Part shown: positions 1-64,000 of the stretch, in pieces
Layout of the letters: every line of letters starts with the position of its first letter
Numbering within the stretch: position 1 is the stretch's first letter
DNA from: Candidatus Bathyarchaeia archaeon
GTDB lineage: Archaea; Thermoproteota; Bathyarchaeia; 40CM-2-53-6
Assembly (NCBI GenBank): GCA_049513715.1
Contig: JBEKVV010000002.1
Span: forward strand, 160,001-224,000
Direction: 5' to 3'
DNA length: 64,000 bases
Translations under genes and position numbers: made by a program
The notes under the pieces: generated by a model
Seen by the model: the letters and a program-made list of their open reading frames with translations, nothing else
Database searches by the model: none
What the model was told of the DNA's origin: nothing

Positions 1-350
1 ACGCCGTCGCCAACATTGACGTTCGAGTAGATTGTACTGCCGGATCTCACGATGCACTCTTCACCAATCGTAGTTAGTTTCTTCTTCACCGTACGTCCCT
101 GGGTTCGAATATCGTTGAGTTCTTCGAGGGTCGGAGATCCAACAACGCAATTCGGTCCAATGTAGGTGCGCCGACCAATAGTCACAGGGCCCAAGATGAC
201 TGCGTTCGAATCGATAATGACTCCTTCACCTGCTCTTACTTCGCCGGTCAACCTAGCACCACCGCGGATTTCTGTACCGGCAGCAAGGAGTTGTGCGTTC
301 TCGACAGAGGCGGTTAGGTCTTTCTTCCGTGAACTCAACAGGATCGCCAT
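1..350 (-). CDS. Hexapeptide-repeat (left-handed beta-helix) acyltransferase, 3' end runs off the window
   Basis: Not in ORF track. Manual translation from ATG at 350 gives ...VIIDSNAVILGPVTIGRRTYIGPNCVVG...TTIGEECIVRSGSTIYSNVNVGDG, open to the window edge. Confidence 0.8.
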   Translation of the reverse strand, partial: MAILLSSRKKDLTASVENAQLLAAGTEIRGGARLTGEVRAGEGVIIDSNAVILGPVTIGRRTYIGPNCVVGSPTLEELNDIRTQGRTVKKKLTTIGEECIVRSGSTIYSNVNVGDG

Positions 351-466
351 CGCCACAATAGCCGGAGCAGGCGCTTAATTCACTTTATGAGAGAAGTTGT
401 TCCCACCATGCTTCACGAACCATAACTGAATAATATGAACCTCCCATAACAACTCGCGCCATAGGT

Positions 467-1864
467 GTGGCAGCTTTGCCGAAAGCACATCCCTACATTC
501 CGAACAGCAACGACGCGATAGCGCACCAGATGCTCAGCGAAATTGGTGTCGCTTCAGTGGAGGAATTGTTCAAGGATATCCCTTCCGCGATACGGTCAAA
601 GGCAGGTCTGACGATTCCGCCCAAGATGTCGGAGATGGAGGTTCGGCGACATGTTGAAAACCTCCTTAGCAAAAACCGCTCGACACGGGATTTTCTATCA
701 TTCCTCGGCGCTGGTGTCTGGCCTCACCACATACCCGCGGCTGTTGATGCAATTGTCAACAGAAGCGAATTCCTAACCTCCTACACGCCCTACCAGCCCG
801 AAATATCTCAGGGAATGCTCCAATCGATGTTCGAATACCAGAGTTTGGTATGCGAACTGACAGCAATGGAATACGCGAACAGTTCGATGTATGACTGGTC
901 AACTGCTCTAGGTGAAGCTGCAAGGATGACTGTTCGCCTTACAGGCCGGAATGAATTCATCGTTCCGCATTACATTCACCCAGAGAGACTCTCAACGTTG
1001 AGAGTCTTCACCGAACCCGCGGACATCAAGATCGTTGAAGTCGCCCAAGACAGGAAGACCGGCATGATCGATCTTACAGATTTGAAAAAGAAGCTTGGTC
1101 CGAAAACAGCGGGGGTGTATCTGGAATACCCCTCCTTTTTGGGTTTCGTTGAAGAGGCAGCAGACAACATAGGCCAAATGGTTCACGGGAACGGGTCCCT
1201 CTTCGTCGTTGGCGTTGAACCCGTCTCCCTTGGCGCCCTAAAGCCCCCGGGCGAATTTGGGGTCGACATTGTTGTGGGTGAGGGCCAACCCCTGGGAAGC
1301 CACATGAATTACGGCGGGCCTCTCCTCGGGATCTTCGCCTGCAGAGGCGATACCTTACTCCGACAGATGCCGGGACGAATCATTGGAAAAACAACCACTC
1401 AAGACGGGAAACAGGACGCATACTGCATGGCCCTCCAGACCCGTGAACAACATATCCGAAGAGAGAAGGCAACTTCAAACATTTGCACTAATGAGGCCTT
1501 GTTGGCGCTGGCAGCATCAACCTACCTCTCCCTAATGGGGCCAAAAGGGATCGAAGACCTTTGCTCAACAATCATGGACCGCTGCCAATACGCAACAACA
1601 AAGCTTCAGGAAATCCAAGGAATAACCGCTCCCTCCTTTGATGCGTTCCACTTCATGGAGTTCACTGTGAATTTCGACAAGACCAGGATGAAAGTTTCCG
1701 AGATAAATGAGGGATTACTGAAAGAGAGCATCCAAGGTGGCTTGGATGTTGGGAGATATTTCCCTGAACTAGGCGAAACCGCTCTCTACTGTTTCACTGA
1801 GATTCACAGTCGCGCCGACATTGACACGCTGGCAGACAAACTACGTCAAATCGTGGGGGCGTGA
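467..1864 (+). CDS. gcvPA: Glycine cleavage system P protein subunit 1
   Basis: FLTSYTPYQPEISQG, ANSSMYD, LQTREQHIRREKATSNICTN motifs. Confidence 0.97.
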   Translation: MAALPKAHPYIPNSNDAIAHQMLSEIGVASVEELFKDIPSAIRSKAGLTIPPKMSEMEVRRHVENLLSKNRSTRDFLSFLGAGVWPHHIPAAVDAIVNRSEFLTSYTPYQPEISQGMLQSMFEYQSLVCELTAMEYANSSMYDWSTALGEAARMTVRLTGRNEFIVPHYIHPERLSTLRVFTEPADIKIVEVAQDRKTGMIDLTDLKKKLGPKTAGVYLEYPSFLGFVEEAADNIGQMVHGNGSLFVVGVEPVSLGALKPPGEFGVDIVVGEGQPLGSHMNYGGPLLGIFACRGDTLLRQMPGRIIGKTTTQDGKQDAYCMALQTREQHIRREKATSNICTNEALLALAASTYLSLMGPKGIEDLCSTIMDRCQYATTKLQEIQGITAPSFDAFHFMEFTVNFDKTRMKVSEINEGLLKESIQGGLDVGRYFPELGETALYCFTEIHSRADIDTLADKLRQIVGA

Positions 1865-1869
1865 GAAGA

Positions 1870-3363
1870 ATGGCATTTGCCCAAGCCAGATGGAACGAAC
1901 CTTTAATCATCCAACTGTCCCACAAAGGCAAAGTGGGATTTCACGAGTCACACCCCACCAGCAAACTAGGATCAATTCCTCAACAAATCCGGCGCACAAA
2001 CCCACCGCAGTTGCCCGAAGTCTCCGAAATTGAGGTCATCAGGCATTACACTAGACTCTCGCAGGAGAACTTCGGTGTCGACCTGGGAATCTACCCCCTA
2101 GGAAGCTGCACTATGAAGTACAACCCCAAGATCTGCGATGCAATCGCAGCCTCTGACAAGATTGCGGATGTGCACCCGTACCAGGATCAGAAAACTGTCC
2201 AAGGGATTCTGCAAATAATGTACGAGACAGCTGGTTTTCTCGCAGACATCGTCGGAATGGATAAGATAACGCTGCAGCCAGCCGCTGGCGCGCACGGCGA
2301 ATACACAGGTGTCATGTTGATTCGGGCCTATCACCACGGTAAGGGAGACCAGGATCGCGACGAAATCATCGTCCCCGATTCGGCACATGGGACAAATCCT
2401 GCAAGCGCGGCAATGGCCGGCTACAAGGTAGTTGAAGTTCCTTCAGATTCGCAAGGCTGCGTTGACAAGGAGGCACTGAAAAGCGCGGTTGGCCCACAGA
2501 CCGCGGGGTTGATGATAACTAACCCAAATACGCTCGGCATCTTTGAACGAGACATATTGGAGATCGCGGGAACCGTTCACGACGCTGGAGGCTTACTCTA
2601 CTATGACGGCGCGAACCTCAACGCGATCATGGGCAAGGCCAAGCCGGGGAATATGGGCTTCGACGTAGTTCACATAAACCTTCACAAAACCTTCGCAACC
2701 CCCCATGGCGGAGGCGGGCCGGGAGCCGGCCCAGTCGGTGTGACCAAACGCTTGGCTGGCTTCCTCCCTGTTCCCACAATCGAATTCGACGGTCACAAAT
2801 ACTACTTGGACTACGACCGACCCAAGAGCATTGGCAAGGTCAGGGCTTTTCAGGGGAGCGCGGCCGTCATTCTCCGAGCCTACGTCTACATCCTGTTGCA
2901 TGGGAAGGAAGGGTTGGAGACGGCCTCCGAGATAGCTGTTCTCAATGCGAATTACATGGCACAGAAACTTAGGAAAGTTCGAGGCTTCTCTCTCCCGTAC
3001 GCTGAAGGGATTCCGAGAAAGCACGAGTTCGTTCTATCTGCGTCAACATTGGCGAAGGAAACTGGTGTTACTGCTTTGCAGGTCGGCAAGCGATTGCTTG
3101 ACTTTGGCGTCCACCCACCAACAATCTACTTCCCATTGATTGTTGAAGAGGCAATGATGACCGAGCCTACCGAAACTGTGGGCAGGCAGGAACTCGACAA
3201 AATGATTCAAGCCTTCGAAACAATAAGCCAAGAAGCCTACGGGAAATCAAATCAGCCTGCGACGAGCCCTCACTCAACCAGCGTGACGAGAATCGATGAG
3301 GCTCGGGCGAATAGGCCGAAGACGATACAGCTGAATTGGAGAAAGACCCTCGCGAGCAATTGA
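1870..3363 (+). CDS. gcvPB: Glycine cleavage system P protein subunit 2
   Basis: YPLGSCTMKYNP, PDSAHGTNPASA, PLP lysine motif NLHKTFATPHGGGGPG; ATG at 1870 preferred over GTG at 1861. Confidence 0.97.
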   Translation: MAFAQARWNEPLIIQLSHKGKVGFHESHPTSKLGSIPQQIRRTNPPQLPEVSEIEVIRHYTRLSQENFGVDLGIYPLGSCTMKYNPKICDAIAASDKIADVHPYQDQKTVQGILQIMYETAGFLADIVGMDKITLQPAAGAHGEYTGVMLIRAYHHGKGDQDRDEIIVPDSAHGTNPASAAMAGYKVVEVPSDSQGCVDKEALKSAVGPQTAGLMITNPNTLGIFERDILEIAGTVHDAGGLLYYDGANLNAIMGKAKPGNMGFDVVHINLHKTFATPHGGGGPGAGPVGVTKRLAGFLPVPTIEFDGHKYYLDYDRPKSIGKVRAFQGSAAVILRAYVYILLHGKEGLETASEIAVLNANYMAQKLRKVRGFSLPYAEGIPRKHEFVLSASTLAKETGVTALQVGKRLLDFGVHPPTIYFPLIVEEAMMTEPTETVGRQELDKMIQAFETISQEAYGKSNQPATSPHSTSVTRIDEARANRPKTIQLNWRKTLASN

Positions 3364-3403
3364 ACCAATAGCGGAGAGCGTGGGTAGGAGAGAGATTCGC
3401 AAG

Positions 3404-3691
3404 ATGAAGGTCAAAGCTCAGTATTTCGCTTCTCTAAGGGAACTCCTTGGTCTTCGGGAAGAGGTGCTGGATGTGCAGAACGATATCGATGTGACGGGGT
3501 TGCTGGAATTCTTAGCCGAACGGCACGGCCCCAAGCTGAAGACATACCTCTTCGACGCGAACACCGGAACCCCCAAACAATACCTTCAGTTCATTATTGA
3601 TGGGTCATCCATATCGAGCCTCCAAGGGTTCGCGACGAAACTCAGCGACGGGTCAACCTTTGCCGTAATCCCGCCTGTCGGAGGAGGATGA
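3404..3691 (+). CDS. MoaD/ThiS/SAMP ubiquitin-like sulfur carrier
   Basis: MKVKAQYFASLRE N-terminus and C-terminal IPPVGGG; ATG at 3404. Confidence 0.9.
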   Translation: MKVKAQYFASLRELLGLREEVLDVQNDIDVTGLLEFLAERHGPKLKTYLFDANTGTPKQYLQFIIDGSSISSLQGFATKLSDGSTFAVIPPVGGG

Positions 3692-4193
3692 CAAGAAGAA
3701 TTCTTGCAGAATGTGCTGTGATGGAGTTCACATGACGTAACGCGCACGTGCCGATCTTATGCCATGTTTCTTGGCCACGAGCCCCAAAACAGCACCAAAC
3801 TGCCGAACGAAACACGAAACATGCTTGTCCGCAGCTCTAGCTTTCTATTTTCACCCGCCACCATGCTCGCTGAGGCATTGTCGTGATTGTTCCAGTGCAC
3901 ATGGCAGAATTGTCAGCAAGATGACATGTGCTTGCCAATGGCCTTCAGAGAGAAATGCACTCCGCGCCCGCATTTCCCTGCCCAATCAAAGTCCAGTGAG
4001 TTGTTGTGTTTGCTTCAATGGTGTTTCTTTAACTCGACTTGTGCCGCGTTGCGGCTCTGGTTCGTAGCTTGGCATCCACGTGTGAGTGCGCCAGCCGTAT
4101 TCTGAGATTTTCCTTCGTGAGAGCTTTACGTGAAGTTGTGAGGGTGCCGGAAAAACAAGGTTCTGATGACTCCTCCACCGATTCCTGTAGCAG

Positions 4194-4931
4194 ATGAAAA
4201 GTATGCGAACAATGTTGCTATTGACAATCTGCCTTCTATCAGTGATTCTACCGATTTCGACTACGACTATGGTCTTGGCTCAAACCCATCGCCAAGCTTT
4301 GATCTTGTCCTCCGTCGAGAAGACTGATCCTTTCGATATGAGGAGCAATGTCGAATCAAGCTTGACGAGCATAGGCTACCAAGTAACTTACTTGCACGAC
4401 ACAGAGGTCACACTCGACGTTCTATTGAACCAGCTCGGCAATTATGATGTAGTGTTTTGGAGAACGGACGGCTACGCGAGGCTTGACCATGCAACCTACT
4501 TCTTTGTTGGAGAGTATAGCAGCCCAGCCGCGGTCGCCCCCTACGCAGCAGATCTCGCTACGGGAACGTTGGACAACTCACTTGGACTTCTTGGCATCAA
4601 CAGCAACTTTCTGCGCGCCCACCTTGGACCGAACTCCCTCAGCCGCATCAAATTGATGGTGCTGATAACGGGCAATCTGGGCGATTTCGCCAAGACAATG
4701 CTAAGTCTAGGTGTCACAGCAGTAGTAAACACATACGGCTACTTCGCGTTCACCATAGTTGACCCCGCAGTGGCTCAAGTCTTCTCCTACCTTGCACAGG
4801 GCTTAACTGTACGCCAATCAGTGATGAAGTTGCTGAACCCGTTCTACGCCTACCTTGTTGGGAGCGAAATCAACCAAGCCGAGTTTCCGCCGATCTGGTA
4901 CAGCGGAGATTCGACCATAACCATCTCGTAA
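4194..4931 (+). CDS. Secreted hypothetical protein
   Basis: 245-aa ORF with signal-peptide-like N-terminus; no recognised family. Confidence 0.7.
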   Translation: MKSMRTMLLLTICLLSVILPISTTTMVLAQTHRQALILSSVEKTDPFDMRSNVESSLTSIGYQVTYLHDTEVTLDVLLNQLGNYDVVFWRTDGYARLDHATYFFVGEYSSPAAVAPYAADLATGTLDNSLGLLGINSNFLRAHLGPNSLSRIKLMVLITGNLGDFAKTMLSLGVTAVVNTYGYFAFTIVDPAVAQVFSYLAQGLTVRQSVMKLLNPFYAYLVGSEINQAEFPPIWYSGDSTITIS

Positions 4932-4960
4932 CAGCAAGACTAAGACAACTACCCTCCCAG

Positions 4961-5007
4961 CTTTTCTTTTTTCACGGCCGCGGAGCAGTGGTCCGCGGTT
5001 ATTTTTT
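4961..5007 (+). terminator. T-tract and GC hairpin downstream of the 4194-4931 gene
   Basis: cttttcttttttc, then ggccgcgga-N7-tccgcggtt, then atttttt. Confidence 0.4.
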
Positions 5008-5264
5008 AAGGCGCAGCAACATGGACGAACAGAGTGTTATTCCGCGGACTCACGTTGTGCCTACTCTTGAGCATTATCGTAGCAATCAGAATTAACACGC
5101 CATGAAATCTTTCGTACTTTGTGGAAAGAAAACATCGCTCAAATTCTACAAACGCCCACTCGAACCGTTCCCGGACGAGGGTAATGGCGTTTCAGACGTA
5201 ATAGGCACTTGAGCGGACTCGCCTAGGTTGAGCATCGAACCCTCGTTACTGGTTAGAAGGTGGA

Positions 5265-6350
5265 TTGTCCACGACGAGTTCCCTTCAGGAAAAGTTACGG
5301 CCAGAGCCCGATTACGGTTACCGAGCCCTAGCCATGGGTTTTGGAGGAGCCGGCAATGATGCTTTGACCCACCTGATGGACGCAGGCGTCAAAGGGATTC
5401 ACTGCGTTGCCGCAGATACAGATCGGTATCATCTCCACATAACCAAGGCACATTCCAAGATCCTTTTGGATGCAGCGCCAGGAACTGATGGTGGGACGAG
5501 AGGGAATGTGGACGTCGGCAAGCAAGCCGCGATGGGTGCTCTTCCAAGGATCAAAAGCGCGGTGGACGGAGTGGACTTGGTTTTCATTCTTGCAGGCATG
5601 GGTGGCGGAACCGGAGGAGGGGCAGCCCCAGTGGCTGCGGAACTTGCCCGTGAAAGCGGTGCCCTTGTTGTAGGATTGGTGACGAAACCGTTCTTCCCTG
5701 AAAGAGTCGACTTGGCCGTGGATAGCCTTAGAGCTCTGCTGAGAACATGTGACACTGTAGTTCTAGTTGACAATCACGGCGCGGGGGCAGCATCGCATGC
5801 GCTACCCTTCCCGTTTGATCTGGATACTGCTGGGCAAACGACTTGTTCACTAGTATCATCGATTACCCGCAGCTTTCACAATCCGAGCAGCTTAAGCTCC
5901 GACATTAGCGATCTTCGAGAAATGCTGAGGCAAGGCGGACTAGCGAAGGCTGGTGTGAGCGACTGGTGCTCCTGCGGCGGCGTCGAAGAAGCGGCTCTGA
6001 CAGCGATTAGGGATATTGTTCCTCACTGCGATCTTGCAAAGGTCGATGGTGTTTTCCTCGGCATATTGGGTGATGGTGGTCTTCACGAATCAGACCTCGC
6101 TCCAACTCTGGAATTGGTTTCTCGGAGGATTAATCCTGACGCTGACTTTCTCTATGCGCATCATGTGGAACACGATGGGCTGGGGCTGACGAGAATCAGC
6201 CTTCTCGCCACGGGCGTTTCATTTCCGTACACTTGGGGTGGATACCGGCGCGTTCCGGCTGAGATCTTTGAGATGGAGCCAGAATCTGGCAACGATGACC
6301 GCCTCAGCATTAAACTAGAAATGCCCCAGCTCGAGGCGTTATTAGACTAA
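5265..6350 (+). CDS. ftsZ: Divergent FtsZ/tubulin-family GTPase
   Basis: GFGGAGN, AGMGGGTGGG signature, VTKPF, CDTVVLVDN; T7 loop is degenerate. Confidence 0.85.
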   Translation: MSTTSSLQEKLRPEPDYGYRALAMGFGGAGNDALTHLMDAGVKGIHCVAADTDRYHLHITKAHSKILLDAAPGTDGGTRGNVDVGKQAAMGALPRIKSAVDGVDLVFILAGMGGGTGGGAAPVAAELARESGALVVGLVTKPFFPERVDLAVDSLRALLRTCDTVVLVDNHGAGAASHALPFPFDLDTAGQTTCSLVSSITRSFHNPSSLSSDISDLREMLRQGGLAKAGVSDWCSCGGVEEAALTAIRDIVPHCDLAKVDGVFLGILGDGGLHESDLAPTLELVSRRINPDADFLYAHHVEHDGLGLTRISLLATGVSFPYTWGGYRRVPAEIFEMEPESGNDDRLSIKLEMPQLEALLD

Positions 6351-6973
6351 GTGAACTTGAACTTCAGCTTACGCAACTTGTTAACTGCTGACGTTGCATG
6401 GCCTTCGGGACGCACTCGACCCATTCTAATCGCGCCAAGCACATCTTTCACATCTCGACTTGTTGAATCCACGACCGTGTACGCGTCCCCAATTGATTGT
6501 GGTATGTGGGAATCGCTTCCACCCACTTGCGGGAGTCCTAACCTCCGCGCGTCCCTCTCAGCAAACCAGTTCGAAAGGTAAAACGAGAGCGCGTCCGCGT
6601 TCATGGTTTCAACCGCGTCCGGCATCACCTTCAATCGCGCCAGTTTAACACACTCACATACGGGGTCGTATGGGTGAGGAACAATTGCGATGCCCCCAAG
6701 TTCATGGATCCTCGTAATGGTTTCATCCGCCGTAAGCCCCGGTGGAACAGCTTCTCCAACCCCGAGTCCTATGACATGGCCGTCGCTGGTGCTCACTTCA
6801 ATACCGGGTAGAATAAGGGCGTCAACTTTCGGCGGGTCAAAGTTATCGTGCTCAGTGACGGCTACGCCGTCCAATCCTTTTCGTCTGATTATGCCCGGCA
6901 AGTCCTCAATTTTCGTGTGCGCATCCTTTGAGCGAATCGTGTGAACGTGCATGTCAATCTTCAGAAGTGGCAT
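6347..6973 (-). CDS. PHP-domain metal-dependent phosphoesterase
   Basis: DMHVHT, VTEHD, PGIEVS, PHPY, GGSDSH motifs. Confidence 0.9.
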   Translation of the reverse strand: MPLLKIDMHVHTIRSKDAHTKIEDLPGIIRRKGLDGVAVTEHDNFDPPKVDALILPGIEVSTSDGHVIGLGVGEAVPPGLTADETITRIHELGGIAIVPHPYDPVCECVKLARLKVMPDAVETMNADALSFYLSNWFAERDARRLGLPQVGGSDSHIPQSIGDAYTVVDSTSRDVKDVLGAIRMGRVRPEGHATSAVNKLRKLKFKFT

Positions 6974-6982
6974 TATCCGACC

Positions 6983-8623
6983 TCACTTGACCGCGGGAAC
7001 GGACACCTTATGGAAGAGTGGTTTGGCTTCACCGATCATGTGGCCCGGTTTCAGGTTCAGTTTTCCTGCGTTCCACCACTTCCCAGATTCTTCGTCTAGG
7101 TTGAGTTGTTTCGTGATTTGCTCTGCGGTTTCAGGCAAGAAAGGTGAAATTAGAATCCCTATTGTGTGGACTAATTGGATGGCAAGATAGAGGGTTGTGG
7201 CTGTCTTCGTTTGGTCTTTCTTTATCAGGTGCCACGGTTCGCGTTCGCTAAGATACTGATTCCCGGTTCTCGCCAGCCCGATTATCGCAGCCAAAGCCAC
7301 CTTCAGTTGGAATTGGTCGAGGAGCGAGTTGACCTTTGTCGGCGTGGCCTCGATCTCTTTCTTGAGGGCTTCGTCCTTCTCGTCAAAGCCGTGAGGCTCG
7401 GGTACTTTCGATTCGAAGGATCTGTTGATGAATGTGAGAGTACGGTGTACGAAGTTCCCAAGCACATCATTCAGTTCGCTGTTCACATGTGCTTCAAAAT
7501 CCCTCCACGTGAAGTTTGCGTCACGCGCTTCGGGTCTTATTGCCATAAGCACATACCTCCAATACTCTCCTGGCGCGACCTTCAATGCGTCATCTATCCA
7601 TACGCCAATTTGCTTGCTCTTCGAGAACTTCTGCCCATCGAATAGTATGAATTCCGTTGAGGATACTTGCCACGGAAGAACATAGTCCTCGTGCGTGGCG
7701 AGTAGAAGCGCGGGAAATATGATCACGTGGAAAGGAATGTTGTCCTTCCCGATGAAATGCACGTTCCTCGTTGCTTTGTCAAACCAAAAATCCTTCCACG
7801 CTTCTGGCTTACCTGATTTCTCAGCCCATTCAATTGAGGCGGAAACATAGCCCAGAACCGCCTCGAGCCAAACGTAAATGGTCTTTCCTTCCGCGCCCGG
7901 AAACGGTGCGGGGATTCCCCATTTATTGTCGCGCGTTAGAGCCCGTGGTTTCAACCCTTCCTCAAGCCATCGAAGGGAGAAATTTCGAGCATTTTCGGGA
8001 AGTTGCTTGTTGTTTTGGACGCTGTCCAACAGTTTGTCCCGGAACTTTGGGAGGTCGAAGAACCAGTGAGTGGACGTCTTCACGGTTGGTGTTGTCCCGC
8101 AGAAAACGCACTTGGAAGTTTTCAACTCAAGGGGATCTAGCACGCGCCCGCAGGAGTCGCATTGGTCTCCTCGGGCTTGCTCGAAACCACAGAAGGGGCA
8201 TGTGCCTTCAACGAACCTGTCCGGAAGAAACCTTTGGTCCTTCTCGCAGTACGGCAGATTCACGTTTTCAGTGTACACGTACCCGTTCTGGTAGGCCTTC
8301 TTGTAGAGGTCTTGAGTGAATCGAATATGGACGGGATTTTCTGTTCGCGTGTAGTTGTCGAACCGTATGTTGTAGGCTTCGAGTAGCCTGCATATCTCGC
8401 TATGAATCCCGTCCGTTAGTTGCTTCGGCGGTATGCCCCTTTTGATGGCTTCCACTTCAATTGGGGTTCCATGCTCATCGGAGCCTGTAACCGCTATAAC
8501 CTGTTCCCCTTTCAAGCGGAGGTACCTGGAGTAGACATCGGCGCTGACAAGATGCAGGAACGTGCCAAGGTGCGGAACAGAGTTAACGTAGGGCCAGGCA
8601 GCGTTTACAATCCATTTTCCCAT
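6983..8623 (-). CDS. metG: Methionyl-tRNA synthetase (short form, no C-terminal tRNA-binding domain)
   Basis: PYVNSVPHLG, GSDEHG, zinc knuckle CPFC/CDSC, FIGKDNIPFH, KFSKS; ATG at 8623 (TTG at 8638 alternative). Confidence 0.97.
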   Translation of the reverse strand: MGKWIVNAAWPYVNSVPHLGTFLHLVSADVYSRYLRLKGEQVIAVTGSDEHGTPIEVEAIKRGIPPKQLTDGIHSEICRLLEAYNIRFDNYTRTENPVHIRFTQDLYKKAYQNGYVYTENVNLPYCEKDQRFLPDRFVEGTCPFCGFEQARGDQCDSCGRVLDPLELKTSKCVFCGTTPTVKTSTHWFFDLPKFRDKLLDSVQNNKQLPENARNFSLRWLEEGLKPRALTRDNKWGIPAPFPGAEGKTIYVWLEAVLGYVSASIEWAEKSGKPEAWKDFWFDKATRNVHFIGKDNIPFHVIIFPALLLATHEDYVLPWQVSSTEFILFDGQKFSKSKQIGVWIDDALKVAPGEYWRYVLMAIRPEARDANFTWRDFEAHVNSELNDVLGNFVHRTLTFINRSFESKVPEPHGFDEKDEALKKEIEATPTKVNSLLDQFQLKVALAAIIGLARTGNQYLSEREPWHLIKKDQTKTATTLYLAIQLVHTIGILISPFLPETAEQITKQLNLDEESGKWWNAGKLNLKPGHMIGEAKPLFHKVSVPAVK

Positions 8624-8770
8624 CGAAGCTCCCTCCAAGAGGCTGAATCCATAGGTGGAGCCTCCTTGGTTCTATAACGTTGTTCTTGGTTTCGATTGGT
8701 TTCTTCTTTCCAAGCGGAAAAAGGGAACTGACAAATAGGGCCCTGCAAATGCTGTTCTCGGAAATCAAAC

Positions 8771-9181
8771 TTGAGTGTAGATTACGCTAAGCTGCTGGAC
8801 AGAGCATACGAGAAGTTGCCAGCCGTAGTGGGTACTGGGGAGAGATTTGAGATTCCGAAGGTAGTAGGGATCAGGATGGGTAGGCGAACTATCCTCCAAA
8901 ATTTCGGTGAGATAAGCAGCAGAATAAACAGGGACCCACACCACTTGCTGAAATTCCTTTCAAAGGAGCTGGCCACAGCAGCATCATTAGACGGTGCTAG
9001 GGCGATCTTCCAAGGAAGATTCGATGTTCAAACAGTAACACGCCTTTTGGGCATCTACGCGCAACGGTACGTCATATGCCCCATTTGTAGGCGGCCGGAC
9101 ACCAAGATTGAGAAGGAGGGCCGCTATCTGTTTCTTAGATGCGAAGCCTGCGGCGCTAGGTCGTCAATACTCCAAACCTGA
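8771..9181 (+). CDS. eif2b: Translation initiation factor 2 beta subunit
   Basis: GERFEIP, RDPHHLLKFLSKELAT, CPICRRPDT...CEACGA zinc ribbon. Confidence 0.95.
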   Translation: MSVDYAKLLDRAYEKLPAVVGTGERFEIPKVVGIRMGRRTILQNFGEISSRINRDPHHLLKFLSKELATAASLDGARAIFQGRFDVQTVTRLLGIYAQRYVICPICRRPDTKIEKEGRYLFLRCEACGARSSILQT

Positions 9182-9195
9182 GAAAGTGCAGCCTC

Positions 9196-9495
9196 GTGAG
9201 CGGAGTCTTTCTCCGAGTCTTCAATGGCCCAGACCACACACTCGTTGCAGCATGCGACGCAGAACTGCTGGGGGAGACATTCAAAGAGGGAAAGCTCAAG
9301 CTCGAAGTGAAAGAGGGCTTCTACAAAGGCATCCAGACCAGCATCCCAGACGCTCTTCGCGCCATCGACGAAGCAGACATCGCCAACCTCGTAGGGAAGG
9401 CAATCATTGAAGCTGCCGTAAGGGAGAGACTGGTTGACCCATCCGCAGTTGCCCATATCGGCGGCGTTCCACACGTGCAGATCGTTCGAATGTGA
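9196..9495 (+). CDS. DUF424 family protein
   Basis: VAACDAELLG...FY.G...ANLVG...GVPHVQI; conserved position after aIF2beta. Confidence 0.85.
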   Translation: MSGVFLRVFNGPDHTLVAACDAELLGETFKEGKLKLEVKEGFYKGIQTSIPDALRAIDEADIANLVGKAIIEAAVRERLVDPSAVAHIGGVPHVQIVRM

Positions 9496-9570
9496 CCAGA
9501 TGCCGTATCCAATCTACTACGCTTATTTACTCTAACCCAATATTCAGCGTAACTTAACGTCGGTGAAAGA

Positions 9571-9876
9571 TTGGGGAAGAAGAAGGTTCTGAGTGAGGGC
9601 GACCTCCGAGAGATGGTTATGCCTGGCGAGGGGCAGATGCTGGGGATTGTAACTCAAATGCTCGGATACGACCGGCTCATGGTCAAATGTGGCGACGGTC
9701 ACGAAAGGGTTTGCCGGATCAGGGGTAAGATGAAACGTCGGGTCTGGATCAAGATTGGGGATGTTGTTTTGATGGCTCCATGGGACTTCCAAACAGACAG
9801 CAGAGGAGATATTCTTTGGCGATATACGGAAAGCCAGGCAAACTGGCTTCGCAGCAAAGGGCAACTCGCGGTCTAG
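9571..9876 (+). CDS. eif1a: Translation initiation factor 1A
   Basis: QMLG...RVCRIRGKMKRRVWIKIGDVV..PWDFQ...GDILWRYT. Confidence 0.95.
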   Translation: MGKKKVLSEGDLREMVMPGEGQMLGIVTQMLGYDRLMVKCGDGHERVCRIRGKMKRRVWIKIGDVVLMAPWDFQTDSRGDILWRYTESQANWLRSKGQLAV

Positions 9877-9899
9877 CAATCTGTCAATGACTTCGAGGG

Positions 9900-10706
9900 T
9901 TGGTTAAAGTGGAGTCCACAGCTGAGCGGAAGCTACGTAGAAAGGTAGTTCACTACGAAGTCAAACGATTGATGAGGGAAAAACGCAGCGAGGAAATGGA
10001 ATCCCTTGAGGAAGTCTTCGACCGGTCAACCTTGATGATTGTCTACCGTCTCCTAAACCGTGGCTACATCAAGAACATCAATGGAGTCGTGCGGTCGGGG
10101 AAAGAGGCTAGGATATACTGGGGAATGGGCCGTCGACACAAACTAGTAGCGATAAAGATTTTCTTAACTACGTCCCACCAGTTCAAGAAGGGCAGAATGA
10201 TGTACATTCAGGGAGACCAAAGGTTCAGGAGCACAAGGAAGGATACGCGGTCCCTTGTGAACCTCTGGGCATTGAAAGAATTCAGGAATCTTCAACAGGC
10301 TCAGTATGCGAAGGTTAACGTGCCGGTTCCCCTGAAGGTCGAAGGAAACGTTCTGTTGATGGGGTTCATTGGTAGAAATGGAGTTCCCGCCCCGCTCTTG
10401 AGGGAATCCCCACTGGACCATCCGGGTAGGGTTTATGACAAGATTGCCGAATCTATCAAGAAACTCTATCAGAAGGCACACCTAGTCCACGGTGACCTAA
10501 GTGAGTACAACATCATGATGGTTGATTCGGACCCACTCTTCTTCGACTTCGCGCAAGCTGTTCCCCCAGAGCATCCCATGGCACGGCAGTTCCTCGAAAG
10601 AGACCTCATCCGAATGAACGAGTATTTCACGAAAATTGGTGTGACGGTTGTTCCGATGGAGAGACTGGTTCCTTGGGTGACTGGTGAAGATGGAAACGAA
10701 AGTTAG
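9900..10706 (+). CDS. rio1: RIO1 serine kinase
   Basis: EEVFD, SGKEA, AIKIF, LVHGDLSEYNI, DFAQAV. Confidence 0.93.
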   Translation: MVKVESTAERKLRRKVVHYEVKRLMREKRSEEMESLEEVFDRSTLMIVYRLLNRGYIKNINGVVRSGKEARIYWGMGRRHKLVAIKIFLTTSHQFKKGRMMYIQGDQRFRSTRKDTRSLVNLWALKEFRNLQQAQYAKVNVPVPLKVEGNVLLMGFIGRNGVPAPLLRESPLDHPGRVYDKIAESIKKLYQKAHLVHGDLSEYNIMMVDSDPLFFDFAQAVPPEHPMARQFLERDLIRMNEYFTKIGVTVVPMERLVPWVTGEDGNES

Positions 10707-11262
10707 CGCCATGATCCCCCTTGAACGACTAGGGGTACTGATCGGAAAGGAAGGTTCAACGAAAAGCAAAATCGAGCACGCCTTCAACTCACATCTCCAA
10801 GTCCAGAGCGAGAGCGGCGTCGTAGACATAGTCCCGAAAGAGAATTCCGAAGACCCAACCACAGTCCTACGAGCAAGAGACGTGGTGCTCGCAATCGCAC
10901 GCGGTTTCTCACCTGAACGAGCGTTGAAACTCGTGGACGACGACATCGTTCTGGACATCATCGACCTTCGGGAAACGTTTGGGAGAAACGAACGCGACAT
11001 CGCTCGCCTGAAGGGTCGAGTGATTGGGCGCGAAGGAAAGATTCGCAGGTTAATAGAAGAGATGACTAGTGCGCGGGTCTCGGTTTATGGCCACACGATC
11101 TCAATGATCGGCGTCTATGAGGACGTCACTGCCGCGAGGGAAGCAATAGAAATGTTGCTCAAGGGCAAACAACATTCCACCGTGTACAAACTCCTTAGAA
11201 AGATAAAAAGCGAAAGCAAAAAGCGAGAAACCCTTGAACTCTGGCAGAAACCACCAACATGA
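10690..11262 (+). CDS. KH-domain pre-rRNA processing protein (Dim2/Pno1-like)
   Basis: RLGVLIGKEG, AIARGFSPERA, RLKGRVIGREGK, GKQHSTVY; follows rio1. Confidence 0.92.
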   Translation: METKVSAMIPLERLGVLIGKEGSTKSKIEHAFNSHLQVQSESGVVDIVPKENSEDPTTVLRARDVVLAIARGFSPERALKLVDDDIVLDIIDLRETFGRNERDIARLKGRVIGREGKIRRLIEEMTSARVSVYGHTISMIGVYEDVTAAREAIEMLLKGKQHSTVYKLLRKIKSESKKRETLELWQKPPT

Positions 11263-11319
11263 CAGTCAGCAACCACCATCAGCTTTATTCCAGATGCCCG
11301 AGAATGTAGGCGAACCCTG

Positions 11320-12870
11320 ATGTCCCTTCAAGAAGTATTCCAAGAAATATCCGCGGCAGACTTCTTCTACCGAAACAGGGACATTGCCGGATTCACAAAC
11401 CCATCCAGAGCGATTTACTCCACCATTCGTGAACTCGTTGAGAATTCTTTAGACGCCTGCGAACTTCGACAGATACCCCCGGACATCTACCTGCGCGTCG
11501 CCCATGAAGCTGGTCCAACGGACGGCCCGGGAACTTACAGAATTCACATCGAGGACAATGGGATAGGAATCCCACACGATATCATACCCTCAGCATTCGG
11601 CCAAGTCCTTTTCGGCTCGAAGTACAAACTCCGTCAGACCCGAGGGACATTCGGCTTGGGCGGAAAGATGGCCATCCTCTATGGTCAGATTACAACTCAT
11701 GGAATTGCAACAATAATGTCCAGCACAGGGCACACAAAGATCCACCAATACGACTTGACAATCGACATTCAGAAGAACAAACCCGACATAATCAGACACA
11801 AAACACACCCGAACGAAAACCGCTGGCACGGAACTGTCATTGAATTCTCCACTGAGGCCGATTACACGCGGGCGATGTCCAAGATTCTCGATTACTTGAT
11901 GGAAACCGCGATCGTGGCTCCTTATGCAACAATAACCTACGTTGACCCCAGGGGTAGGTTGTACAGGTTCGAGCGGGCCACGACCCAAATGCCGAAACCA
12001 CCGCATGAAACCCTGCCCCACCCGTATGGGGTAGATGTTGAAACAATGAAACGGCTCATCGACCTAACGCAAGAGCGCACCATGGTCGGGTTCATGAAAA
12101 CACACTTTCACCGGGTTGGAAGAACGATTGCCACCGCTTTCCTGCAACAGGTCGAAGTTGCCGGCAAGAAGAACCCGAAGAAGCTAGAACCGGAAGAAAT
12201 CGTCCGCATCGTAAACGCGATGAAAAGCTACAAGTTTCTGGCTCCAGACGCGAGCTGTCTATCACCGCTCGGTGAGGAATTGCTTGAGGCTGGGATAAAG
12301 AAAGAACTCTCACCGGAATTCGTGGCTGTTTATCAAAGGAAACCATCTGCCTACGCGGGTTTTCCGTTCATTGTGGAGGTGGGAGTAGCCTACGGAGGAC
12401 AAATCCAGGCCGGAACAGGCATTAAGCTCTATAGGTTCGCGAACAAAATCCCGCTTCTCTTTGATGAGGCAAGTGATGTCTCATGGAAGGTTGTCAGCAC
12501 TGAGATTGACTGGCGGCATTACAAGGCCAGCGCCGACATGCCAATCGCGGTCTTCGTTCACATTTGCTCTACGAAGGTTCCCTACAAGACTGTGGGGAAG
12601 GAGTTCATAGCCGACAGGCCAGACGTTGAGCGAGAGGTCCTTAACGCCGTTCGCGAGGTCGCGCGCCGCCTCTCACTTTTCCTATCCAAGAAAATTCACT
12701 TGGCGCACGACAAGCATAGGCTTGATGTTTTCCAGAAATACCTCCCGAAAATAGCCGAATTCTCCGCCAAACTCTCCAAGAAGGGTAAGCCGCCTGATGT
12801 GTCACCGTTACTGAGGAGTGTGTTAAGGTATGAAAAAGAAGAAGACGAAGACAAGCAAGACACAGAGTAG
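11320..12870 (+). CDS. top6B: DNA topoisomerase VI subunit B
   Basis: ELVENSLDA, EDNGIGI, QTRGTFGLG GHKL motifs; RFANKIPL. Confidence 0.97.
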   Translation: MSLQEVFQEISAADFFYRNRDIAGFTNPSRAIYSTIRELVENSLDACELRQIPPDIYLRVAHEAGPTDGPGTYRIHIEDNGIGIPHDIIPSAFGQVLFGSKYKLRQTRGTFGLGGKMAILYGQITTHGIATIMSSTGHTKIHQYDLTIDIQKNKPDIIRHKTHPNENRWHGTVIEFSTEADYTRAMSKILDYLMETAIVAPYATITYVDPRGRLYRFERATTQMPKPPHETLPHPYGVDVETMKRLIDLTQERTMVGFMKTHFHRVGRTIATAFLQQVEVAGKKNPKKLEPEEIVRIVNAMKSYKFLAPDASCLSPLGEELLEAGIKKELSPEFVAVYQRKPSAYAGFPFIVEVGVAYGGQIQAGTGIKLYRFANKIPLLFDEASDVSWKVVSTEIDWRHYKASADMPIAVFVHICSTKVPYKTVGKEFIADRPDVEREVLNAVREVARRLSLFLSKKIHLAHDKHRLDVFQKYLPKIAEFSAKLSKKGKPPDVSPLLRSVLRYEKEEDEDKQDTE

Positions 12871-13936
12871 AGTCAAGCAAAGACAGCAACTAGTGCTGTC
12901 TAGCCTAAGAAACCTCGGAGAGGAATGGTATTCCCAACTTACCCATAAGCAATGGCCCTGGGTACGTATGCCCAGCCGTTCGATAAACAACATCCGCTAT
13001 GACCAGAAGGTTAGACAGTATGTACTCGGGGAGAACTACGTTCGACGGAGCGCCCGAAACATCAGGCACATACGCCCCTTGACGCAACTGGTCTGGACCG
13101 GGTCATTCGTGGACGAACTAACACAGCAGGGGAAGACTTCCACTCTGCGAGACGTGTTCTACTCAGCGCAGGCATATGACATGAGCTTCGCGGATCAGGC
13201 TGAGAGCGACGACATTATCACGGACTTGGAGACGGTGCTGGGTTATGCCCGAGAGGACTTCAATGTGTACCCGGAAGAGCGCAGTGCAATTTTCGGCGAC
13301 TTAACGATCCAATACACGGTTCGAGGTTATGAAGGGAAAAGGCTCAACCTCGCTTCCCACCCTGATGGCATGATGATTGGCCCCGCATTGACGAACTCGG
13401 AATTCGTGGATTGCAAAGCCGACAAGATCATTGCCATAGAGAAAGGCGGCCTGTTCACGCGTTTCATTGAGGAGGGGGTTCACGAGAAGTACAAGGCCCT
13501 ACTGATTCACACTGCTGGCCAAGCGCCTCGTGCAACTAGGGCGTTGATCAGAAGAATGAGCCAAGAGCTGAAAATACCCGTCTACATATTTTGCGACGCC
13601 GACCCATGGGGCATGCACATCGCAAACGTTATAATTTCCGGCTCAGCCAACGCGGCACACCTGCGAGAACTGAACACGCCCGACGCGAAATGGGCGGGGG
13701 TTTATGCATCGGACATCGTCGACTACAAACTCCCTAGCGACCCGCTGACTGACCTTGACATAAAGAGACTCTATGAGCTCCAGAAGGATCCAAGGTACAA
13801 TTCACAACTCTGGAAGGACGAGATTGACACATTCCTCAAAGTCAAACGCAAATCCGAGCAAGAAGCTTTCAGCCGATACGGTCTCGCATTCATAGTGGAC
13901 AAGTACTTGCCCGCAAGGTTGAAAGAGCTAGGCTGA
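12830..13936 (+). CDS. top6A: DNA topoisomerase VI subunit A
   Basis: STLRDVFY catalytic Tyr, IAIEK, FCDADPWG Toprim, KSEQEA. Confidence 0.97.
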   Translation: MKKKKTKTSKTQSRVKQRQQLVLSSLRNLGEEWYSQLTHKQWPWVRMPSRSINNIRYDQKVRQYVLGENYVRRSARNIRHIRPLTQLVWTGSFVDELTQQGKTSTLRDVFYSAQAYDMSFADQAESDDIITDLETVLGYAREDFNVYPEERSAIFGDLTIQYTVRGYEGKRLNLASHPDGMMIGPALTNSEFVDCKADKIIAIEKGGLFTRFIEEGVHEKYKALLIHTAGQAPRATRALIRRMSQELKIPVYIFCDADPWGMHIANVIISGSANAAHLRELNTPDAKWAGVYASDIVDYKLPSDPLTDLDIKRLYELQKDPRYNSQLWKDEIDTFLKVKRKSEQEAFSRYGLAFIVDKYLPARLKELG

Positions 13937-13957
13937 GACGAAACATCCCTCGTCTGG

Positions 13958-14995
13958 TCAAGGGTTGCCGTCCGGGCCCGTATCAATGAGGCTCCCATCA
14001 TCAGAGACTTTGTAAGGCCTCCAAGTGCTGAGATGCTTCGCGCCAACCATCTTAAGCACTCGTAGCGATCGCTCAGCGCCACTCTGAGTTTCTTCCATCT
14101 TCAGCTCAATCACCCCTTCAGCGACGTCTTGAGCCGACGCGACAACTGCTGGATGGAACGCCTTCCTGTTCATGGTCAGGAGGCTTAGGCACTTCGCTTG
14201 GCGGCTACGGGCGACGAGGACGCGGAGGAATTCAATAGCTGAGTGGCCACCCCTCTTCCGAATTAGAGTGTTGAAAGAGTCGATTACGATCATTGAGATT
14301 GCTCTCTTGCTCATTATGTCGGAGAGGGCGATGTTGATTCCCGTGAGGTTGTCGGGCTCAACTGCTTGCTCTTCCTCGCTTTCAACACCAACCGTCCTCG
14401 AGTAGCAGTCCACGAAGAATAACGATCCCCAACCTGGGGTGTCCTTAGACATATAGAATTGGAAAGATTGGCGAACGTTGGCTGGGAAATTATCTAGAGT
14501 AACGTACGCAATCGACTTCCCCGCTTCCATTTGTTGGGCTACGAAATGCGCCAATAGATGTTCCTCCCCTGCCCCCGGGTCGCTAAGAATCAAGATCGTG
14601 TTCACAGATGGTAATCCGTCTGGAAGCACGTCGTCCAATATCTTAAGTCCAGTTGGCATCTTAGGAATTTGAACAGCCGATGCCTTTGAGGCCTCTGCTT
14701 GGATGCTCTCTGGAAGTTCTCCGAGTGCTAGTTGTTTTGATATGGCGTCTTGGATTTCCTTATCCCTGTCTACCCCGAAAGAAAAGACTTCGACTTTTCT
14801 CAGGATACCGAGTTCTACTAGGTCCTCTAGCTCTCGTTGGGCCTCGGTGGCGTTTCGCCCAATTCTCTTAGCAAGTCCCTCCGAGGTATCGGCCAGGTGC
14901 GCGTTATTATGGAATAGCGTCAACAGATCTGCTTTCACGTCTGAATCCAATAACCGCTCGAAGAGTTTCATTGAGCGCTTCATGTCAGGCAGCAC
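13958..14995 (-). CDS. wHTH fused to a KaiC/RAD55-like ATPase domain with degenerate Walker A
   Basis: N-terminal wHTH (LAKRIGRN...LEDLVELGIL); PTGLKILDDVL, DCYS, VIDS, RSLRVLKM; Walker A reads SDPGAGEE. Confidence 0.8.
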   Translation of the reverse strand: MLPDMKRSMKLFERLLDSDVKADLLTLFHNNAHLADTSEGLAKRIGRNATEAQRELEDLVELGILRKVEVFSFGVDRDKEIQDAISKQLALGELPESIQAEASKASAVQIPKMPTGLKILDDVLPDGLPSVNTILILSDPGAGEEHLLAHFVAQQMEAGKSIAYVTLDNFPANVRQSFQFYMSKDTPGWGSLFFVDCYSRTVGVESEEEQAVEPDNLTGINIALSDIMSKRAISMIVIDSFNTLIRKRGGHSAIEFLRVLVARSRQAKCLSLLTMNRKAFHPAVVASAQDVAEGVIELKMEETQSGAERSLRVLKMVGAKHLSTWRPYKVSDDGSLIDTGPDGNP

Positions 14996-15157
14996 CTAGC
15001 TTAAGATTGACAGGCTATCTATGGGAAGCAAGAGGCTCTTTTCGAGTTACTTTAATCTGATGGGCGACGTGAAGTCGCGGGTACGCGTTTGAGGCCAAAC
15101 AGGCGGCCGCAACGTGCGGTTCTGAATATGTTCTGTTGCACCCGAAGCGGTTCTGGG

Positions 15158-15880
15158 CTAGAAACGGATCTGCCTCAGGGTTCTGTATATTCCGGCGGCT
15201 ATAAATGTAGAAACTGCAACGATTGTAAATCGCTCCGTGGGGTAGAGCCAGAATATTACGCGCCAGACCTGTTGAAATGCATTTGGGTCAATTCCACCGA
15301 CATACCCCGCCGCGATTTCGTACAGCAAGCCACCTGTGAGATGTTGGGCCATTGTGCCCACGAACGCGAGAAGGGCTATCGAAACTAGTTGATACGACTC
15401 AGTTCGCCTCAGCCAAATCGGAATCTTAGATGCAAGAGGGGAAATCAGAATGATGAATGCGAGAATATGCAGCCATGTGTACGGTATCCGGACGTAGGCA
15501 AAGAGTAAGCTGTAAGGGCTCAAAAGAAAGACAGCTAAAAGGATACCAAATATTGCCCGCGCTGTTTGCCGTTTGTTTGATAGAATGGACCCTAGGATTA
15601 TTACGTCGACCGCCCCAGGTAGAAAATCCAGCCCGAAGAATGTCGGCGGTCTGACTCCATAAGCAAGAACCGTTCCAATGATCACGGAGAGGGCGCCGGC
15701 CCATGGCCCTGCGACAAGTGCTATGGCCGGGAGCATGAAGTCGCCCGCTGTGAACCGTGACGGAAAACCAACCATTTCGAATGTTGGGATGCTTCTCAAA
15801 ACGAAGTAGACCGCGGCAAATACTGCGGCCATTGTGATTTGACGTGTTCTCGACTTGGGGGTCAGCATGACATCGGCCAA
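15158..15880 (-). CDS. Integral membrane protein, ECF S-component-like
   Basis: About 7 hydrophobic segments; AVFAAVY, ALVAGPWAGALSVIIG pattern. Confidence 0.6.
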   Translation of the reverse strand: MADVMLTPKSRTRQITMAAVFAAVYFVLRSIPTFEMVGFPSRFTAGDFMLPAIALVAGPWAGALSVIIGTVLAYGVRPPTFFGLDFLPGAVDVIILGSILSNKRQTARAIFGILLAVFLLSPYSLLFAYVRIPYTWLHILAFIILISPLASKIPIWLRRTESYQLVSIALLAFVGTMAQHLTGGLLYEIAAGYVGGIDPNAFQQVWRVIFWLYPTERFTIVAVSTFIAAGIYRTLRQIRF

Positions 15881-15890
15881 CGAGGCGGTC

Positions 15891-16754
15891 TTAATCCAAG
15901 CTTCCTACTGCGTCAGCAAACGCCTCATAACTCTTAGTATTCGCATTGGGCCCTAAAGAAGCAATGAAGTAAGCCGTCCGGGGATCGGTTTTGCCGGCCA
16001 GCTCCGCCCTAAACCTTTGAACAATGATCGGATAAGTCTCCTTGCTTTGAGGTGTTAGTGAACCAGTCCAAGAGTAGATGATTTCATTTTGATCCCTGCC
16101 GATTCGTCTGCATTGGTCGGACAAATAGTTGACCCGTTCCTTAGCCTCTGCTTGATTCAAATTCCAGTAATTCCACCCATCAGCTAACTCAGCGACTACA
16201 TCGAGGATTCTCTGATGTTTTCCTCCGACCCAGACGGGTGGGCCAGGCTTTTGCAGTGGTTTGGGCAGATTGATTGCTCCGGATATCCTGTAGTACTCTC
16301 CCTCGTAGAATACTGGTTCCTGTGTCCACATGGCCTTCAACACCAAAATAGTCTCTCTCAGACGCCCCACTCTTTCCTCGATGCCGTGGAATTTGTAGCC
16401 GTGCGAGGTCAGCTCGACTCGGCTTAGCCTGTCACCGGTGCCGAGACCGACGATTAACCTGCCGTTGCTGATTCTATCCACCGTGCTGGTCATCTTGGCA
16501 AATAGTGCTGGGTTTCGAAGATTCACATTCGTGACAAGGCTGCCCACCTTTATCTCCTCGGTGAGCTCCGCAATAGCTCCTAGAACCGTCCATCCTTCAA
16601 GACATTGTTTTGATTTGATCCAGAACGGAGCTAGGTGATCGTAAACCCAAACGCTGTCGAAACCGAGCTCCTCACAAGCCCTGGCAGTTTCGACTAACTG
16701 GTCGAAGTTGTCGGTTTCTTGCGGGAGTTGACAACCATACTTCAGTCTAGTCAA
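15891..16754 (-). CDS. LLM-class (luciferase-like) flavin/F420-dependent oxidoreductase
   Basis: GFDSVWVYDH, RNPALFAKM, SNGRLIVGLGTG, PKPLQKPGPPVWVGG, ADGWN. Confidence 0.92.
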   Translation of the reverse strand: MTRLKYGCQLPQETDNFDQLVETARACEELGFDSVWVYDHLAPFWIKSKQCLEGWTVLGAIAELTEEIKVGSLVTNVNLRNPALFAKMTSTVDRISNGRLIVGLGTGDRLSRVELTSHGYKFHGIEERVGRLRETILVLKAMWTQEPVFYEGEYYRISGAINLPKPLQKPGPPVWVGGKHQRILDVVAELADGWNYWNLNQAEAKERVNYLSDQCRRIGRDQNEIIYSWTGSLTPQSKETYPIIVQRFRAELAGKTDPRTAYFIASLGPNANTKSYEAFADAVGSLD

Positions 16755-16814
16755 CTAGCATAGCCCTGGAGAGCATTTCGCAACCTGTAGTTCTTGTTGC
16801 TATGGGGTTCTTGC

Positions 16815-18221
16815 CTATCTGCGTAAACCTCGCCTTCTTGGCGCGTAAATGGCGAAGACGCCCTTCCACATTGCATCATAAGCTCTGCTCATCGTTTCAA
16901 TGAAGCGCTTACTGTTTGTCCAGAAGCCCACGTCCGCGCCAACATCGGCGCTATTGTCGTCTGGGAGGCGTTCGTAGAGCATCAATTCACGCTGGTCAGC
17001 TATGGCAATTCCTGCCGGCCCCAAGGCCTCTGAATAACGAAGCTCTGACACCGGAACCAACTTGCGGGCTCCCTCAGTATTCTCACTGGTAATGGGTGCC
17101 AATATGCGAACTTTTGTGCCCCGTGCCTTCGTTTCCTTGAGTTGCTCGAAATGAAAGTCTGCCAGAGCTTGGATGCCCCTCATTGTAGTCCAGATTTCAA
17201 CGCTTTCGTTGGACGAGGCAATCATCTCGTTCAACTTTCTGGAGACCTCGGTCCTACCTTTGAAGATCCTGAGGTCTTCAGACGGTATCCCTTTCCGAAG
17301 AACCTCTATTCGCCCATCGGATGGTGTGCCAGAATTCCACATTTCCTCGAAATATGCTTGGAGGTTTCTTACGAAAGCGTGGCTGTTTATCCACAGGGCA
17401 ACCTCTTCGCCCCCGCGTTGGGCTTCGTCGGTTGTTGTTATTTCGAACAGAGCTTCTTTGTCGTCTATTATTGAGACTCGCGGTATCGGTTTCGTCTTCA
17501 AGTCCAGATGCCTGATTTCGATGCCTTCACGAAGGCGTGCGACAATGTTTAGGTTTGATTGGTTGATTTCGGTGATTACTCGGACGCGTAGGCCACCTTT
17601 GGCGGCTTTGGTTAGCATATCAAGAAGTCCCGACGTGTCTGCACGCACGATTTCCGAGGGCGATAGAACCGTCATTACGGATTTTTGGCCTTGGGCGTAC
17701 ATGCTTTGGAGTCGCTGCTCAATTCGAATTCGGCCTTCAACCACCTGAAAGCGGTCAACTTCCTGCGTGACCCGCTCCACTCGTATGCCCTCGAATAGGT
17801 GGCGCAGGTTTTCGCCGCGCTGTTCGAGTATTCGAAGCCTCGCCTTCCTCTCATCAATTAGAACCTGCAAGCACTTGTCGAACGGCACCGACTGAAACCG
17901 AATCGGTCTTTCCAGAGTCGCTTCCACCAGACCACGACGTTGGAGGTTTCTGATGGTCCGGTAGGTTTCGGTTCTGTTGATCTGAACCGCGCGTGCAACT
18001 TCGCTTGCTTTCGAGGGCCCTGTCTTGGCGAGGAAGACGAGTACGCGTCCCTCGTTTCCTGTCAGGCCGTATTCCTGCAGCTCCGCGACAATGTCGCCTA
18101 CGGTTTCGCCCTGAAGTGAGCTCGTGGATTGCGCCCCTAAATCATTGTCTGGTACGGAGGCGACACGGCCAAATATAAACAGAAACTGGAACAAAGTGAC
18201 GTCAGTAATATCAGAAAGCAA
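16815..18221 (-). CDS. TrmB-family transcriptional regulator with two effector domains (start uncertain)
   Basis: YGLTGNEGRV...ASEVA...RTETYRTIRNLQRRGLV HTH; two PLD-like repeats (IIDDKEA..W..S / IADQRE..FWTNS). Confidence 0.88.
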   Translation of the reverse strand: MLSDITDVTLFQFLFIFGRVASVPDNDLGAQSTSSLQGETVGDIVAELQEYGLTGNEGRVLVFLAKTGPSKASEVARAVQINRTETYRTIRNLQRRGLVEATLERPIRFQSVPFDKCLQVLIDERKARLRILEQRGENLRHLFEGIRVERVTQEVDRFQVVEGRIRIEQRLQSMYAQGQKSVMTVLSPSEIVRADTSGLLDMLTKAAKGGLRVRVITEINQSNLNIVARLREGIEIRHLDLKTKPIPRVSIIDDKEALFEITTTDEAQRGGEEVALWINSHAFVRNLQAYFEEMWNSGTPSDGRIEVLRKGIPSEDLRIFKGRTEVSRKLNEMIASSNESVEIWTTMRGIQALADFHFEQLKETKARGTKVRILAPITSENTEGARKLVPVSELRYSEALGPAGIAIADQRELMLYERLPDDNSADVGADVGFWTNSKRFIETMSRAYDAMWKGVFAIYAPRRRGLRR

Positions 18222-18496
18222 GCCGAGGGCGCGAAACCTGTCGAAACAGGAAGTGTGGGTCTCAGAGATGTGAGCTCAGAGAGTGGCATGCAAGGGGCCA
18301 TGAAGGCTACGGAGTATCTTGCTGTTGAGTTTTTGGCTGCGTGGTGTCCACGGCGTGATAGGCGAATTGGTGGGCTACATGCTCGGCCCAGGTTGAAGGC
18401 TGAACTCGACCGAGCCCTGCAAAACCTGAGAGAACGCCTAAGCAACGGCTCCTCGGTTCAACTCTGATTTCGCGGCAAGTGCTTTGTGGGGCTTTG

Positions 18497-20515
18497 TTAT
18501 GCGATGCCGGTCCGAACACGCGTGTAGACTCTTTCTGCGCCGTATGGTTTGAAGGCAGTTCCGCTCCCTGAGTAGAACTTGAGGAACCACTCTACCCAGT
18601 GAAGTCGAAGCGACTGCATGAAAACAAACGCCGTTTCTAGGATGAATATGAGCACGATGCTCAGGGCTGCGAAGAGTGCATACCCAATTGCGTCGCCGGC
18701 AATTGATCCCCATGCCACGAAGAACACTAGAACGCCTAGGAAGAGCCGGTAGAATACGTCCTCGATAAGTTTCATGGCCAGAATTCGCACGTAGGATATT
18801 GTGTGTGATAGCGACGCTAGAAGCGATTCGAAAGCGCTCATTCCGCCCATGGGGCCCTCAGCCCATATTTTCAACGCCACCATCGCAATCAGGGGGATAC
18901 CCATCCTAAGGAATATGTCAACCGTGTTGGCGGAGTTGAAGAGGTAGTTGGGGAATCTCAAGCCGTACTGTAGTAGCGTGATGCCGAAAGCGCCGTAGAA
19001 CCAGAGCCACACAACTGGTCCAGATATTAGCTCACGGTATTCGCGCACGTAGACCTTATTGATTATGTCGAGCACGAGGCCGGACATTATGTGAATCACT
19101 CCAATTGTGATGGATAGCCGGAGCATGAGTCGAATGTTGTCGAATGGTTCAAACCACAAAGGCCCGGGCAGGCCTGTTAATTGCTTGAACCATTCAATGT
19201 TTCCGAAAACCGTTCCGTATAGGAAACCGATGACCATTGCGGCGGCGCCACTGAATATCAGTAATCCTGAACCTTGAACGACCATGTTAAAGACGCTGCC
19301 CATTCCGCCATACGCCGTGTCTGATATGACGAGCCCTCGGCGTTTGTAATAGTAGATGATTGATGAGATTATCATAACTACGATGCCATTACCTACGTCC
19401 CCGAACATGAAACCGAAGAAAAGTGGGTAAGTGATAACCCAAAGAACTGTGGGGTCGATTTCGTCACTCTTCGGAATCCCAAAACCAACAGTGAGTTTTT
19501 GGAAGATGGAGACACGTTTCGGGTTATTCATCTGAGTCGGCCCATTCTTACCCGCCCAGTCCCTCATGATCACCTCGCCCTCGCACATCGTTTGAAGGTT
19601 CGAGCCGATCATTTTGACTTTGGATGTGGGCATCCATCCCTCAATCATGTAGGTTGATTCTGTTTTCCCGCAGTACCCTTTTGCCTGTTCAAACGCACGC
19701 TCGGCTGCAACAACCTCTCGATTGACTAAGAGGAATTCACTGTCTTTCTGGCTGATGTCGGCGAGTTTCGCCTTCAATAGCTCTAGGCGTCTCTTAGATT
19801 CCTCGATTCGGCTGGTCGGCTCATAGGAAAAGTGCTTGCTTTTCGAAATGGCCTTCAGTTTCAGGTTCAGGGTTTGTGTGATGGTGTCGGCGATGGCTGC
19901 TTCGTCGCGTTTCGTAGCCATGATTTTGACAACGTTATCCGCGATGTCATTCACGACCGCGTCTTCCAATGCCTTCGCTTGAATGATCTCATTCAGGACT
20001 CCGGCGGGCTTGATTTCGGAGGGTTTCAGAGTCTGGAAGATGCCTGATAGAATCTCTTCCAGCTTATGCCTCCCCTCAGGAGAATTTACGTCCTCGATTT
20101 CGGAGATTTCCTCAATGTTGATCTTGAGCTGTCGCTCGGCGTAAGTGATTAAAGATTCAAGTGCCTGCACCTCATTCGTCGCAGAGGCTACCTGCTGTTC
20201 GATCTCTGTCACTTTCTTCTCTACCGACGCGATCTCATCATCAGACATCCGGGCATTGACTTGAACTGGCTCGGCGTGAATCGGATCAATTCCCAATGAT
20301 GCGATTACTGAGCTGATCTTTGACTCGAGTGTGGTAAGGCGATAGAGTCTGTCCGAGACGTTGGCGGAGGTTACTCCTCCTCCATAACCCTTGATCATTT
20401 CTTTTACGTCGAGGAGCTCGAGGGTGTTTTGTTCACGGAGGTAGAGCATTGTGTCTTCGTATTTTCTTTGGGGGATGATTATTTCGACTCGTCTCATTCT
20501 TGTCGGTAGAAGCAA
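18497..20515 (-). CDS. atpI: A/V-type ATPase subunit I (a), stand-alone
   Basis: DPT...FFGFMFGDVG, SYVRILA essential Arg, LRLHWVEWFLKFY. Confidence 0.93.
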   Translation of the reverse strand: MLLPTRMRRVEIIIPQRKYEDTMLYLREQNTLELLDVKEMIKGYGGGVTSANVSDRLYRLTTLESKISSVIASLGIDPIHAEPVQVNARMSDDEIASVEKKVTEIEQQVASATNEVQALESLITYAERQLKINIEEISEIEDVNSPEGRHKLEEILSGIFQTLKPSEIKPAGVLNEIIQAKALEDAVVNDIADNVVKIMATKRDEAAIADTITQTLNLKLKAISKSKHFSYEPTSRIEESKRRLELLKAKLADISQKDSEFLLVNREVVAAERAFEQAKGYCGKTESTYMIEGWMPTSKVKMIGSNLQTMCEGEVIMRDWAGKNGPTQMNNPKRVSIFQKLTVGFGIPKSDEIDPTVLWVITYPLFFGFMFGDVGNGIVVMIISSIIYYYKRRGLVISDTAYGGMGSVFNMVVQGSGLLIFSGAAAMVIGFLYGTVFGNIEWFKQLTGLPGPLWFEPFDNIRLMLRLSITIGVIHIMSGLVLDIINKVYVREYRELISGPVVWLWFYGAFGITLLQYGLRFPNYLFNSANTVDIFLRMGIPLIAMVALKIWAEGPMGGMSAFESLLASLSHTISYVRILAMKLIEDVFYRLFLGVLVFFVAWGSIAGDAIGYALFAALSIVLIFILETAFVFMQSLRLHWVEWFLKFYSGSGTAFKPYGAERVYTRVRTGIA

Positions 20516-20545
20516 TTTGGTGAATCTCCTGAGTTCTTTGAGAGA

Positions 20546-21721
20546 CTATTCGGTTGTTTCGGGTGCTTCCCTCTCACGGTCTCTGCGGCGGCTTTGTTTT
20601 TGGGTCATTAATCGTTTAAGCCTGTCCGTTATTAAATCGTACACCGCGGGAAGATCCCAGCCTTCTTCTGAATAGGTGTACGAATCCGTTGATGTCCTAA
20701 TGTGCACGTTCACCTCGTATCTTCCCCGTTCCTTTCCAGGCTTTGTGAACTTGGATTTTATCACCGATCTTGCTTCGAGAATGTCCGGAAAGATTCGGTG
20801 CAAATGATTAATTGTTCGTTTGAATTTGGCCTTGGTCGCTTCTGCTTCAAACGGGTCATCGGGTAGCCCCACCATGAAAACTGGAACCTCTGTATTGGGC
20901 TCCGGCTCCGCGAGCAGAGTCATGAAGTCCCGGTGGGTTGCGATTTCCTGTATCTCCTCCCACTGGGTGACCAGAATATACGTTCTTGCGCTCTTCAGCA
21001 TGCTCTCTAGAGCCTGTTCTACGCTCGTTTCTGGGGTGCATGTCAATGGAGTCAAGTCCATAGCATTGCCGACGGGAAAGTCCAAGGGTCCCCGTGTTTC
21101 GGGCCTTATCGATTTGGGCCCCATCCTCTTTGACTGGGCCATTCGCATTACAACGTCTGTCGAGGTCAGCATCCCCGCCAACCGTCCAGTTCGTGTCACG
21201 GGGAGGTGGTCGACGCGTTTTCGAACCATCAGGTCCCTAGCCTTGGCGGCCGATGCTTCCGCATCTATGGTGAACGGCTTCTTGGTCGCAATGGATGTGA
21301 CCCGCAAATCCTGCCCGAGCTTTCCCTTCAATTGCTGAAGCAGCTCTATGCTGTTCACTTGGCCGATGATTTTGTGTTCGTCCGAAACGGGAACTGCCCT
21401 GATTCGGTAGTCTGACATCAACCTCGCGGCCTCTCCGATGACAGCTTCCTTTCTCAGAACCGGCACGTATGACATTAAGTCTGGCAGTTTTGTGGTCTCA
21501 ATACTCGTCCGCAGAACGTTTCGGGCTGAGATCACTCCGCACCTGTTGCTTTCAGGAAAGAATACCTCGTAATTGCCCCGTTCAGATAGTAAACCGATGA
21601 CCTTGGAGAGGTGGCTGTCCGGGCGGGTCTGTATGAGCTCTGAAACGAAGGGCTCAATTGGTTGCTCTCGTAAAGCCTCCACGTACTTCGGCAACCTTGT
21701 GACAGGCAAAGCAGACCTCAT
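20546..21721 (-). CDS. Four-CBS protein with C-terminal HPF/RaiA-like domain (putative ribosome hibernation factor)
   Basis: CBS motifs (IRAVPV, VDHLPV..GMLTSTD); C-terminal GRYEVNVHI...EEGWDLPAVYDLITDRLKR. Confidence 0.75.
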   Translation of the reverse strand: MRSALPVTRLPKYVEALREQPIEPFVSELIQTRPDSHLSKVIGLLSERGNYEVFFPESNRCGVISARNVLRTSIETTKLPDLMSYVPVLRKEAVIGEAARLMSDYRIRAVPVSDEHKIIGQVNSIELLQQLKGKLGQDLRVTSIATKKPFTIDAEASAAKARDLMVRKRVDHLPVTRTGRLAGMLTSTDVVMRMAQSKRMGPKSIRPETRGPLDFPVGNAMDLTPLTCTPETSVEQALESMLKSARTYILVTQWEEIQEIATHRDFMTLLAEPEPNTEVPVFMVGLPDDPFEAEATKAKFKRTINHLHRIFPDILEARSVIKSKFTKPGKERGRYEVNVHIRTSTDSYTYSEEGWDLPAVYDLITDRLKRLMTQKQSRRRDREREAPETTE

Positions 21722-21739
21722 TCCATGCTATTGATTCGC

Positions 21740-23203
21740 TCAGCTTCCTCCTGAAAGACCGTGTTCCCTCAAATATGTTCCGTAGTAGATCAGCGCCCAG
21801 AGGGCCCGGGAGGCCCTTTCGGGGACCGAGTACGATGGTACTCCTCGCTTCTCGAAGGCGGATCGCATAGCTTCAGCCATCTCGGTTCCACCCATGTCAC
21901 AGACCGTGACTGGTTTCTTGTATCTTGGCAGCGTTTCCGCTATAACCCCAACCGCATCATCCAGAATCGTTGGGGCGTGATGAAGTGCGATTACTACGGC
22001 CCCCCCGATTTCAGGATCCTCCAAAATCGTAGACAACGCCAACGAAAACATTTCACTTGAAGCTTCAGCGGACAAGTCCATCGGATTGAAACCTGAAAGT
22101 ACGGGTAGGAGAAGATTCTTGGCCTTGTAATCGGCGAATTTAGACAGGATGCGTTCCGGGAACTTGTCCACCCTGAGGCCTGAGCTTTCTAGAGCGTCTG
22201 CAGCTATGATTCCCGGCCCTCCGGCGTTGGTCAAAACTGCCACGGATTTCGAGTAGCCTGGTGGCTGTAACGTTAGGGCCCGCCCGAAATCAAAGAGTTC
22301 CTCAACGTCATGGACCCTGATTATGCCTGCCTGCCTGAATGCACCATCGTAAATCGCATCCATTCCAGCTAAGGCGGCTGTGTGCGAAGTGGCTGCTCTG
22401 GTTCCGGCAGTTGTTTTGCCTGACTTCAAAGCCACAACAGGTTTTTTCGCTGAGGTGGTCTTTGCTTTCTCGATGAATTCCCTGGCTTTCGCCAAGCCTT
22501 CCACATACATTAGAATGACAGCAGTCTTATCGTCCTGCCCGAAATACTCGAGCAATTCGTCCTCGGTTACGTCGCATCGGTTTCCGTAGCTCACGAAACC
22601 TCGTATTCCCATCCCGTGGCCTGCCATGTAGTCAAGTGCGGCTGCGCCGAACGCGCCGCTCTGCGTGAGAAATGAAACCGACCCTGGCCTTGGCCTTGGG
22701 GTTGCTACCACTTCGCGTCCATCTGAGAGGAACTTCGTTTCTGGCAGAAACAGAGTATCTATTCCCGTGTAAGCGTCGTAGATTCCTAGGCAATTCGGCC
22801 CGATTATTCTCACATCGTACTTTCTAGCTATGTCTACTATTTGGTGTTCGAGTTCGTGGTTTCCGATCTCTGCGAAGCCGGAAGAGATTACGATCGCTGC
22901 CTTGGCCCCCGCTTTCCCAGCGTCATCAATGACGCCCGGGACTAGGTGTGCAGCGACAGCCACAAGAACTGTCTCAACGGGTTTTGAGATCGCTGAAACG
23001 GTAGGATAGCATTTGTCACCGAGGATTTCGGTGTGGTTGGGGTTTACTAGGTAGACTTGGCCTTTGAAGAGACCTCTATTCCTGTTCGTAACCATGTTTT
23101 GGGCCATTACGTAGCCGATTCGGCTCGGCGTAGATGAAGCCCCAACTATTGCCAGGGATTTTGGTTCGAAGAACGAGTCTAGGCGACTACCTTCTTTAGG
23201 TAT
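21740..23203 (-). CDS. acdA: ADP-forming acyl-CoA synthetase alpha subunit
   Basis: LDSFFEPKSLAIVGAS (upstream of the track's start), IIGPNCLG, TQSGA, SHTAALAG phospho-His, TNAGGPG; proposed ATA start at 23203 is inferred. Confidence 0.92.
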   Translation of the reverse strand: MPKEGSRLDSFFEPKSLAIVGASSTPSRIGYVMAQNMVTNRNRGLFKGQVYLVNPNHTEILGDKCYPTVSAISKPVETVLVAVAAHLVPGVIDDAGKAGAKAAIVISSGFAEIGNHELEHQIVDIARKYDVRIIGPNCLGIYDAYTGIDTLFLPETKFLSDGREVVATPRPRPGSVSFLTQSGAFGAAALDYMAGHGMGIRGFVSYGNRCDVTEDELLEYFGQDDKTAVILMYVEGLAKAREFIEKAKTTSAKKPVVALKSGKTTAGTRAATSHTAALAGMDAIYDGAFRQAGIIRVHDVEELFDFGRALTLQPPGYSKSVAVLTNAGGPGIIAADALESSGLRVDKFPERILSKFADYKAKNLLLPVLSGFNPMDLSAEASSEMFSLALSTILEDPEIGGAVVIALHHAPTILDDAVGVIAETLPRYKKPVTVCDMGGTEMAEAMRSAFEKRGVPSYSVPERASRALWALIYYGTYLREHGLSGGS

Positions 23204-24273
23204 TGAATGTCTCCCCCGCTTTTCCGCTCTTTCCAGAATTGACAGACTGCGTTGTTGCTTTCAAGATAGCGGTTCATGGCGACCTCGGAGACCATTTGAG
23301 CAGAGCGGGAGATTTCCGCGAGATTCCACACGACCCCCCTGAGGGCTAGTGCGACTTTGCGGTCCTGAACATTCACGACGACTTCCTCTGTGAGGGTCTT
23401 TTCCATCTCCTCAATGTGTCTGGTTCGTTCAATGACCCGATTTGCGAGGTCGACGTCGAGCACGCTTAGGGCATCCATGGCGCCTTTGGCGATTGCTAGG
23501 GATTCGACGCCGAACTTGCAGACGTCATCGATCGTTGCGGAGAATTGTGTGTACTTTTCGTCTGCCAGGGACAGTATGAGATTTGCAATAGACTCGCTGC
23601 AATCCGCCATCTCTTCTAGGTATTTCGAGACAGCTCTGTAACCGATAGCATGCGTCGCAGATTCTATCCCAACGTGTCGTGACAACGGGATCTTTGAGAC
23701 GGCGCGGAATATTTGCCGCAGAATAAGCCAATAGAGCCTATCTGCTTCATTCTCGAGTTCCAAGACCTCTAGGGCCAGTGAGAACTTCCTATCCGTCAGG
23801 GCCTGCATCGCTGTCTCTAGCATTGAGACTGCGACTTTGTGCAGCCGTCCAAGGAGTCCCGTGATCGGGAATTTTGTGGGGTCCAAGAAGCATTGAATCA
23901 CTGCTTCCTTCGGAGTCTGCTCTACTATTCCCAGCCCGCTCAGCCTTCGAGTGGAATCGCGGATTTCCGCGAGTTGTTCGGGGGTAAGTTCGTTGGAGGA
24001 AGAGATTATGATTGTGTCGCGGCCGAGGATGTAATTCCCTGTAATCATTCTCTCTAGGAGTTCGCGGTCTTTGCATGCGTCTGCGTTGATCTTGCAGACA
24101 GTCATCTCCTCGGATTCCATTTCGCTGCCAGGGGTTACGACTAGCTCGCCGAATTCGGAGAGGCGAAGTGTGACTACGCCTCCTTGCTTTAACCCCACTT
24201 GCCTAACCCAATCTCTTGGTAGTGATACGGTTAATGTCGAGTGGCCGACTCTCTGGACCTTTCTAATCTCCAA
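23179..24273 (-). CDS. AbrB/SpoVT-PhoU fusion regulator, paralog 1
   Basis: RKVQRVGHSTLTVSLPRDWV; PhoU repeats ENEADRLYWL, YLEEMAD. Confidence 0.88.
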   Translation of the reverse strand: MEIRKVQRVGHSTLTVSLPRDWVRQVGLKQGGVVTLRLSEFGELVVTPGSEMESEEMTVCKINADACKDRELLERMITGNYILGRDTIIISSSNELTPEQLAEIRDSTRRLSGLGIVEQTPKEAVIQCFLDPTKFPITGLLGRLHKVAVSMLETAMQALTDRKFSLALEVLELENEADRLYWLILRQIFRAVSKIPLSRHVGIESATHAIGYRAVSKYLEEMADCSESIANLILSLADEKYTQFSATIDDVCKFGVESLAIAKGAMDALSVLDVDLANRVIERTRHIEEMEKTLTEEVVVNVQDRKVALALRGVVWNLAEISRSAQMVSEVAMNRYLESNNAVCQFWKERKSGGDIQYLKKVVA

Positions 24274-24427
24274 TATTTTTTCACTTTGACGTGAGGCCTA
24301 GTAGATGTCTAGTGCCGAACTAGGCTGGGGTGGGTAGTGCTGTTATATATTTCGACGGCATTCTATATAGAGAAAGCACGACACGAATCACGCAACCAAA
24401 CAAGCATGAACTTTTGGTACCTCTAAA

Positions 24428-24826
24428 TCATTGAACTTCCGCTTTAGCCTCTGAAGGAAGCACCATCCGAACCTTTGTTATTACGCACTCATCACCCCCT
24501 TCGATAGCGAGGGGGTTTCCGCACTTTGGGCACTCCAATCGCGGCAGCCCGTAGTGGAACAGCGGTGGATCCTCAGGATTGAACTCCTCTCGGTAATTGC
24601 AGGTTGAACAGTGAACAGTGCCATTGGTTTCCTCCGTAATCAGCCTCGAGCCCTCCAACACTGTTCCTTTCGCAAGGATCTCGTAGGAGAACTTCACCTG
24701 CTCGACCGATAGTGCTCTGAGCTTCCCGACTTTCAGGTGGACTTCCAGCACCTGCTTCGGGCCCTGCTGCTTAACCAAGTCTAGTAGTGCTTCGACCAGG
24801 TATGTTGTGATTGTGAATTCATGCAT
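24428..24826 (-). CDS. hypA: Hydrogenase nickel metallochaperone HypA
   Basis: MHE N-terminus (ATG at 24826), VGKL, CxxC...CPKCG, GGDECVI. Confidence 0.93.
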   Translation of the reverse strand: MHEFTITTYLVEALLDLVKQQGPKQVLEVHLKVGKLRALSVEQVKFSYEILAKGTVLEGSRLITEETNGTVHCSTCNYREEFNPEDPPLFHYGLPRLECPKCGNPLAIEGGDECVITKVRMVLPSEAKAEVQ

Positions 24827-24844
24827 GCGATGCGCCATCTATGC

Positions 24845-25528
24845 CTAGCTCAGGCCGAGATGCTTGATGACCTCGTCCACCCCTAGCCCGGTTTTGCAGC
24901 TCGTCGGAACTGCTTTTGCTTTAGGGTTGAGTCTTGCAATGTCATCCATCAACTTCTCAGGTTTCACATCCATGGCCTCTGCAAGGTCGACCTTGTTTAT
25001 TGCAACTACGTTTGCGCCCAAAAAAATCATGGGGTGCTTGAGTACCATGTACGGCCCCTCGGTTACGCTGATGACGACTAGGCGTTTGTCAGCTCCTAAC
25101 GGGAATTCGGAGGGGCAGATGAGGTTTCCAACGTTTTCGATGAAGATAAGATCGAGCTTGTCCAATGGGATCTTGTCCAGTGCTTTCTTGATGAGGTTTG
25201 CGTCCAAGTGGCACTCTTTGCCCGTGTTTACTTGAACTGTGGGCACGCCCTCCTCAGCGATGATGTCGGCGTCTATGGTGGTTGTGACGTCCCCTTCAAT
25301 CACTGCCAACCGATGCTTCTTCTTCAACCGAGAAACAACCGCTTTGATTAGCGAGGTTTTTCCAGAACCCACTGACCCCATTACATCGATGGCGTGAACC
25401 CCGTGGGATTCGAGGCGTTCTTTGTTCTCGTTTGCCAAGCGTTGATTCTCTCTTAGAATATTGATTTCGAGCTCGACATCGTATACTTCGCCTTCGGAGG
25501 CGGTGATGACGTCAGTTAGTTTGGTCAA
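24845..25528 (-). CDS. hypB: Hydrogenase nickel incorporation GTPase HypB
   Basis: GSVGSGKTS, VIEGD, TGKECHLDA, IENVGNLICP, INKVD; TTG start at 25528 inferred. Confidence 0.95.
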   Translation of the reverse strand: MTKLTDVITASEGEVYDVELEINILRENQRLANENKERLESHGVHAIDVMGSVGSGKTSLIKAVVSRLKKKHRLAVIEGDVTTTIDADIIAEEGVPTVQVNTGKECHLDANLIKKALDKIPLDKLDLIFIENVGNLICPSEFPLGADKRLVVISVTEGPYMVLKHPMIFLGANVVAINKVDLAEAMDVKPEKLMDDIARLNPKAKAVPTSCKTGLGVDEVIKHLGLS

Positions 25529-25701
25529 TGTGATCACGATTCGGAAGTCCGTCGTCCTCGTTATGAACGTGATTGCTGGTTTCCTCAGCAATGGGGCATC
25601 GAGGATATATTGGTCGAGGAGTTGGCTTCATCCCATTTGTGGGTATGGCGTCACAAACATATAGCTATGACATATGAAATGTTTTGTGGGATGCAGTCGA
25701 C

Positions 25702-25941
25702 GTGTGCCTCAGCTTTCCAGGAAAAATAATGGAAATCAACGGGGAACTGGCCACGGTCGACTATGGTGAAGACGGCGTTAGGAAAAACGTTAACGTATCT
25801 CTCGTGGAAGCTCAGCTCGGAAGCTACGTTCTCGTTCAAGGAGGATTCGCCATTAGAGTCCTTCCCGAAAAGGAAGCCCTAGAGACGCTTGAGACTTGGA
25901 AGATGGTTCGAGAACTGCAAAACTCGCCGGAGGTGCCTTAG
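25702..25941 (+). CDS. hypC: HypC/HupF hydrogenase chaperone (His-to-Gln variant)
   Basis: GTG at 25702 gives MCLSFPGK; GSYVLVQGGFAI. Confidence 0.9.
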   Translation: MCLSFPGKIMEINGELATVDYGEDGVRKNVNVSLVEAQLGSYVLVQGGFAIRVLPEKEALETLETWKMVRELQNSPEVP

Positions 25942-25943
25942 AA

Positions 25944-26720
25944 TTGCCGTCTCGAACGGACGGAGCGATTCTAGCCGCACGTCACAGTTTCATGCCCAAC
26001 CGCCTCGGCTATTGCGGCCCGGATGAGAATGATGTCTTGCTCGATGCCTGCGTAAACAACCGCAGCAGCAAACCGCTAATCGAGGCCCTGAAGGGGTTCC
26101 AGGCTGCGTTTCCTTACCTGAAATTCATCGCCCAATCTCTGGGCATAGATGATCCATTCAACTACCGGGTAGTTGAGGCGTACTGGATTGGCAATGATGC
26201 CCTGCAAAGGATACCGCTGGACGGGTTCTATGATCACTTGAGGGAGCGATTGAAGGCCAAGTTCACGAAGGAGCAGGTCAAGAAACTCTTCGAAGCACAA
26301 CCATACGCACCGTTCCCCCATCACGCATTGCACGTCTTCAACGCATTCTCCACAATGGGTACGGTTCCGGACTCGTTTGCAACTGGGACTGGACCCGACG
26401 ACACAGTTGGGAAGATGATGGATAAGTGCAAAATCTCTTGGGGAAGAATTATCGGCCCCGATGATAAGGGCAATTTGATCGTAGAATACGAACCCGTAGA
26501 ACGACATGACGGGAAGCTGTCATTGGGTCAGCCCGCTAAAGCGAAAGTCGCATTCGAGGCCCAAGGCCGAAGCTTCGTCAACGGCGCGAAGCCTGGTGAT
26601 TGGATTTCATTCCACTGGGGCTTTGCTTGCACAACTCTTACCCCGTTGCAAGTAGCTAATTTGAGGAAATACACTTTAGCCGACATGGCTCTATCAAACA
26701 GAGTTCCCATCCATCAGTAA
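25944..26720 (+). CDS. DUF6390-like protein with C-terminal HypC-like motif
   Basis: FMPNRLGYCGP, FPYL..IA, VVEAYWIGN, PHH..HV, GDWISFHWG; TTG at 25944 after SD ggaggtg. Confidence 0.75.
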   Translation: MPSRTDGAILAARHSFMPNRLGYCGPDENDVLLDACVNNRSSKPLIEALKGFQAAFPYLKFIAQSLGIDDPFNYRVVEAYWIGNDALQRIPLDGFYDHLRERLKAKFTKEQVKKLFEAQPYAPFPHHALHVFNAFSTMGTVPDSFATGTGPDDTVGKMMDKCKISWGRIIGPDDKGNLIVEYEPVERHDGKLSLGQPAKAKVAFEAQGRSFVNGAKPGDWISFHWGFACTTLTPLQVANLRKYTLADMALSNRVPIHQ

Positions 26721-26744
26721 ACCGAATTCGGTGGGTTTCGAAAA

Positions 26745-27968
26745 ATGTCTTTGCGTAACCGTTGGGCAATTGCCACGTTGACCAGTGCTGGCGTCTTCGT
26801 TACCTACATGCTTCGCTTCAATATTTCACCGATTGGGCAGCTAATCTCAACGGACCTTCATCTTTCTGATTTTGAGCTGGGACTAGTTCTGTCTGGGTCG
26901 CTTTGGATTTACACTCTCATGCAGCCTGTTGCAGGCCTGATTACGGATCGGTATGGAGCGAAGCTGAGTCTCCTCTTCGGAGGGATGGCCACGTCGGTTC
27001 TAACGGTAGCTTCCGGTTTTGCAGGTTCATTTTACGCGCTCCTCGGTATGCGAGTTATCATTGGGGCGACGCAGGCCCCGAATTTTGTCACTGGTGCGAG
27101 CGTAACCTCTTCCGAATGGTTCAATAAGAGTCAGAAAGCTCGTGCTACTTCAATTTGGATTTCTGGCGGACGATTCGGCCAGGTGTTGACGCTACCTTTC
27201 GCAGCTTGGTTAGGGGTGGTCTATGGTTGGCAGTGGGCTTTCTTTGTGACGGGGTTGTTCGGAATCGCTTGGTGCACTGCCTGGTACATTGGGTTCCAAA
27301 ACAACCCTCCAGAGTCGTCACGAAGAAAAGAAGGGCCCGCGAGGAAGAGCCTAAGCATTCGCCAAAGTCTTCTCGCTGTACTTACCCCGTTAGGGTTTGG
27401 GTTCGCGTTGGCTAGCTTCGGCCAGGGCTACGTGGCATATTATCTGAACCTGTGGTTGCCCACGTACTTGGTAAGGCAGCAGAAGTTCACGATACTTAAT
27501 GCTGGAATCTTCTCGACCCTGCCATTCATTGCGCTTGTGGTCACGTTACTTCTCATAGGTGGGGTTGCTTCCGATTATGTTGTGAAACGCGGTGCCTCAC
27601 CCGTGGGGTTTCGGCGGAATCTTTTCTCAGTCGGCATGGTATTGACGGCGATCATGCTTTTCGCCTCTGCCTACGCTCCGGACCCGTACACTGCTGTGGC
27701 CGCAATCAGCGTAGCAGGCGCGTGTTTGGGTTTCTCGACGCCATCTTTGTGGGTGGCGATGGTTGAGTCAACTCCGAGGGAAGTGACCGGGGCGATGGGA
27801 GGGATTCAGAACCTTGGTGGTAATCTTGCCGGGATTGTGGTTTCTATTTTGACGGGATATCTTTTGCAAGTTACGAAGAGTTTCTTCTTGGCCTTGCTCG
27901 CGGGTGCGGGCGTGGCGTTGCTTGGCGCGGTGGCGGCATTTGTGCTGATCAGGCCGAGGAAGAAATGA
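26745..27968 (+). CDS. MFS transporter (ACS/sugar-acid-like)
   Basis: About 12 TM segments; AGLITDRYGAK, YGWQWAFFVTG, WLPTYL, GGIQNLGGNLAG. Confidence 0.9.
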   Translation: MSLRNRWAIATLTSAGVFVTYMLRFNISPIGQLISTDLHLSDFELGLVLSGSLWIYTLMQPVAGLITDRYGAKLSLLFGGMATSVLTVASGFAGSFYALLGMRVIIGATQAPNFVTGASVTSSEWFNKSQKARATSIWISGGRFGQVLTLPFAAWLGVVYGWQWAFFVTGLFGIAWCTAWYIGFQNNPPESSRRKEGPARKSLSIRQSLLAVLTPLGFGFALASFGQGYVAYYLNLWLPTYLVRQQKFTILNAGIFSTLPFIALVVTLLLIGGVASDYVVKRGASPVGFRRNLFSVGMVLTAIMLFASAYAPDPYTAVAAISVAGACLGFSTPSLWVAMVESTPREVTGAMGGIQNLGGNLAGIVVSILTGYLLQVTKSFFLALLAGAGVALLGAVAAFVLIRPRKK

Positions 27969-28134
27969 GCCTTCAAGTGAACATCCAAGCGGTTTGCTGC
28001 GAAATCGTTGATTTGACTGACCGAATGTAGATGTCACGTTGTCGGCAGATGTAGTAGATCGGTAGCTATTTTATATAGAATACCAACAGAACTCCTAAGA
28101 GTAATTACATTCGGTTCTCTCGGATGGCGAGCGT

Positions 28135-28554
28135 ATGCGAAACCAGCAGTTAATGGCACTTTTAAAAGACCAGCTCGACCACGAAGAGCAAGAAACCGAG
28201 GTCTACGCGCGCAAAATCCGAGAAACCAAGCACTCAGTCGCAAAACTAGTCTTCGCTAAGCTAATGAGAGATTCAATGCAACACGCTGACGTCTTGAACG
28301 GCGCAATCTTGTACTTGGCTAGGGATCAGTGGGAGGCACTGGCCCCCGTCAAAGAAACGCGCGAGGAGATGCTTCGGCTTATGGAAATGGGGGAGAAAGC
28401 CCTTAGACTATTCACATCAGCAACCACGCAGGTGAGTGATCCACATTTGAAGTCGCTGCTGACAATGCTCGCTTTGGACGAGGAGGAACACTACGGATTG
28501 CTCCGGTATGTGCTAGAGAATTTCGTTGAAAAGAAAGAGGCAGTAAAAGCATGA
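28135..28554 (+). CDS. Ferritin-like/rubrerythrin-like four-helix protein
   Basis: Two helical repeats with DSMQH and DEEEH motifs; overlaps the ferredoxin start (ATGA). Confidence 0.7.
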   Translation: MRNQQLMALLKDQLDHEEQETEVYARKIRETKHSVAKLVFAKLMRDSMQHADVLNGAILYLARDQWEALAPVKETREEMLRLMEMGEKALRLFTSATTQVSDPHLKSLLTMLALDEEEHYGLLRYVLENFVEKKEAVKA

Positions 28555-28799
28555 GTCAAACGACTGTTTTTCACCCACGAGCTAACGTCAAGATTCTAGA
28601 TGAAAGTTGCAAGGCTTGCGAGCTTTGCGTTGTAACGTGTCCGCAAGGCAACTTGAAGTTATCAACAAGACTGAACCACGCGGGCTTTCACCCCGCAGAA
28701 TTCACGTACCAAGGAACCAAAGGGCAATGCACGGGGTGCGCAATTTGCTACTGGGTTTGCCCAGATTTCGCGATCCATGAAGTACAGGTTGCTGTATGA
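28551..28799 (+). CDS. 2[4Fe-4S] ferredoxin, delta subunit of 2-oxoacid:ferredoxin oxidoreductase
   Basis: CKACELCVVTCP and CTGCAICYWVCPD. Confidence 0.92.
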   Translation: MSQTTVFHPRANVKILDESCKACELCVVTCPQGNLKLSTRLNHAGFHPAEFTYQGTKGQCTGCAICYWVCPDFAIHEVQVAV

Positions 28800-28800
28800 T

Positions 28801-29877
28801 ATGGCCAAAGAACGAGTCTATTTGAAAGGTAACGAGGCTCTAGCGTACGGTGCGTTGGAAGCAGGCCTGAACGCATACTTTGCTTACCCGATCACCCCGT
28901 CCAGCGAAATCCCAGAAACATTAGCAAAGGAATTCGGGAGCAAGAAATACCCAGAGTTCAAGTTCTTTCTTCAAGCCGCCAGCGAGCTTGAAGCGATAAA
29001 TATGGTCTTGGGAGCCGCCTCCGGTGGGGTGCTAACAATGACCGCCACATCAAGCCCCGGCTACAGCTTGAAACAGGAAGGCCTTTCCTACGCTGTGGGA
29101 ATGGAGTTGCCGTTCCTGATTACTGATATTTGCCGAGCTGGGCCAGGTTTGGGCAACCTCGGACCAGAGCAAAGTGATTACTTCCAAGCGACTAAGGGCG
29201 GTGGCCACGGCAACCATCGATTGTTCGTGTTGGCGCCAGCCTCTGTTCAAGAGATGGCCCTGTTTCCACGAATTGGATTTGACTTGGCGTTCAAGTACAG
29301 GAACCCCACACTGATTCTAGGTGACGCCTTCACAGGGCAATTGAAAGAAGACGTAGAGTTTCCAGACTTCAAACCCCCAGAATACGATGTTTCGTCATGG
29401 GCAACAACAGGAGCAGATGGGAGAGCGCCCCATATCTTGAACTCACTAGAACTCGACCTCCAGAAACACTACAAACACATTGAGAAGATCTTCGAGAAAT
29501 ACAAGCAAGCCGAAGCGAACGAGGTTCGATTTGAAGATTACATGACTGAAGATGCTGAGACGGTGATTGTGGCGTTTGGAATAGTGTCCCGCATCGCCAA
29601 AGGTGTCGTTAACAAGCTTCGAAAGAAGGGCGTCAAGGTTGGGTTGTTTAGGCCGATAACCCTTTGGCCGTTCCCGCATGTTGCCCTCCGGAAGCTCGCT
29701 TCGCAAGGTAAACGGTTCTTGGACGTAGAGTTGACAACGGGGCAGATGATTGAGGATGTGAAGCTCGCTGTGGGTGATGGTGTTACTGTGGATTTCTTGG
29801 GAAAATGGGGCGGCCTCGTTCCAACGGAAGCGGAGATTGAAAGTAAGATTCGGCGCTTGGAGGTGGTTGCAGCATGA
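28801..29877 (+). CDS. 2-oxoacid:ferredoxin oxidoreductase alpha subunit (Vor-type)
   Basis: KGNEALA, YPITPSSE, TSSPG.SLKQEG, QSDYFQATKGGGHG, RPITLWPFP. Confidence 0.93.
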   Translation: MAKERVYLKGNEALAYGALEAGLNAYFAYPITPSSEIPETLAKEFGSKKYPEFKFFLQAASELEAINMVLGAASGGVLTMTATSSPGYSLKQEGLSYAVGMELPFLITDICRAGPGLGNLGPEQSDYFQATKGGGHGNHRLFVLAPASVQEMALFPRIGFDLAFKYRNPTLILGDAFTGQLKEDVEFPDFKPPEYDVSSWATTGADGRAPHILNSLELDLQKHYKHIEKIFEKYKQAEANEVRFEDYMTEDAETVIVAFGIVSRIAKGVVNKLRKKGVKVGLFRPITLWPFPHVALRKLASQGKRFLDVELTTGQMIEDVKLAVGDGVTVDFLGKWGGLVPTEAEIESKIRRLEVVAA

Positions 29878-30674
29878 GCCAACTAACCCTCAAAGTAAAG
29901 GCAGGTAAGCTCGAATCACTGACAGACAACCCTACGCACTACTGCGCAGGATGCGAACACGGAACACTAACCCGACTCATCGCCTCAGCAATGAACGAGC
30001 TGGGAATACGAGAAAAAACCGTCATGATTGACTCGGTCGGCTGCAGCGTACTAGCCTACAACTACTTCAACTGCGACCACATAATCGCGGCCCACGGTAG
30101 GGCCCCCGCCGTCGCCACAGGCCTCAAACGCGTCCGACCCGATTTGATGGTCTATACGGTTCAGGGTGATGGAGACGCGGCCTCGATAGGCCTATTGGAA
30201 CTCATCTATGCGGCGAAGAGAAATACACCGATAACTGTCTTCATGGTCAACAACGCAATCTACGGAATGACAGGCGGCCAAATGGCCCCAACCACCCTCG
30301 AAGGGCAGATTACAACAACGACACCATACGGCCGGGACCCAGCACTAACTGGAACCGAGCTCGACGCCTCTAAGCTCGTAGCAGGTCTTGATGGACCTGC
30401 ATACGTAAAGCGCGCCAGCCTAGTTGTCACAGAGCTCTCAACGTCAAGAGGAAAAGTGTACACCATCAAGAACCTGTTGGACGCAAAGAAATCAGTGGTC
30501 AACGCATTCAAAGTACAACAGATGGGGGGCTTCGCCTTCGTGGAATTCCTGAGCACTTGTTCAGTAAACTGGAAGATGTCGGTCCTGGACTCGAAGCGGT
30601 ACGTGCAGGAGCACCTCATGAAGAAGTATCCGTTGGGTCTTTACAAGGACACTTTTGGAGTTGAGAAACAATGA
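29874..30674 (+). CDS. 2-oxoacid:ferredoxin oxidoreductase beta subunit (TPP-binding)
   Basis: HYCAGCEHG, VGCSV, HGRAPAVATG, QGDGD, NNAIYGMTGGQMAPTT. Confidence 0.93.
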   Translation: MSQLTLKVKAGKLESLTDNPTHYCAGCEHGTLTRLIASAMNELGIREKTVMIDSVGCSVLAYNYFNCDHIIAAHGRAPAVATGLKRVRPDLMVYTVQGDGDAASIGLLELIYAAKRNTPITVFMVNNAIYGMTGGQMAPTTLEGQITTTTPYGRDPALTGTELDASKLVAGLDGPAYVKRASLVVTELSTSRGKVYTIKNLLDAKKSVVNAFKVQQMGGFAFVEFLSTCSVNWKMSVLDSKRYVQEHLMKKYPLGLYKDTFGVEKQ

Positions 30675-31306
30675 GCAAGACTATGCTTCTGATCGCAGGC
30701 CACGGCGGACAGGGAGTGATGTTGCTTGGCGACTACATCGCATACGCCGCCATGCTCGAAGGAAAACACGTAGCATACACGCCATCATACGGCCCCGAAA
30801 CGAGAGGGGGCAAAGCAAAGTGCTACGTCATAATCTCTGAAGAGGAAGTGGACAACCCAATAGCCGAGGAACCAGACATCGAACTCATCATGAACGAACC
30901 ATCCATGGACTTCCTGAACTACCTTCGCAAGGACGGGATGATCGTATACAACACTTCCCTGGTAAGCACAGGTGTTGACCGAGATGACGTCAAGAAACTG
31001 GGTATTCCAGTCACAGAGATCGCTGAGGCCCTTAAGAAGGAATTGCCCTCTGAGGAGGTTCATGATACGAAGATGTTCGCTAACTCGGTGATGTTCGGTG
31101 CATTCATGGAGCTCTGCGCCCCCCAAATCAGCGACGACCGAATCAAGGAATCCCTCAAACACTTCCTAGCAGGCAAAAAAGAGAGCTTGCTTCCAATTAA
31201 CCACTTAGCGATCATGAAAGGAAAGGAGTACGTTCGCGCACACCCAGTACCTGAAGTGAAGTCTGAGTGGCCGTTTCACTGCGTTCCTAGCTGGGCAGCG
31301 CAGTAG
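30671..31306 (+). CDS. 2-oxoacid:ferredoxin oxidoreductase gamma subunit
   Basis: AGHGGQGV, PSYGPETRGG, NSVMFGA. Confidence 0.93.
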   Translation: MSKTMLLIAGHGGQGVMLLGDYIAYAAMLEGKHVAYTPSYGPETRGGKAKCYVIISEEEVDNPIAEEPDIELIMNEPSMDFLNYLRKDGMIVYNTSLVSTGVDRDDVKKLGIPVTEIAEALKKELPSEEVHDTKMFANSVMFGAFMELCAPQISDDRIKESLKHFLAGKKESLLPINHLAIMKGKEYVRAHPVPEVKSEWPFHCVPSWAAQ

Positions 31307-31315
31307 TAAATTGAT

Positions 31316-31816
31316 TCAACCGCACCAGTAGTGCAGAACGCCCAGTCTGTTCCCTACAACTTCATCATCCTTCTTGTCGATGCAATCGGGGCACAAGTAA
31401 CTATGGCCGGTTCTTGCGAGGCCAAGGTCTTCATCGTGTTTGCTGGTCCAAAACAGTTTGCCGCACCGAATGCACTCATGCCTGGTCGTTTCAATTTTCG
31501 TTCCTAGCTCGCATGCTTTTCTCTCTGCAATCTGCTCTGCGAGAGCTCGATTGACGCCTAGAGCTAGGCATTGCTTTGGTTCATCTGAAGGGAATCCCAT
31601 GTCACTGATGAGAACAGTGTCGTCCTGGTTCAGCCAGACGTCAAATCGCCCGTGCAGCTCACAACGCCCGTCCTCATTCCGCGCCGAAGAGCCATTCAGC
31701 CCAAGTATGCAACAGCCTCCAAGGACACTGCATCCTCCGCCCTGAACGAAATTAAGGCACATTGCATGCATCTTCTCCGAACTGGGCCTTCGGCTTTGGA
31801 ATCTTGGTCTGCTCAT
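31316..31816 (-). CDS. Cys-rich hypothetical protein (putative metal-binding)
   Basis: CIRC...CPDC pair plus an N-terminal Cys cluster; fills the gap between vor and the aminotransferase; start uncertain. Confidence 0.55.
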   Translation of the reverse strand: MSRPRFQSRRPSSEKMHAMCLNFVQGGGCSVLGGCCILGLNGSSARNEDGRCELHGRFDVWLNQDDTVLISDMGFPSDEPKQCLALGVNRALAEQIAERKACELGTKIETTRHECIRCGKLFWTSKHDEDLGLARTGHSYLCPDCIDKKDDEVVGNRLGVLHYWCG

Positions 31817-31999
31817 TGCTACAAAGGTTTCGCGGTGGATTACTCACCCTGGATGATAGGCAGGTTGCGCTATGTACTACGAAACTCGGCTCGGTATTAC
31901 GTTATGTGCGAGGGCATGGCCCGTCACAAAATGGTATTTACACTAAATTGGAAATATTATAGCCGTTGCAATGGAATCGGGCCTCAGGAAGCAGGAAAG

Positions 32000-33223
32000 T
32001 TGGTAACGCTATCTGACCGTGTTACCTCGCTCCATATCTCACCCATCCGCAAGGTCGCAGCCCTCGTCGCAGAAGCAACAACAAGAAAGGAACTGATCTC
32101 CTTCGGAGGCGGCGCACCTAGTCTACCACCACCAAAGGAGGTTTCCGAAGAAATCGCAAAACGAATGACACAAGATCCGCAAGGGACCTGCGTGTACACG
32201 GGAACCCGAGGCTACTTGAAGCTGAGAAAACTCGTCGCAGACGACTGGGTTAAGCATCAGGGTGAAGTGTACGACCCGGAGAAAGAGGTGATCATGACGG
32301 ATGGTGCAACTGAAGGGATCTTCAGCGCCTTCATGTCGATCTTCAATAAGAACGACGAAATCATCGTGACAGACCCCACATACCTCGGCTACATTGAAGC
32401 CGCTCAACTGGCCGGGGCTAGAGTGACCAAGTTCTCGGTTGACGTAGCGGACGGTTACCAGCCAAACCTCGAAGCCCTAAAGTCCCTCATAACCAGGCGA
32501 ACAAAAGCCATAATCCTACTCAGCCCCGACAACCCCACAGGAAGGATAGTGCATTCGGATTTCGCGAAAGGCCTAATTGACCTCGCCGTCGACCATGAGT
32601 TCTGGATTGTCAACGATGCCACTTACCGTGACATAATTTACGGCAGTGACATTCAACCCAAGATTACGTCTCTGCCTGCGGCCCATGAGAGAGTAATATC
32701 GGTGGGAAGTTTTTCGAAGGAAGCCTCCGTTCCCGGATTGAGATTAGGTTACGCTCTTGGGCCTGCGGAGGTTGTTGATGGTATGGAGAAGGTGAAACAG
32801 TACACGAGCCTAGCTCCTAACACAATCGCCCAACATGCAATGGTAAGGTTCCTGTCTGGAGGGGTCAAGGAAAGCTACTTGCGCGACTTCGTCATACCAA
32901 CTTACCAGAAGCGCAGGGACTTCATGGAGAAAGCCATCAAGGAATACCTGCCCGAGGCCAAGACAGTAAGGCCTGATGGGGCCTTCTACTTCTTTCTCGA
33001 TGTCAAGCGATACTTGGCTGTTATGAACCGGGACGAACAGGAGTTCTGCAATCGCCTATTATATCATAAAGGCGTGATCGCCGTGCCGGGGTCGTATTTC
33101 GGGGAGAAAGGGGCGGGCCATGTGAGGCTTACATTCGTGAGCGAACCTGAACAACGAATTCAGCAGGGAATGAGACGGATGGGAGAGTACGTGTTTTCGT
33201 TTGCTTTCACCATGGCTGCCTAG
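32000..33223 (+). CDS. Class I/II PLP-dependent aminotransferase
   Basis: SFGGGAP, SPDNPTG, DATYRD, GSFSK..PGLRLG, VPGSYFG; TTG at 32000 preferred over the track's 31652. Confidence 0.93.
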   Translation: MVTLSDRVTSLHISPIRKVAALVAEATTRKELISFGGGAPSLPPPKEVSEEIAKRMTQDPQGTCVYTGTRGYLKLRKLVADDWVKHQGEVYDPEKEVIMTDGATEGIFSAFMSIFNKNDEIIVTDPTYLGYIEAAQLAGARVTKFSVDVADGYQPNLEALKSLITRRTKAIILLSPDNPTGRIVHSDFAKGLIDLAVDHEFWIVNDATYRDIIYGSDIQPKITSLPAAHERVISVGSFSKEASVPGLRLGYALGPAEVVDGMEKVKQYTSLAPNTIAQHAMVRFLSGGVKESYLRDFVIPTYQKRRDFMEKAIKEYLPEAKTVRPDGAFYFFLDVKRYLAVMNRDEQEFCNRLLYHKGVIAVPGSYFGEKGAGHVRLTFVSEPEQRIQQGMRRMGEYVFSFAFTMAA

Positions 33224-33242
33224 CCTGAATAAGAGTAAAGCC

Positions 33243-33329
33243 GTCTAAACTGCACTATATGGTACATAGTTACATGTATAGAGAAAAAAACGTAAAAAAT
33301 CTCTATACGAAAAGTATGTTAGTTTAGAC
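33243..33329. promoter_or_regulatory. AT-rich nested inverted repeats upstream of AbrB-PhoU paralog 2
   Basis: gtctaaact (33243-51) / agtttagac (33321-29) enclosing gtatagaga (33276-84) / tctctatac (33300-08). Confidence 0.5.
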
Positions 33330-33392
33330 TCTGGGAAACAGTACGGAAGTCTATATTCTAGTCGTTACCTTATATTCGATTCGTGCACGTGG

Positions 33393-34457
33393 TTGGAAGC
33401 TAGAAAAGTTCAGAGGGTTGGATACTCAACCCTGACCGTGTCCCTGCCAAGGGATTGGGTCGAGGATGTTAAACTGAAAGCCGGCGACATTGTCTCAATC
33501 AAACGGGAAGATGACGGGACCCTAAAACTGATCCCAGGAACGGAGCATAAGCGGGACGAGGTCAAGAACTGCATCGTCAATGCGGACATGTGTAACTCCG
33601 ATCACCTTCTCACCCGAGTCATAACCGCCAATTACATTCTCGGGCACGACACAATTCAAGTCCTCGCCAAGGACGAATTGAAGAAACATCATCTGGAAGA
33701 AGTGCGAACGACGACGCAACGTTTGACGGGGTTAAGCATTGTCGAGCAAACCCTCAAATCGGTGACCCTTCAGAGTTTTGTTGACCCGACTCGTTTTCCG
33801 ATTTATGGACTCATGCGCCGCCTACACATTATCATCACATCCATGCTAGATGCGTCAATGAAGGCATTACTTGAGAGGCGTCCTGAACTTGCCGGCGAAG
33901 TCGCTCATATGGAGGAGGAGTCTGATAGGATTTATTGGTTGATTGTTCGGCAGCTACTTCTCGCAATACGCGACCGCAGCGTAGGATCTAAGATTGGCAT
34001 CGAATCGCCAATCCACATACCCGGTAACAGGGTCGTGGCGAAGACGCTGGAGGAGATGGCGGATTCAGCCGAGAGCATTGCTAACGAGGTCTTGGTACTG
34101 AAGGACAAGGAAATTGTGAGCGAGGCCATTATACATGATGTTACAAGGTTCTGTGCGCAGGTCGTCAAGATTTCTGAACAGAGCATGAAAGCGCTACTAA
34201 CCTCGGACATTATTCTTTCGAACGAGGCTGTTGAGTTGGTGGAGACTGCGGAGAACGATGAAAGGAAACTCACGCAGAAGATTCTCACTTTGAAGGATGT
34301 TGGCGTGGCCACCAGCTTACGAATAATAGTCTGGAACCTCGGCCAGATCAGCAAGTACTGCAGAATAATCGGTGAGATCACTATAAACAGGATAATGGAG
34401 AGGCCCTCACAAATCTGCGAATACCTCCCAATCCCAGAAGGCAGAGCAGCAAGCTAG
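33393..34457 (+). CDS. AbrB/SpoVT-PhoU fusion regulator, paralog 2
   Basis: RKVQRVGYSTLTVSLPRDWV, EEESDRIYWL, LEEMAD; clear paralog of 23179-24273. Confidence 0.88.
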   Translation: MEARKVQRVGYSTLTVSLPRDWVEDVKLKAGDIVSIKREDDGTLKLIPGTEHKRDEVKNCIVNADMCNSDHLLTRVITANYILGHDTIQVLAKDELKKHHLEEVRTTTQRLTGLSIVEQTLKSVTLQSFVDPTRFPIYGLMRRLHIIITSMLDASMKALLERRPELAGEVAHMEEESDRIYWLIVRQLLLAIRDRSVGSKIGIESPIHIPGNRVVAKTLEEMADSAESIANEVLVLKDKEIVSEAIIHDVTRFCAQVVKISEQSMKALLTSDIILSNEAVELVETAENDERKLTQKILTLKDVGVATSLRIIVWNLGQISKYCRIIGEITINRIMERPSQICEYLPIPEGRAAS

Positions 34458-34498
34458 CCACGTACAGACGCGCCTAACAGAGAAGTAAGAGCCTACTA

Positions 34499-34918
34499 CT
34501 ACTCGCGTGGCAGAATTTTACCAATCATGATGAGGTCTGCGTGGACCTCGTAGCCAACCGCCTTGAAGAACTCGATTGACTTAGTGTTCGACTTGTAGAT
34601 CTGCGCATTCACTTTCTTTGCTCCTTTCTTCTTCAGCCGTATCTCCAGTTCTGCAATCAGGAGCTTGCCGATTCCTTTTCGTTGATGTTCGGGTTTTACG
34701 GCTAGGTGGTTGATCCAGCCGCGGCGGCCGTCCCAAGCACCCATAACAACTCCTATGATCTCCTCATGATCTGTCGCCACAATGAATAAGTCAGGGTCGC
34801 GCCGAAGTTTCAGCTCGACTCCTTCTAGTTCGTCGCCGGGCCTGATGATTAGCCCAGCATTTTTCCACAGTCGGGTCACCCTCTCGTGGTCACTGATCTT
34901 GAATTCTCGGATACGCAT
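34499..34918 (-). CDS. GNAT acetyltransferase
   Basis: GAWDGRRGWINHLAV.PEHQRKGIG acetyl-CoA motif. Confidence 0.9.
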   Translation of the reverse strand: MRIREFKISDHERVTRLWKNAGLIIRPGDELEGVELKLRRDPDLFIVATDHEEIIGVVMGAWDGRRGWINHLAVKPEHQRKGIGKLLIAELEIRLKKKGAKKVNAQIYKSNTKSIEFFKAVGYEVHADLIMIGKILPRE

Positions 34919-35037
34919 TGCAGGAACGCCCTTTGTTACGGCATAAGGGAAAAGCAGAAAGATGGACGTTTCGGCACAGATTCTCGAAGAGGGGTTTGGA
35001 GCTTCCTAGAGCGCCCCGGTCAAAGAGGCGTGAATGT

Positions 35038-35178
35038 TGGCGCCGCCGGCAGGGTTCGAACCTGCGACCAACGGGTCACTGTGTTCTGGCAGCTTAACAG
35101 CTTCAGCCCCCACTGGCTTGGTAGGGTCCGCTGCTCTAACCACTGAGCTGGCGTCTACGCGGTTGCGTATACGGCGGC
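35038..35178 (-). tRNA. tRNA-Asn(GTT) with three introns (8/9, 30/31, 37/38) and encoded CCA
   Basis: Exons 35178-35171, 35149-35128, 35101-35095 and 35076-35038 join to GCCGCCGTAGCTCAGTGGTTAGAGCAGCGGGCTGTTAACCCGTTGGTCGCAGGTTCGAACCCTGCCGGCGGCGCCA (76 nt, full cloverleaf). Confidence 0.9.
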
Positions 35179-35220
35179 TCGTGCCTTTCGGCGGCGTTCG
35201 AGCCATTTCCCTTTCAGCGC

Positions 35221-35228
35221 TTTATTAA
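35221..35228 (-). promoter_or_regulatory. Putative TATA box for tRNA-Asn
   Basis: TTAATAAA on the minus strand about 43 nt upstream of the mature 5' end. Confidence 0.45.
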
Positions 35229-35261
35229 TGATTGGTCAACTTCCCGAATCAAACATTCCGT

Positions 35262-35471
35262 TCATTCCTTCTTTTGGGCAGCTCCACAGAAAGCACACTT
35301 GCGAACGCCCTCGGGAATCAGCGAACTGCATGACTTGCAATTTACAAGCTTCTCAAGCTCAATAAATGGCTCCGCTGAGCTCAACTGTCTGCTCCTCCTG
35401 AGCCAGAGAGACAGAAGGATTAGAACCAGCACAGCGGCAGCCGCAGTGACTGCAACAATCGTCTCGTCCAT
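35262..35471 (-). CDS. Small membrane-anchored zinc-ribbon protein
   Basis: ATG at 35471; one TM helix, then CKSC...CAFCG. Confidence 0.65.
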   Translation of the reverse strand: MDETIVAVTAAAAVLVLILLSLWLRRSRQLSSAEPFIELEKLVNCKSCSSLIPEGVRKCAFCGAAQKKE

Positions 35472-35552
35472 GAAGGCCACCAGTGAAGGTTGAATTGTAG
35501 GTCTACATATCTCTTGCAAACGCAAGAACGAAGCAGGCCTGAGTGGAAACTG

Positions 35553-36818
35553 ATGGGTCATCTTGAAACCGAGGGCTTCCAAAGGGTAAGCACCGTCGAC
35601 GAGGGACTCCGAGTCTTCCTTGATGCAGTGGGCAACCCAAGAATTAGGGTCGAGACTGTTGCACTGGCTCGAGCTATTGGGCGGGTTCTGGGTGAAGATG
35701 TTATCTCAGACCGGTATCTGCCTGGAGTCGATCGCTCAGTTGTCGACGGATACGCGGTGCGTTCAGCGGACCTTCAAAACACTTCGAAGGAAAAACCCGC
35801 TACACTGAAGGTAGTCGGTGAAAGCCGACTCGGCAAGCCATGCAAACTCGCCTTGATTTCGGGAGAGGCTGTAGCGATGGCTACGGGCAGCATGATGCCA
35901 TCTGGGGCCGACTCAGTTGTCATGGTCGAAGAAACCACTGCCTTGCCAGATCACCGAATAAAAGTTCGGGCTTCCGCATTGCCAGGTCAGCATATTTCCC
36001 GGAAAGGCGAAGACGCCGAACCAGGAAAGCAAATCCTACGGAAAGGTAGGCGCCTTCGGCCACAGGACATCGGCATCATGAAGGCTTTAGGCCACACAAA
36101 ATCGCGGGTTGCGAAGAAACCGAGAATCGGCATCATCTCGACCGGTGATGAGCTGGTAGACTCCCCTGCCAGGTTGAGACTGGGAAAGATAGTGGATCTG
36201 AATCGTCCCATCCTTTCAGGCCTCGCTGAAGAATTGGGGGCTGTGCCAGTTGACATAGGAATTGCAAAGGACAACGAAGGAGAAATCATGAATGCTCTTC
36301 GGAGGGCGTTGAAGGTTTCTGATGCGGTCTTGATCAGCGCTGGGTCGTCGGTAGGGAAGAGGGATTTGATCCCGAAATGCATCAATCAGCTCGGAAAGCC
36401 GGGAATCCTCATCCACGGGGTGGCAATGCGTCCAGCTCTGCCAACAGGCCTTGCAGTAGTCAAAGGCAAGCCCGTAGTATCGCTGCCAGGCTTCCCAGTG
36501 TCAGCAATGATCGCCTTCCGCGCCTTCTGCCGACCACTAATCGAACGGCTCTCTGGAGGTCAAATGCAGAATGAGCTCACTGTCAAAGCCGTACTGAAAG
36601 GTTCGATTAACGGAATCCAGGGCAACAGAACCTACGTCAGGGTCTCGCTCAGTCATTCACCGGACGGGCTACTGGCAGAGCCATTGAAGATCCAACGCTC
36701 TTCAGCGTTAATGAGTATGGTCGACGCGAACGGAATCGTCACAATCCCAGAAGGCGTTGCCTCAGTTGAGGCAGGGCAGGTGGTTGATGTGGCAGTAATT
36801 GGGGAAATACAAATGTAG
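35553..36818 (+). CDS. moeA: Molybdopterin molybdotransferase MoeA
   Basis: GRVLGED, DRSVVDGYAV, TGSMMPSGADSVVMVE, STGDEL, LPGFPVSA; ATG at 35553. Confidence 0.95.
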   Translation: MGHLETEGFQRVSTVDEGLRVFLDAVGNPRIRVETVALARAIGRVLGEDVISDRYLPGVDRSVVDGYAVRSADLQNTSKEKPATLKVVGESRLGKPCKLALISGEAVAMATGSMMPSGADSVVMVEETTALPDHRIKVRASALPGQHISRKGEDAEPGKQILRKGRRLRPQDIGIMKALGHTKSRVAKKPRIGIISTGDELVDSPARLRLGKIVDLNRPILSGLAEELGAVPVDIGIAKDNEGEIMNALRRALKVSDAVLISAGSSVGKRDLIPKCINQLGKPGILIHGVAMRPALPTGLAVVKGKPVVSLPGFPVSAMIAFRAFCRPLIERLSGGQMQNELTVKAVLKGSINGIQGNRTYVRVSLSHSPDGLLAEPLKIQRSSALMSMVDANGIVTIPEGVASVEAGQVVDVAVIGEIQM

Positions 36819-36827
36819 AAAAGCAGA

Positions 36828-37133
36828 TTACTTCTCATGCTCACTTTTCTGGCTTCGAACCTTCCTCACTTCGTTAGCCAGCGCTCGTAGGAGTTGAGTC
36901 TTTGTCTTTCCTTTCGGAAGAATGAGGTAGCCGCCTCTTTCCCACCACGTGCGCGGCCGTGACTTCGCCGGCACCACTTCAGCTTCTAGGGATAGCCTTT
37001 TCGCGGCTTCATTCATCTCATCAAGTCGAGGGGTTTGCACCGACGAACTCTTAGTGAGTTTGCGGCCTTCTTTTCGTGATTTCGTAGAATCGAAATTCGC
37101 GGGCCAAATGACGCGCTTTCCATGAAGCTTCAA
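36828..37133 (-). CDS. srp19: Signal recognition particle protein Srp19
   Basis: VIWPANFDSTKSRKEGRK, PRTWW, KTKTQLL; follows rps8e. Confidence 0.9.
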   Translation of the reverse strand: MKLHGKRVIWPANFDSTKSRKEGRKLTKSSSVQTPRLDEMNEAAKRLSLEAEVVPAKSRPRTWWERGGYLILPKGKTKTQLLRALANEVRKVRSQKSEHEK

Positions 37134-37186
37134 TTCACAATTCCCTCTCCGCTGGGTACGCTCCTAGCGGACACCCGTGCAGCGCG

Positions 37187-37582
37187 TCACTTTGCGGTTC
37201 CTTGAACTAGAACCGCATTTACAACGCCATGCTGTCCAGGTCGGGAGGTGACTACTGCCTGTCCCAATGGCGTTTCAAGAATGGCGCCTTTCGTTATGAC
37301 GCCCCGTCTTTGGTAGTCAACATTGGCAGGATTCTTCACTACTGAACGGATTTCAGTTTTTTGGCTCTTTCCGGTTGCTGGGTCGGTGACGTTCGCATAA
37401 TTCATGGCCAAAGTGCGCAGCTTCGGCGTTCCTCCGCGGCCACGGTTCTTCGTAACCCTAGGCTCTCCAACAATAGTTTCAGCAGGGTCGCTGCCCATTT
37501 CGAAGGCGCGTTTACCTCTGAAAATGTGCTTCTTACCGCCGGTCTTCTTGCGTTTGTGCTGGTTTCCGTGCCATTGGGGCAT
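37187..37582 (-). CDS. rps8e: 30S ribosomal protein S8e
   Basis: RKKTGGK, RGRGG, NPAN..Y.RRGVITKGAI, TSRPGQHGVVNAV. Confidence 0.97.
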   Translation of the reverse strand: MPQWHGNQHKRKKTGGKKHIFRGKRAFEMGSDPAETIVGEPRVTKNRGRGGTPKLRTLAMNYANVTDPATGKSQKTEIRSVVKNPANVDYQRRGVITKGAILETPLGQAVVTSRPGQHGVVNAVLVQGTAK

Positions 37583-38006
37583 TGTGCAACCTTACTCCAA
37601 TCTCAGATTTTGGTGAGAGGCAATCGGCGATTCTTTTAAGGGTTGTTGTAAACTTGTTCTGATAGTTCCTCGTCTGGTAGGGCCGACTGTGGCTTTCGTT
37701 TGTTTGCTTGCGTTTTATGTAAGGAGACAATAGGGCAAGATGGGCAAGTAATTACACAAGAGATTAGGATTCTGATCTCTGCTTCTGTTGGTGTTCTGAG
37801 TTTGTTGCCGCGTGCAGCACATGTAGTTGCATTGTATCTGATCGCATGGTGAACCTGGCGCAGAAAAAGTTGCGCCAAATCATAATTATGCATACAAAAC
37901 CCCGTAAATGAATACAGAAACCCCTTGGCTATTCTCAAGCCAGGACGGCGGGTGACCGTAGAGAGTTGTGCCGTGTCAAGACTGAGACTGCTGTGTTCAT
38001 CGACAG

Positions 38007-38606
38007 CTAATCCGCTTTGGGTTGAGGTTTCTTAGGTTCCTTTTCCGCTTTGATGTTCTGGAAGAGTTTTTCGAGTTGTTTCTTCATTGCGGGCATGTCG
38101 TGGCTGAGGTTGAAGTAGTCAGCGAAGTTTGGGGTTGTGCGAAGAACTTTCGTGCGTCCTAGTCGCTCTTCGGATATTAAGCCGATTTCTCTGAGCTGTT
38201 TCACATGTCCATAAGCGAGGTTCCCTCTAACTTTGGCGAGGTAGGATTGGGTTACTGGTTGCCGGTATGCGATGAACGAGAGTGTTTTCATGGGGCCGTA
38301 CGTCAACAACTGCCTTGACGCAAGGCGCTTAACGTCCCGAACGTATTGTGGTTTGAGTTGCATTACGAATCTTCCGTCGCTCAACTCTAGAACCTCGAGC
38401 GCGCTGCCGTCGCTTCCGTATTTGCTCTTGAGGAACCTAGCGACTTCTCGGACCTTGTCCTCGGACCTGAACTTGACAACCGAGCCGAGTGTCTTGATGT
38501 CGATGGGTCGGCCGGTTACGTAGAGGGCGGCCTCGATTAGGGCAACCTTGTTTTTCATTTTGGCCGGAGTTTCTGCAGGGAGGCTCGGGCTGGGCGTTTC
38601 AGACAA
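38007..38606 (-). CDS. scpB: SMC-Scp complex subunit ScpB
   Basis: IEAALY, TLSFIAYRQPVT, TTPNFADYFNL. Confidence 0.92.
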   Translation of the reverse strand: MSETPSPSLPAETPAKMKNKVALIEAALYVTGRPIDIKTLGSVVKFRSEDKVREVARFLKSKYGSDGSALEVLELSDGRFVMQLKPQYVRDVKRLASRQLLTYGPMKTLSFIAYRQPVTQSYLAKVRGNLAYGHVKQLREIGLISEERLGRTKVLRTTPNFADYFNLSHDMPAMKKQLEKLFQNIKAEKEPKKPQPKAD

Positions 38607-39267
38607 TTGGCGGTGACACCTGGCCTAAGCGTATGAGAATGTCGAGGCTTTCATCCTGCTCAAGCAGAATCTTCTTCTGATTAGCAAGGAAGAGAAGCAT
38701 AATGAAAACGCGAACCATCTCAATAAGCGACTGGCCCTTCACAAGCTTACGGAATGACAACGGAACTCCGTGTATGCTCTGGTTGATGATTTTTCCATAG
38801 AACTCCTCAATGTTTTCCTCAATATGTGCCAGAAACTCGTCCATCTGCTCGAAAACTGAGGGCGGGGAGAGGACGAATGGTTTCTTGGCGAGGATCGTCT
38901 TTTCGTTCATTAGAACTTCTTGAAGTGTGCGAAGAATTTCTGCGACTGAGGTTGAGGTGTACTCGAATCTCAATGGAAATGGCAGGGGTGGTGGTACTTC
39001 TTCTGTTGGCCTCGGCGTCGGGGGTTTCGGTGGCTCTTCCATCTTCAGTACCAGCTCGGATTTCATTCGGTGCACTACCGACGAGGAGAGAAGTGCGGTT
39101 CCTGAGGCTGAGAAATCTACGTAGCCAGTCTTCTTCATCTCTGCGAGGAAGGAGTTGAGGAGGAAGGCTATGTCAATGTCCCAAGGCTTCACTCTATGAA
39201 GCCTGAGGAGGTCGAAGAGGATCAGGTATGGGGGCCTGAGCCAGAACGGTTTACCTAGCTCTTCCAA
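38599..39267 (-). CDS. scpA: Kleisin ScpA
   Basis: PWDIDI, SGTALL, VRVFIMLLFLA; lies between smc and scpB; TTG at 39267 inferred. Confidence 0.85.
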   Translation of the reverse strand: MEELGKPFWLRPPYLILFDLLRLHRVKPWDIDIAFLLNSFLAEMKKTGYVDFSASGTALLSSSVVHRMKSELVLKMEEPPKPPTPRPTEEVPPPLPFPLRFEYTSTSVAEILRTLQEVLMNEKTILAKKPFVLSPPSVFEQMDEFLAHIEENIEEFYGKIINQSIHGVPLSFRKLVKGQSLIEMVRVFIMLLFLANQKKILLEQDESLDILIRLGQVSPPIV

Positions 39268-42200
39268 CCGCCTTGGCCTCCTGCATTGGCAAAGCAACTA
39301 CCTGCGACGTTCCCTCTTGAATGAACACGCCGTACACTACGTCGCCCCGGGAGATAGTTACGTCCTTCAAGGACACGATTATGAATTGAGACCCTTTCGA
39401 TTTTGATTTGAGAAGCTCCGCAAGCCGCTGGGCGTTCACGATGTCAAGGTGGGCGTCGATTTCGTCCATCATGTAGAACGGCATCGGGTGGATTGCTTGC
39501 AGGGCAAGAATGAAGCAGACCGTTCCGACCGACTTTTCTCCGCCGCTGGCGGCTCCAATCGTCATCTCAGTCTTTCCTGGAAATTGAAGCCTGATGTCGG
39601 CACCTGCTTCGAACGGGGTCTCAGGTTTCTCGAGGAAGAGCCTTCCGGCTCCGCTGGTGACCGTTGAGAAAATTTCGTTGAAGGATTGGCTGACCTGGTT
39701 GAAGGCTTTCATGAATGTTTCCATTTTCTGCTGGTCCAATTCGTTCATGAATTGAACGATTGAGAGCTTCTCCTTCTCTAGGTCGTAGATCCTTGAGGCA
39801 AGGTGCTTGTAGTTCTCCTTCACTTCCTCGTATTGCGAGGCCGCAAGTTCATTGATGGCACCGATAGAGGTAAGTTCCTTCTTGAGTATGGGCAGTTCGT
39901 GTTCGGCTCGCTCGATTTCCTCGTCAGATACTTCAGGCGTCTCTGTGTAATTCAGTTCTTTTAGTTCGTTTATGTGGAAGTCAACCTGCATTTCCAAGTG
40001 CTTTTGTGACGCCGTTTCCTCGGCAATTTTCTCGTTCAATGGGTCCAAATCGTCGAGGGTTTCGCTGATTTCTGTGTCCATCTTCTTCAATTGAGCGTCG
40101 TATACTGCACGCTTCACTTTGGCACCGGAAAGTTCCTCGCTGAGTTGGTCGCGGTCGGTTTCCAGCCGTTTCAGCTGCTCGTCGGCAATGGGGAGGTCAG
40201 CATGAAGGGTCGAGAGTTCCGTGCTCAGTTGTTCGAGTTGTCTGTCGATGCTTGAGGTTTGAGATTTTGTTTGTTCGCCTGATGGTTCGATGACTGTCAT
40301 AGTGGAGGTTAAGGACTCAACTCTGCTCTCGGCTTCGATTTTCTGTCGGACGAGGTCGTTCAATTCGGTGCGCAATTTGGCTTGTTCGTTCTCTTTCTCG
40401 AGCAAGGCTGCGGATCGGGTGCGAAGCTTCAGGGCGTCCCGCATGCGCTCGTGCTCAGTGAGTGGTTCCTGGAGCTTTGCCTTTTGGGCTACGCTAGCCT
40501 CCAATATTGCCTGCTCTGTCCCAATTTCATGCACGATTCCTTCGATCCGGTGGTCAGTGTCTTCGATTATTCTCTCTGCGTGATCTAGGTTTTCTTTGAC
40601 CGCTGAGATTTCTCGCTCGGTGGAACGTATCAGGTTCTGGCTTTGCGTTTTGTTCTTTGTTTGGTCCAATATCTCCTGTTCCAGTCGAGCGATGTCCTCT
40701 TCGGTTTTTGTTGCCAGCTTTTCCAAGGAGGAGAGAGTATTCTTCAACTGGCCGACCGTTTGGCTGCTGAGGAGGAGCTTTGACATATCGAACGGCTGCC
40801 TAAAGTACCCAGTCTCCATCGCACCTTCAGGCTCGTATAGATCGCCTGTAGTCGCAACGGCTCGAACTCCTCTCAACGATGCGACGAATGCTGACTTTTG
40901 GTTCCGTGTAAGAATCGTGTCGCCGAACACATACTCAACTGCAGGCCTGAAACGTTCTTGGAAGTTCAACTGTTCTGTGATTGGGCCGATGATCTCCTGC
41001 AAATCTTTGGTGGTGTGTGTCTTCTTTGGCGGTGTTAGGTCTTGAAGCGGTATGAGCTTTACGCGTCCTGCCTTGGTTTTCTTGAGGACTTCTATGCATG
41101 AGATTGCGGTTTCGGTGTTCTTTACGACGATGGCTTTCATCCATCCAGCTGCCGCGGCCTCCATAGCTTTTCCATAAGCGTCTTTGGCCTTGACGAGTGA
41201 CGATAATCGCCCATAGATTCCCAACACTACCCCTGCCTTCGCCATTTCCTCGATCAGTTTGAGCGCTTTGTCGTCGGAGGCAAGGTTCTCTGCCATGCTA
41301 TTCTGTGTCTCAATCTCGACTAATGCGGAGCCTGCTCGTTTTGCCACTTCATTTGCGTGCTGTATCTCCTTAGCCCGCTGTATCTTGAGGTCGTTGTATT
41401 CGGCGATTTTCTTGTCAGTCTCAGTAATTCTGGCACTTTGATCTCGCTTTATGGCGTCCAATTCTTGAGGGCGCTTGGTGACGTTTTGCACCAGTGTTTC
41501 GTACTCTTCCTTTCGCGATTTGAGCGTGCGAAGGTGGCCTTCGAGGATGTCAATTTTTGTGGCGCTGGCCTTGACTTGCGCGTTGAATTTGATTACCCTG
41601 TGCGTGAGATTGTTGATGGTGCGTTCAATGTCTTCCGCGTCTTTGCTGTTTTCACCCAGCTTGCTCCTGAACTCCATGAGTGCTTTCGATGATTCGTCAA
41701 CAATCGCCTGCTTTTCCTCAATTGCCTTAAGCAGTTTACTGTGCTGGTCTCGGAGTTCAACGAGTTCTTTCTTTGAGTTGACTATCTTCTGTATGATCTC
41801 TACCGAATTTCGTTGAAGGTCATCTTTCTGCTGTCGGAGCGACTTGATGTTCGCTTCAATGCCGGTTTTCCGTGCTTGGAGAGTGGCGATGGTGGCGCTG
41901 ACGTCCCCAATTGCGCGCTGAACTTCGAGTAGCTTGCTGCTCCCTTTCTCGCTGACCGAGTCCTCATATTCTCTCTTTTCTGTCTCGAGTTGAGATTTCT
42001 GGTGGATTAGCTGGTCTCTTTTGGCCTTGAGTTCCTGGAGCTGCTTCTGGTGCGCTGCCAGCTCGGACTCTAGGGTGCTTGCTTCTTCTCGGGCTTTCTT
42101 GATCTTATGTGATATCGATTTGGCTTGAAGTTCGTTAATCTCTTTGCGAATCTGCTGGTACTTGAGGTAGGCGTTTCGCTCCCTCTCGAGTTGCTCGACT

Positions 42201-42802
42201 CGAAGTCGCACTTCCTCGATCTTGGCGGACGCGACCTGCAGGTTCAGGTCAGCTTGTTGCAGCTCAGCTTGCGCAGACGTCTTCTTGGTGTCGTATACGG
42301 CTATGCCGACCATGTCCTCGATTATTCTGCGACGTTCTTCAGCCGTGACTTCAGCGAGTCTGGTTATGGAATGTTGCGGTACTATATTGTAGCTTGAGAC
42401 ATCTACGTCAGCTGAGGAGAGTATATCGGTGAGTTGTTTTCTGGAGATTCTGCGCCCGTTTAGCCTATAGATGCCTTCCCCGCCACGTCGAAATTCCCTG
42501 GAAATTGTGACGGCTTCGGAATCCACCGGAATTCGCCGGTCGTGGTTGTCGAATTGTACGGCGACGTAAGCGGAATGAGCGGATGTTGATTGGGCGCCCT
42601 TGTGGATTAGGTCGCCAATCGTTTCTCCACGCAATTCCTTGGGGCTGAGTTCGCCTAGCGCGAATTTCACTGAATCGAGAATGTTTGATTTCCCGGATCC
42701 GTTTGGGCCGGTTATGATGGTGAGGCCGCGGCCCAGCTGAACGCTCGCCTTCTTCCCGAAGGTCTTGAAACCCCTCAGGTCAATTCTTTTGATATATACC
42801 AA
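39251..42802 (-). CDS. smc: Chromosome segregation protein SMC
   Basis: GFKTF, GPNGSGKSN, hinge (GIYGRL...GDTI), SGGEKS, DEIDAHLD; long coiled coils. Confidence 0.97.
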   Translation of the reverse strand: MVYIKRIDLRGFKTFGKKASVQLGRGLTIITGPNGSGKSNILDSVKFALGELSPKELRGETIGDLIHKGAQSTSAHSAYVAVQFDNHDRRIPVDSEAVTISREFRRGGEGIYRLNGRRISRKQLTDILSSADVDVSSYNIVPQHSITRLAEVTAEERRRIIEDMVGIAVYDTKKTSAQAELQQADLNLQVASAKIEEVRLRVEQLERERNAYLKYQQIRKEINELQAKSISHKIKKAREEASTLESELAAHQKQLQELKAKRDQLIHQKSQLETEKREYEDSVSEKGSSKLLEVQRAIGDVSATIATLQARKTGIEANIKSLRQQKDDLQRNSVEIIQKIVNSKKELVELRDQHSKLLKAIEEKQAIVDESSKALMEFRSKLGENSKDAEDIERTINNLTHRVIKFNAQVKASATKIDILEGHLRTLKSRKEEYETLVQNVTKRPQELDAIKRDQSARITETDKKIAEYNDLKIQRAKEIQHANEVAKRAGSALVEIETQNSMAENLASDDKALKLIEEMAKAGVVLGIYGRLSSLVKAKDAYGKAMEAAAAGWMKAIVVKNTETAISCIEVLKKTKAGRVKLIPLQDLTPPKKTHTTKDLQEIIGPITEQLNFQERFRPAVEYVFGDTILTRNQKSAFVASLRGVRAVATTGDLYEPEGAMETGYFRQPFDMSKLLLSSQTVGQLKNTLSSLEKLATKTEEDIARLEQEILDQTKNKTQSQNLIRSTEREISAVKENLDHAERIIEDTDHRIEGIVHEIGTEQAILEASVAQKAKLQEPLTEHERMRDALKLRTRSAALLEKENEQAKLRTELNDLVRQKIEAESRVESLTSTMTVIEPSGEQTKSQTSSIDRQLEQLSTELSTLHADLPIADEQLKRLETDRDQLSEELSGAKVKRAVYDAQLKKMDTEISETLDDLDPLNEKIAEETASQKHLEMQVDFHINELKELNYTETPEVSDEEIERAEHELPILKKELTSIGAINELAASQYEEVKENYKHLASRIYDLEKEKLSIVQFMNELDQQKMETFMKAFNQVSQSFNEIFSTVTSGAGRLFLEKPETPFEAGADIRLQFPGKTEMTIGAASGGEKSVGTVCFILALQAIHPMPFYMMDEIDAHLDIVNAQRLAELLKSKSKGSQFIIVSLKDVTISRGDVVYGVFIQEGTSQVVALPMQEAKAVGRAR

Positions 42803-43070
42803 TCCTTGATCAGGCCGCCGCGGTCAATATGCAGGTTTTTGTAACTTTAGTGACTCCCGTGGGTTAGGGGATGCTCCAAAGTAGCGAAGATAAGTCTTGG
42901 TTACATCTTCATGATGATTTGTCTGGATTCACCCATGTCAAATTTGGCATAGCGCTGCTTTTCGTGCTTGCTCAAGTATGACAACTTTAGGTATACGACG
43001 TGGAGAAACGTGACTAGGAAGAGGCCGGGATGGCCTTTGCGTAGCTATATGCAGGCATGGTTGCTTCGTT

Positions 43071-43853
43071 CTACTTTCCGTACCTGCGTTTTCTGCCTTG
43101 GTAGGTTCTGATGGCTCGTAGGAGGTCTATGCGCCGAAATTCAGGCCAGTAAACATCTAGGAAAATGAATTCGCTGTACGCGGCTTGCCAGATCAGGAAG
43201 CCGCTGAGCCGTTCTTCGCCGGATGTGCGGATGATTAGTTCAGGGTAGGGGTTTGGAAGGTGGGAGGTGTATAGGTATTTTCTGAACACGTCCTCATCAA
43301 CCGAGTCCGCCTCTAAGGTTCCGCTCTGCACTTCGTCGATGATGCGTTTCGCGGCGTCAACAATTTCTGCCCTACCACCATATGCCACGGCAATGTTCAG
43401 GTAGCGTTTATCGTAGTTCACCGTCGCCCTCTCAGCCTCGGCCAGTGCGGCTCTCAGAGACTCTGGCAGCATTTCTAGGCGGCCGATAGCTTTCACGTGC
43501 ACTTGGTTGCTGTGTATTCGAGGGTCGGTTACCAGTTTCTTGGCTTCTTCTTCTATTATTCCAAGAATAGCTGCAACTTCGGCTTGTGGTCGCAGGAAAT
43601 TTTCCGTGGAGAACACGTAGAGCGTTACAGTCTTAATGCCTAAGTCTAGGCACCATTCGAGGAAGTTTTCGCCAATCTTCGCCCCGTAGTGATGGCCCTT
43701 CAGCTTATCCACGTAAAGTGCGAATCCCCATCTTCTATTACCATCCAGGATTACGCCAACATGTTCGGGCATTTCTGATGAAGTGACCGTCTCTTCAAGC
43801 CATCTCTCGTAAAACCTGTAGGCCCCAACGGCCTTGAGCAGGGTTGGTAGCAA
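43071..43853 (-). CDS. uppS: cis-prenyltransferase (polyprenyl diphosphate synthase)
   Basis: HVGVILDGNRRW, FSTENF, AYGGRAEI, IRTSGEERLSGFLIWQ. Confidence 0.95.
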   Translation of the reverse strand: MLPTLLKAVGAYRFYERWLEETVTSSEMPEHVGVILDGNRRWGFALYVDKLKGHHYGAKIGENFLEWCLDLGIKTVTLYVFSTENFLRPQAEVAAILGIIEEEAKKLVTDPRIHSNQVHVKAIGRLEMLPESLRAALAEAERATVNYDKRYLNIAVAYGGRAEIVDAAKRIIDEVQSGTLEADSVDEDVFRKYLYTSHLPNPYPELIIRTSGEERLSGFLIWQAAYSEFIFLDVYWPEFRRIDLLRAIRTYQGRKRRYGK

Positions 43854-43857
43854 TGCT

Positions 43858-44631
43858 TCACACTTGGCCCTGATCTATTGCTTTAGCGCAGGGACAACTC
43901 CGTTTCATAGGAATGATTCCTATGGACTTCCGTATGATCGCCGTTACCTCGGGCATGACTCTCTTTCCCATCTCGACTACCTCGATATGGGATAGTTTAT
44001 CCTGCTGCCCAGCTGCGCGATTTGAAATGAAGCAGACGGTTGAATAGCAAATTTCAAGCTCGCGAGCTAGGAAAGTTTCCGGGGCTCCAGTCATCCCGAC
44101 TATGTCTCCGCCGAGCGTTCGTAGCATGCGAATTTCTGCTGGTGTCTCATAGCGCGGGCCTTCTGTGGTCACCATGACGGAGTTCCCCCAAGCCTTTAAC
44201 CTGCTCCCCTTTGTACAGTCGATCAGTATCTTCCGAAGTTCTGGGCAGTAAGGTTGGGACACATCGATGTGCGTGACCGGTGAACCTTCGAAGAATGTGC
44301 TTGTTCGGGACTTGGTCATGTCGATGATGTCTTCGGGGATCGCTAGGTCTCCTGGGTTGTAGGAGGTGTTTATCGAGCCAACGGCGTTAGTGGCTATTAT
44401 GCGCTCTATGCCAAGCTGCTTGAGGGCTCGCATGTTGGCTCTGTAATTGACTTTGTGTGGTGGGAGGTCGTGTTTCGGGCCATGCCGGGGCAGAAAGGCA
44501 ACTTCTTCTTTCCCAACGAGACCTACAGTGATGAGTGGAACGGGCCCGTTGGGCGTGCCGATCCGAAGGGCGCGGCTGCCTTGGAGGAGACTCTCGAACC
44601 CACTTCCACCTATTACCGCGATCCTTGGCAT
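43858..44631 (-). CDS. mtnP: S-methyl-5'-thioadenosine/inosine phosphorylase
   Basis: IGGSG, LPRHG..H..PPH.VNYRAN, EGPRYETPAE, VGMT. Confidence 0.9.
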   Translation of the reverse strand: MPRIAVIGGSGFESLLQGSRALRIGTPNGPVPLITVGLVGKEEVAFLPRHGPKHDLPPHKVNYRANMRALKQLGIERIIATNAVGSINTSYNPGDLAIPEDIIDMTKSRTSTFFEGSPVTHIDVSQPYCPELRKILIDCTKGSRLKAWGNSVMVTTEGPRYETPAEIRMLRTLGGDIVGMTGAPETFLARELEICYSTVCFISNRAAGQQDKLSHIEVVEMGKRVMPEVTAIIRKSIGIIPMKRSCPCAKAIDQGQV

Positions 44632-44654
44632 GTTCTTTGACTACATCCTTTACC

Positions 44655-45578
44655 TCACTCATCATCGCTCCCCGAAAGCGTGTCACCCATTAGAGCCCTG
44701 AATTCGTCCAAGGACAATTTCCTGCCGGTCCGAAGTTTTTCGTTCGCGGCTTCTTTATACTTCAACTTGAGTTTCTCTGCCTTGTCGACTTTCGAGCTCA
44801 CCTTAACCTCTCCGATCTGTGAGTGGATCTCGTCTATTCGTGCCATGTTTCGCCTCAGCGCCGTTATCGTCTCGTGCCGTAGATTATTCTGGTCTAAGTA
44901 GAGTGCGTGTTTTGCGTCCGCCTCATTCTTCTTCTCCGCTAGAATACGAACTTGCTCCTGCATCGCAGTATGTGTTTTTTCGCTCTCTTCGGCTTTTTGC
45001 GTGAGTTCTTGGTGGACTGCTTGAGCTTGTCTCCTTAATCCAGGGACTTCGATTTTGAGTTGGAGGAGCTTGTCCCGTAACTTCCTGAGGCCTCTATGCT
45101 TAGCTAAGTTTGCCTCCAGCGCGCTGATCTTGGCCACGATTTCCCTTTCAGTTTTCGGGGCAAGTGGGTTTGTTTGGATATACCATTCAAGGCTTTTTAC
45201 TTCCCTAGAAAGTTCTGACATGTTTCCGTGGAGCTCTTCCGAAGACTCTTGTGCCTGCTGGAGCAGTTTTGCCAGGGCCTCGCGTTTCTTGGCGGCAGCG
45301 GCTTGAAATTCGTCGCGTTTCTGCTTCAGTTCCCTAACCTTGGCGTTAAGGGAGTCCCGCTCTGTCTTGAGCTTCCTAACGGTGTCTGAAACACGCTTTA
45401 CTTCAGAGTTGAGGGCGTCTCGCTCGTTGACGATTTGTTCGACCCTTTCTCGCAGACGTCTGATCTCTGTTCTTTTCTCTACATTCTTCTGTTTAAGGTC
45501 GTCGAGTTCACGGTAGAGGTCGTCGACAGGGTTCTGGACCGTGTTCGAATCCATTGATTCACTCTCCAAACCGTTCAC
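44655..45578 (-). CDS. Archaeal coiled-coil protein (COG1340-like)
   Basis: ERDALN/ERDSLN repeats, LEWYIQT, C-terminal GRKLSLDEF. Confidence 0.75.
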   Translation of the reverse strand: MNGLESESMDSNTVQNPVDDLYRELDDLKQKNVEKRTEIRRLRERVEQIVNERDALNSEVKRVSDTVRKLKTERDSLNAKVRELKQKRDEFQAAAAKKREALAKLLQQAQESSEELHGNMSELSREVKSLEWYIQTNPLAPKTEREIVAKISALEANLAKHRGLRKLRDKLLQLKIEVPGLRRQAQAVHQELTQKAEESEKTHTAMQEQVRILAEKKNEADAKHALYLDQNNLRHETITALRRNMARIDEIHSQIGEVKVSSKVDKAEKLKLKYKEAANEKLRTGRKLSLDEFRALMGDTLSGSDDE

Positions 45579-47458
45579 CTTCCTTTGGTTACCTCTCGCG
45601 AATATTTCCTCATGGCGATAAAGATGAGCGATGAGCCTACTACGATGCCAATGATCAGAAATAGAAACGCAATTGCGATGGCATCGTTCGTGGAGGTTGC
45701 GGCATCTGCCAGAGCGTTGTTTGCGGTTTGTGATGCCAAAGATGCGATCTCTACTGCGTCAACATATTTCATGGAATTGTAACTCGCGAGGGCCTGGTCT
45801 AGTAGAGCGTTTGCTGTGGCCACCTCATTTCGGCTTGGGCCATAGTTGGATTTGCTGTCAAGTTCATTCTGGGCCAGTGTGAGTGTGGATGATGTTGAGA
45901 GGATGAGTTGGTCTGCGTGTGCTCGGTTGATTGCGTCCTTGTCGAATTGGCTAAACTTGTAGTCCCATCCCCAGTAGCTCATAGGTGATGCCTCAAAGTC
46001 TTCGAGTGAACCGAACTGGTGCGGGTGCATGAGACCCACCGAATGGCCCGTTTCATGGATCACAGTTTGCGTGAAACCTACCCCTTTGCCAATTTGGGGT
46101 GTTGTGGAGTGGGTTCCTTCCTGCAAGATGTACTGTGCTAAGCCTATGATCGACATATCTCCTAAAGATATGCCGAGGAAGTTACCATTGAAAGTGTCAG
46201 GCTCAGCGACATACCACTTGTACGAATATCCGAAGTATATCGATGAACTGAATGCAAAAGCAAAGACGGGAAGCGTAAATTCTGTGGAATCCCTACTGTC
46301 GGTCCCAACAAAATCTGAGAGGTGCTGTTGTAGGTATATGTACATCTGCCGCAGGTCAACGTAGCTAAGGATGCCTATGTCACCTGGAGGAGTGACCGTG
46401 CTTCGTACTATTGCGGCTTGCAGCGGGGGGTTGTCGCTCGCTAAAATCACCTTGGTGTCCACTTGGATACTCGCGTATGGCATCAGGTCAGCGAATGCAG
46501 CCCGCACTAGCTCCGGGTGAAATGTGTCTTCAATATGCACTGTGTTTCTTTCCTTTGTCGTTCTGTTGTCGATTATGTTGACAACAATTCGATACGCATG
46601 GCTATACACAGGTTGGTAAGCGAAGACTGGTATCGCCAGATTTTGCACAACCTCGCTGACGTAATCTGCAACAAACTGTGTCAGCCACTGCTTTCCGGCC
46701 GGAGTATGAATATCCACCCTGAAGAGATTCAATGCCAACTGCATTGGGATGTGGGGCGCCGTGTCTGAGCTTGTCCATGTCCAGTATTCGGGACCGGCGG
46801 CCATGTCCAAGAACCATAGCCTACTATCACCGCCCCACGCAACGGTGAACTGCCTATACGGCAGAGTATAACCAAGGTCCTTGTCACTGTAGGCTGTTAA
46901 GTAGTAGTGAGGAGTCGCTGCAAGTGCTGCCTCGGTATCCAGCTGAGTTTCCGTTATGGAGGGTAGAGAGGTGAGGTTGGCTAGAATGAAAGCGTCACCG
47001 CGAGTGGGAAAGCCGCCGAAGCTGGCATTGTTGGCTGCCAGCCAATCCTGGACCTTGTTGGCATCATAAAGGTAGTTGTGGGTCACTGCCCTGAACCAAG
47101 GATTGTATAACAACTTCTCCTGCTCGATGGAACCTAGGTAACTGGTCAGCAGCTTTCCGAATCTGGGTGATGCGTAAACGTAGTCGTAACTTAGGTCGTA
47201 GGTTACGCCCGTGATGTTTCCACTATCCAACAAGTTGTTAATGGACGTCTGAATCTCATTTCCTTTCCACTCCAAGTAGGATTGGTCGATAGTGGCCGGG
47301 TCAAAGCCGACCAGGACTACTTTGATCGTTAGGGGGACGCTCCGTGTGGGAATGAAGTTCACTTGGGTGGGTTCGGTCGAGGAGAAACCAGCGGGAATCG
47401 GTACCAGCATTATGATGAGTGCTACAAGAGCACAAGTTTTTGTGTGCTTCAAAGGCAA
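45575..47458 (-). CDS. Secreted, C-terminally anchored zinc metalloprotease
   Basis: Signal peptide, HETGHSVGLMH zinc motif, Met-turn-like SPMSY, C-terminal TM helix. Confidence 0.75.
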   Translation of the reverse strand: MPLKHTKTCALVALIIMLVPIPAGFSSTEPTQVNFIPTRSVPLTIKVVLVGFDPATIDQSYLEWKGNEIQTSINNLLDSGNITGVTYDLSYDYVYASPRFGKLLTSYLGSIEQEKLLYNPWFRAVTHNYLYDANKVQDWLAANNASFGGFPTRGDAFILANLTSLPSITETQLDTEAALAATPHYYLTAYSDKDLGYTLPYRQFTVAWGGDSRLWFLDMAAGPEYWTWTSSDTAPHIPMQLALNLFRVDIHTPAGKQWLTQFVADYVSEVVQNLAIPVFAYQPVYSHAYRIVVNIIDNRTTKERNTVHIEDTFHPELVRAAFADLMPYASIQVDTKVILASDNPPLQAAIVRSTVTPPGDIGILSYVDLRQMYIYLQQHLSDFVGTDSRDSTEFTLPVFAFAFSSSIYFGYSYKWYVAEPDTFNGNFLGISLGDMSIIGLAQYILQEGTHSTTPQIGKGVGFTQTVIHETGHSVGLMHPHQFGSLEDFEASPMSYWGWDYKFSQFDKDAINRAHADQLILSTSSTLTLAQNELDSKSNYGPSRNEVATANALLDQALASYNSMKYVDAVEIASLASQTANNALADAATSTNDAIAIAFLFLIIGIVVGSSLIFIAMRKYSREVTKGR

Positions 47459-47533
47459 CCCGCGGTCTAACAGATGCCGCTGAAAAGTCGAGTCGCCCTA
47501 TATAATAAGTTGCTCAGAATTCCAACAGGTCCA

Positions 47534-48253
47534 TCATGCCTGTTCACCCAGAATGATCCTGGCATCAACTATGCTTGCGCCATGCGCGTAGGCCATCACA
47601 GGGTTCAAGTCTACTTGGCTGATTATGGAATTTTCCGTTATCATGCGTGAAGTCCCACAGAGAATTACGTTGATTGCGTCTTGGTCGGCCGGTGGCCGAC
47701 CCCTGAATTCCTCTAAGGCTGCGTATGAATGGATTTCACGTATCATGTCACGGGCATCAAGTTCGGTTATGGGGGCCACTCTGAAGGAAGCATCCTTCAG
47801 AACCTCAACGAAGATTCCGCCCAAACCGAACAGAACAGTAGCGCCGAATTGACTGTCCCTTATGCCCCCCACAATGACTTCAAGACCCTGTTCGGCCATA
47901 TGCTGCACAAGAACTCCGTCGATGCGTGCATTCGGCTTGTATGTCTTAGCCGAAGAAACAACATGCTCGAAACCGTCCTCAACTTCTGGTCGAGACCTCA
48001 GGTTTAGCAGTACACCACCTGCCTCCGTCTTGTGAAGAATGTCTTGCGAAACGATTTTGAGGACCACTGGGAACCCCAGCTTCTCTGCCATTTCCGCGGC
48101 ATCAGATGAGTTCGTGGAAACATCGAACTCAGGCATCGGCATCCCGTACGCCTGGCAGACCATTTTGGCTTCAGGCTCAAGCAGCGCGCTTCTTTTCTCT
48201 TCGACAGCTTTCTGAATGATGCGCTCGACGATAGTAGGCAATTCAGTCAACAT
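47534..48253 (-). CDS. acdB: ADP-forming acyl-CoA synthetase beta subunit (ATP-grasp)
   Basis: GFPVVLKIVS..ILHKTEAGGV, FGLGGIFVEVLKD, DLNPV, DARI. Confidence 0.92.
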   Translation of the reverse strand: MLTELPTIVERIIQKAVEEKRSALLEPEAKMVCQAYGMPMPEFDVSTNSSDAAEMAEKLGFPVVLKIVSQDILHKTEAGGVLLNLRSRPEVEDGFEHVVSSAKTYKPNARIDGVLVQHMAEQGLEVIVGGIRDSQFGATVLFGLGGIFVEVLKDASFRVAPITELDARDMIREIHSYAALEEFRGRPPADQDAINVILCGTSRMITENSIISQVDLNPVMAYAHGASIVDARIILGEQA

Positions 48254-48389
48254 TCACCAGGAGAGGGCGTCATGTATAACGTCACCGCTCAAACTGAAGA
48301 TGATTCGCATCCGCGTGAATCTATGCGCCGGCGAATACATTCAACTTTGACGGAAGTTTCCTACGGCGTGTGAAGTTCCGAGATTATGA

Positions 48390-49154
48390 TTATGACGAGA
48401 CTTCTTCTCCGCCGGTTAGAATTCTTGTGACGGCGCCGTTCAGTTCCACGAATCCTGCATTGGTGCTTGAGGATACGGGGATGGGTTCGGATAGTAGTCC
48501 TGTGGAGAATATTGAGTCCGCCAGGTTTCTTGTGATTAGGGAGAGGTTCTTTTCCTCTACTTCTCGAAGGGATGATTCGAAAGACTCGGGCTCGGTTACC
48601 CATGAGACTATCCTTTGTATCTCATGTTCTTGGATGAGGTCGGTTTTCGAGAGGACGTAGACTTGTGGGTGGTTGATTCGGCTGTATATGGCGGCGGCTA
48701 GGAAGATGTTGGAGACGAAGTTTAGTGGGTGTCGTGTGAAGGGTGCATCCATAAGGTAAATGATCGCGTGATTCTCATCGCCCAGCCCCTTTGTTATGAA
48801 GCGCCCGCCTTCTCTGAAAGCGAACAGCTCGATCTGCCCTGGTGTGTCGACTAGGAGGATGTCTGGGTCGGCGGCTTCAATCTCATCCCGCATATCCTCC
48901 AAGTTGTCGGCGATCAAATCCGACGCCATGATTAACGCCCCATTCGGGCCAAGCTGATATTCCTCCATTAGCTTCTGTATGTCCACGTACTTGCGGGCGT
49001 CAATGTCAGGATTGTACGGTAGTGCAGTTGCGCCCGGATCTAAGTTCGCGACGAGAACATCTTGATCGCTATTCCTCAACCATTCCGAGTAAGCAGCGGT
49101 TAGGGAGGATTTCCCGGAACCCGCCATTCCAACAACGAACACAGCATGCGTCAT
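48390..49154 (-). CDS. GPN-loop GTPase
   Basis: GMAGSGKS, NLDPG, LGPNGAL, DTPGQIELF. Confidence 0.92.
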   Translation of the reverse strand: MTHAVFVVGMAGSGKSSLTAAYSEWLRNSDQDVLVANLDPGATALPYNPDIDARKYVDIQKLMEEYQLGPNGALIMASDLIADNLEDMRDEIEAADPDILLVDTPGQIELFAFREGGRFITKGLGDENHAIIYLMDAPFTRHPLNFVSNIFLAAAIYSRINHPQVYVLSKTDLIQEHEIQRIVSWVTEPESFESSLREVEEKNLSLITRNLADSIFSTGLLSEPIPVSSSTNAGFVELNGAVTRILTGGEEVSS

Positions 49155-49510
49155 CTGCAGTCAGGCAGGATAACGTGGATGCGATGTATGAAGCCTGCTG
49201 ATACAAGCCGCCGCTAATGGATGAACCTTCGATGCGCAATTAGCAATTCCCATCGCAACTGCGCAAAGAATCCGGCCTCTCACGCTCACACCGGGAGCTG
49301 TGAGTCGCCTGCGTCGGAGACAAATACAACTTAGTCAATTGGTTTTTTTGGGCCAAACCCCACATAACCGCGCCCAAACACCCAACCAGCTCCAAAACAA
49401 AACGAGCCACAACGCCCCCCCAAGCCGATTACCCGTCCCCACAAAAGTCAGTCCCCCACCCGCCCTCCTCTCAAGCAGGCGCGTACGGCCACCAAAACCC
49501 GGCCAGGCAT

Positions 49511-50317
49511 CTATCGTTGAGTGAGCTTTGCGTGTGAACTTCTCAGGGCCTTCGAAAGGTTCGAGGCTGCACTTTGAACATCTCGCTCTGCCCTCATCGC
49601 GTTCTCCGATGTGGTTGAGAAGTGTAATTCAATGAACGGCTTACCAGCCTCCACCCCCCGCGGGTGGGACTTAATGTAGACCCGTGGCCAACGTTCCATC
49701 ACGCGGTCTATCATTGGCGCCAACGCGGACTCCATGATCCCTTGAACAAGAATCCATTTCTCCAAGAACACCGTCCCCGCTGCCTTCGACCTCACTGCCT
49801 TCGCCACTGAGCCCCTGAAAATACCCTTCGCCTCCTTAGGTACACCGGGCAACACAAACACCTCAATCCTATGAACCGTCAGCCTCACACCTGGAGCCGT
49901 ACCCGCAGGGTTTCGCAACGGAACGCTCCCCTTCGGGATCACCGCCATCTTCACCCGCGGCTTCGTCAGCTGCATCGTCTCCCCCGGAAACCGGCGCGCG
50001 TAATGCGCACGAACCATCGCCAAAGCGTTCACGTCAAGCCTCAAGCGCAACCGAAAAGCTGCAGCAACGCCTTTCAAAGTCATATCATCGAACGTGGGCC
50101 CAATCCCACCCGTCGTAATCAGGAAGCTCGGTTTTCTTCGAACCGCCTCCCGAACGGCATCAACTATCTCCCTTAGGTCATCGGCAACGGTCGTGATCCG
50201 AGTAACTTTCCCACCGAGCGAAGTAACTTGGGCCGCAATCCAGGACGCGTTGGTGTTGACCGTGTTCCCAAGTAGGAGCTCGTTTCCTATGGATAATATT
50301 TCAACGGCGCATGGCAA
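49511..50317 (-). CDS. CinA N-terminal-like molybdopterin-binding-domain protein
   Basis: IGNELLLG..VNTN, TGGIGPTFDDMT, NPAGTAPG, LPGVPKE, YIKSHP. Confidence 0.88.
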   Translation of the reverse strand: MPCAVEILSIGNELLLGNTVNTNASWIAAQVTSLGGKVTRITTVADDLREIVDAVREAVRRKPSFLITTGGIGPTFDDMTLKGVAAAFRLRLRLDVNALAMVRAHYARRFPGETMQLTKPRVKMAVIPKGSVPLRNPAGTAPGVRLTVHRIEVFVLPGVPKEAKGIFRGSVAKAVRSKAAGTVFLEKWILVQGIMESALAPMIDRVMERWPRVYIKSHPRGVEAGKPFIELHFSTTSENAMRAERDVQSAASNLSKALRSSHAKLTQR

Positions 50318-50433
50318 TTCTGAACAGCCTCAACCAAGGCCGTCACATTCGAATGCCGACGGTTAAACAGTATTCTCTACTAGGATAAGGGTAGCAGGGA
50401 ACGTTTTTCTCAGAATGTGGGGTCCTGAGGGTT

Positions 50434-50646
50434 TCAATCGCCTTTTTTCGAGAGCCACCATTTCAGGTAGTCGTTCTGGCGTCGTTTCCTTTGCTCTTCA
50501 GGGCTCTCTCTTTCCCGAATTTTCATTCTGCCTTCCATCAACTGTTGGGAGTTCACGGTGAGCCCACAGCTTTTGCACGTGTACTGCTTCAGGGCGCTGT
50601 CGTAACTTAGGACGCCGCCACACTCTAGACAATAGTTAGTGGTCAC
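50434..50646 (-). CDS. Small zinc-ribbon protein
   Basis: CLECGG...CKSCG, then charged helix ending YLKWWLSKK. Confidence 0.7.
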   Translation of the reverse strand: MTTNYCLECGGVLSYDSALKQYTCKSCGLTVNSQQLMEGRMKIRERESPEEQRKRRQNDYLKWWLSKKGD

Positions 50647-50704
50647 TTTGAACTGTTTCTCCGAGTTTGTAACTGAAACTCGCGGTAGTTAAACCTGTAG
50701 CAGC

Positions 50705-52483
50705 TTATTCAGTCGCAGAAACGTAATAGAATTCCCCGGAACTTTTCTGTTCTTTATCCAACTTGCTATCCAGCTTATTTATTCGCGGCCGCTTCGTTTC
50801 CGGATCTCGCCTGAACGTTGTCCCCATGTCAGCGAGGAAGAGGTTCATGGCCTCGCGTAGTGGCAGCGGCTTCGAGCCATGCCCATTCTTGCTTGCAACA
50901 CCGCTGAAAACCATCATGCGGTCGGCGAGGAAATCCTGCGCCACAATATCATGCTCCACAACGAAAGCGAAAGCCTGACGCGAGTCGACCAAATGCCTCA
51001 ACGCTCTCGCCACGTTCAACCTCTCCTCAACATCGAGAAAAGCGCTCGGCTCGTCTATGAGGTAGACTTGCGCCTTCTTTCCTAAGCATGAAGCAATTGC
51101 CACACGTTGAAGCTCCCCACCACTAAGTTTCTTAATCTCCCGTTCCAGCAATTTATTGATTGATAGGGGCCGAATTACCTCATCCGTGAACAGGGCGGAG
51201 GAGTAGTCGTCCGCGGTTGCGGTTAGAAGTTGCTCCACCGACCCTTCATAATCCGATGAGATATACTGAGGTTTGTAACTGACCAGGAATTCATTCATGC
51301 TGGTCCTGTTGTAGTACTCCAAGAGTTCTTTGACGAACGTGGTCTTCCCAATCCCGTTTGGCCCAACAATTCCTACAATATCGCCCGCATTCATGTAGCC
51401 CGCGTCCACCTCAACACTGAAGTTGCCTAGCGTTTTCGAAATCTTCGGCCATTCCAGCCTAGCCTCTGTCTCGACACTGGTTTCGCGGGGGGGCCTTACG
51501 TGGAACCGAATCGGCTCGTCTCTGAAACGCATGTTTTCGTCTGGGAGGAATCCAGTCAGGTAATCGTTGATTCCACCTCTTGTGGGGTGTCCGTGGGATA
51601 CGACGCCGTACGAGCTTGGTTGGCCATAAACCAGGTAGATCTCATCCGAAAGGTAATCCAACATTGCCAAGTCGTGTTCTGCAACGAGCACAGACTTGCC
51701 TTCATCGACCAATGTTCGAATGGTTCTGGCGGTTCGAATTCTTTGGTAAATGTCCAGGTGGCTTGAGGGTTCATCGAAAACGTACACATCCGCCGCCCTC
51801 GACATGGCCGCGGCTATGGCGACGCGCTGCAGTTCGCCGCCACTGAGAACCTTCACATCCCGATCAAGAAGTGGCTTCAGCTCCAGTTCCTCTATCAGTG
51901 CCGGAAGTTTTCCTCGCTCATCCGCCCTCTTCAGTATCCCGCCAATTTTCCCCTCAAGCAGCGACCCGATTTTGTCGACGTGTTGGGGCTTATGGATGAC
52001 TTTGAGTTTCTTCTCTGAAACCTTCCCAAAGTATTCGTAAAGTAATGTTCCCCGGTACCTTGAAAGAACGTTCTCCCAACTCGTCTTGGTTTCGAGTTCA
52101 CCGAAGTTGGGGGTCAGTTCTCCAGCTAAGATGTTGAGTGCTGTGCTCTTTCCAGTTCCATTTCTGCCGATCAAGCCGATGACGGTTCCGCTGCGTGGAA
52201 CTGGAAGCCTGAAAAGTTTGAACTCGTTCACGCCGTAGCTGTGAATGCACTCCCCGTCGAGTTCTTGTGGCAGTTTGACGATGCTTATGGCGTCGAAGGG
52301 GCACTTTTTGATGCAAATCCCACAACCGGTACAGAGCTCTTCGTCGATGATCGGCTTCTTCTCGCCGGCGACGAATTTTATCGCGTATCGTCTATTCAGA
52401 ACCTCGGGGCAGAACCTGTAGCAAGGGATTCCGCAGTCATCCGGTTTGCAATGTTCCTTGTCAAGTGTGGCTACACGTATCAT
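50705..52483 (-). CDS. rli: ABCE1/Rli1 ribosome recycling ATPase
   Basis: N-terminal FeS domain (CTGCGICIKKCPF), two NBDs with LSGGELQR, YKPQY. Confidence 0.97.
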   Translation of the reverse strand: MIRVATLDKEHCKPDDCGIPCYRFCPEVLNRRYAIKFVAGEKKPIIDEELCTGCGICIKKCPFDAISIVKLPQELDGECIHSYGVNEFKLFRLPVPRSGTVIGLIGRNGTGKSTALNILAGELTPNFGELETKTSWENVLSRYRGTLLYEYFGKVSEKKLKVIHKPQHVDKIGSLLEGKIGGILKRADERGKLPALIEELELKPLLDRDVKVLSGGELQRVAIAAAMSRAADVYVFDEPSSHLDIYQRIRTARTIRTLVDEGKSVLVAEHDLAMLDYLSDEIYLVYGQPSSYGVVSHGHPTRGGINDYLTGFLPDENMRFRDEPIRFHVRPPRETSVETEARLEWPKISKTLGNFSVEVDAGYMNAGDIVGIVGPNGIGKTTFVKELLEYYNRTSMNEFLVSYKPQYISSDYEGSVEQLLTATADDYSSALFTDEVIRPLSINKLLEREIKKLSGGELQRVAIASCLGKKAQVYLIDEPSAFLDVEERLNVARALRHLVDSRQAFAFVVEHDIVAQDFLADRMMVFSGVASKNGHGSKPLPLREAMNLFLADMGTTFRRDPETKRPRINKLDSKLDKEQKSSGEFYYVSATE

Positions 52484-52564
52484 GGATTAACCTCCGTTGA
52501 AAGGGAAAGTTGAATTCTCGCTAATGATTCGATAAAACAGACGGAGTCTTGAGGCTGTGTTCAG

Positions 52565-52663
52565 TTACCACTCCTCTTCTTCTCCCCATCCCTCTTCTTC
52601 TCCCCACTCATCGTCTGTCCAGTCATCTTCTTCGCCATTGTCCCAGTTATCTTCTTCACTCAC
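52565..52663 (-). CDS. 32-aa acidic Trp-repeat microprotein (below ORF-track cut-off)
   Basis: GTG at 52663 to TAA at 52565: MSEEDNWDNGEEDDWTDDEWGEEEGWGEEEEW; TATA-like TTAAAG upstream. Confidence 0.65.
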   Translation of the reverse strand: MSEEDNWDNGEEDDWTDDEWGEEEGWGEEEEW

Positions 52664-52694
52664 GAGAAAAATCTCCGAGGCGAAAGCACGCCTA

Positions 52695-52711
52695 CCCCCC
52701 CTAGGGGGGGG
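52695..52711. promoter_or_regulatory. C7-TA-G8 palindrome between the TATA-like element and the microprotein/ABCE1 genes
   Basis: ccccccc-ta-gggggggg directly next to ctttaag (52713-52719). Confidence 0.4.
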
Positions 52712-52805
52712 TCTTTAAGATTTTTGGCTGATTTTGGGACATTTCCTGTTCTCAGATCAGTACACCTTCAATCAACTTTGCGCAATGGAGTTCAGGTCGG
52801 ACAAG

Positions 52806-53762
52806 CTAGTTTAGGGCTGCGACAATCTTCCCACGAGCCTTTGCAACATGATCCTTTGAGTTCGCGTGGGCCAGTGCCCATGGCATGTATGGGGTGTTGT
52901 GGACAGCGGCTACTCTGCCCTTTCGGTCGATTGCGATTACTCCGGCTGCGCCGTTTAGGCGTTGTGACGCAGATCTCACAGCCTGCGTAGCGGCTTTCTC
53001 GGCAGCAAGCCCTTGCTCCATCAGGAGGCAGACGGTCTTCGACAGGGTCAATCTGATGGCTATCTCGCCTACGCCTGTTACGGTTGCGGCGCCGGCAAGG
53101 TTGTCCGCATAGAGCCCGGACCCAATTTGGGGGGTATCCCCTATCCTCCCAGGCAGTTTCATCATCACTCCGCCCGTCGATGATGCAGCAGCAAAATTGG
53201 CCTCGGAGTCCACGGCAACAGCGCCTACAGTGTCACCTAGGATTTCCGGGTGAGCCTTCAGCAATTCCGGGTTATTCTTCACCCAACGAACCCTCTGTTT
53301 TCTGGTTCCACTCCTCAGTTGCCTCAGCATCTTTTGCCTCTCTTTGGTGACGGGGTTTCGTCTTGGTAGGTGAAAGGCGTCAGCCAGTTTCTCAGCCACA
53401 GCGCCCGAGAGTACAACATGGTCGGTTTTCTCCATCACGAGGCGGGCTAGTTGAACAGGGTTCTTGACTGTCCGGACCAGGGCGACGGCGCCTGCGGAGA
53501 GGTCTCTGCCGTCCATTATGGAGGCGTCCAGCTCCGCTGTTCCCGTGACCGTCAGGGATGCTCCAAGTCCTGCGTTGAAGACAGGGTTATCCTCCATGAC
53601 CTTGACTGCTGCCATTACGGCATCCAGTGCAGACCCACCTTTCGATAGAATCTCCGCGCCACATGAGGCAGCGTTTCCCACTCCCACCACTCCTTTGCGT
53701 ATCGCCTTCCCCCAGAACCCAGCACCGCCATGAACAAGGATCGTTCCTCTCACCATGATCAC
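52806..53762 (-). CDS. Isoaspartyl peptidase/L-asparaginase (Ntn hydrolase)
   Basis: VHGGAG, FNAG.G, DASIMDG, DTVGAVA, STGG, GRIGDTP..GSGLYA. Confidence 0.94.
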   Translation of the reverse strand: MIMVRGTILVHGGAGFWGKAIRKGVVGVGNAASCGAEILSKGGSALDAVMAAVKVMEDNPVFNAGLGASLTVTGTAELDASIMDGRDLSAGAVALVRTVKNPVQLARLVMEKTDHVVLSGAVAEKLADAFHLPRRNPVTKERQKMLRQLRSGTRKQRVRWVKNNPELLKAHPEILGDTVGAVAVDSEANFAAASSTGGVMMKLPGRIGDTPQIGSGLYADNLAGAATVTGVGEIAIRLTLSKTVCLLMEQGLAAEKAATQAVRSASQRLNGAAGVIAIDRKGRVAAVHNTPYMPWALAHANSKDHVAKARGKIVAALN

Positions 53763-53853
53763 CGATTATTGTAGAGTAGTTATCCGTCAGAATGAAGCCA
53801 TTCCGTGTACCGGACTAATCTTTAAGCAATTTGCGCATTTGTTGAGGTAAGAG

Positions 53854-54495
53854 TTGGTTAGCTGTTTGGTCCGTGTGCTGAAAGCTGACATGGACGGGTT
53901 AGCGGCAGCCGCTGCTGTTGTCTCTAACGGGGGAATCATATGCTATCCAACAGACACAGTGTACGGGTTGGGTTGCAACCCACTCAACACCCTGGCAATT
54001 GAGAAAGTCATCAAAGCGAAAGGCTCCAGAACAAAAACGATGCCAGTCCTTGTTGGAGGACTTGAGGACGCGGAAAGGATTGCTCATTTCTCAGGCGGCG
54101 CGAGGAGGCTTGCCAAGAAATTCTGGCCTGGTCCACTAACGATTGTGCTGCCCGCGAAGGAGGCCGTTCCTCAACTTCTTGCGCCGGAACGAACGGTTGG
54201 GGTCAGGTCGCCTAAACACCCCATTTGCCTAGACCTACTGGGGCTATGTTCTGGAAAGTTGGTGGGGACCAGCGCTAACCTGAATGGAAAGCCTCCCGCA
54301 ATCGAAGCGGGGGATGCTGTAATATCTCTCGGCGATAGTGTCGACCTAGTGCTTGACGGCGGTAAATCTCCGATCGGAGTTTCCTCCACGGTAGCCGACC
54401 TAACCAAGGACCGGCTCATAATTCTTCGGGAGGGGCCAATTGCTAAGCGAGAGATTATGCAGTGCTTGAAAAGTCGAGGCCAAGATAGCTATTAA
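53854..54495 (+). CDS. sua5: Threonylcarbamoyl-AMP synthase, single-domain TsaC/Sua5
   Basis: YPTDTVYGLG, FWPGPLT, TSAN, SSTV, LREGPI. Confidence 0.92.
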   Translation: MVSCLVRVLKADMDGLAAAAAVVSNGGIICYPTDTVYGLGCNPLNTLAIEKVIKAKGSRTKTMPVLVGGLEDAERIAHFSGGARRLAKKFWPGPLTIVLPAKEAVPQLLAPERTVGVRSPKHPICLDLLGLCSGKLVGTSANLNGKPPAIEAGDAVISLGDSVDLVLDGGKSPIGVSSTVADLTKDRLIILREGPIAKREIMQCLKSRGQDSY

Positions 54496-54525
54496 CGTGA
54501 AAAGCGTACATCACGCCATTTCCCG

Positions 54526-55062
54526 GTGCCACGTTTGCTAAGCGATTTCAACCTAGTAATCTCCACAAGCAGAGGCAATGAACAGAACACCTGCAGCGAG
54601 ATGTGGTACCTACTCGGTGAGGTCGGAGACCGCGGCTCGTTCATCGAGACCACAGGAGTGATCGGGTTGGTCGTTGCGAAAACAAAACTCGACCCAGTTA
54701 AGGCGATCAGGGATTTGAGGAGTTTGCTGAAGGAGCGACCCTGGGAGTTCAAGTATACACTCAAACTGGTTCCAATCCAAAAAGTGGTCGAAGCCCAGTT
54801 GCCACAACTTCAAGAGGCTGCCGTGGCGCTTGCGAGTGGAATTGCGCCGAAAGAGAAATTCCGGATCACAGTCGAGAAGCGGCACACCGACCTTTCCAGC
54901 AAAACAATAATCGATACAGTGGCCAAGAAAATAGAGCGAACAGTCAACCTCGATTCACCTGACAAGATTGTTCTGATTGAGATTATTAGTCAGCGGGCGG
55001 GTTTAGCTCTAATAACGCAGGACGATATTCTTTCAATCGAAAAGGCCAAGCGGGCAGCTTGA
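54526..55062 (+). CDS. THUMP-domain protein (Tan1-like)
   Basis: FRITVEKRHT, VNLDSPDKIVLIEI. Confidence 0.85.
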   Translation: MPRLLSDFNLVISTSRGNEQNTCSEMWYLLGEVGDRGSFIETTGVIGLVVAKTKLDPVKAIRDLRSLLKERPWEFKYTLKLVPIQKVVEAQLPQLQEAAVALASGIAPKEKFRITVEKRHTDLSSKTIIDTVAKKIERTVNLDSPDKIVLIEIISQRAGLALITQDDILSIEKAKRAA

Positions 55063-55066
55063 TCGA

Positions 55067-55633
55067 TTACTTCTTTATTGTTAACATCGCGGATCTTTCG
55101 GTCGCGAGCTTTTCAACGGCAACCTCAACCCTCTCGTCTTTTCGGAGTGCGGCTTTCAGCTCCAGCTCTCCAATGCCAAAGGTTGACCGAACAGACTCAA
55201 TTCGAGGCTGCGTCCACTGGTTGACCAGTTCGTCGTTGCTCGGTTGCTTGAGAAGTTGGCTCAAGAATTCCCCCGCATCTGCCACTTCTTGCGGTTTAGC
55301 ACCCACGGCAAGCGCAGCGATTTTGCCTGTTTTGCCAGCCACTCCTACTCGTTTGATTGCTTCGCTGATTTGTCTACTGGCAGCAACGTACAGTAGGATC
55401 TCCATGCTCAGGGTCTTGGCTATTGGCTGCTTAGATTGAAATGATTTGACGGCGTTGAGGATCGCGAGTAGCAGATATCGCGAGCCAGCAACTCGGTTCA
55501 GGTCTACTAGCTGCACGCACACTTCGGGAAATCGCTTTCCAACCCCGCCGAGCACTTCGTCTACGTTGTCTAGGTCAATGTTGAACCCTGATATCCAGAC
55601 GTGTTTGGACACTTCGGGCAGTTCTAGGATCAA
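55067..55633 (-). CDS. cgi121: KEOPS subunit Cgi121
   Basis: IAKTLSMEILLYVAASRQISEAIKRVG; C-terminal ERSA. Confidence 0.88.
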   Translation of the reverse strand: MILELPEVSKHVWISGFNIDLDNVDEVLGGVGKRFPEVCVQLVDLNRVAGSRYLLLAILNAVKSFQSKQPIAKTLSMEILLYVAASRQISEAIKRVGVAGKTGKIAALAVGAKPQEVADAGEFLSQLLKQPSNDELVNQWTQPRIESVRSTFGIGELELKAALRKDERVEVAVEKLATERSAMLTIKK

Positions 55634-55636
55634 ATG

Positions 55637-56233
55637 TTATGACCCGTCGCCGGTAAGCTGAATCAACGATTCTATGGTCTTGCTATCGAACCCACATCGG
55701 TCGAGGATTCGGCGAACAGACTCGAGGTCACGCCCCTCTGCCTTCGCCTCTTGGATGAGAAGCTTGGTCACCTCCAGTCTCTCCCAAGGGAAAATGATCC
55801 AATTGGCTGTGGAGTCGGCGAAATAATCGGGTTTGAAAGTACTGTGGGGCTTGAAATAGATGGTAGCCGTCTTGACCCCTGCAGCCCCTTTTTCGAGCAT
55901 GTGCTCCATAGCTACCTTCAGGCTTTTTCCAGTGTCAGAAACGTCATCCACCACCAACACACGCTTCCCCGAAATGTCTTCACCAATTGGTTGCGTGACA
56001 ATTGGTTTGCCCGCGGTCTTGCCTATGCCCACATAGAATTCAATTTTCACATTGACAGTGTGCGTGTTCTCGAGCAGGTCCGATAGAATTCGGCCGGGCG
56101 CCCAACCTCCCCTCGAAACACCGACAATTATGTGGGGGTTGAACCCTGATTTCCGAATCTGGAGCGCCATGTCCATGAGCATTTCGTAGACTCTATCCCA
56201 GCTTGGGGCAACATACGCCCGCGTCTCTGACAT
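55637..56233 (-). CDS. Type I phosphoribosyltransferase (purine PRT-like)
   Basis: GVSRGG, VLVVDDVSDTGKSL, PDYF...WIIFPWE. Confidence 0.9.
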   Translation of the reverse strand: MSETRAYVAPSWDRVYEMLMDMALQIRKSGFNPHIIVGVSRGGWAPGRILSDLLENTHTVNVKIEFYVGIGKTAGKPIVTQPIGEDISGKRVLVVDDVSDTGKSLKVAMEHMLEKGAAGVKTATIYFKPHSTFKPDYFADSTANWIIFPWERLEVTKLLIQEAKAEGRDLESVRRILDRCGFDSKTIESLIQLTGDGS

Positions 56234-56507
56234 CAGGGCACCATTGCTACCGCAGAGATTCCGTTGTTAGTATAAGTGTTGTTGCGGTCAGCGGAGATGC
56301 ATCTCCTCATCTGGCGTGAGGGGCCTCGGTGCAGGTCAGTTAATCCACGTCATGCCGCACTTGAACTAACGCGAACTCTCTTAACAAGCATTCGCAGCGA
56401 CAACCGACAGAGATTGCGAGACAAGTTCGTGAATTTCAGAGTTCAGAAACCTTTTCTGCACCACTCTCCAACCGAATCACAAACTAGAAGCCGGAGAGCG
56501 CGTAAAC

Positions 56508-57935
56508 ATCGCAACAGCACTAAAGAAAACTCCAGCTTGGCTGGCAATTCTGCTTCTTATTCTGGTAGTTGGGTCTGGATTTGTACTACACGTGCATGCG
56601 AGCAATACTGAGACACCATTAAGCCACATTTTTGTGATCATGCAGGAGAATCACAGTTTCGACAATTACTTCGGAACATATCCGACCGGAAACGGAACCA
56701 TTGAGAATGATTTCACATTGCGGCTGCAGAACGTCACCGGTTTTCCCAAAGGGATGTGCCTTCCCTTGGACGCAGGTTGCGTGTCACCTTACTGGGTGAA
56801 TGGAAGCAGCACAGCAAATCCTGTTGAGGGCCAGCTGACATACGAGAATGATTTTGACGGCGGTAGAATGGATGGGTACGGTCGTTATTCTGGAGTTCAG
56901 TCGTTAGCTTACTTCGACTACCATCAAGTAGCAGCGTACTGGAACTATGCCGAGGAATATGGCTTAGCGAATGACTATTTCGCGTCAGCGCTAACAACTA
57001 CGACGCCGAACAGACTCCTGTTGCTTACAGGGGATTCGCCAGTTTCCCAAAACTATGGCCCACCACCCTTTATTCAGTACAATAATACGATAGTCGGACA
57101 ACTTTCCGCCCACAGCGTCTCTTGGGGTTACTATGATTTTCTCAGCGCGTACGGCACTGTGGGAAATGTGTATCCGATCAACTTCACCCTGGGCATGACC
57201 CCGGACGACCTGAATAGGGTCCGAGATGTTTCAGCACTCTTCAGCGATTTATCCGATGGGAGTGGATTGCCTTCCGTGAATTTTGTTATGGCTCTTGGTT
57301 CTGATAGTTTGGATGAACATCCACCACAGAATGTTACTGCGGGCGAGCTGTGGGCCGTGTCAGTCGTCAACGCCATCATGAAGAGTAGCTATTGGCCGTC
57401 GTCCGCAATCTTCGTAACCTGGGACGAAGGAGGAGGCTACTATGACCATGTACCCCCACCGCAAGTTTTCAAAATAGACCACGGTTTCGACCATGAGTTG
57501 ATTGGGTATGGGCAAAGAGTGCCTTTTCTCGTCATTTCGCCCTACGCAAAAGAAAACTACATATCCACAACCATCCTGAACCACATGTCCATCGACAGAT
57601 TCATAGAATACAACTGGCGCCCTCCACCACTAACGAAAAACATAGCCGACTCAAACAACCTGCTGGACTTCTTCTACTTCAGCGGCCCACCTCGGTCACC
57701 GATAATCCTCCAGCCAATTGGACCATACTCGTACGCTTCCTATCCAATACCAATTCAAACTCCATTCGCTAACCTGCCATATGCGAGAACTGGCCCTTCG
57801 CGCACGCCACCTTCGGAGTCGAATGCAACACCATTATTCCTAGAAGCAATTTCCGTGGCTGTGGTGGCGGCCGTGTTGTTGATCACATTAAGGAAGTCTT
57901 GGAGTCGACGCCGTCGGACTTCTTATATGACTTGA
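56508..57935 (+). CDS. Secreted, membrane-anchored phosphoesterase (phospholipase C/acid phosphatase family)
   Basis: MQENHSFDNYFG, T.PNR, DEHPP, TWDEGGGYYDHVPPP, GQRVP..VISPY; signal peptide in frame upstream of the track's start at 56592; ATC start at 56508 is inferred. Confidence 0.88.
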   Translation: MATALKKTPAWLAILLLILVVGSGFVLHVHASNTETPLSHIFVIMQENHSFDNYFGTYPTGNGTIENDFTLRLQNVTGFPKGMCLPLDAGCVSPYWVNGSSTANPVEGQLTYENDFDGGRMDGYGRYSGVQSLAYFDYHQVAAYWNYAEEYGLANDYFASALTTTTPNRLLLLTGDSPVSQNYGPPPFIQYNNTIVGQLSAHSVSWGYYDFLSAYGTVGNVYPINFTLGMTPDDLNRVRDVSALFSDLSDGSGLPSVNFVMALGSDSLDEHPPQNVTAGELWAVSVVNAIMKSSYWPSSAIFVTWDEGGGYYDHVPPPQVFKIDHGFDHELIGYGQRVPFLVISPYAKENYISTTILNHMSIDRFIEYNWRPPPLTKNIADSNNLLDFFYFSGPPRSPIILQPIGPYSYASYPIPIQTPFANLPYARTGPSRTPPSESNATPLFLEAISVAVVAAVLLITLRKSWSRRRRTSYMT

Positions 57936-58923
57936 GTTTGAAAACCGCAATGATTGCTAACCCGGCAAGCACGATGCCGAGGTAGTACATTTGGAATGGT
58001 GGGGATTCGCCAGTTTGTTGGGCGCCTCCTTTTGACATTACGAAGAACGAGTAGAGGGTTGATCTCCAAACGAAGTTGTAACCTTCCACGTTGAGGTAAA
58101 CATAGGATATGACTGGTGGCTGCTGGCTAGGAGTCGTCAGGTTGAGAACTCGCAACGTATTCTCGAGGTAAGGTGAAATGTTCAACATAATTGTCTGGTT
58201 ACCGTTGGCGTTGAGCTGGAGCAGACTGTAGACAACAACTTGTGGGCTAACTATCAGGAAGCCATCAGATCCTGTGGCTGACTTGGCCAGAACTCTTGAG
58301 CTGTTCCCGTCCATCCAGAAATTGAGAACAGTGTAGATGAGTTTGTGAGGGGCGTTTGGAACGTATTCGGTTATTGAGATGCCTATTGCGGCCCACTCAT
58401 TCGTGGAACTCAGCAACTTCGGTGGTCCCCAATCGAGGGAGACGCTTACGGTCCATTGCCAATCTGTTCGCAGCCCTACGTATGCGGGAGCTGTGAAATC
58501 GCTTGTGAAGTTTGCCTCGTTTACGGCGGGAGGATGGAATCCGCCCTTCACGGTGTAGTAGTCGCCCCATTCGACACGTCTGAATTGCTGGGTTCTAGGC
58601 ACCTCCTTGAAGTTGCAGCATTGCGGACCTACGGCCAAATGCGGCATTCCAACATGCAAATCCTGCCAGGGACCAACAGAGTATCCTATGCGCCCATAAC
58701 CTGGCCCCGAGTCCCAAGTGATCGAGATGTTAGTCAACCCAACCTCAAAACCGGGGATGAAGTTTGCGTCGTAAATGGGGCCGATGTCTGTGGAATTTAG
58801 GGTCGGGTCAATGTTGTAGGCTTGATAACCCTCGGGCGGGTTGAGGAGGACACCCGGGGTCACCACTACGTTTCCGGTTGAGGAGCCGACCAGTAGCGCA
58901 CATATGAGAAGAGCGATGAGCAT
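57883..58923 (-). CDS. Secreted/surface hypothetical protein with C-terminal TM anchor
   Basis: N-terminal hydrophobic signal, beta-rich body with several N-x-S/T sequons, C-terminal TM and basic tail. Confidence 0.7.
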   Translation of the reverse strand: MLIALLICALLVGSSTGNVVVTPGVLLNPPEGYQAYNIDPTLNSTDIGPIYDANFIPGFEVGLTNISITWDSGPGYGRIGYSVGPWQDLHVGMPHLAVGPQCCNFKEVPRTQQFRRVEWGDYYTVKGGFHPPAVNEANFTSDFTAPAYVGLRTDWQWTVSVSLDWGPPKLLSSTNEWAAIGISITEYVPNAPHKLIYTVLNFWMDGNSSRVLAKSATGSDGFLIVSPQVVVYSLLQLNANGNQTIMLNISPYLENTLRVLNLTTPSQQPPVISYVYLNVEGYNFVWRSTLYSFFVMSKGGAQQTGESPPFQMYYLGIVLAGLAIIAVFKLKSYKKSDGVDSKTSLM

Positions 58924-58929
58924 GAAAGC

Positions 58930-59619
58930 TCAGCTTTTCACGTTAATGTTCGCTACTGTAATAATGACGCTTCCACCAGTGAACGCTGATCCGCGCAACC
59001 CGTAGATGTAGAGCGACGACAAACTGGCCCAGGCTATTGGGAAATCAGCGAGGACGACTGTATTGCCGACTGTTATTGTCAGGTTTCCGTTTGGTCTCGA
59101 GGCGAGTTGCGGATTCACGGGTGATGGTGGGCCATAGTTAACATACTGCAATGTCACATTATTGGCGCTAATCCAGCTGGGTGAAGTTGAATTGTACAAC
59201 ACCAACCCGTAGGTGTTGTTCCAGTTCTGGGAGAAGTACTCGATTCGAAGCAACCCATCGCCTCTCATCTGCACGATGATGGTTGGGATGGATAGATTCT
59301 CGCTTGGATATTCAGGCGCTAAGGCGAACTGAGCCTCTGAGCCTGCAGCGCCATTCGCTGGAGGTACTAGTTGGCTCTGGATACTCATTTTCCAAGAGCC
59401 GGCATAGGTCGTATTGAATTTGTATTCGGTGTCGTTTGATATTGGTTGATTGAATTTGCCGTAGGGAACTGAAAAGGAGACCATCTTATCATAAACGAAT
59501 TCCCTGGGGGCGCCTCTTTGCAGGTTGACTTGATTATAGAGGATGATGATTGTAGCGGATTCGGCAACTAGGACAACGAGCAAAACCGCAACGAGAATCT
59601 TGAGTTTATTCAACGACAC
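58930..59619 (-). CDS. N-terminally anchored hypothetical surface protein
   Basis: N-terminal TM helix; Asn/Ser/Thr-rich body with many sequons. Confidence 0.7.
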   Translation of the reverse strand: MSLNKLKILVAVLLVVLVAESATIIILYNQVNLQRGAPREFVYDKMVSFSVPYGKFNQPISNDTEYKFNTTYAGSWKMSIQSQLVPPANGAAGSEAQFALAPEYPSENLSIPTIIVQMRGDGLLRIEYFSQNWNNTYGLVLYNSTSPSWISANNVTLQYVNYGPPSPVNPQLASRPNGNLTITVGNTVVLADFPIAWASLSSLYIYGLRGSAFTGGSVIITVANINVKS

Positions 59620-59627
59620 ATTTCCTT

Positions 59628-60908
59628 CTATTGAGTTGCATGAATCTGGCTATTACCCTGTCTCAATAATACTATCAGGTACGCTATGTTGAGGCCGGTG
59701 AATACGGTTCCCAAGATGAAGTTGGTTCCCAACCTTATTGACCCTATCGACTGGCCTAGTTGAGCTTCGATTTGGATTACCTGAGGATATGTGGGCGAGG
59801 CGAACCTCAACAAGAAATAGTTGTTTGAAACAAGAAAGGCTAAAGCAGTTGCCGTAGAGAGTTTGAACAATTTGTTGCGTTGCGGGTTCCAGAGACTAAC
59901 ATCAAGGATTGAGAGTGCTAGGAGGTAGATTGCGTATTGTTCCGTTACCCGACCTTTGAAGATCAAAAATGCCAAGGTCACGACAAGAAGAGACTGCAGA
60001 ACTCCGTAGTCAGTCTCGAACCTGAACTTCCTGGCAGCGATGATTGTGAAGATGAGTATTGCGGGAATCCAGATTGCGCCTAGGATTTCGGTCGTCCGCG
60101 GCTCTAATGGCGGTATGATTCCTAAGTTTACGAGGTAGGCGAGGCCGTCCCACACTGACATGGAATCGCCACCTTTGTCAATCGTCGACCCGAGCGTCCT
60201 GTCCGCAATTGAAAGAGGCCAACCCATCACGGTGAAAGTCACTAGCGATGCAATCGTGGGTAAAGCGATTGCAACAAGGAGCCCCCGTAGGTTCCTGGAT
60301 TGGCCAACGTTGAGCGGTATCGAGTAGATCGCCGGAATGGACTTGGCGAAGCTTCCAAGTCCAGCCCAGAAGCCCTTCTTGATCTGGCTGGTCGAGGTCA
60401 ATGCGATCATTATGAAACTCATGGCTATTGAGTCAAACATCCCCCAGATTCCTGAGATTATTATCGTGAAAGGGCAGAATGTCCAGAAGCGCAGAACCCA
60501 GATGGAACCACTTGCTTTTCTGGATTTGACGTATGAGTAGAGAAGGTAGGCTAGAGTTATGTCTCCCGCTATTACCGGTTGCTTGAGCAGGAAATAGTAG
60601 ACGAACCTGTTTCCGAACCCCACCACTGAATACATCAGGTAAACCGTCCCAGTAATGATGGGCCAGAAGGGAAGATAGGCGATCGTGGGAGTGTTGTTGA
60701 TGGAGAATGAAGAAGCAAAGCTCAGTCCAGGGGCAGGTGGCAGAGAGCTGTACGGATCTCCCCCGTGGATCATCGCGTAACCTAACCTAACCCACAACTC
60801 AAAATCCGTAGGATGCCCAGTCCAAAACGAAAATGCTTCACGGATGAGTACCCCGAGAAGCAAGCTCAGAAGAACTTCACGTTGGGCAAATCGGCTGCGA
60901 ATATTCAT
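59628..60908 (-). CDS. GT-C fold membrane glycosyltransferase (GT87/PIG-M-like)
   Basis: GHPTDF..W, DPY, YLP.WP, WGMFDS; many TM segments. Confidence 0.7.
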   Translation of the reverse strand: MNIRSRFAQREVLLSLLLGVLIREAFSFWTGHPTDFELWVRLGYAMIHGGDPYSSLPPAPGLSFASSFSINNTPTIAYLPFWPIITGTVYLMYSVVGFGNRFVYYFLLKQPVIAGDITLAYLLYSYVKSRKASGSIWVLRFWTFCPFTIIISGIWGMFDSIAMSFIMIALTSTSQIKKGFWAGLGSFAKSIPAIYSIPLNVGQSRNLRGLLVAIALPTIASLVTFTVMGWPLSIADRTLGSTIDKGGDSMSVWDGLAYLVNLGIIPPLEPRTTEILGAIWIPAILIFTIIAARKFRFETDYGVLQSLLVVTLAFLIFKGRVTEQYAIYLLALSILDVSLWNPQRNKLFKLSTATALAFLVSNNYFLLRFASPTYPQVIQIEAQLGQSIGSIRLGTNFILGTVFTGLNIAYLIVLLRQGNSQIHATQ

Positions 60909-62176
60909 TCAGCAGTAGCCATCCGATGAGCCGAAGCTAGCTTCTGAAACACGAACAAAGACTGGTCGCCGAACCTGTTGAATGGGAAATGGTCGGCTAG
61001 GATTTCTTCCATCTTCTCAAGCGGCAGTCCAACTTTTCTGAATTTCAGATAGTGGTCGCTGAGGTAGGCCGGAGGAAGGAAAGCCGGTAGGCCAATCAGC
61101 GTTTTCAGCTTGAAATGACGCTCAAAATGCTCCGCAAACTCTTTGGGTGGATAGTAGAATGCGGGGATGTCCATTCCGCCCACAGAAACCATTACGGGTT
61201 GATTCTTTCTTGGGGTCATCTTGTCGAATTGTAGGACGGCGGCATGCGAGATGGCTTCACTTAGACAGAACGAATTCCTAACTGAGCAAACGAAATATCC
61301 GCCATCCACTAGCAGCGAGGAAAGTTCCGTAACGAACTTGTCCAGTTCCGGTTCGCAGTTGAGTGCGCCATTGAACGAGTAAACCACGTTCACATTTCGC
61401 TCTCCCAAGAAGTCAGCAACTTGTGATATTTCGGCTGCCCTAACCTTGAATGGTATTATACTTTCAGAGAGTCGTTTCGCTTTTATTTTGAGCTTCAGAA
61501 TGTCTATCATTTTTTCTGAAATGTCCGTTGCCACTATTCTTGCGGCGTGCTTTGATATTTCAACGGTCTCCGCCCCAGTGCCACAGCCGACCTCAACCAA
61601 TGTATCGTCTGGATCGACGTGTTTGAGCAATTCAGTGATTGAGCGTTTTCTAATCCATGTGTTTATGAAGTTATGACCGATTGTGAAATCATATTCTTCC
61701 GAGGCCGAATCGAATGCTTCAACGACTCCTCGGAAGTAGTCCTTATGCTCTACGGACCATTCTGCGAAGGTTGTTGTTGCCTCTCCTTCACCCTTGACTG
61801 CTCCTCTAGTATACGGAGGGGCGTCAGGAGTCATACGTAGACAGATGCCTGGATTCGAGTACCATCCGCGGACGGTCCCTGCGCCGTACTTGGTTGTGAA
61901 TGCTCGGACAGTCTGGGCTCTCTCTTCGAGGCTGGCTTCTCTTGCTCTCACATTGAACATGAAAGAATGTGTCCTCACCTTCGCCTTTCCGTTCTTGAGA
62001 GCGTTCAGGACCCAGTCGCTTCGAGCCGCCCCGCCTATGAGATAGAATGAGCCATCTACGAATGCAAATCGGACTCTCGCTATATGCGGCAGCCGCGTCG
62101 TCCGTCCTTCAGTCAGCACCTTGATTGTCTGCTCTGCAAGTATGGATTGATAGATTTGTGAAACCTGAGTTGCCAT
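60905..62176 (-). CDS. Fusion of deazaflavin-dependent nitroreductase-like domain and class I SAM methyltransferase
   Basis: N-terminal TEGRTT..PH..DWVLN..RARE..KYG; C-terminal VEVGCGTG, ATDISEKM, NGALNC. Confidence 0.78.
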   Translation of the reverse strand: MATQVSQIYQSILAEQTIKVLTEGRTTRLPHIARVRFAFVDGSFYLIGGAARSDWVLNALKNGKAKVRTHSFMFNVRAREASLEERAQTVRAFTTKYGAGTVRGWYSNPGICLRMTPDAPPYTRGAVKGEGEATTTFAEWSVEHKDYFRGVVEAFDSASEEYDFTIGHNFINTWIRKRSITELLKHVDPDDTLVEVGCGTGAETVEISKHAARIVATDISEKMIDILKLKIKAKRLSESIIPFKVRAAEISQVADFLGERNVNVVYSFNGALNCEPELDKFVTELSSLLVDGGYFVCSVRNSFCLSEAISHAAVLQFDKMTPRKNQPVMVSVGGMDIPAFYYPPKEFAEHFERHFKLKTLIGLPAFLPPAYLSDHYLKFRKVGLPLEKMEEILADHFPFNRFGDQSLFVFQKLASAHRMATAE

Positions 62177-62218
62177 TTCAACTCATCTCCATCCGAACTG
62201 GATCAATTCGAGAGAGCA

Positions 62219-63181
62219 TCAAGACTTGCTCCCAAACCTGGTCCACAGCTTGTGGCGATTCGTTGAATTCAATGTATCAACTAACGCTAGAAATGTTGAA
62301 ACTGCCTCACTCATTATTGCCGCTGGCAAAGCCAGCACCAATTCGGGAGAACGCGCCAGTGTTCTGATCAAGATGGAGAGACTAAGAAGAGGATTTGTGA
62401 TGAGCATGGATTCCAGTGTTCTTGGTGGTTGTCCGACGGATTCCCAGATTTGGCGATGACCAAACAATATTCTTCTTCGCTGCTCTATCACGTCAACCAT
62501 GTGTTGGGGTACATCGATGTGGACCTTAGCAGATTCGCAGAACTTCACTGAGTATCCACCACGCGTTGAAATCGCCGCCATGTATGCCCCATCATTAACG
62601 GTTTCTGCTGGTAGCTTCTGAAGCGCTTCAGACCGAATTACGAGAAGTTCATCACAGCAATGATTGTTCGTGTTGTCGCGTGTGAGCTCTTCGAGACATT
62701 GATTGTGTGCCGCCCACATCAACCGTAGCACTCCTTGGGTTAGGCCACCCTTCGGGGTGACCAATGGAGAAGCTGAAATCATGCCCGCCGTAACGTCTTT
62801 CCCAATACTAGTCAACAGCTTTGAAATCGCTCCTTGCTCCGGCAGCGCGTCTGAATTTACAAGGACGAGAAATGAACCCTCAAAGGAGTCGATAATTCGA
62901 TTGATAGCCTCAGCCTTGCCGCGCCTCTCCGGTTCCTCAATAATCGTGAAGCGACCATCTCCCTCGGCCAATTCACGAGCGAGCATGAGCGAATTCGGGT
63001 CGCAGCCGCTGGCGACAAGAATGATTTTTCTGAGATTGTATCCCTCTGGGATCGGCTCACGCATTATTGCCGCCAGCAGATTGTTAAGGTTAGTCGCTTG
63101 GTCCGCGGCGCATATTCCTATTGAGAAGTCATTTCGTGACTCGGTGCTAGACTTTGTTGGCACGGTTAGGAGGGTCGCCAT
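62219..63181 (-). CDS. GT2-family glycosyltransferase
   Basis: VASGC, EEPERRGKAEAIN, NSDA, NDG, QRRRI. Confidence 0.82.
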   Translation of the reverse strand: MATLLTVPTKSSTESRNDFSIGICAADQATNLNNLLAAIMREPIPEGYNLRKIILVASGCDPNSLMLARELAEGDGRFTIIEEPERRGKAEAINRIIDSFEGSFLVLVNSDALPEQGAISKLLTSIGKDVTAGMISASPLVTPKGGLTQGVLRLMWAAHNQCLEELTRDNTNNHCCDELLVIRSEALQKLPAETVNDGAYMAAISTRGGYSVKFCESAKVHIDVPQHMVDVIEQRRRILFGHRQIWESVGQPPRTLESMLITNPLLSLSILIRTLARSPELVLALPAAIMSEAVSTFLALVDTLNSTNRHKLWTRFGSKS

Positions 63182-63217
63182 TTTCTTGCTAGCACCACGC
63201 CTTGTCGTGTTTCATGG

Positions 63218-64000
63218 TTATTGGCCCCAGAGGGAATACAGCCATTCGTAAAAGTTGGAGGTGTATACGCATGATATTCGACTGAGCTTAGGTTTGAAGA
63301 CTCGATTGTTTCGGCCTTCCGACTTCAGTCTTAGGTTGGTCAAGTATGCTCGGAGGTGAAGGTAGCGGCTTAGGAACGTGAATGCAAGTCCCTCTGCCCA
63401 GTCCAGAAGGATCTCAAGTCCTGTGTAGCCTCCTTCCCTGTGGGACACTCCATCGATGCCATTTTTCTCGAATTCTGACAGTTTCTCATAGTACGGTGCT
63501 GTATAGATTCTCTTGATCCAAGCGTATTGCAGAAGTAGTCTTCTGTAATGGTCCTTTCCGGCGACTGGTTTGGCTTTGAGTACTTCTCGCGCGAAGAGCG
63601 GGCTGTACATGTTTCTTGACTCCTCTCCTGCGATTCCGAGTTCATCGTGAACATAGCTCAAGCAGAATTGTGATAGGTATGCTGGCCGAAGGCGGAACAG
63701 CTTGGTCAGCCTAACGTAGACGAGCATCATGAGCGCCGAGATCCAAAGTCGTTTTCGCTTTGTGACGATGAAAAGGTCTATGTCGTCCCATTTCTCAGCG
63801 CTTCCGTAGGCAACGCTGCCTGTCACGGCGATGGTCTCTATGAAGGGAATCCCTTTAGACAGGATTGCTGCGAAGTTCTTGGCGGAGTTGAGCTTTGCCG
63901 AGGACATTCGTTCTCTCTCCACCCGTTCCAACAATGACTGGCCATGGTGTGTAAGCAGGTACCCACCACTGGCTTGGAACGGGATGTTCGCGAATCTTTT
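63218..64000 (-). CDS. Pol-beta-like nucleotidyltransferase-domain protein, 5' end beyond the window
   Basis: VTGSVAYG...DDIDLFIVT..RLW, FCLSY; frame is open from 63934 to 64000. Confidence 0.78.
   Translation of the reverse strand, partial: KRFANIPFQASGGYLLTHHGQSLLERVERERMSSAKLNSAKNFAAILSKGIPFIETIAVTGSVAYGSAEKWDDIDLFIVTKRKRLWISALMMLVYVRLTKLFRLRPAYLSQFCLSYVHDELGIAGEESRNMYSPLFAREVLKAKPVAGKDHYRRLLLQYAWIKRIYTAPYYEKLSEFEKNGIDGVSHREGGYTGLEILLDWAEGLAFTFLSRYLHLRAYLTNLRLKSEGRNNRVFKPKLSRISCVYTSNFYEWLYSLWGQ

Follow-up and report, generated by a model that had tools for sequence, protein, structure and literature searches.

A copy of the 5′ acceptor strand lies in the predicted leader of a tRNA-Asn gene with an 8/9 intron in a Bathyarchaeia archaeon

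The tRNA-Asn(GTT) gene of a Bathyarchaeia archaeon is interrupted by three short introns of the bulge-helix-bulge (BHB) type, the first of which falls between nucleotides 8 and 9, and its predicted leader contains an exact second copy of nucleotides 1–7, the 5′ strand of the acceptor stem. The introns, the helices of their BHB motifs, the copy, its place behind a predicted transcription start and its link to introns at 3/4, 8/9, 9/10 and 10/11 can be read directly from the DNA analysed here (the window, a stretch of 64,000 nucleotides) and from related genomes; what the copy does is deduced from comparison. Within a reading in which the splicing endonuclease EndA excises all three introns, we consider it probable that the copy acts as a placeholder strand that would free nucleotides 1–8 for the splice motif. 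The notable feature would then be a conserved surrogate acceptor strand that appears to go hand in hand with acceptor-proximal introns in various isotypes and lineages.

Results

A tRNA-Asn gene with three BHB introns

The gene occupies positions 35178–35038 of the window (minus strand, 141 nt). After excision of 35170–35150 (21 nt), 35127–35102 (26 nt) and 35094–35077 (18 nt), 76 nt remain, for which ARAGORN gives a tRNA-Asn(gtt) fold with an encoded CCA, as a preliminary description of this DNA had proposed. The same result was obtained with an independent, purpose-built cloverleaf aligner, which admits inserts of at least 10 nt at any junction and makes no use of the BHB motif: it returned the identical three inserts with a score of 49.6 bits. 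Standard tools overlook such genes, since neither ARAGORN nor Rfam (above threshold) called a tRNA at this place in the unspliced window, and a genome-wide search with RF00005 yielded a sub-threshold, partial match of 27.7 bits. The four exons comprise nucleotides 1–8 (35178–35171), nucleotides 9–30 with the D arm (35149–35128), nucleotides 31–37 with the anticodon GTT (35101–35095) and nucleotides 38–76 (35076–35038), the last including nucleotides 66–72 (35048–35042), G73 (35041) and the CCA (35040–35038).

The BHB pairings listed for the three introns in the preliminary description all hold on recomputation. At 8/9 the motif is relaxed, with one C-A mismatch in a central helix (CGCC/GACG, 3/4 pairs) to which the precursor contributes nucleotides 3–6, an inner helix of 5 bp, and an outer helix of 4 bp that includes nucleotides −2 and −1, the last two of the leader spacer (35188–35179). 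The participation of these two leader nucleotides, likewise noted before, is borne out by their pairing here, but they are dispensable in some relatives. The 30/31 motif has a complete central helix (4/4), an inner helix of 6 bp and an outer helix of 2 bp, and the canonical 37/38 motif has, in the precursor, a complete central helix (4/4) with inner and outer helices of 1 bp each. Removal of the inserts restores the cloverleaf, and each has a 4-bp central helix (relaxed, 3/4, at 8/9) and at least one flanking helix; judged on these features, they are members of the archaeal BHB tRNA intron class.

Other gene architectures were rejected. A split, trans-spliced tRNA does not fit exons that are colinear within 141 nt behind one TATA-like box and that have no duplicate elsewhere in the genome; a permuted tRNA does not fit the normal exon order and an upstream element that copies the 5′ strand rather than the 3′ half; and group I or II self-splicing introns do not fit inserts of just 18–26 nt and the lack of an Rfam match in the window. 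The genome contains one GTT gene, whose exons and first intron occur once genome-wide at up to two mismatches, which answers the earlier question of whether this is the sole tRNA-Asn; a ‘tRNA-Asn’ called by ARAGORN on another contig (C3) is a mis-spliced tRNA-Arg(TCT). Our best reading is that the gene is the functional, single tRNA-Asn(GUU) of this archaeon and that its three introns are spliced by the predicted EndA.

Position 8/9 is shared by many relatives

In the window gene taken alone, the first boundary can also be drawn at 9/10 without altering the mature RNA; BHB geometry favours 8/9 over 9/10. Among 91 unique related tRNA-Asn genes with an 8/9 intron (taken from fetched loci of related genomes, so that counts across genomes are not independent), 9/10 is impossible in 61 and 7/8 is possible in just 12, which identifies 8/9 as the shared site. 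Geometry and comparison thus support the position originally assigned. The introns of these 91 genes are 16–46 nt long; the central helix has 4/4 pairs in 51 and 3/4 in 40, and the outer helix has 4 bp in 60, 3 bp in 21 and 2 bp in 10. The inner helix covaries (first pair T-A in 42, C-G in 40, T-G in 5), and the exons are conserved while the intron loops vary.

The preliminary description had regarded 8/9 as a very unusual site; far from being a one-off, it recurs in the same genome (tRNA-Cys and a tRNA-Leu) and in relatives. The survey of related genomes suggested at the time turned up a BHB-type pattern (acceptor strand, 10–40-nt gap, BHB-compatible end) in 85 of 301 genomes of the class and in none with the reversed control, the leading wildcard of the pattern losing about a quarter of the sites. 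An intronless Asn-type 5′ pattern matched 115 of the 301, tRNA-Phe genes and a few chance matches included, and within the same order such intronless ends amounted to one chance site among 87 genomes. A wider contig scan for the 8/9 pattern, which does not bound its distribution, gave at least 120 stretches, mostly chance bacterial matches (L074 and L144 were dropped as artefacts); the tRNA-Asn genes among the matches listed are of the Bathyarchaeia type. When the phylum was searched (401 genomes, a perfect GGYG helix being required), a minority of rows was decoded and the other rows looked like chance; by eye, G395 and G423 were the only genomes outside the class with an 8/9 intron in tRNA-Asn.

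A copy of the acceptor strand at the predicted transcript start

The preliminary description had overlooked an exact copy of nucleotides 1–7 (GCCGCCG) at 35195–35189 on the minus strand, seventeen nucleotides 5′ of +1, which we propose to be a decoy for nucleotides 66–72. In the minimum free energy (MFE) fold of the sequence from 35200, the copy pairs with 66–72 while nucleotides −2 to 13 enter the 8/9 rod, and the adjoining C35196 can pair with G73. A copy with at least 6/7 identical nucleotides precedes 91 of 91 tRNA-Asn genes with the 8/9 intron versus 4 of 55 without it, the latter being a sample of 30 loci taken automatically and 40 picked by coordinate, including the four most copy-like leaders, from which the intron-bearing L225 at a contig end was removed (56 to 55). 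None of ten tRNA-Phe genes with a similar 5′ strand has such a copy. The median energy of the leader/3′-end duplex is −20.9 kcal/mol for tRNA-Asn genes with the 8/9 intron versus −7.9 kcal/mol for those without it.

Within the 91 genes, the copy lies 8–31 nt from +1, is identical to nucleotides 1–7 in 80 and shares its first four nucleotides with them in all 91. Deviations are mostly C-to-T changes opposite G, which keep the pairing, or loss of the last pair; some copies mismatch 66–72. In 78 genes the pairing runs on for 1–4 nt into G73 and the CCA, where the true nucleotides −1 to −3 do not match, and plain duplication of the 5′ end is therefore a strained explanation. Copies have decayed in intronless sister genomes (G276, G185, G174 and G223; also G263:C41 and G256:C4), the decay being graded in the neighbours G185, G174, G223 and G256. 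Two of the four tRNA-Asn genes that have a copy and no 8/9 intron, those of G276 and G263:C41, belong to families with intron-bearing members; of the other exceptions, the copy in G043 lies directly behind the TATA box and that in G074 is absent from sister genomes.

The window gene is preceded by a TATA-box-like element (35228–35221, minus strand), the match starting 33 nt before the copy. In the 73 relatives with the 8/9 intron and such a match, the median distance from box to copy is 34 nt (interquartile range 31–35), and that from box to +1 is 50 nt versus 40 nt in genes without the intron (50 of 54 matched). With the promoter about 10 nt further upstream and a 34-nt spacing, the transcript is expected to open with the copy, and transcription of the window gene would begin near 35199. 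A contig from an RNA run of a close relative covers 35035–35199 in unspliced form, with five differences from the window, all in intron loops; the molecule may be DNA, and since such contigs show neither start nor strand, the end at 35199 is a weak hint to the start site. Contigs of two RNA runs in which this type of genome has a small share contain no spliced read or joint across tRNA-Asn, their uncovered parts being uninformative.

The copy accompanies proximal introns of other isotypes and lineages

In the host genome (2.79 Mb, 11 contigs, 99.4% complete, 8.8% contaminated) the aligner reduced 2,086 candidates to 46 credible tRNA genes, 45 of them with inserts. Twenty of the 46 automatic calls have three or four inserts, some of which are variable arms, and a gene with three introns, singled out in the preliminary description, is therefore ordinary here. 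The six strongest leader/3′-end duplexes among the 46 genes belong to exactly the six genes whose first intron lies at 3/4 (Gly-CCC), 8/9 (Asn, Cys and a Leu) or 10/11 (Glu-CTC and Trp), with energies of −24.8 to −16.6 kcal/mol and the next gene at −14.4; each of the six copies matches the acceptor strand of its own gene (chance 1 in C(46,6), about 1e-7). In this genome no leader copy was found where the BHB does not involve the 5′ strand, for example with a first intron at 14/15, 15/16 or 68/69. Two calls were revised: an apparent 12/13 intron without a copy in tRNA-Ser(GCT) is better placed at 15/16 (4/4 pairs), and a ‘10/11’ intron in a tRNA-Leu on contig C5 is really at 8/9 (4/4).

The same association was found in 40 relatives together with this genome. 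The copy is present in 21 of 21 intron-bearing tRNA-Cys genes versus 0 of 5 without the intron, in 14 of 14 versus 1 of 9 for tRNA-Glu, and in 18 of 19 (one being misaligned) versus 0 of 10 for tRNA-Gly. These counts derive from 90 loci, several of which gave no target gene (for example L345, L352, L353, L355 and L392, and further L394, L395, L396, L401 and L408), while L378 and L386 were misaligned. One of the loci, L407 (G022:C203), holds a tRNA-Glu(CTC) that is without the 10/11 intron of its genus and has kept a perfect leader copy, likely a case of recent, precise intron loss. At L396 (G002:C86) a tRNA with a CAU anticodon is interrupted at 9/10 by an intron of 30 nt, and its acceptor-strand copy abuts directly, both being absent in relatives of the same genus; this recent gain may reveal how intron and copy arise.

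In tRNA-Gly(CCC) of the host genome (G000:C1:573337-573481, minus strand; compared over loci L360–L377) the central helix of the 3/4 intron uses leader nucleotides −3 to −1, and by eye the helix shows a two-sided change, C-G versus T-A, between this genome and its relatives. In tRNA-Asp(GTC) (G000:C4:144551-144653, plus strand; L328) a 30-nt intron at 68/69 interrupts the 3′ acceptor strand, with a BHB of 4/4 pairs, an inner helix of 5 bp and no leader copy.

Outside the class, G395 (placed there although one of its proteins is labelled Ca. Bathyarchaeota) yielded 30 decoded genes, of which five have a proximal intron: 8/9 in Asn and Leu, 9/10 in two Lys and 10/11 in Glu. All five are accompanied, by eye, by a copy or complement; that of Glu is weak (−13.6 kcal/mol), within the range of background leaders, which reach −15.8, and counts against the placeholder reading. 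In G334, of the same genus, the 32 decoded genes include no proximal intron and no strong duplex, the strongest being −13.4. A search of ten Thermoproteota genomes for Glu/Asp-type genes gave 13 genes in seven genomes. Eight of these have a 3/4 intron of 21–23 nt with a 4/4 helix, and all eight have the copy (one 31 nt upstream), versus none of the five without the intron, where the match is at most 4/7. A PaREP1 gene close by, together with the 3/4 site already on record (PMC4090602), suggests that the genomes with this intron are Pyrobaculum-like.

Splicing machinery and order of intron removal

The genome encodes RtcB, the archaeal RNase P RNA and two proteins with the EndA catalytic domain (PF01974). 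One, of 186 aa, is closest among solved structures to the alpha subunit of Aeropyrum pernix EndA (E 2.6e-41), with which it aligns in the loop insert and in the Tyr-His-Lys triad, whose roles are described in the accessible sections of PMC3241643; the second is by eye without the His and was taken as beta. Of the 120 best homologues, the three that bear a taxon name are all labelled Bathyarchaeia. By likeness to the (alpha-beta)2 enzyme of A. pernix (PDB 3p1z/3ajv; PMC3241643, as far as available), the best structural relative of the catalytic subunit, the enzyme would be a tetramer. The need for a broad-specificity EndA, pointed out earlier, would be answered by this predicted two-subunit enzyme, whose catalytic subunit is A. 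pernix-like and has the specific loop.

Ordered splicing, also anticipated in the preliminary description, is supported by the window gene: the outer helix of the 37/38 motif grows from 1 to 7 bp after removal of the 30/31 intron, and the 30/31 motif is unaffected by removal of the 37/38 intron. As the former is completed only in this way, the 30/31 intron most likely leaves first and the 37/38 intron follows. Among the 91 tRNA-Asn genes with the 8/9 intron, 90 have the 30/31 intron (at or aligned near the site) and 63 the 37/38 intron, never without the former.

A proposed role for the copy and its energetic cost

To form the 8/9 BHB, nucleotides 1–8 would have to pair with the intron and with nucleotides 10–13. 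Because the central helix is made of nucleotides 3–6 and the outer helix of nucleotides 1–2 with 10–11, the 7-bp G+C acceptor stem must open; nucleotides 1–8 cannot form the BHB while 1–7 pair with 66–72, which would be why the transcript begins with a copy of 1–7. This copy, a partner for 66–72 on a par with the true strand, would hold 66–72, and often G73 and the CCA, as a placeholder, while EndA would cut at U8 and before A9 and RtcB would join the exons; the 30/31 intron would leave before the 37/38 intron. Tertiary folding would then drive the real strand to displace the copy, and cleavage by RNase P at the true +1 would make the exchange irreversible. As exchange and RNase P cleavage come last in this scheme, 8/9 splicing would precede final 5′ maturation.

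Folding was consistent with part of this scheme. In the 40 of 91 precursors that were folded, the copy pairs with 66–72 with a probability of ∼1.0 and the true acceptor stem has a probability of ∼0, as compared with a median of 0.42 when the copy is scrambled. In nearest-neighbour terms the full BHB becomes cheaper with the copy in 84 of 91 genes, the median saving being just 1.2 kcal/mol (7.0 versus 8.3). The central helix of the 8/9 motif exceeds a probability of 0.5 in only 3 of the 40 precursors, and as the BHB seldom dominates the fold, its capture is still left to EndA. In the spliced RNA, modelled without tertiary energy, the copy beats the true strand in 40 of 40 (by 4.3 kcal/mol for the window gene, median 6.4); with the leader trimmed to the copy, the cost is 2.7 kcal/mol here (median 4.4). 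Release of the copy would therefore need tertiary folding, RNase P acting on the native fraction, a first cut at the copy, or a helper. The small computed gain for the BHB, the copy winning after splicing and the lack of a spliced read speak against the placeholder reading. To these we add that its order, splicing before trimming, is the reverse of that reported for Methanopyrus kandleri, whose ends are trimmed before intron removal (PMC3695527, in the portion available).

Discussion

The most serious alternative, which we hold to be unlikely, is that the copy is functional but mainly protective, shielding the free 3′ strand and CCA from decay or from premature RNase P or RNase Z. It would account for the small gain of the BHB (median 1.2 kcal/mol), for the extension of pairing to G73/CCA in 78 of 91 genes and for the copy beside 3/4 introns, which already split the 5′ strand, and pairing of a leader with the 3′ RCCA slows bacterial RNase P (PMC9433436, as far as available). 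It sits less well with the folding model, in which the copy abolishes the competing acceptor stem, and with the lack of a copy where the BHB spares the 5′ strand (first introns at 14/15, 15/16 and 68/69). Protection is compatible with the placeholder reading, and the two are not exclusive. That the copy is instead a neutral scar of intron gain, left by duplicating a few nucleotides of the tRNA 5′ end as the intron arrived, seems improbable to us, even though it is identical to nucleotides 1–7 in 80 of 91 genes, comes with each independent proximal intron and is perfect in one Glu gene lacking the intron (L407): it is retained across many families while the spacer varies from 8 to 31 nt and the flanks diverge, its changes are mostly wobble-compatible, its complementarity extends into G73/CCA, unlike the true −1 to −3, and it decays where the intron is absent.

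We give still less credence to the upstream copy being the real mature 5′ strand, with spacer and second copy forming a fourth intron in the acceptor stem. Folding prefers the upstream copy even after splicing, and its first four nucleotides equal the true strand in 91 of 91 genes, yet the insert would shrink to as little as 8 nt, some copies mismatch 66–72, and a conserved BHB does not emerge in any register: for each cut from 0 to 7, four central pairs form in no more than 6 of the 91 genes, compared with 51 (and 40 more with three pairs) for the 8/9 site. It is hardly credible, finally, that we are dealing with a pseudogene or that the 8/9 insert stays in the RNA. The contigs from the two small-share RNA runs contain no spliced reads or joints, the 8/9 central helix has a C-A mismatch and the genome is in 11 contigs with 8.8% contamination; but a genome that is 99.4% complete has no other Asn gene or exon copy, the exons are conserved while the intron loops vary and the inner helix covaries, and intronless Asn-type 5′ ends are nearly absent in the order (1 chance match, 87 genomes).

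If the placeholder reading is extended to the other proximal introns, a general design rule can be drawn up, which we put forward tentatively and with some doubt: introns whose splice motif draws on the 5′ acceptor strand (3/4 to 10/11) would be retained only where the transcript begins with a matching surrogate strand and the promoter has shifted upstream, an arrangement that would have arisen many times in Bathyarchaeia, in a neighbouring lineage and in Thermoproteales. Maturation would require an additional step, either an exchange of strands or cleavage by RNase P at two sites, perhaps aided by a helper, since the surrogate duplex is computed as more stable than the native stem. The placeholder reading would explain tRNA introns at sites where the splice motif has to open the tRNA's most stable helix, and would add a selected cis-element and a forced order (splice, swap strands, trim) to archaeal tRNA maturation. 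Because the same element adjoins the known 3/4 introns of Pyrobaculum-like genomes, it is testable in cultured organisms, and because each new proximal intron arrives together with its matching copy and a displaced promoter, it bears on the way in which tRNA genes acquire introns.

Ordered removal of multiple introns was reportedly described by Tocchini-Valentini and colleagues in 2009 for pre-tRNA-Pro of Thermofilum pendens. In Cyanidioschyzon merolae, likewise, one BHB is completed after another intron is removed, and the 37/38 intron tends to be last (PMC3728597, in the sections available). What differs from both is an added constraint here, which would tie splicing to removal of the 5′ leader. 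Split and permuted tRNAs (Nanoarchaeum equitans, Caldivirga maquilingensis, T. pendens; PMC4090602 and PMC3218864, each in part) are alike in having leader or trailer flanks selected to pair for EndA; in those genes, however, the flank belongs to the BHB or links two halves, whereas the present gene is colinear and its copy, placed outside the BHB, would replace an exon strand.

The nearest known introns are the non-canonical BHB introns of Archaea, for which the accessible text of PMC4090602 lists 30/31 and 37/38 among the sites and names 3/4 as an extreme case; those of Thermoproteales, treated in the same text, share with ours the 4-bp central helix, two 3-nt bulges, short length and occurrence of several per gene. 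Position 8/9 is not in its text list, although its Figure 2 and older surveys may include it, and its section on introns, as available, makes no mention of an acceptor-strand leader copy. A full-text literature search of partial reach, with the key intron surveys lying outside it, found no description of such a copy. Asgard archaea have up to five introns per tRNA gene (bioRxiv 10.64898/2026.10.13.758758) and, from the portion of that preprint available, resemble the present genome in that nearly all genes are interrupted, many by several non-canonical introns; they are a different lineage, however, with acceptor-stem and junction inserts pooled as ‘other’, and the word ‘leader’ is absent from the main text as we had it.

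Gene neighbourhood and other tRNA-like loci

The flanks of the tRNA-Asn gene (window 33393–36818) consist of housekeeping genes, namely an AbrB/MazE-PhoU regulator, a GNAT acetyltransferase, a small membrane protein without a Pfam match and MoeA, with no mobile element seen among them; SMC/ScpA/ScpB-like and ribosomal genes lie further on. One related assembly, G263, has two tRNA-Asn genes, with and without the 8/9 intron (G263:C25 and G263:C41; L220 and L253), and its bin may be contaminated. In the host genome, extra sequence in the variable region, aligned as a long arm, occurs in tRNA-Met(CAT) (G000:C1:289579-289685, minus strand) and tRNA-Cys(GCA) (C1:746945-747087, minus strand) and probably represents further introns. 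Repeated tRNA-like 3′ fragments with T-arm motifs are found at G000:C5:206495-206658 (minus strand), C1:892084-892348 (plus strand) and C3:165897-166079 (plus strand); two of the three are near-identical on different contigs, and they are probably ends of mobile elements. At G000:C4:150379-150586 (plus strand) the 3′ part of tRNA-Lys(TTT) is duplicated, introns included, ∼2 kb downstream of the gene, a layout that suggests an attachment-site-like duplication of a small integrated element.
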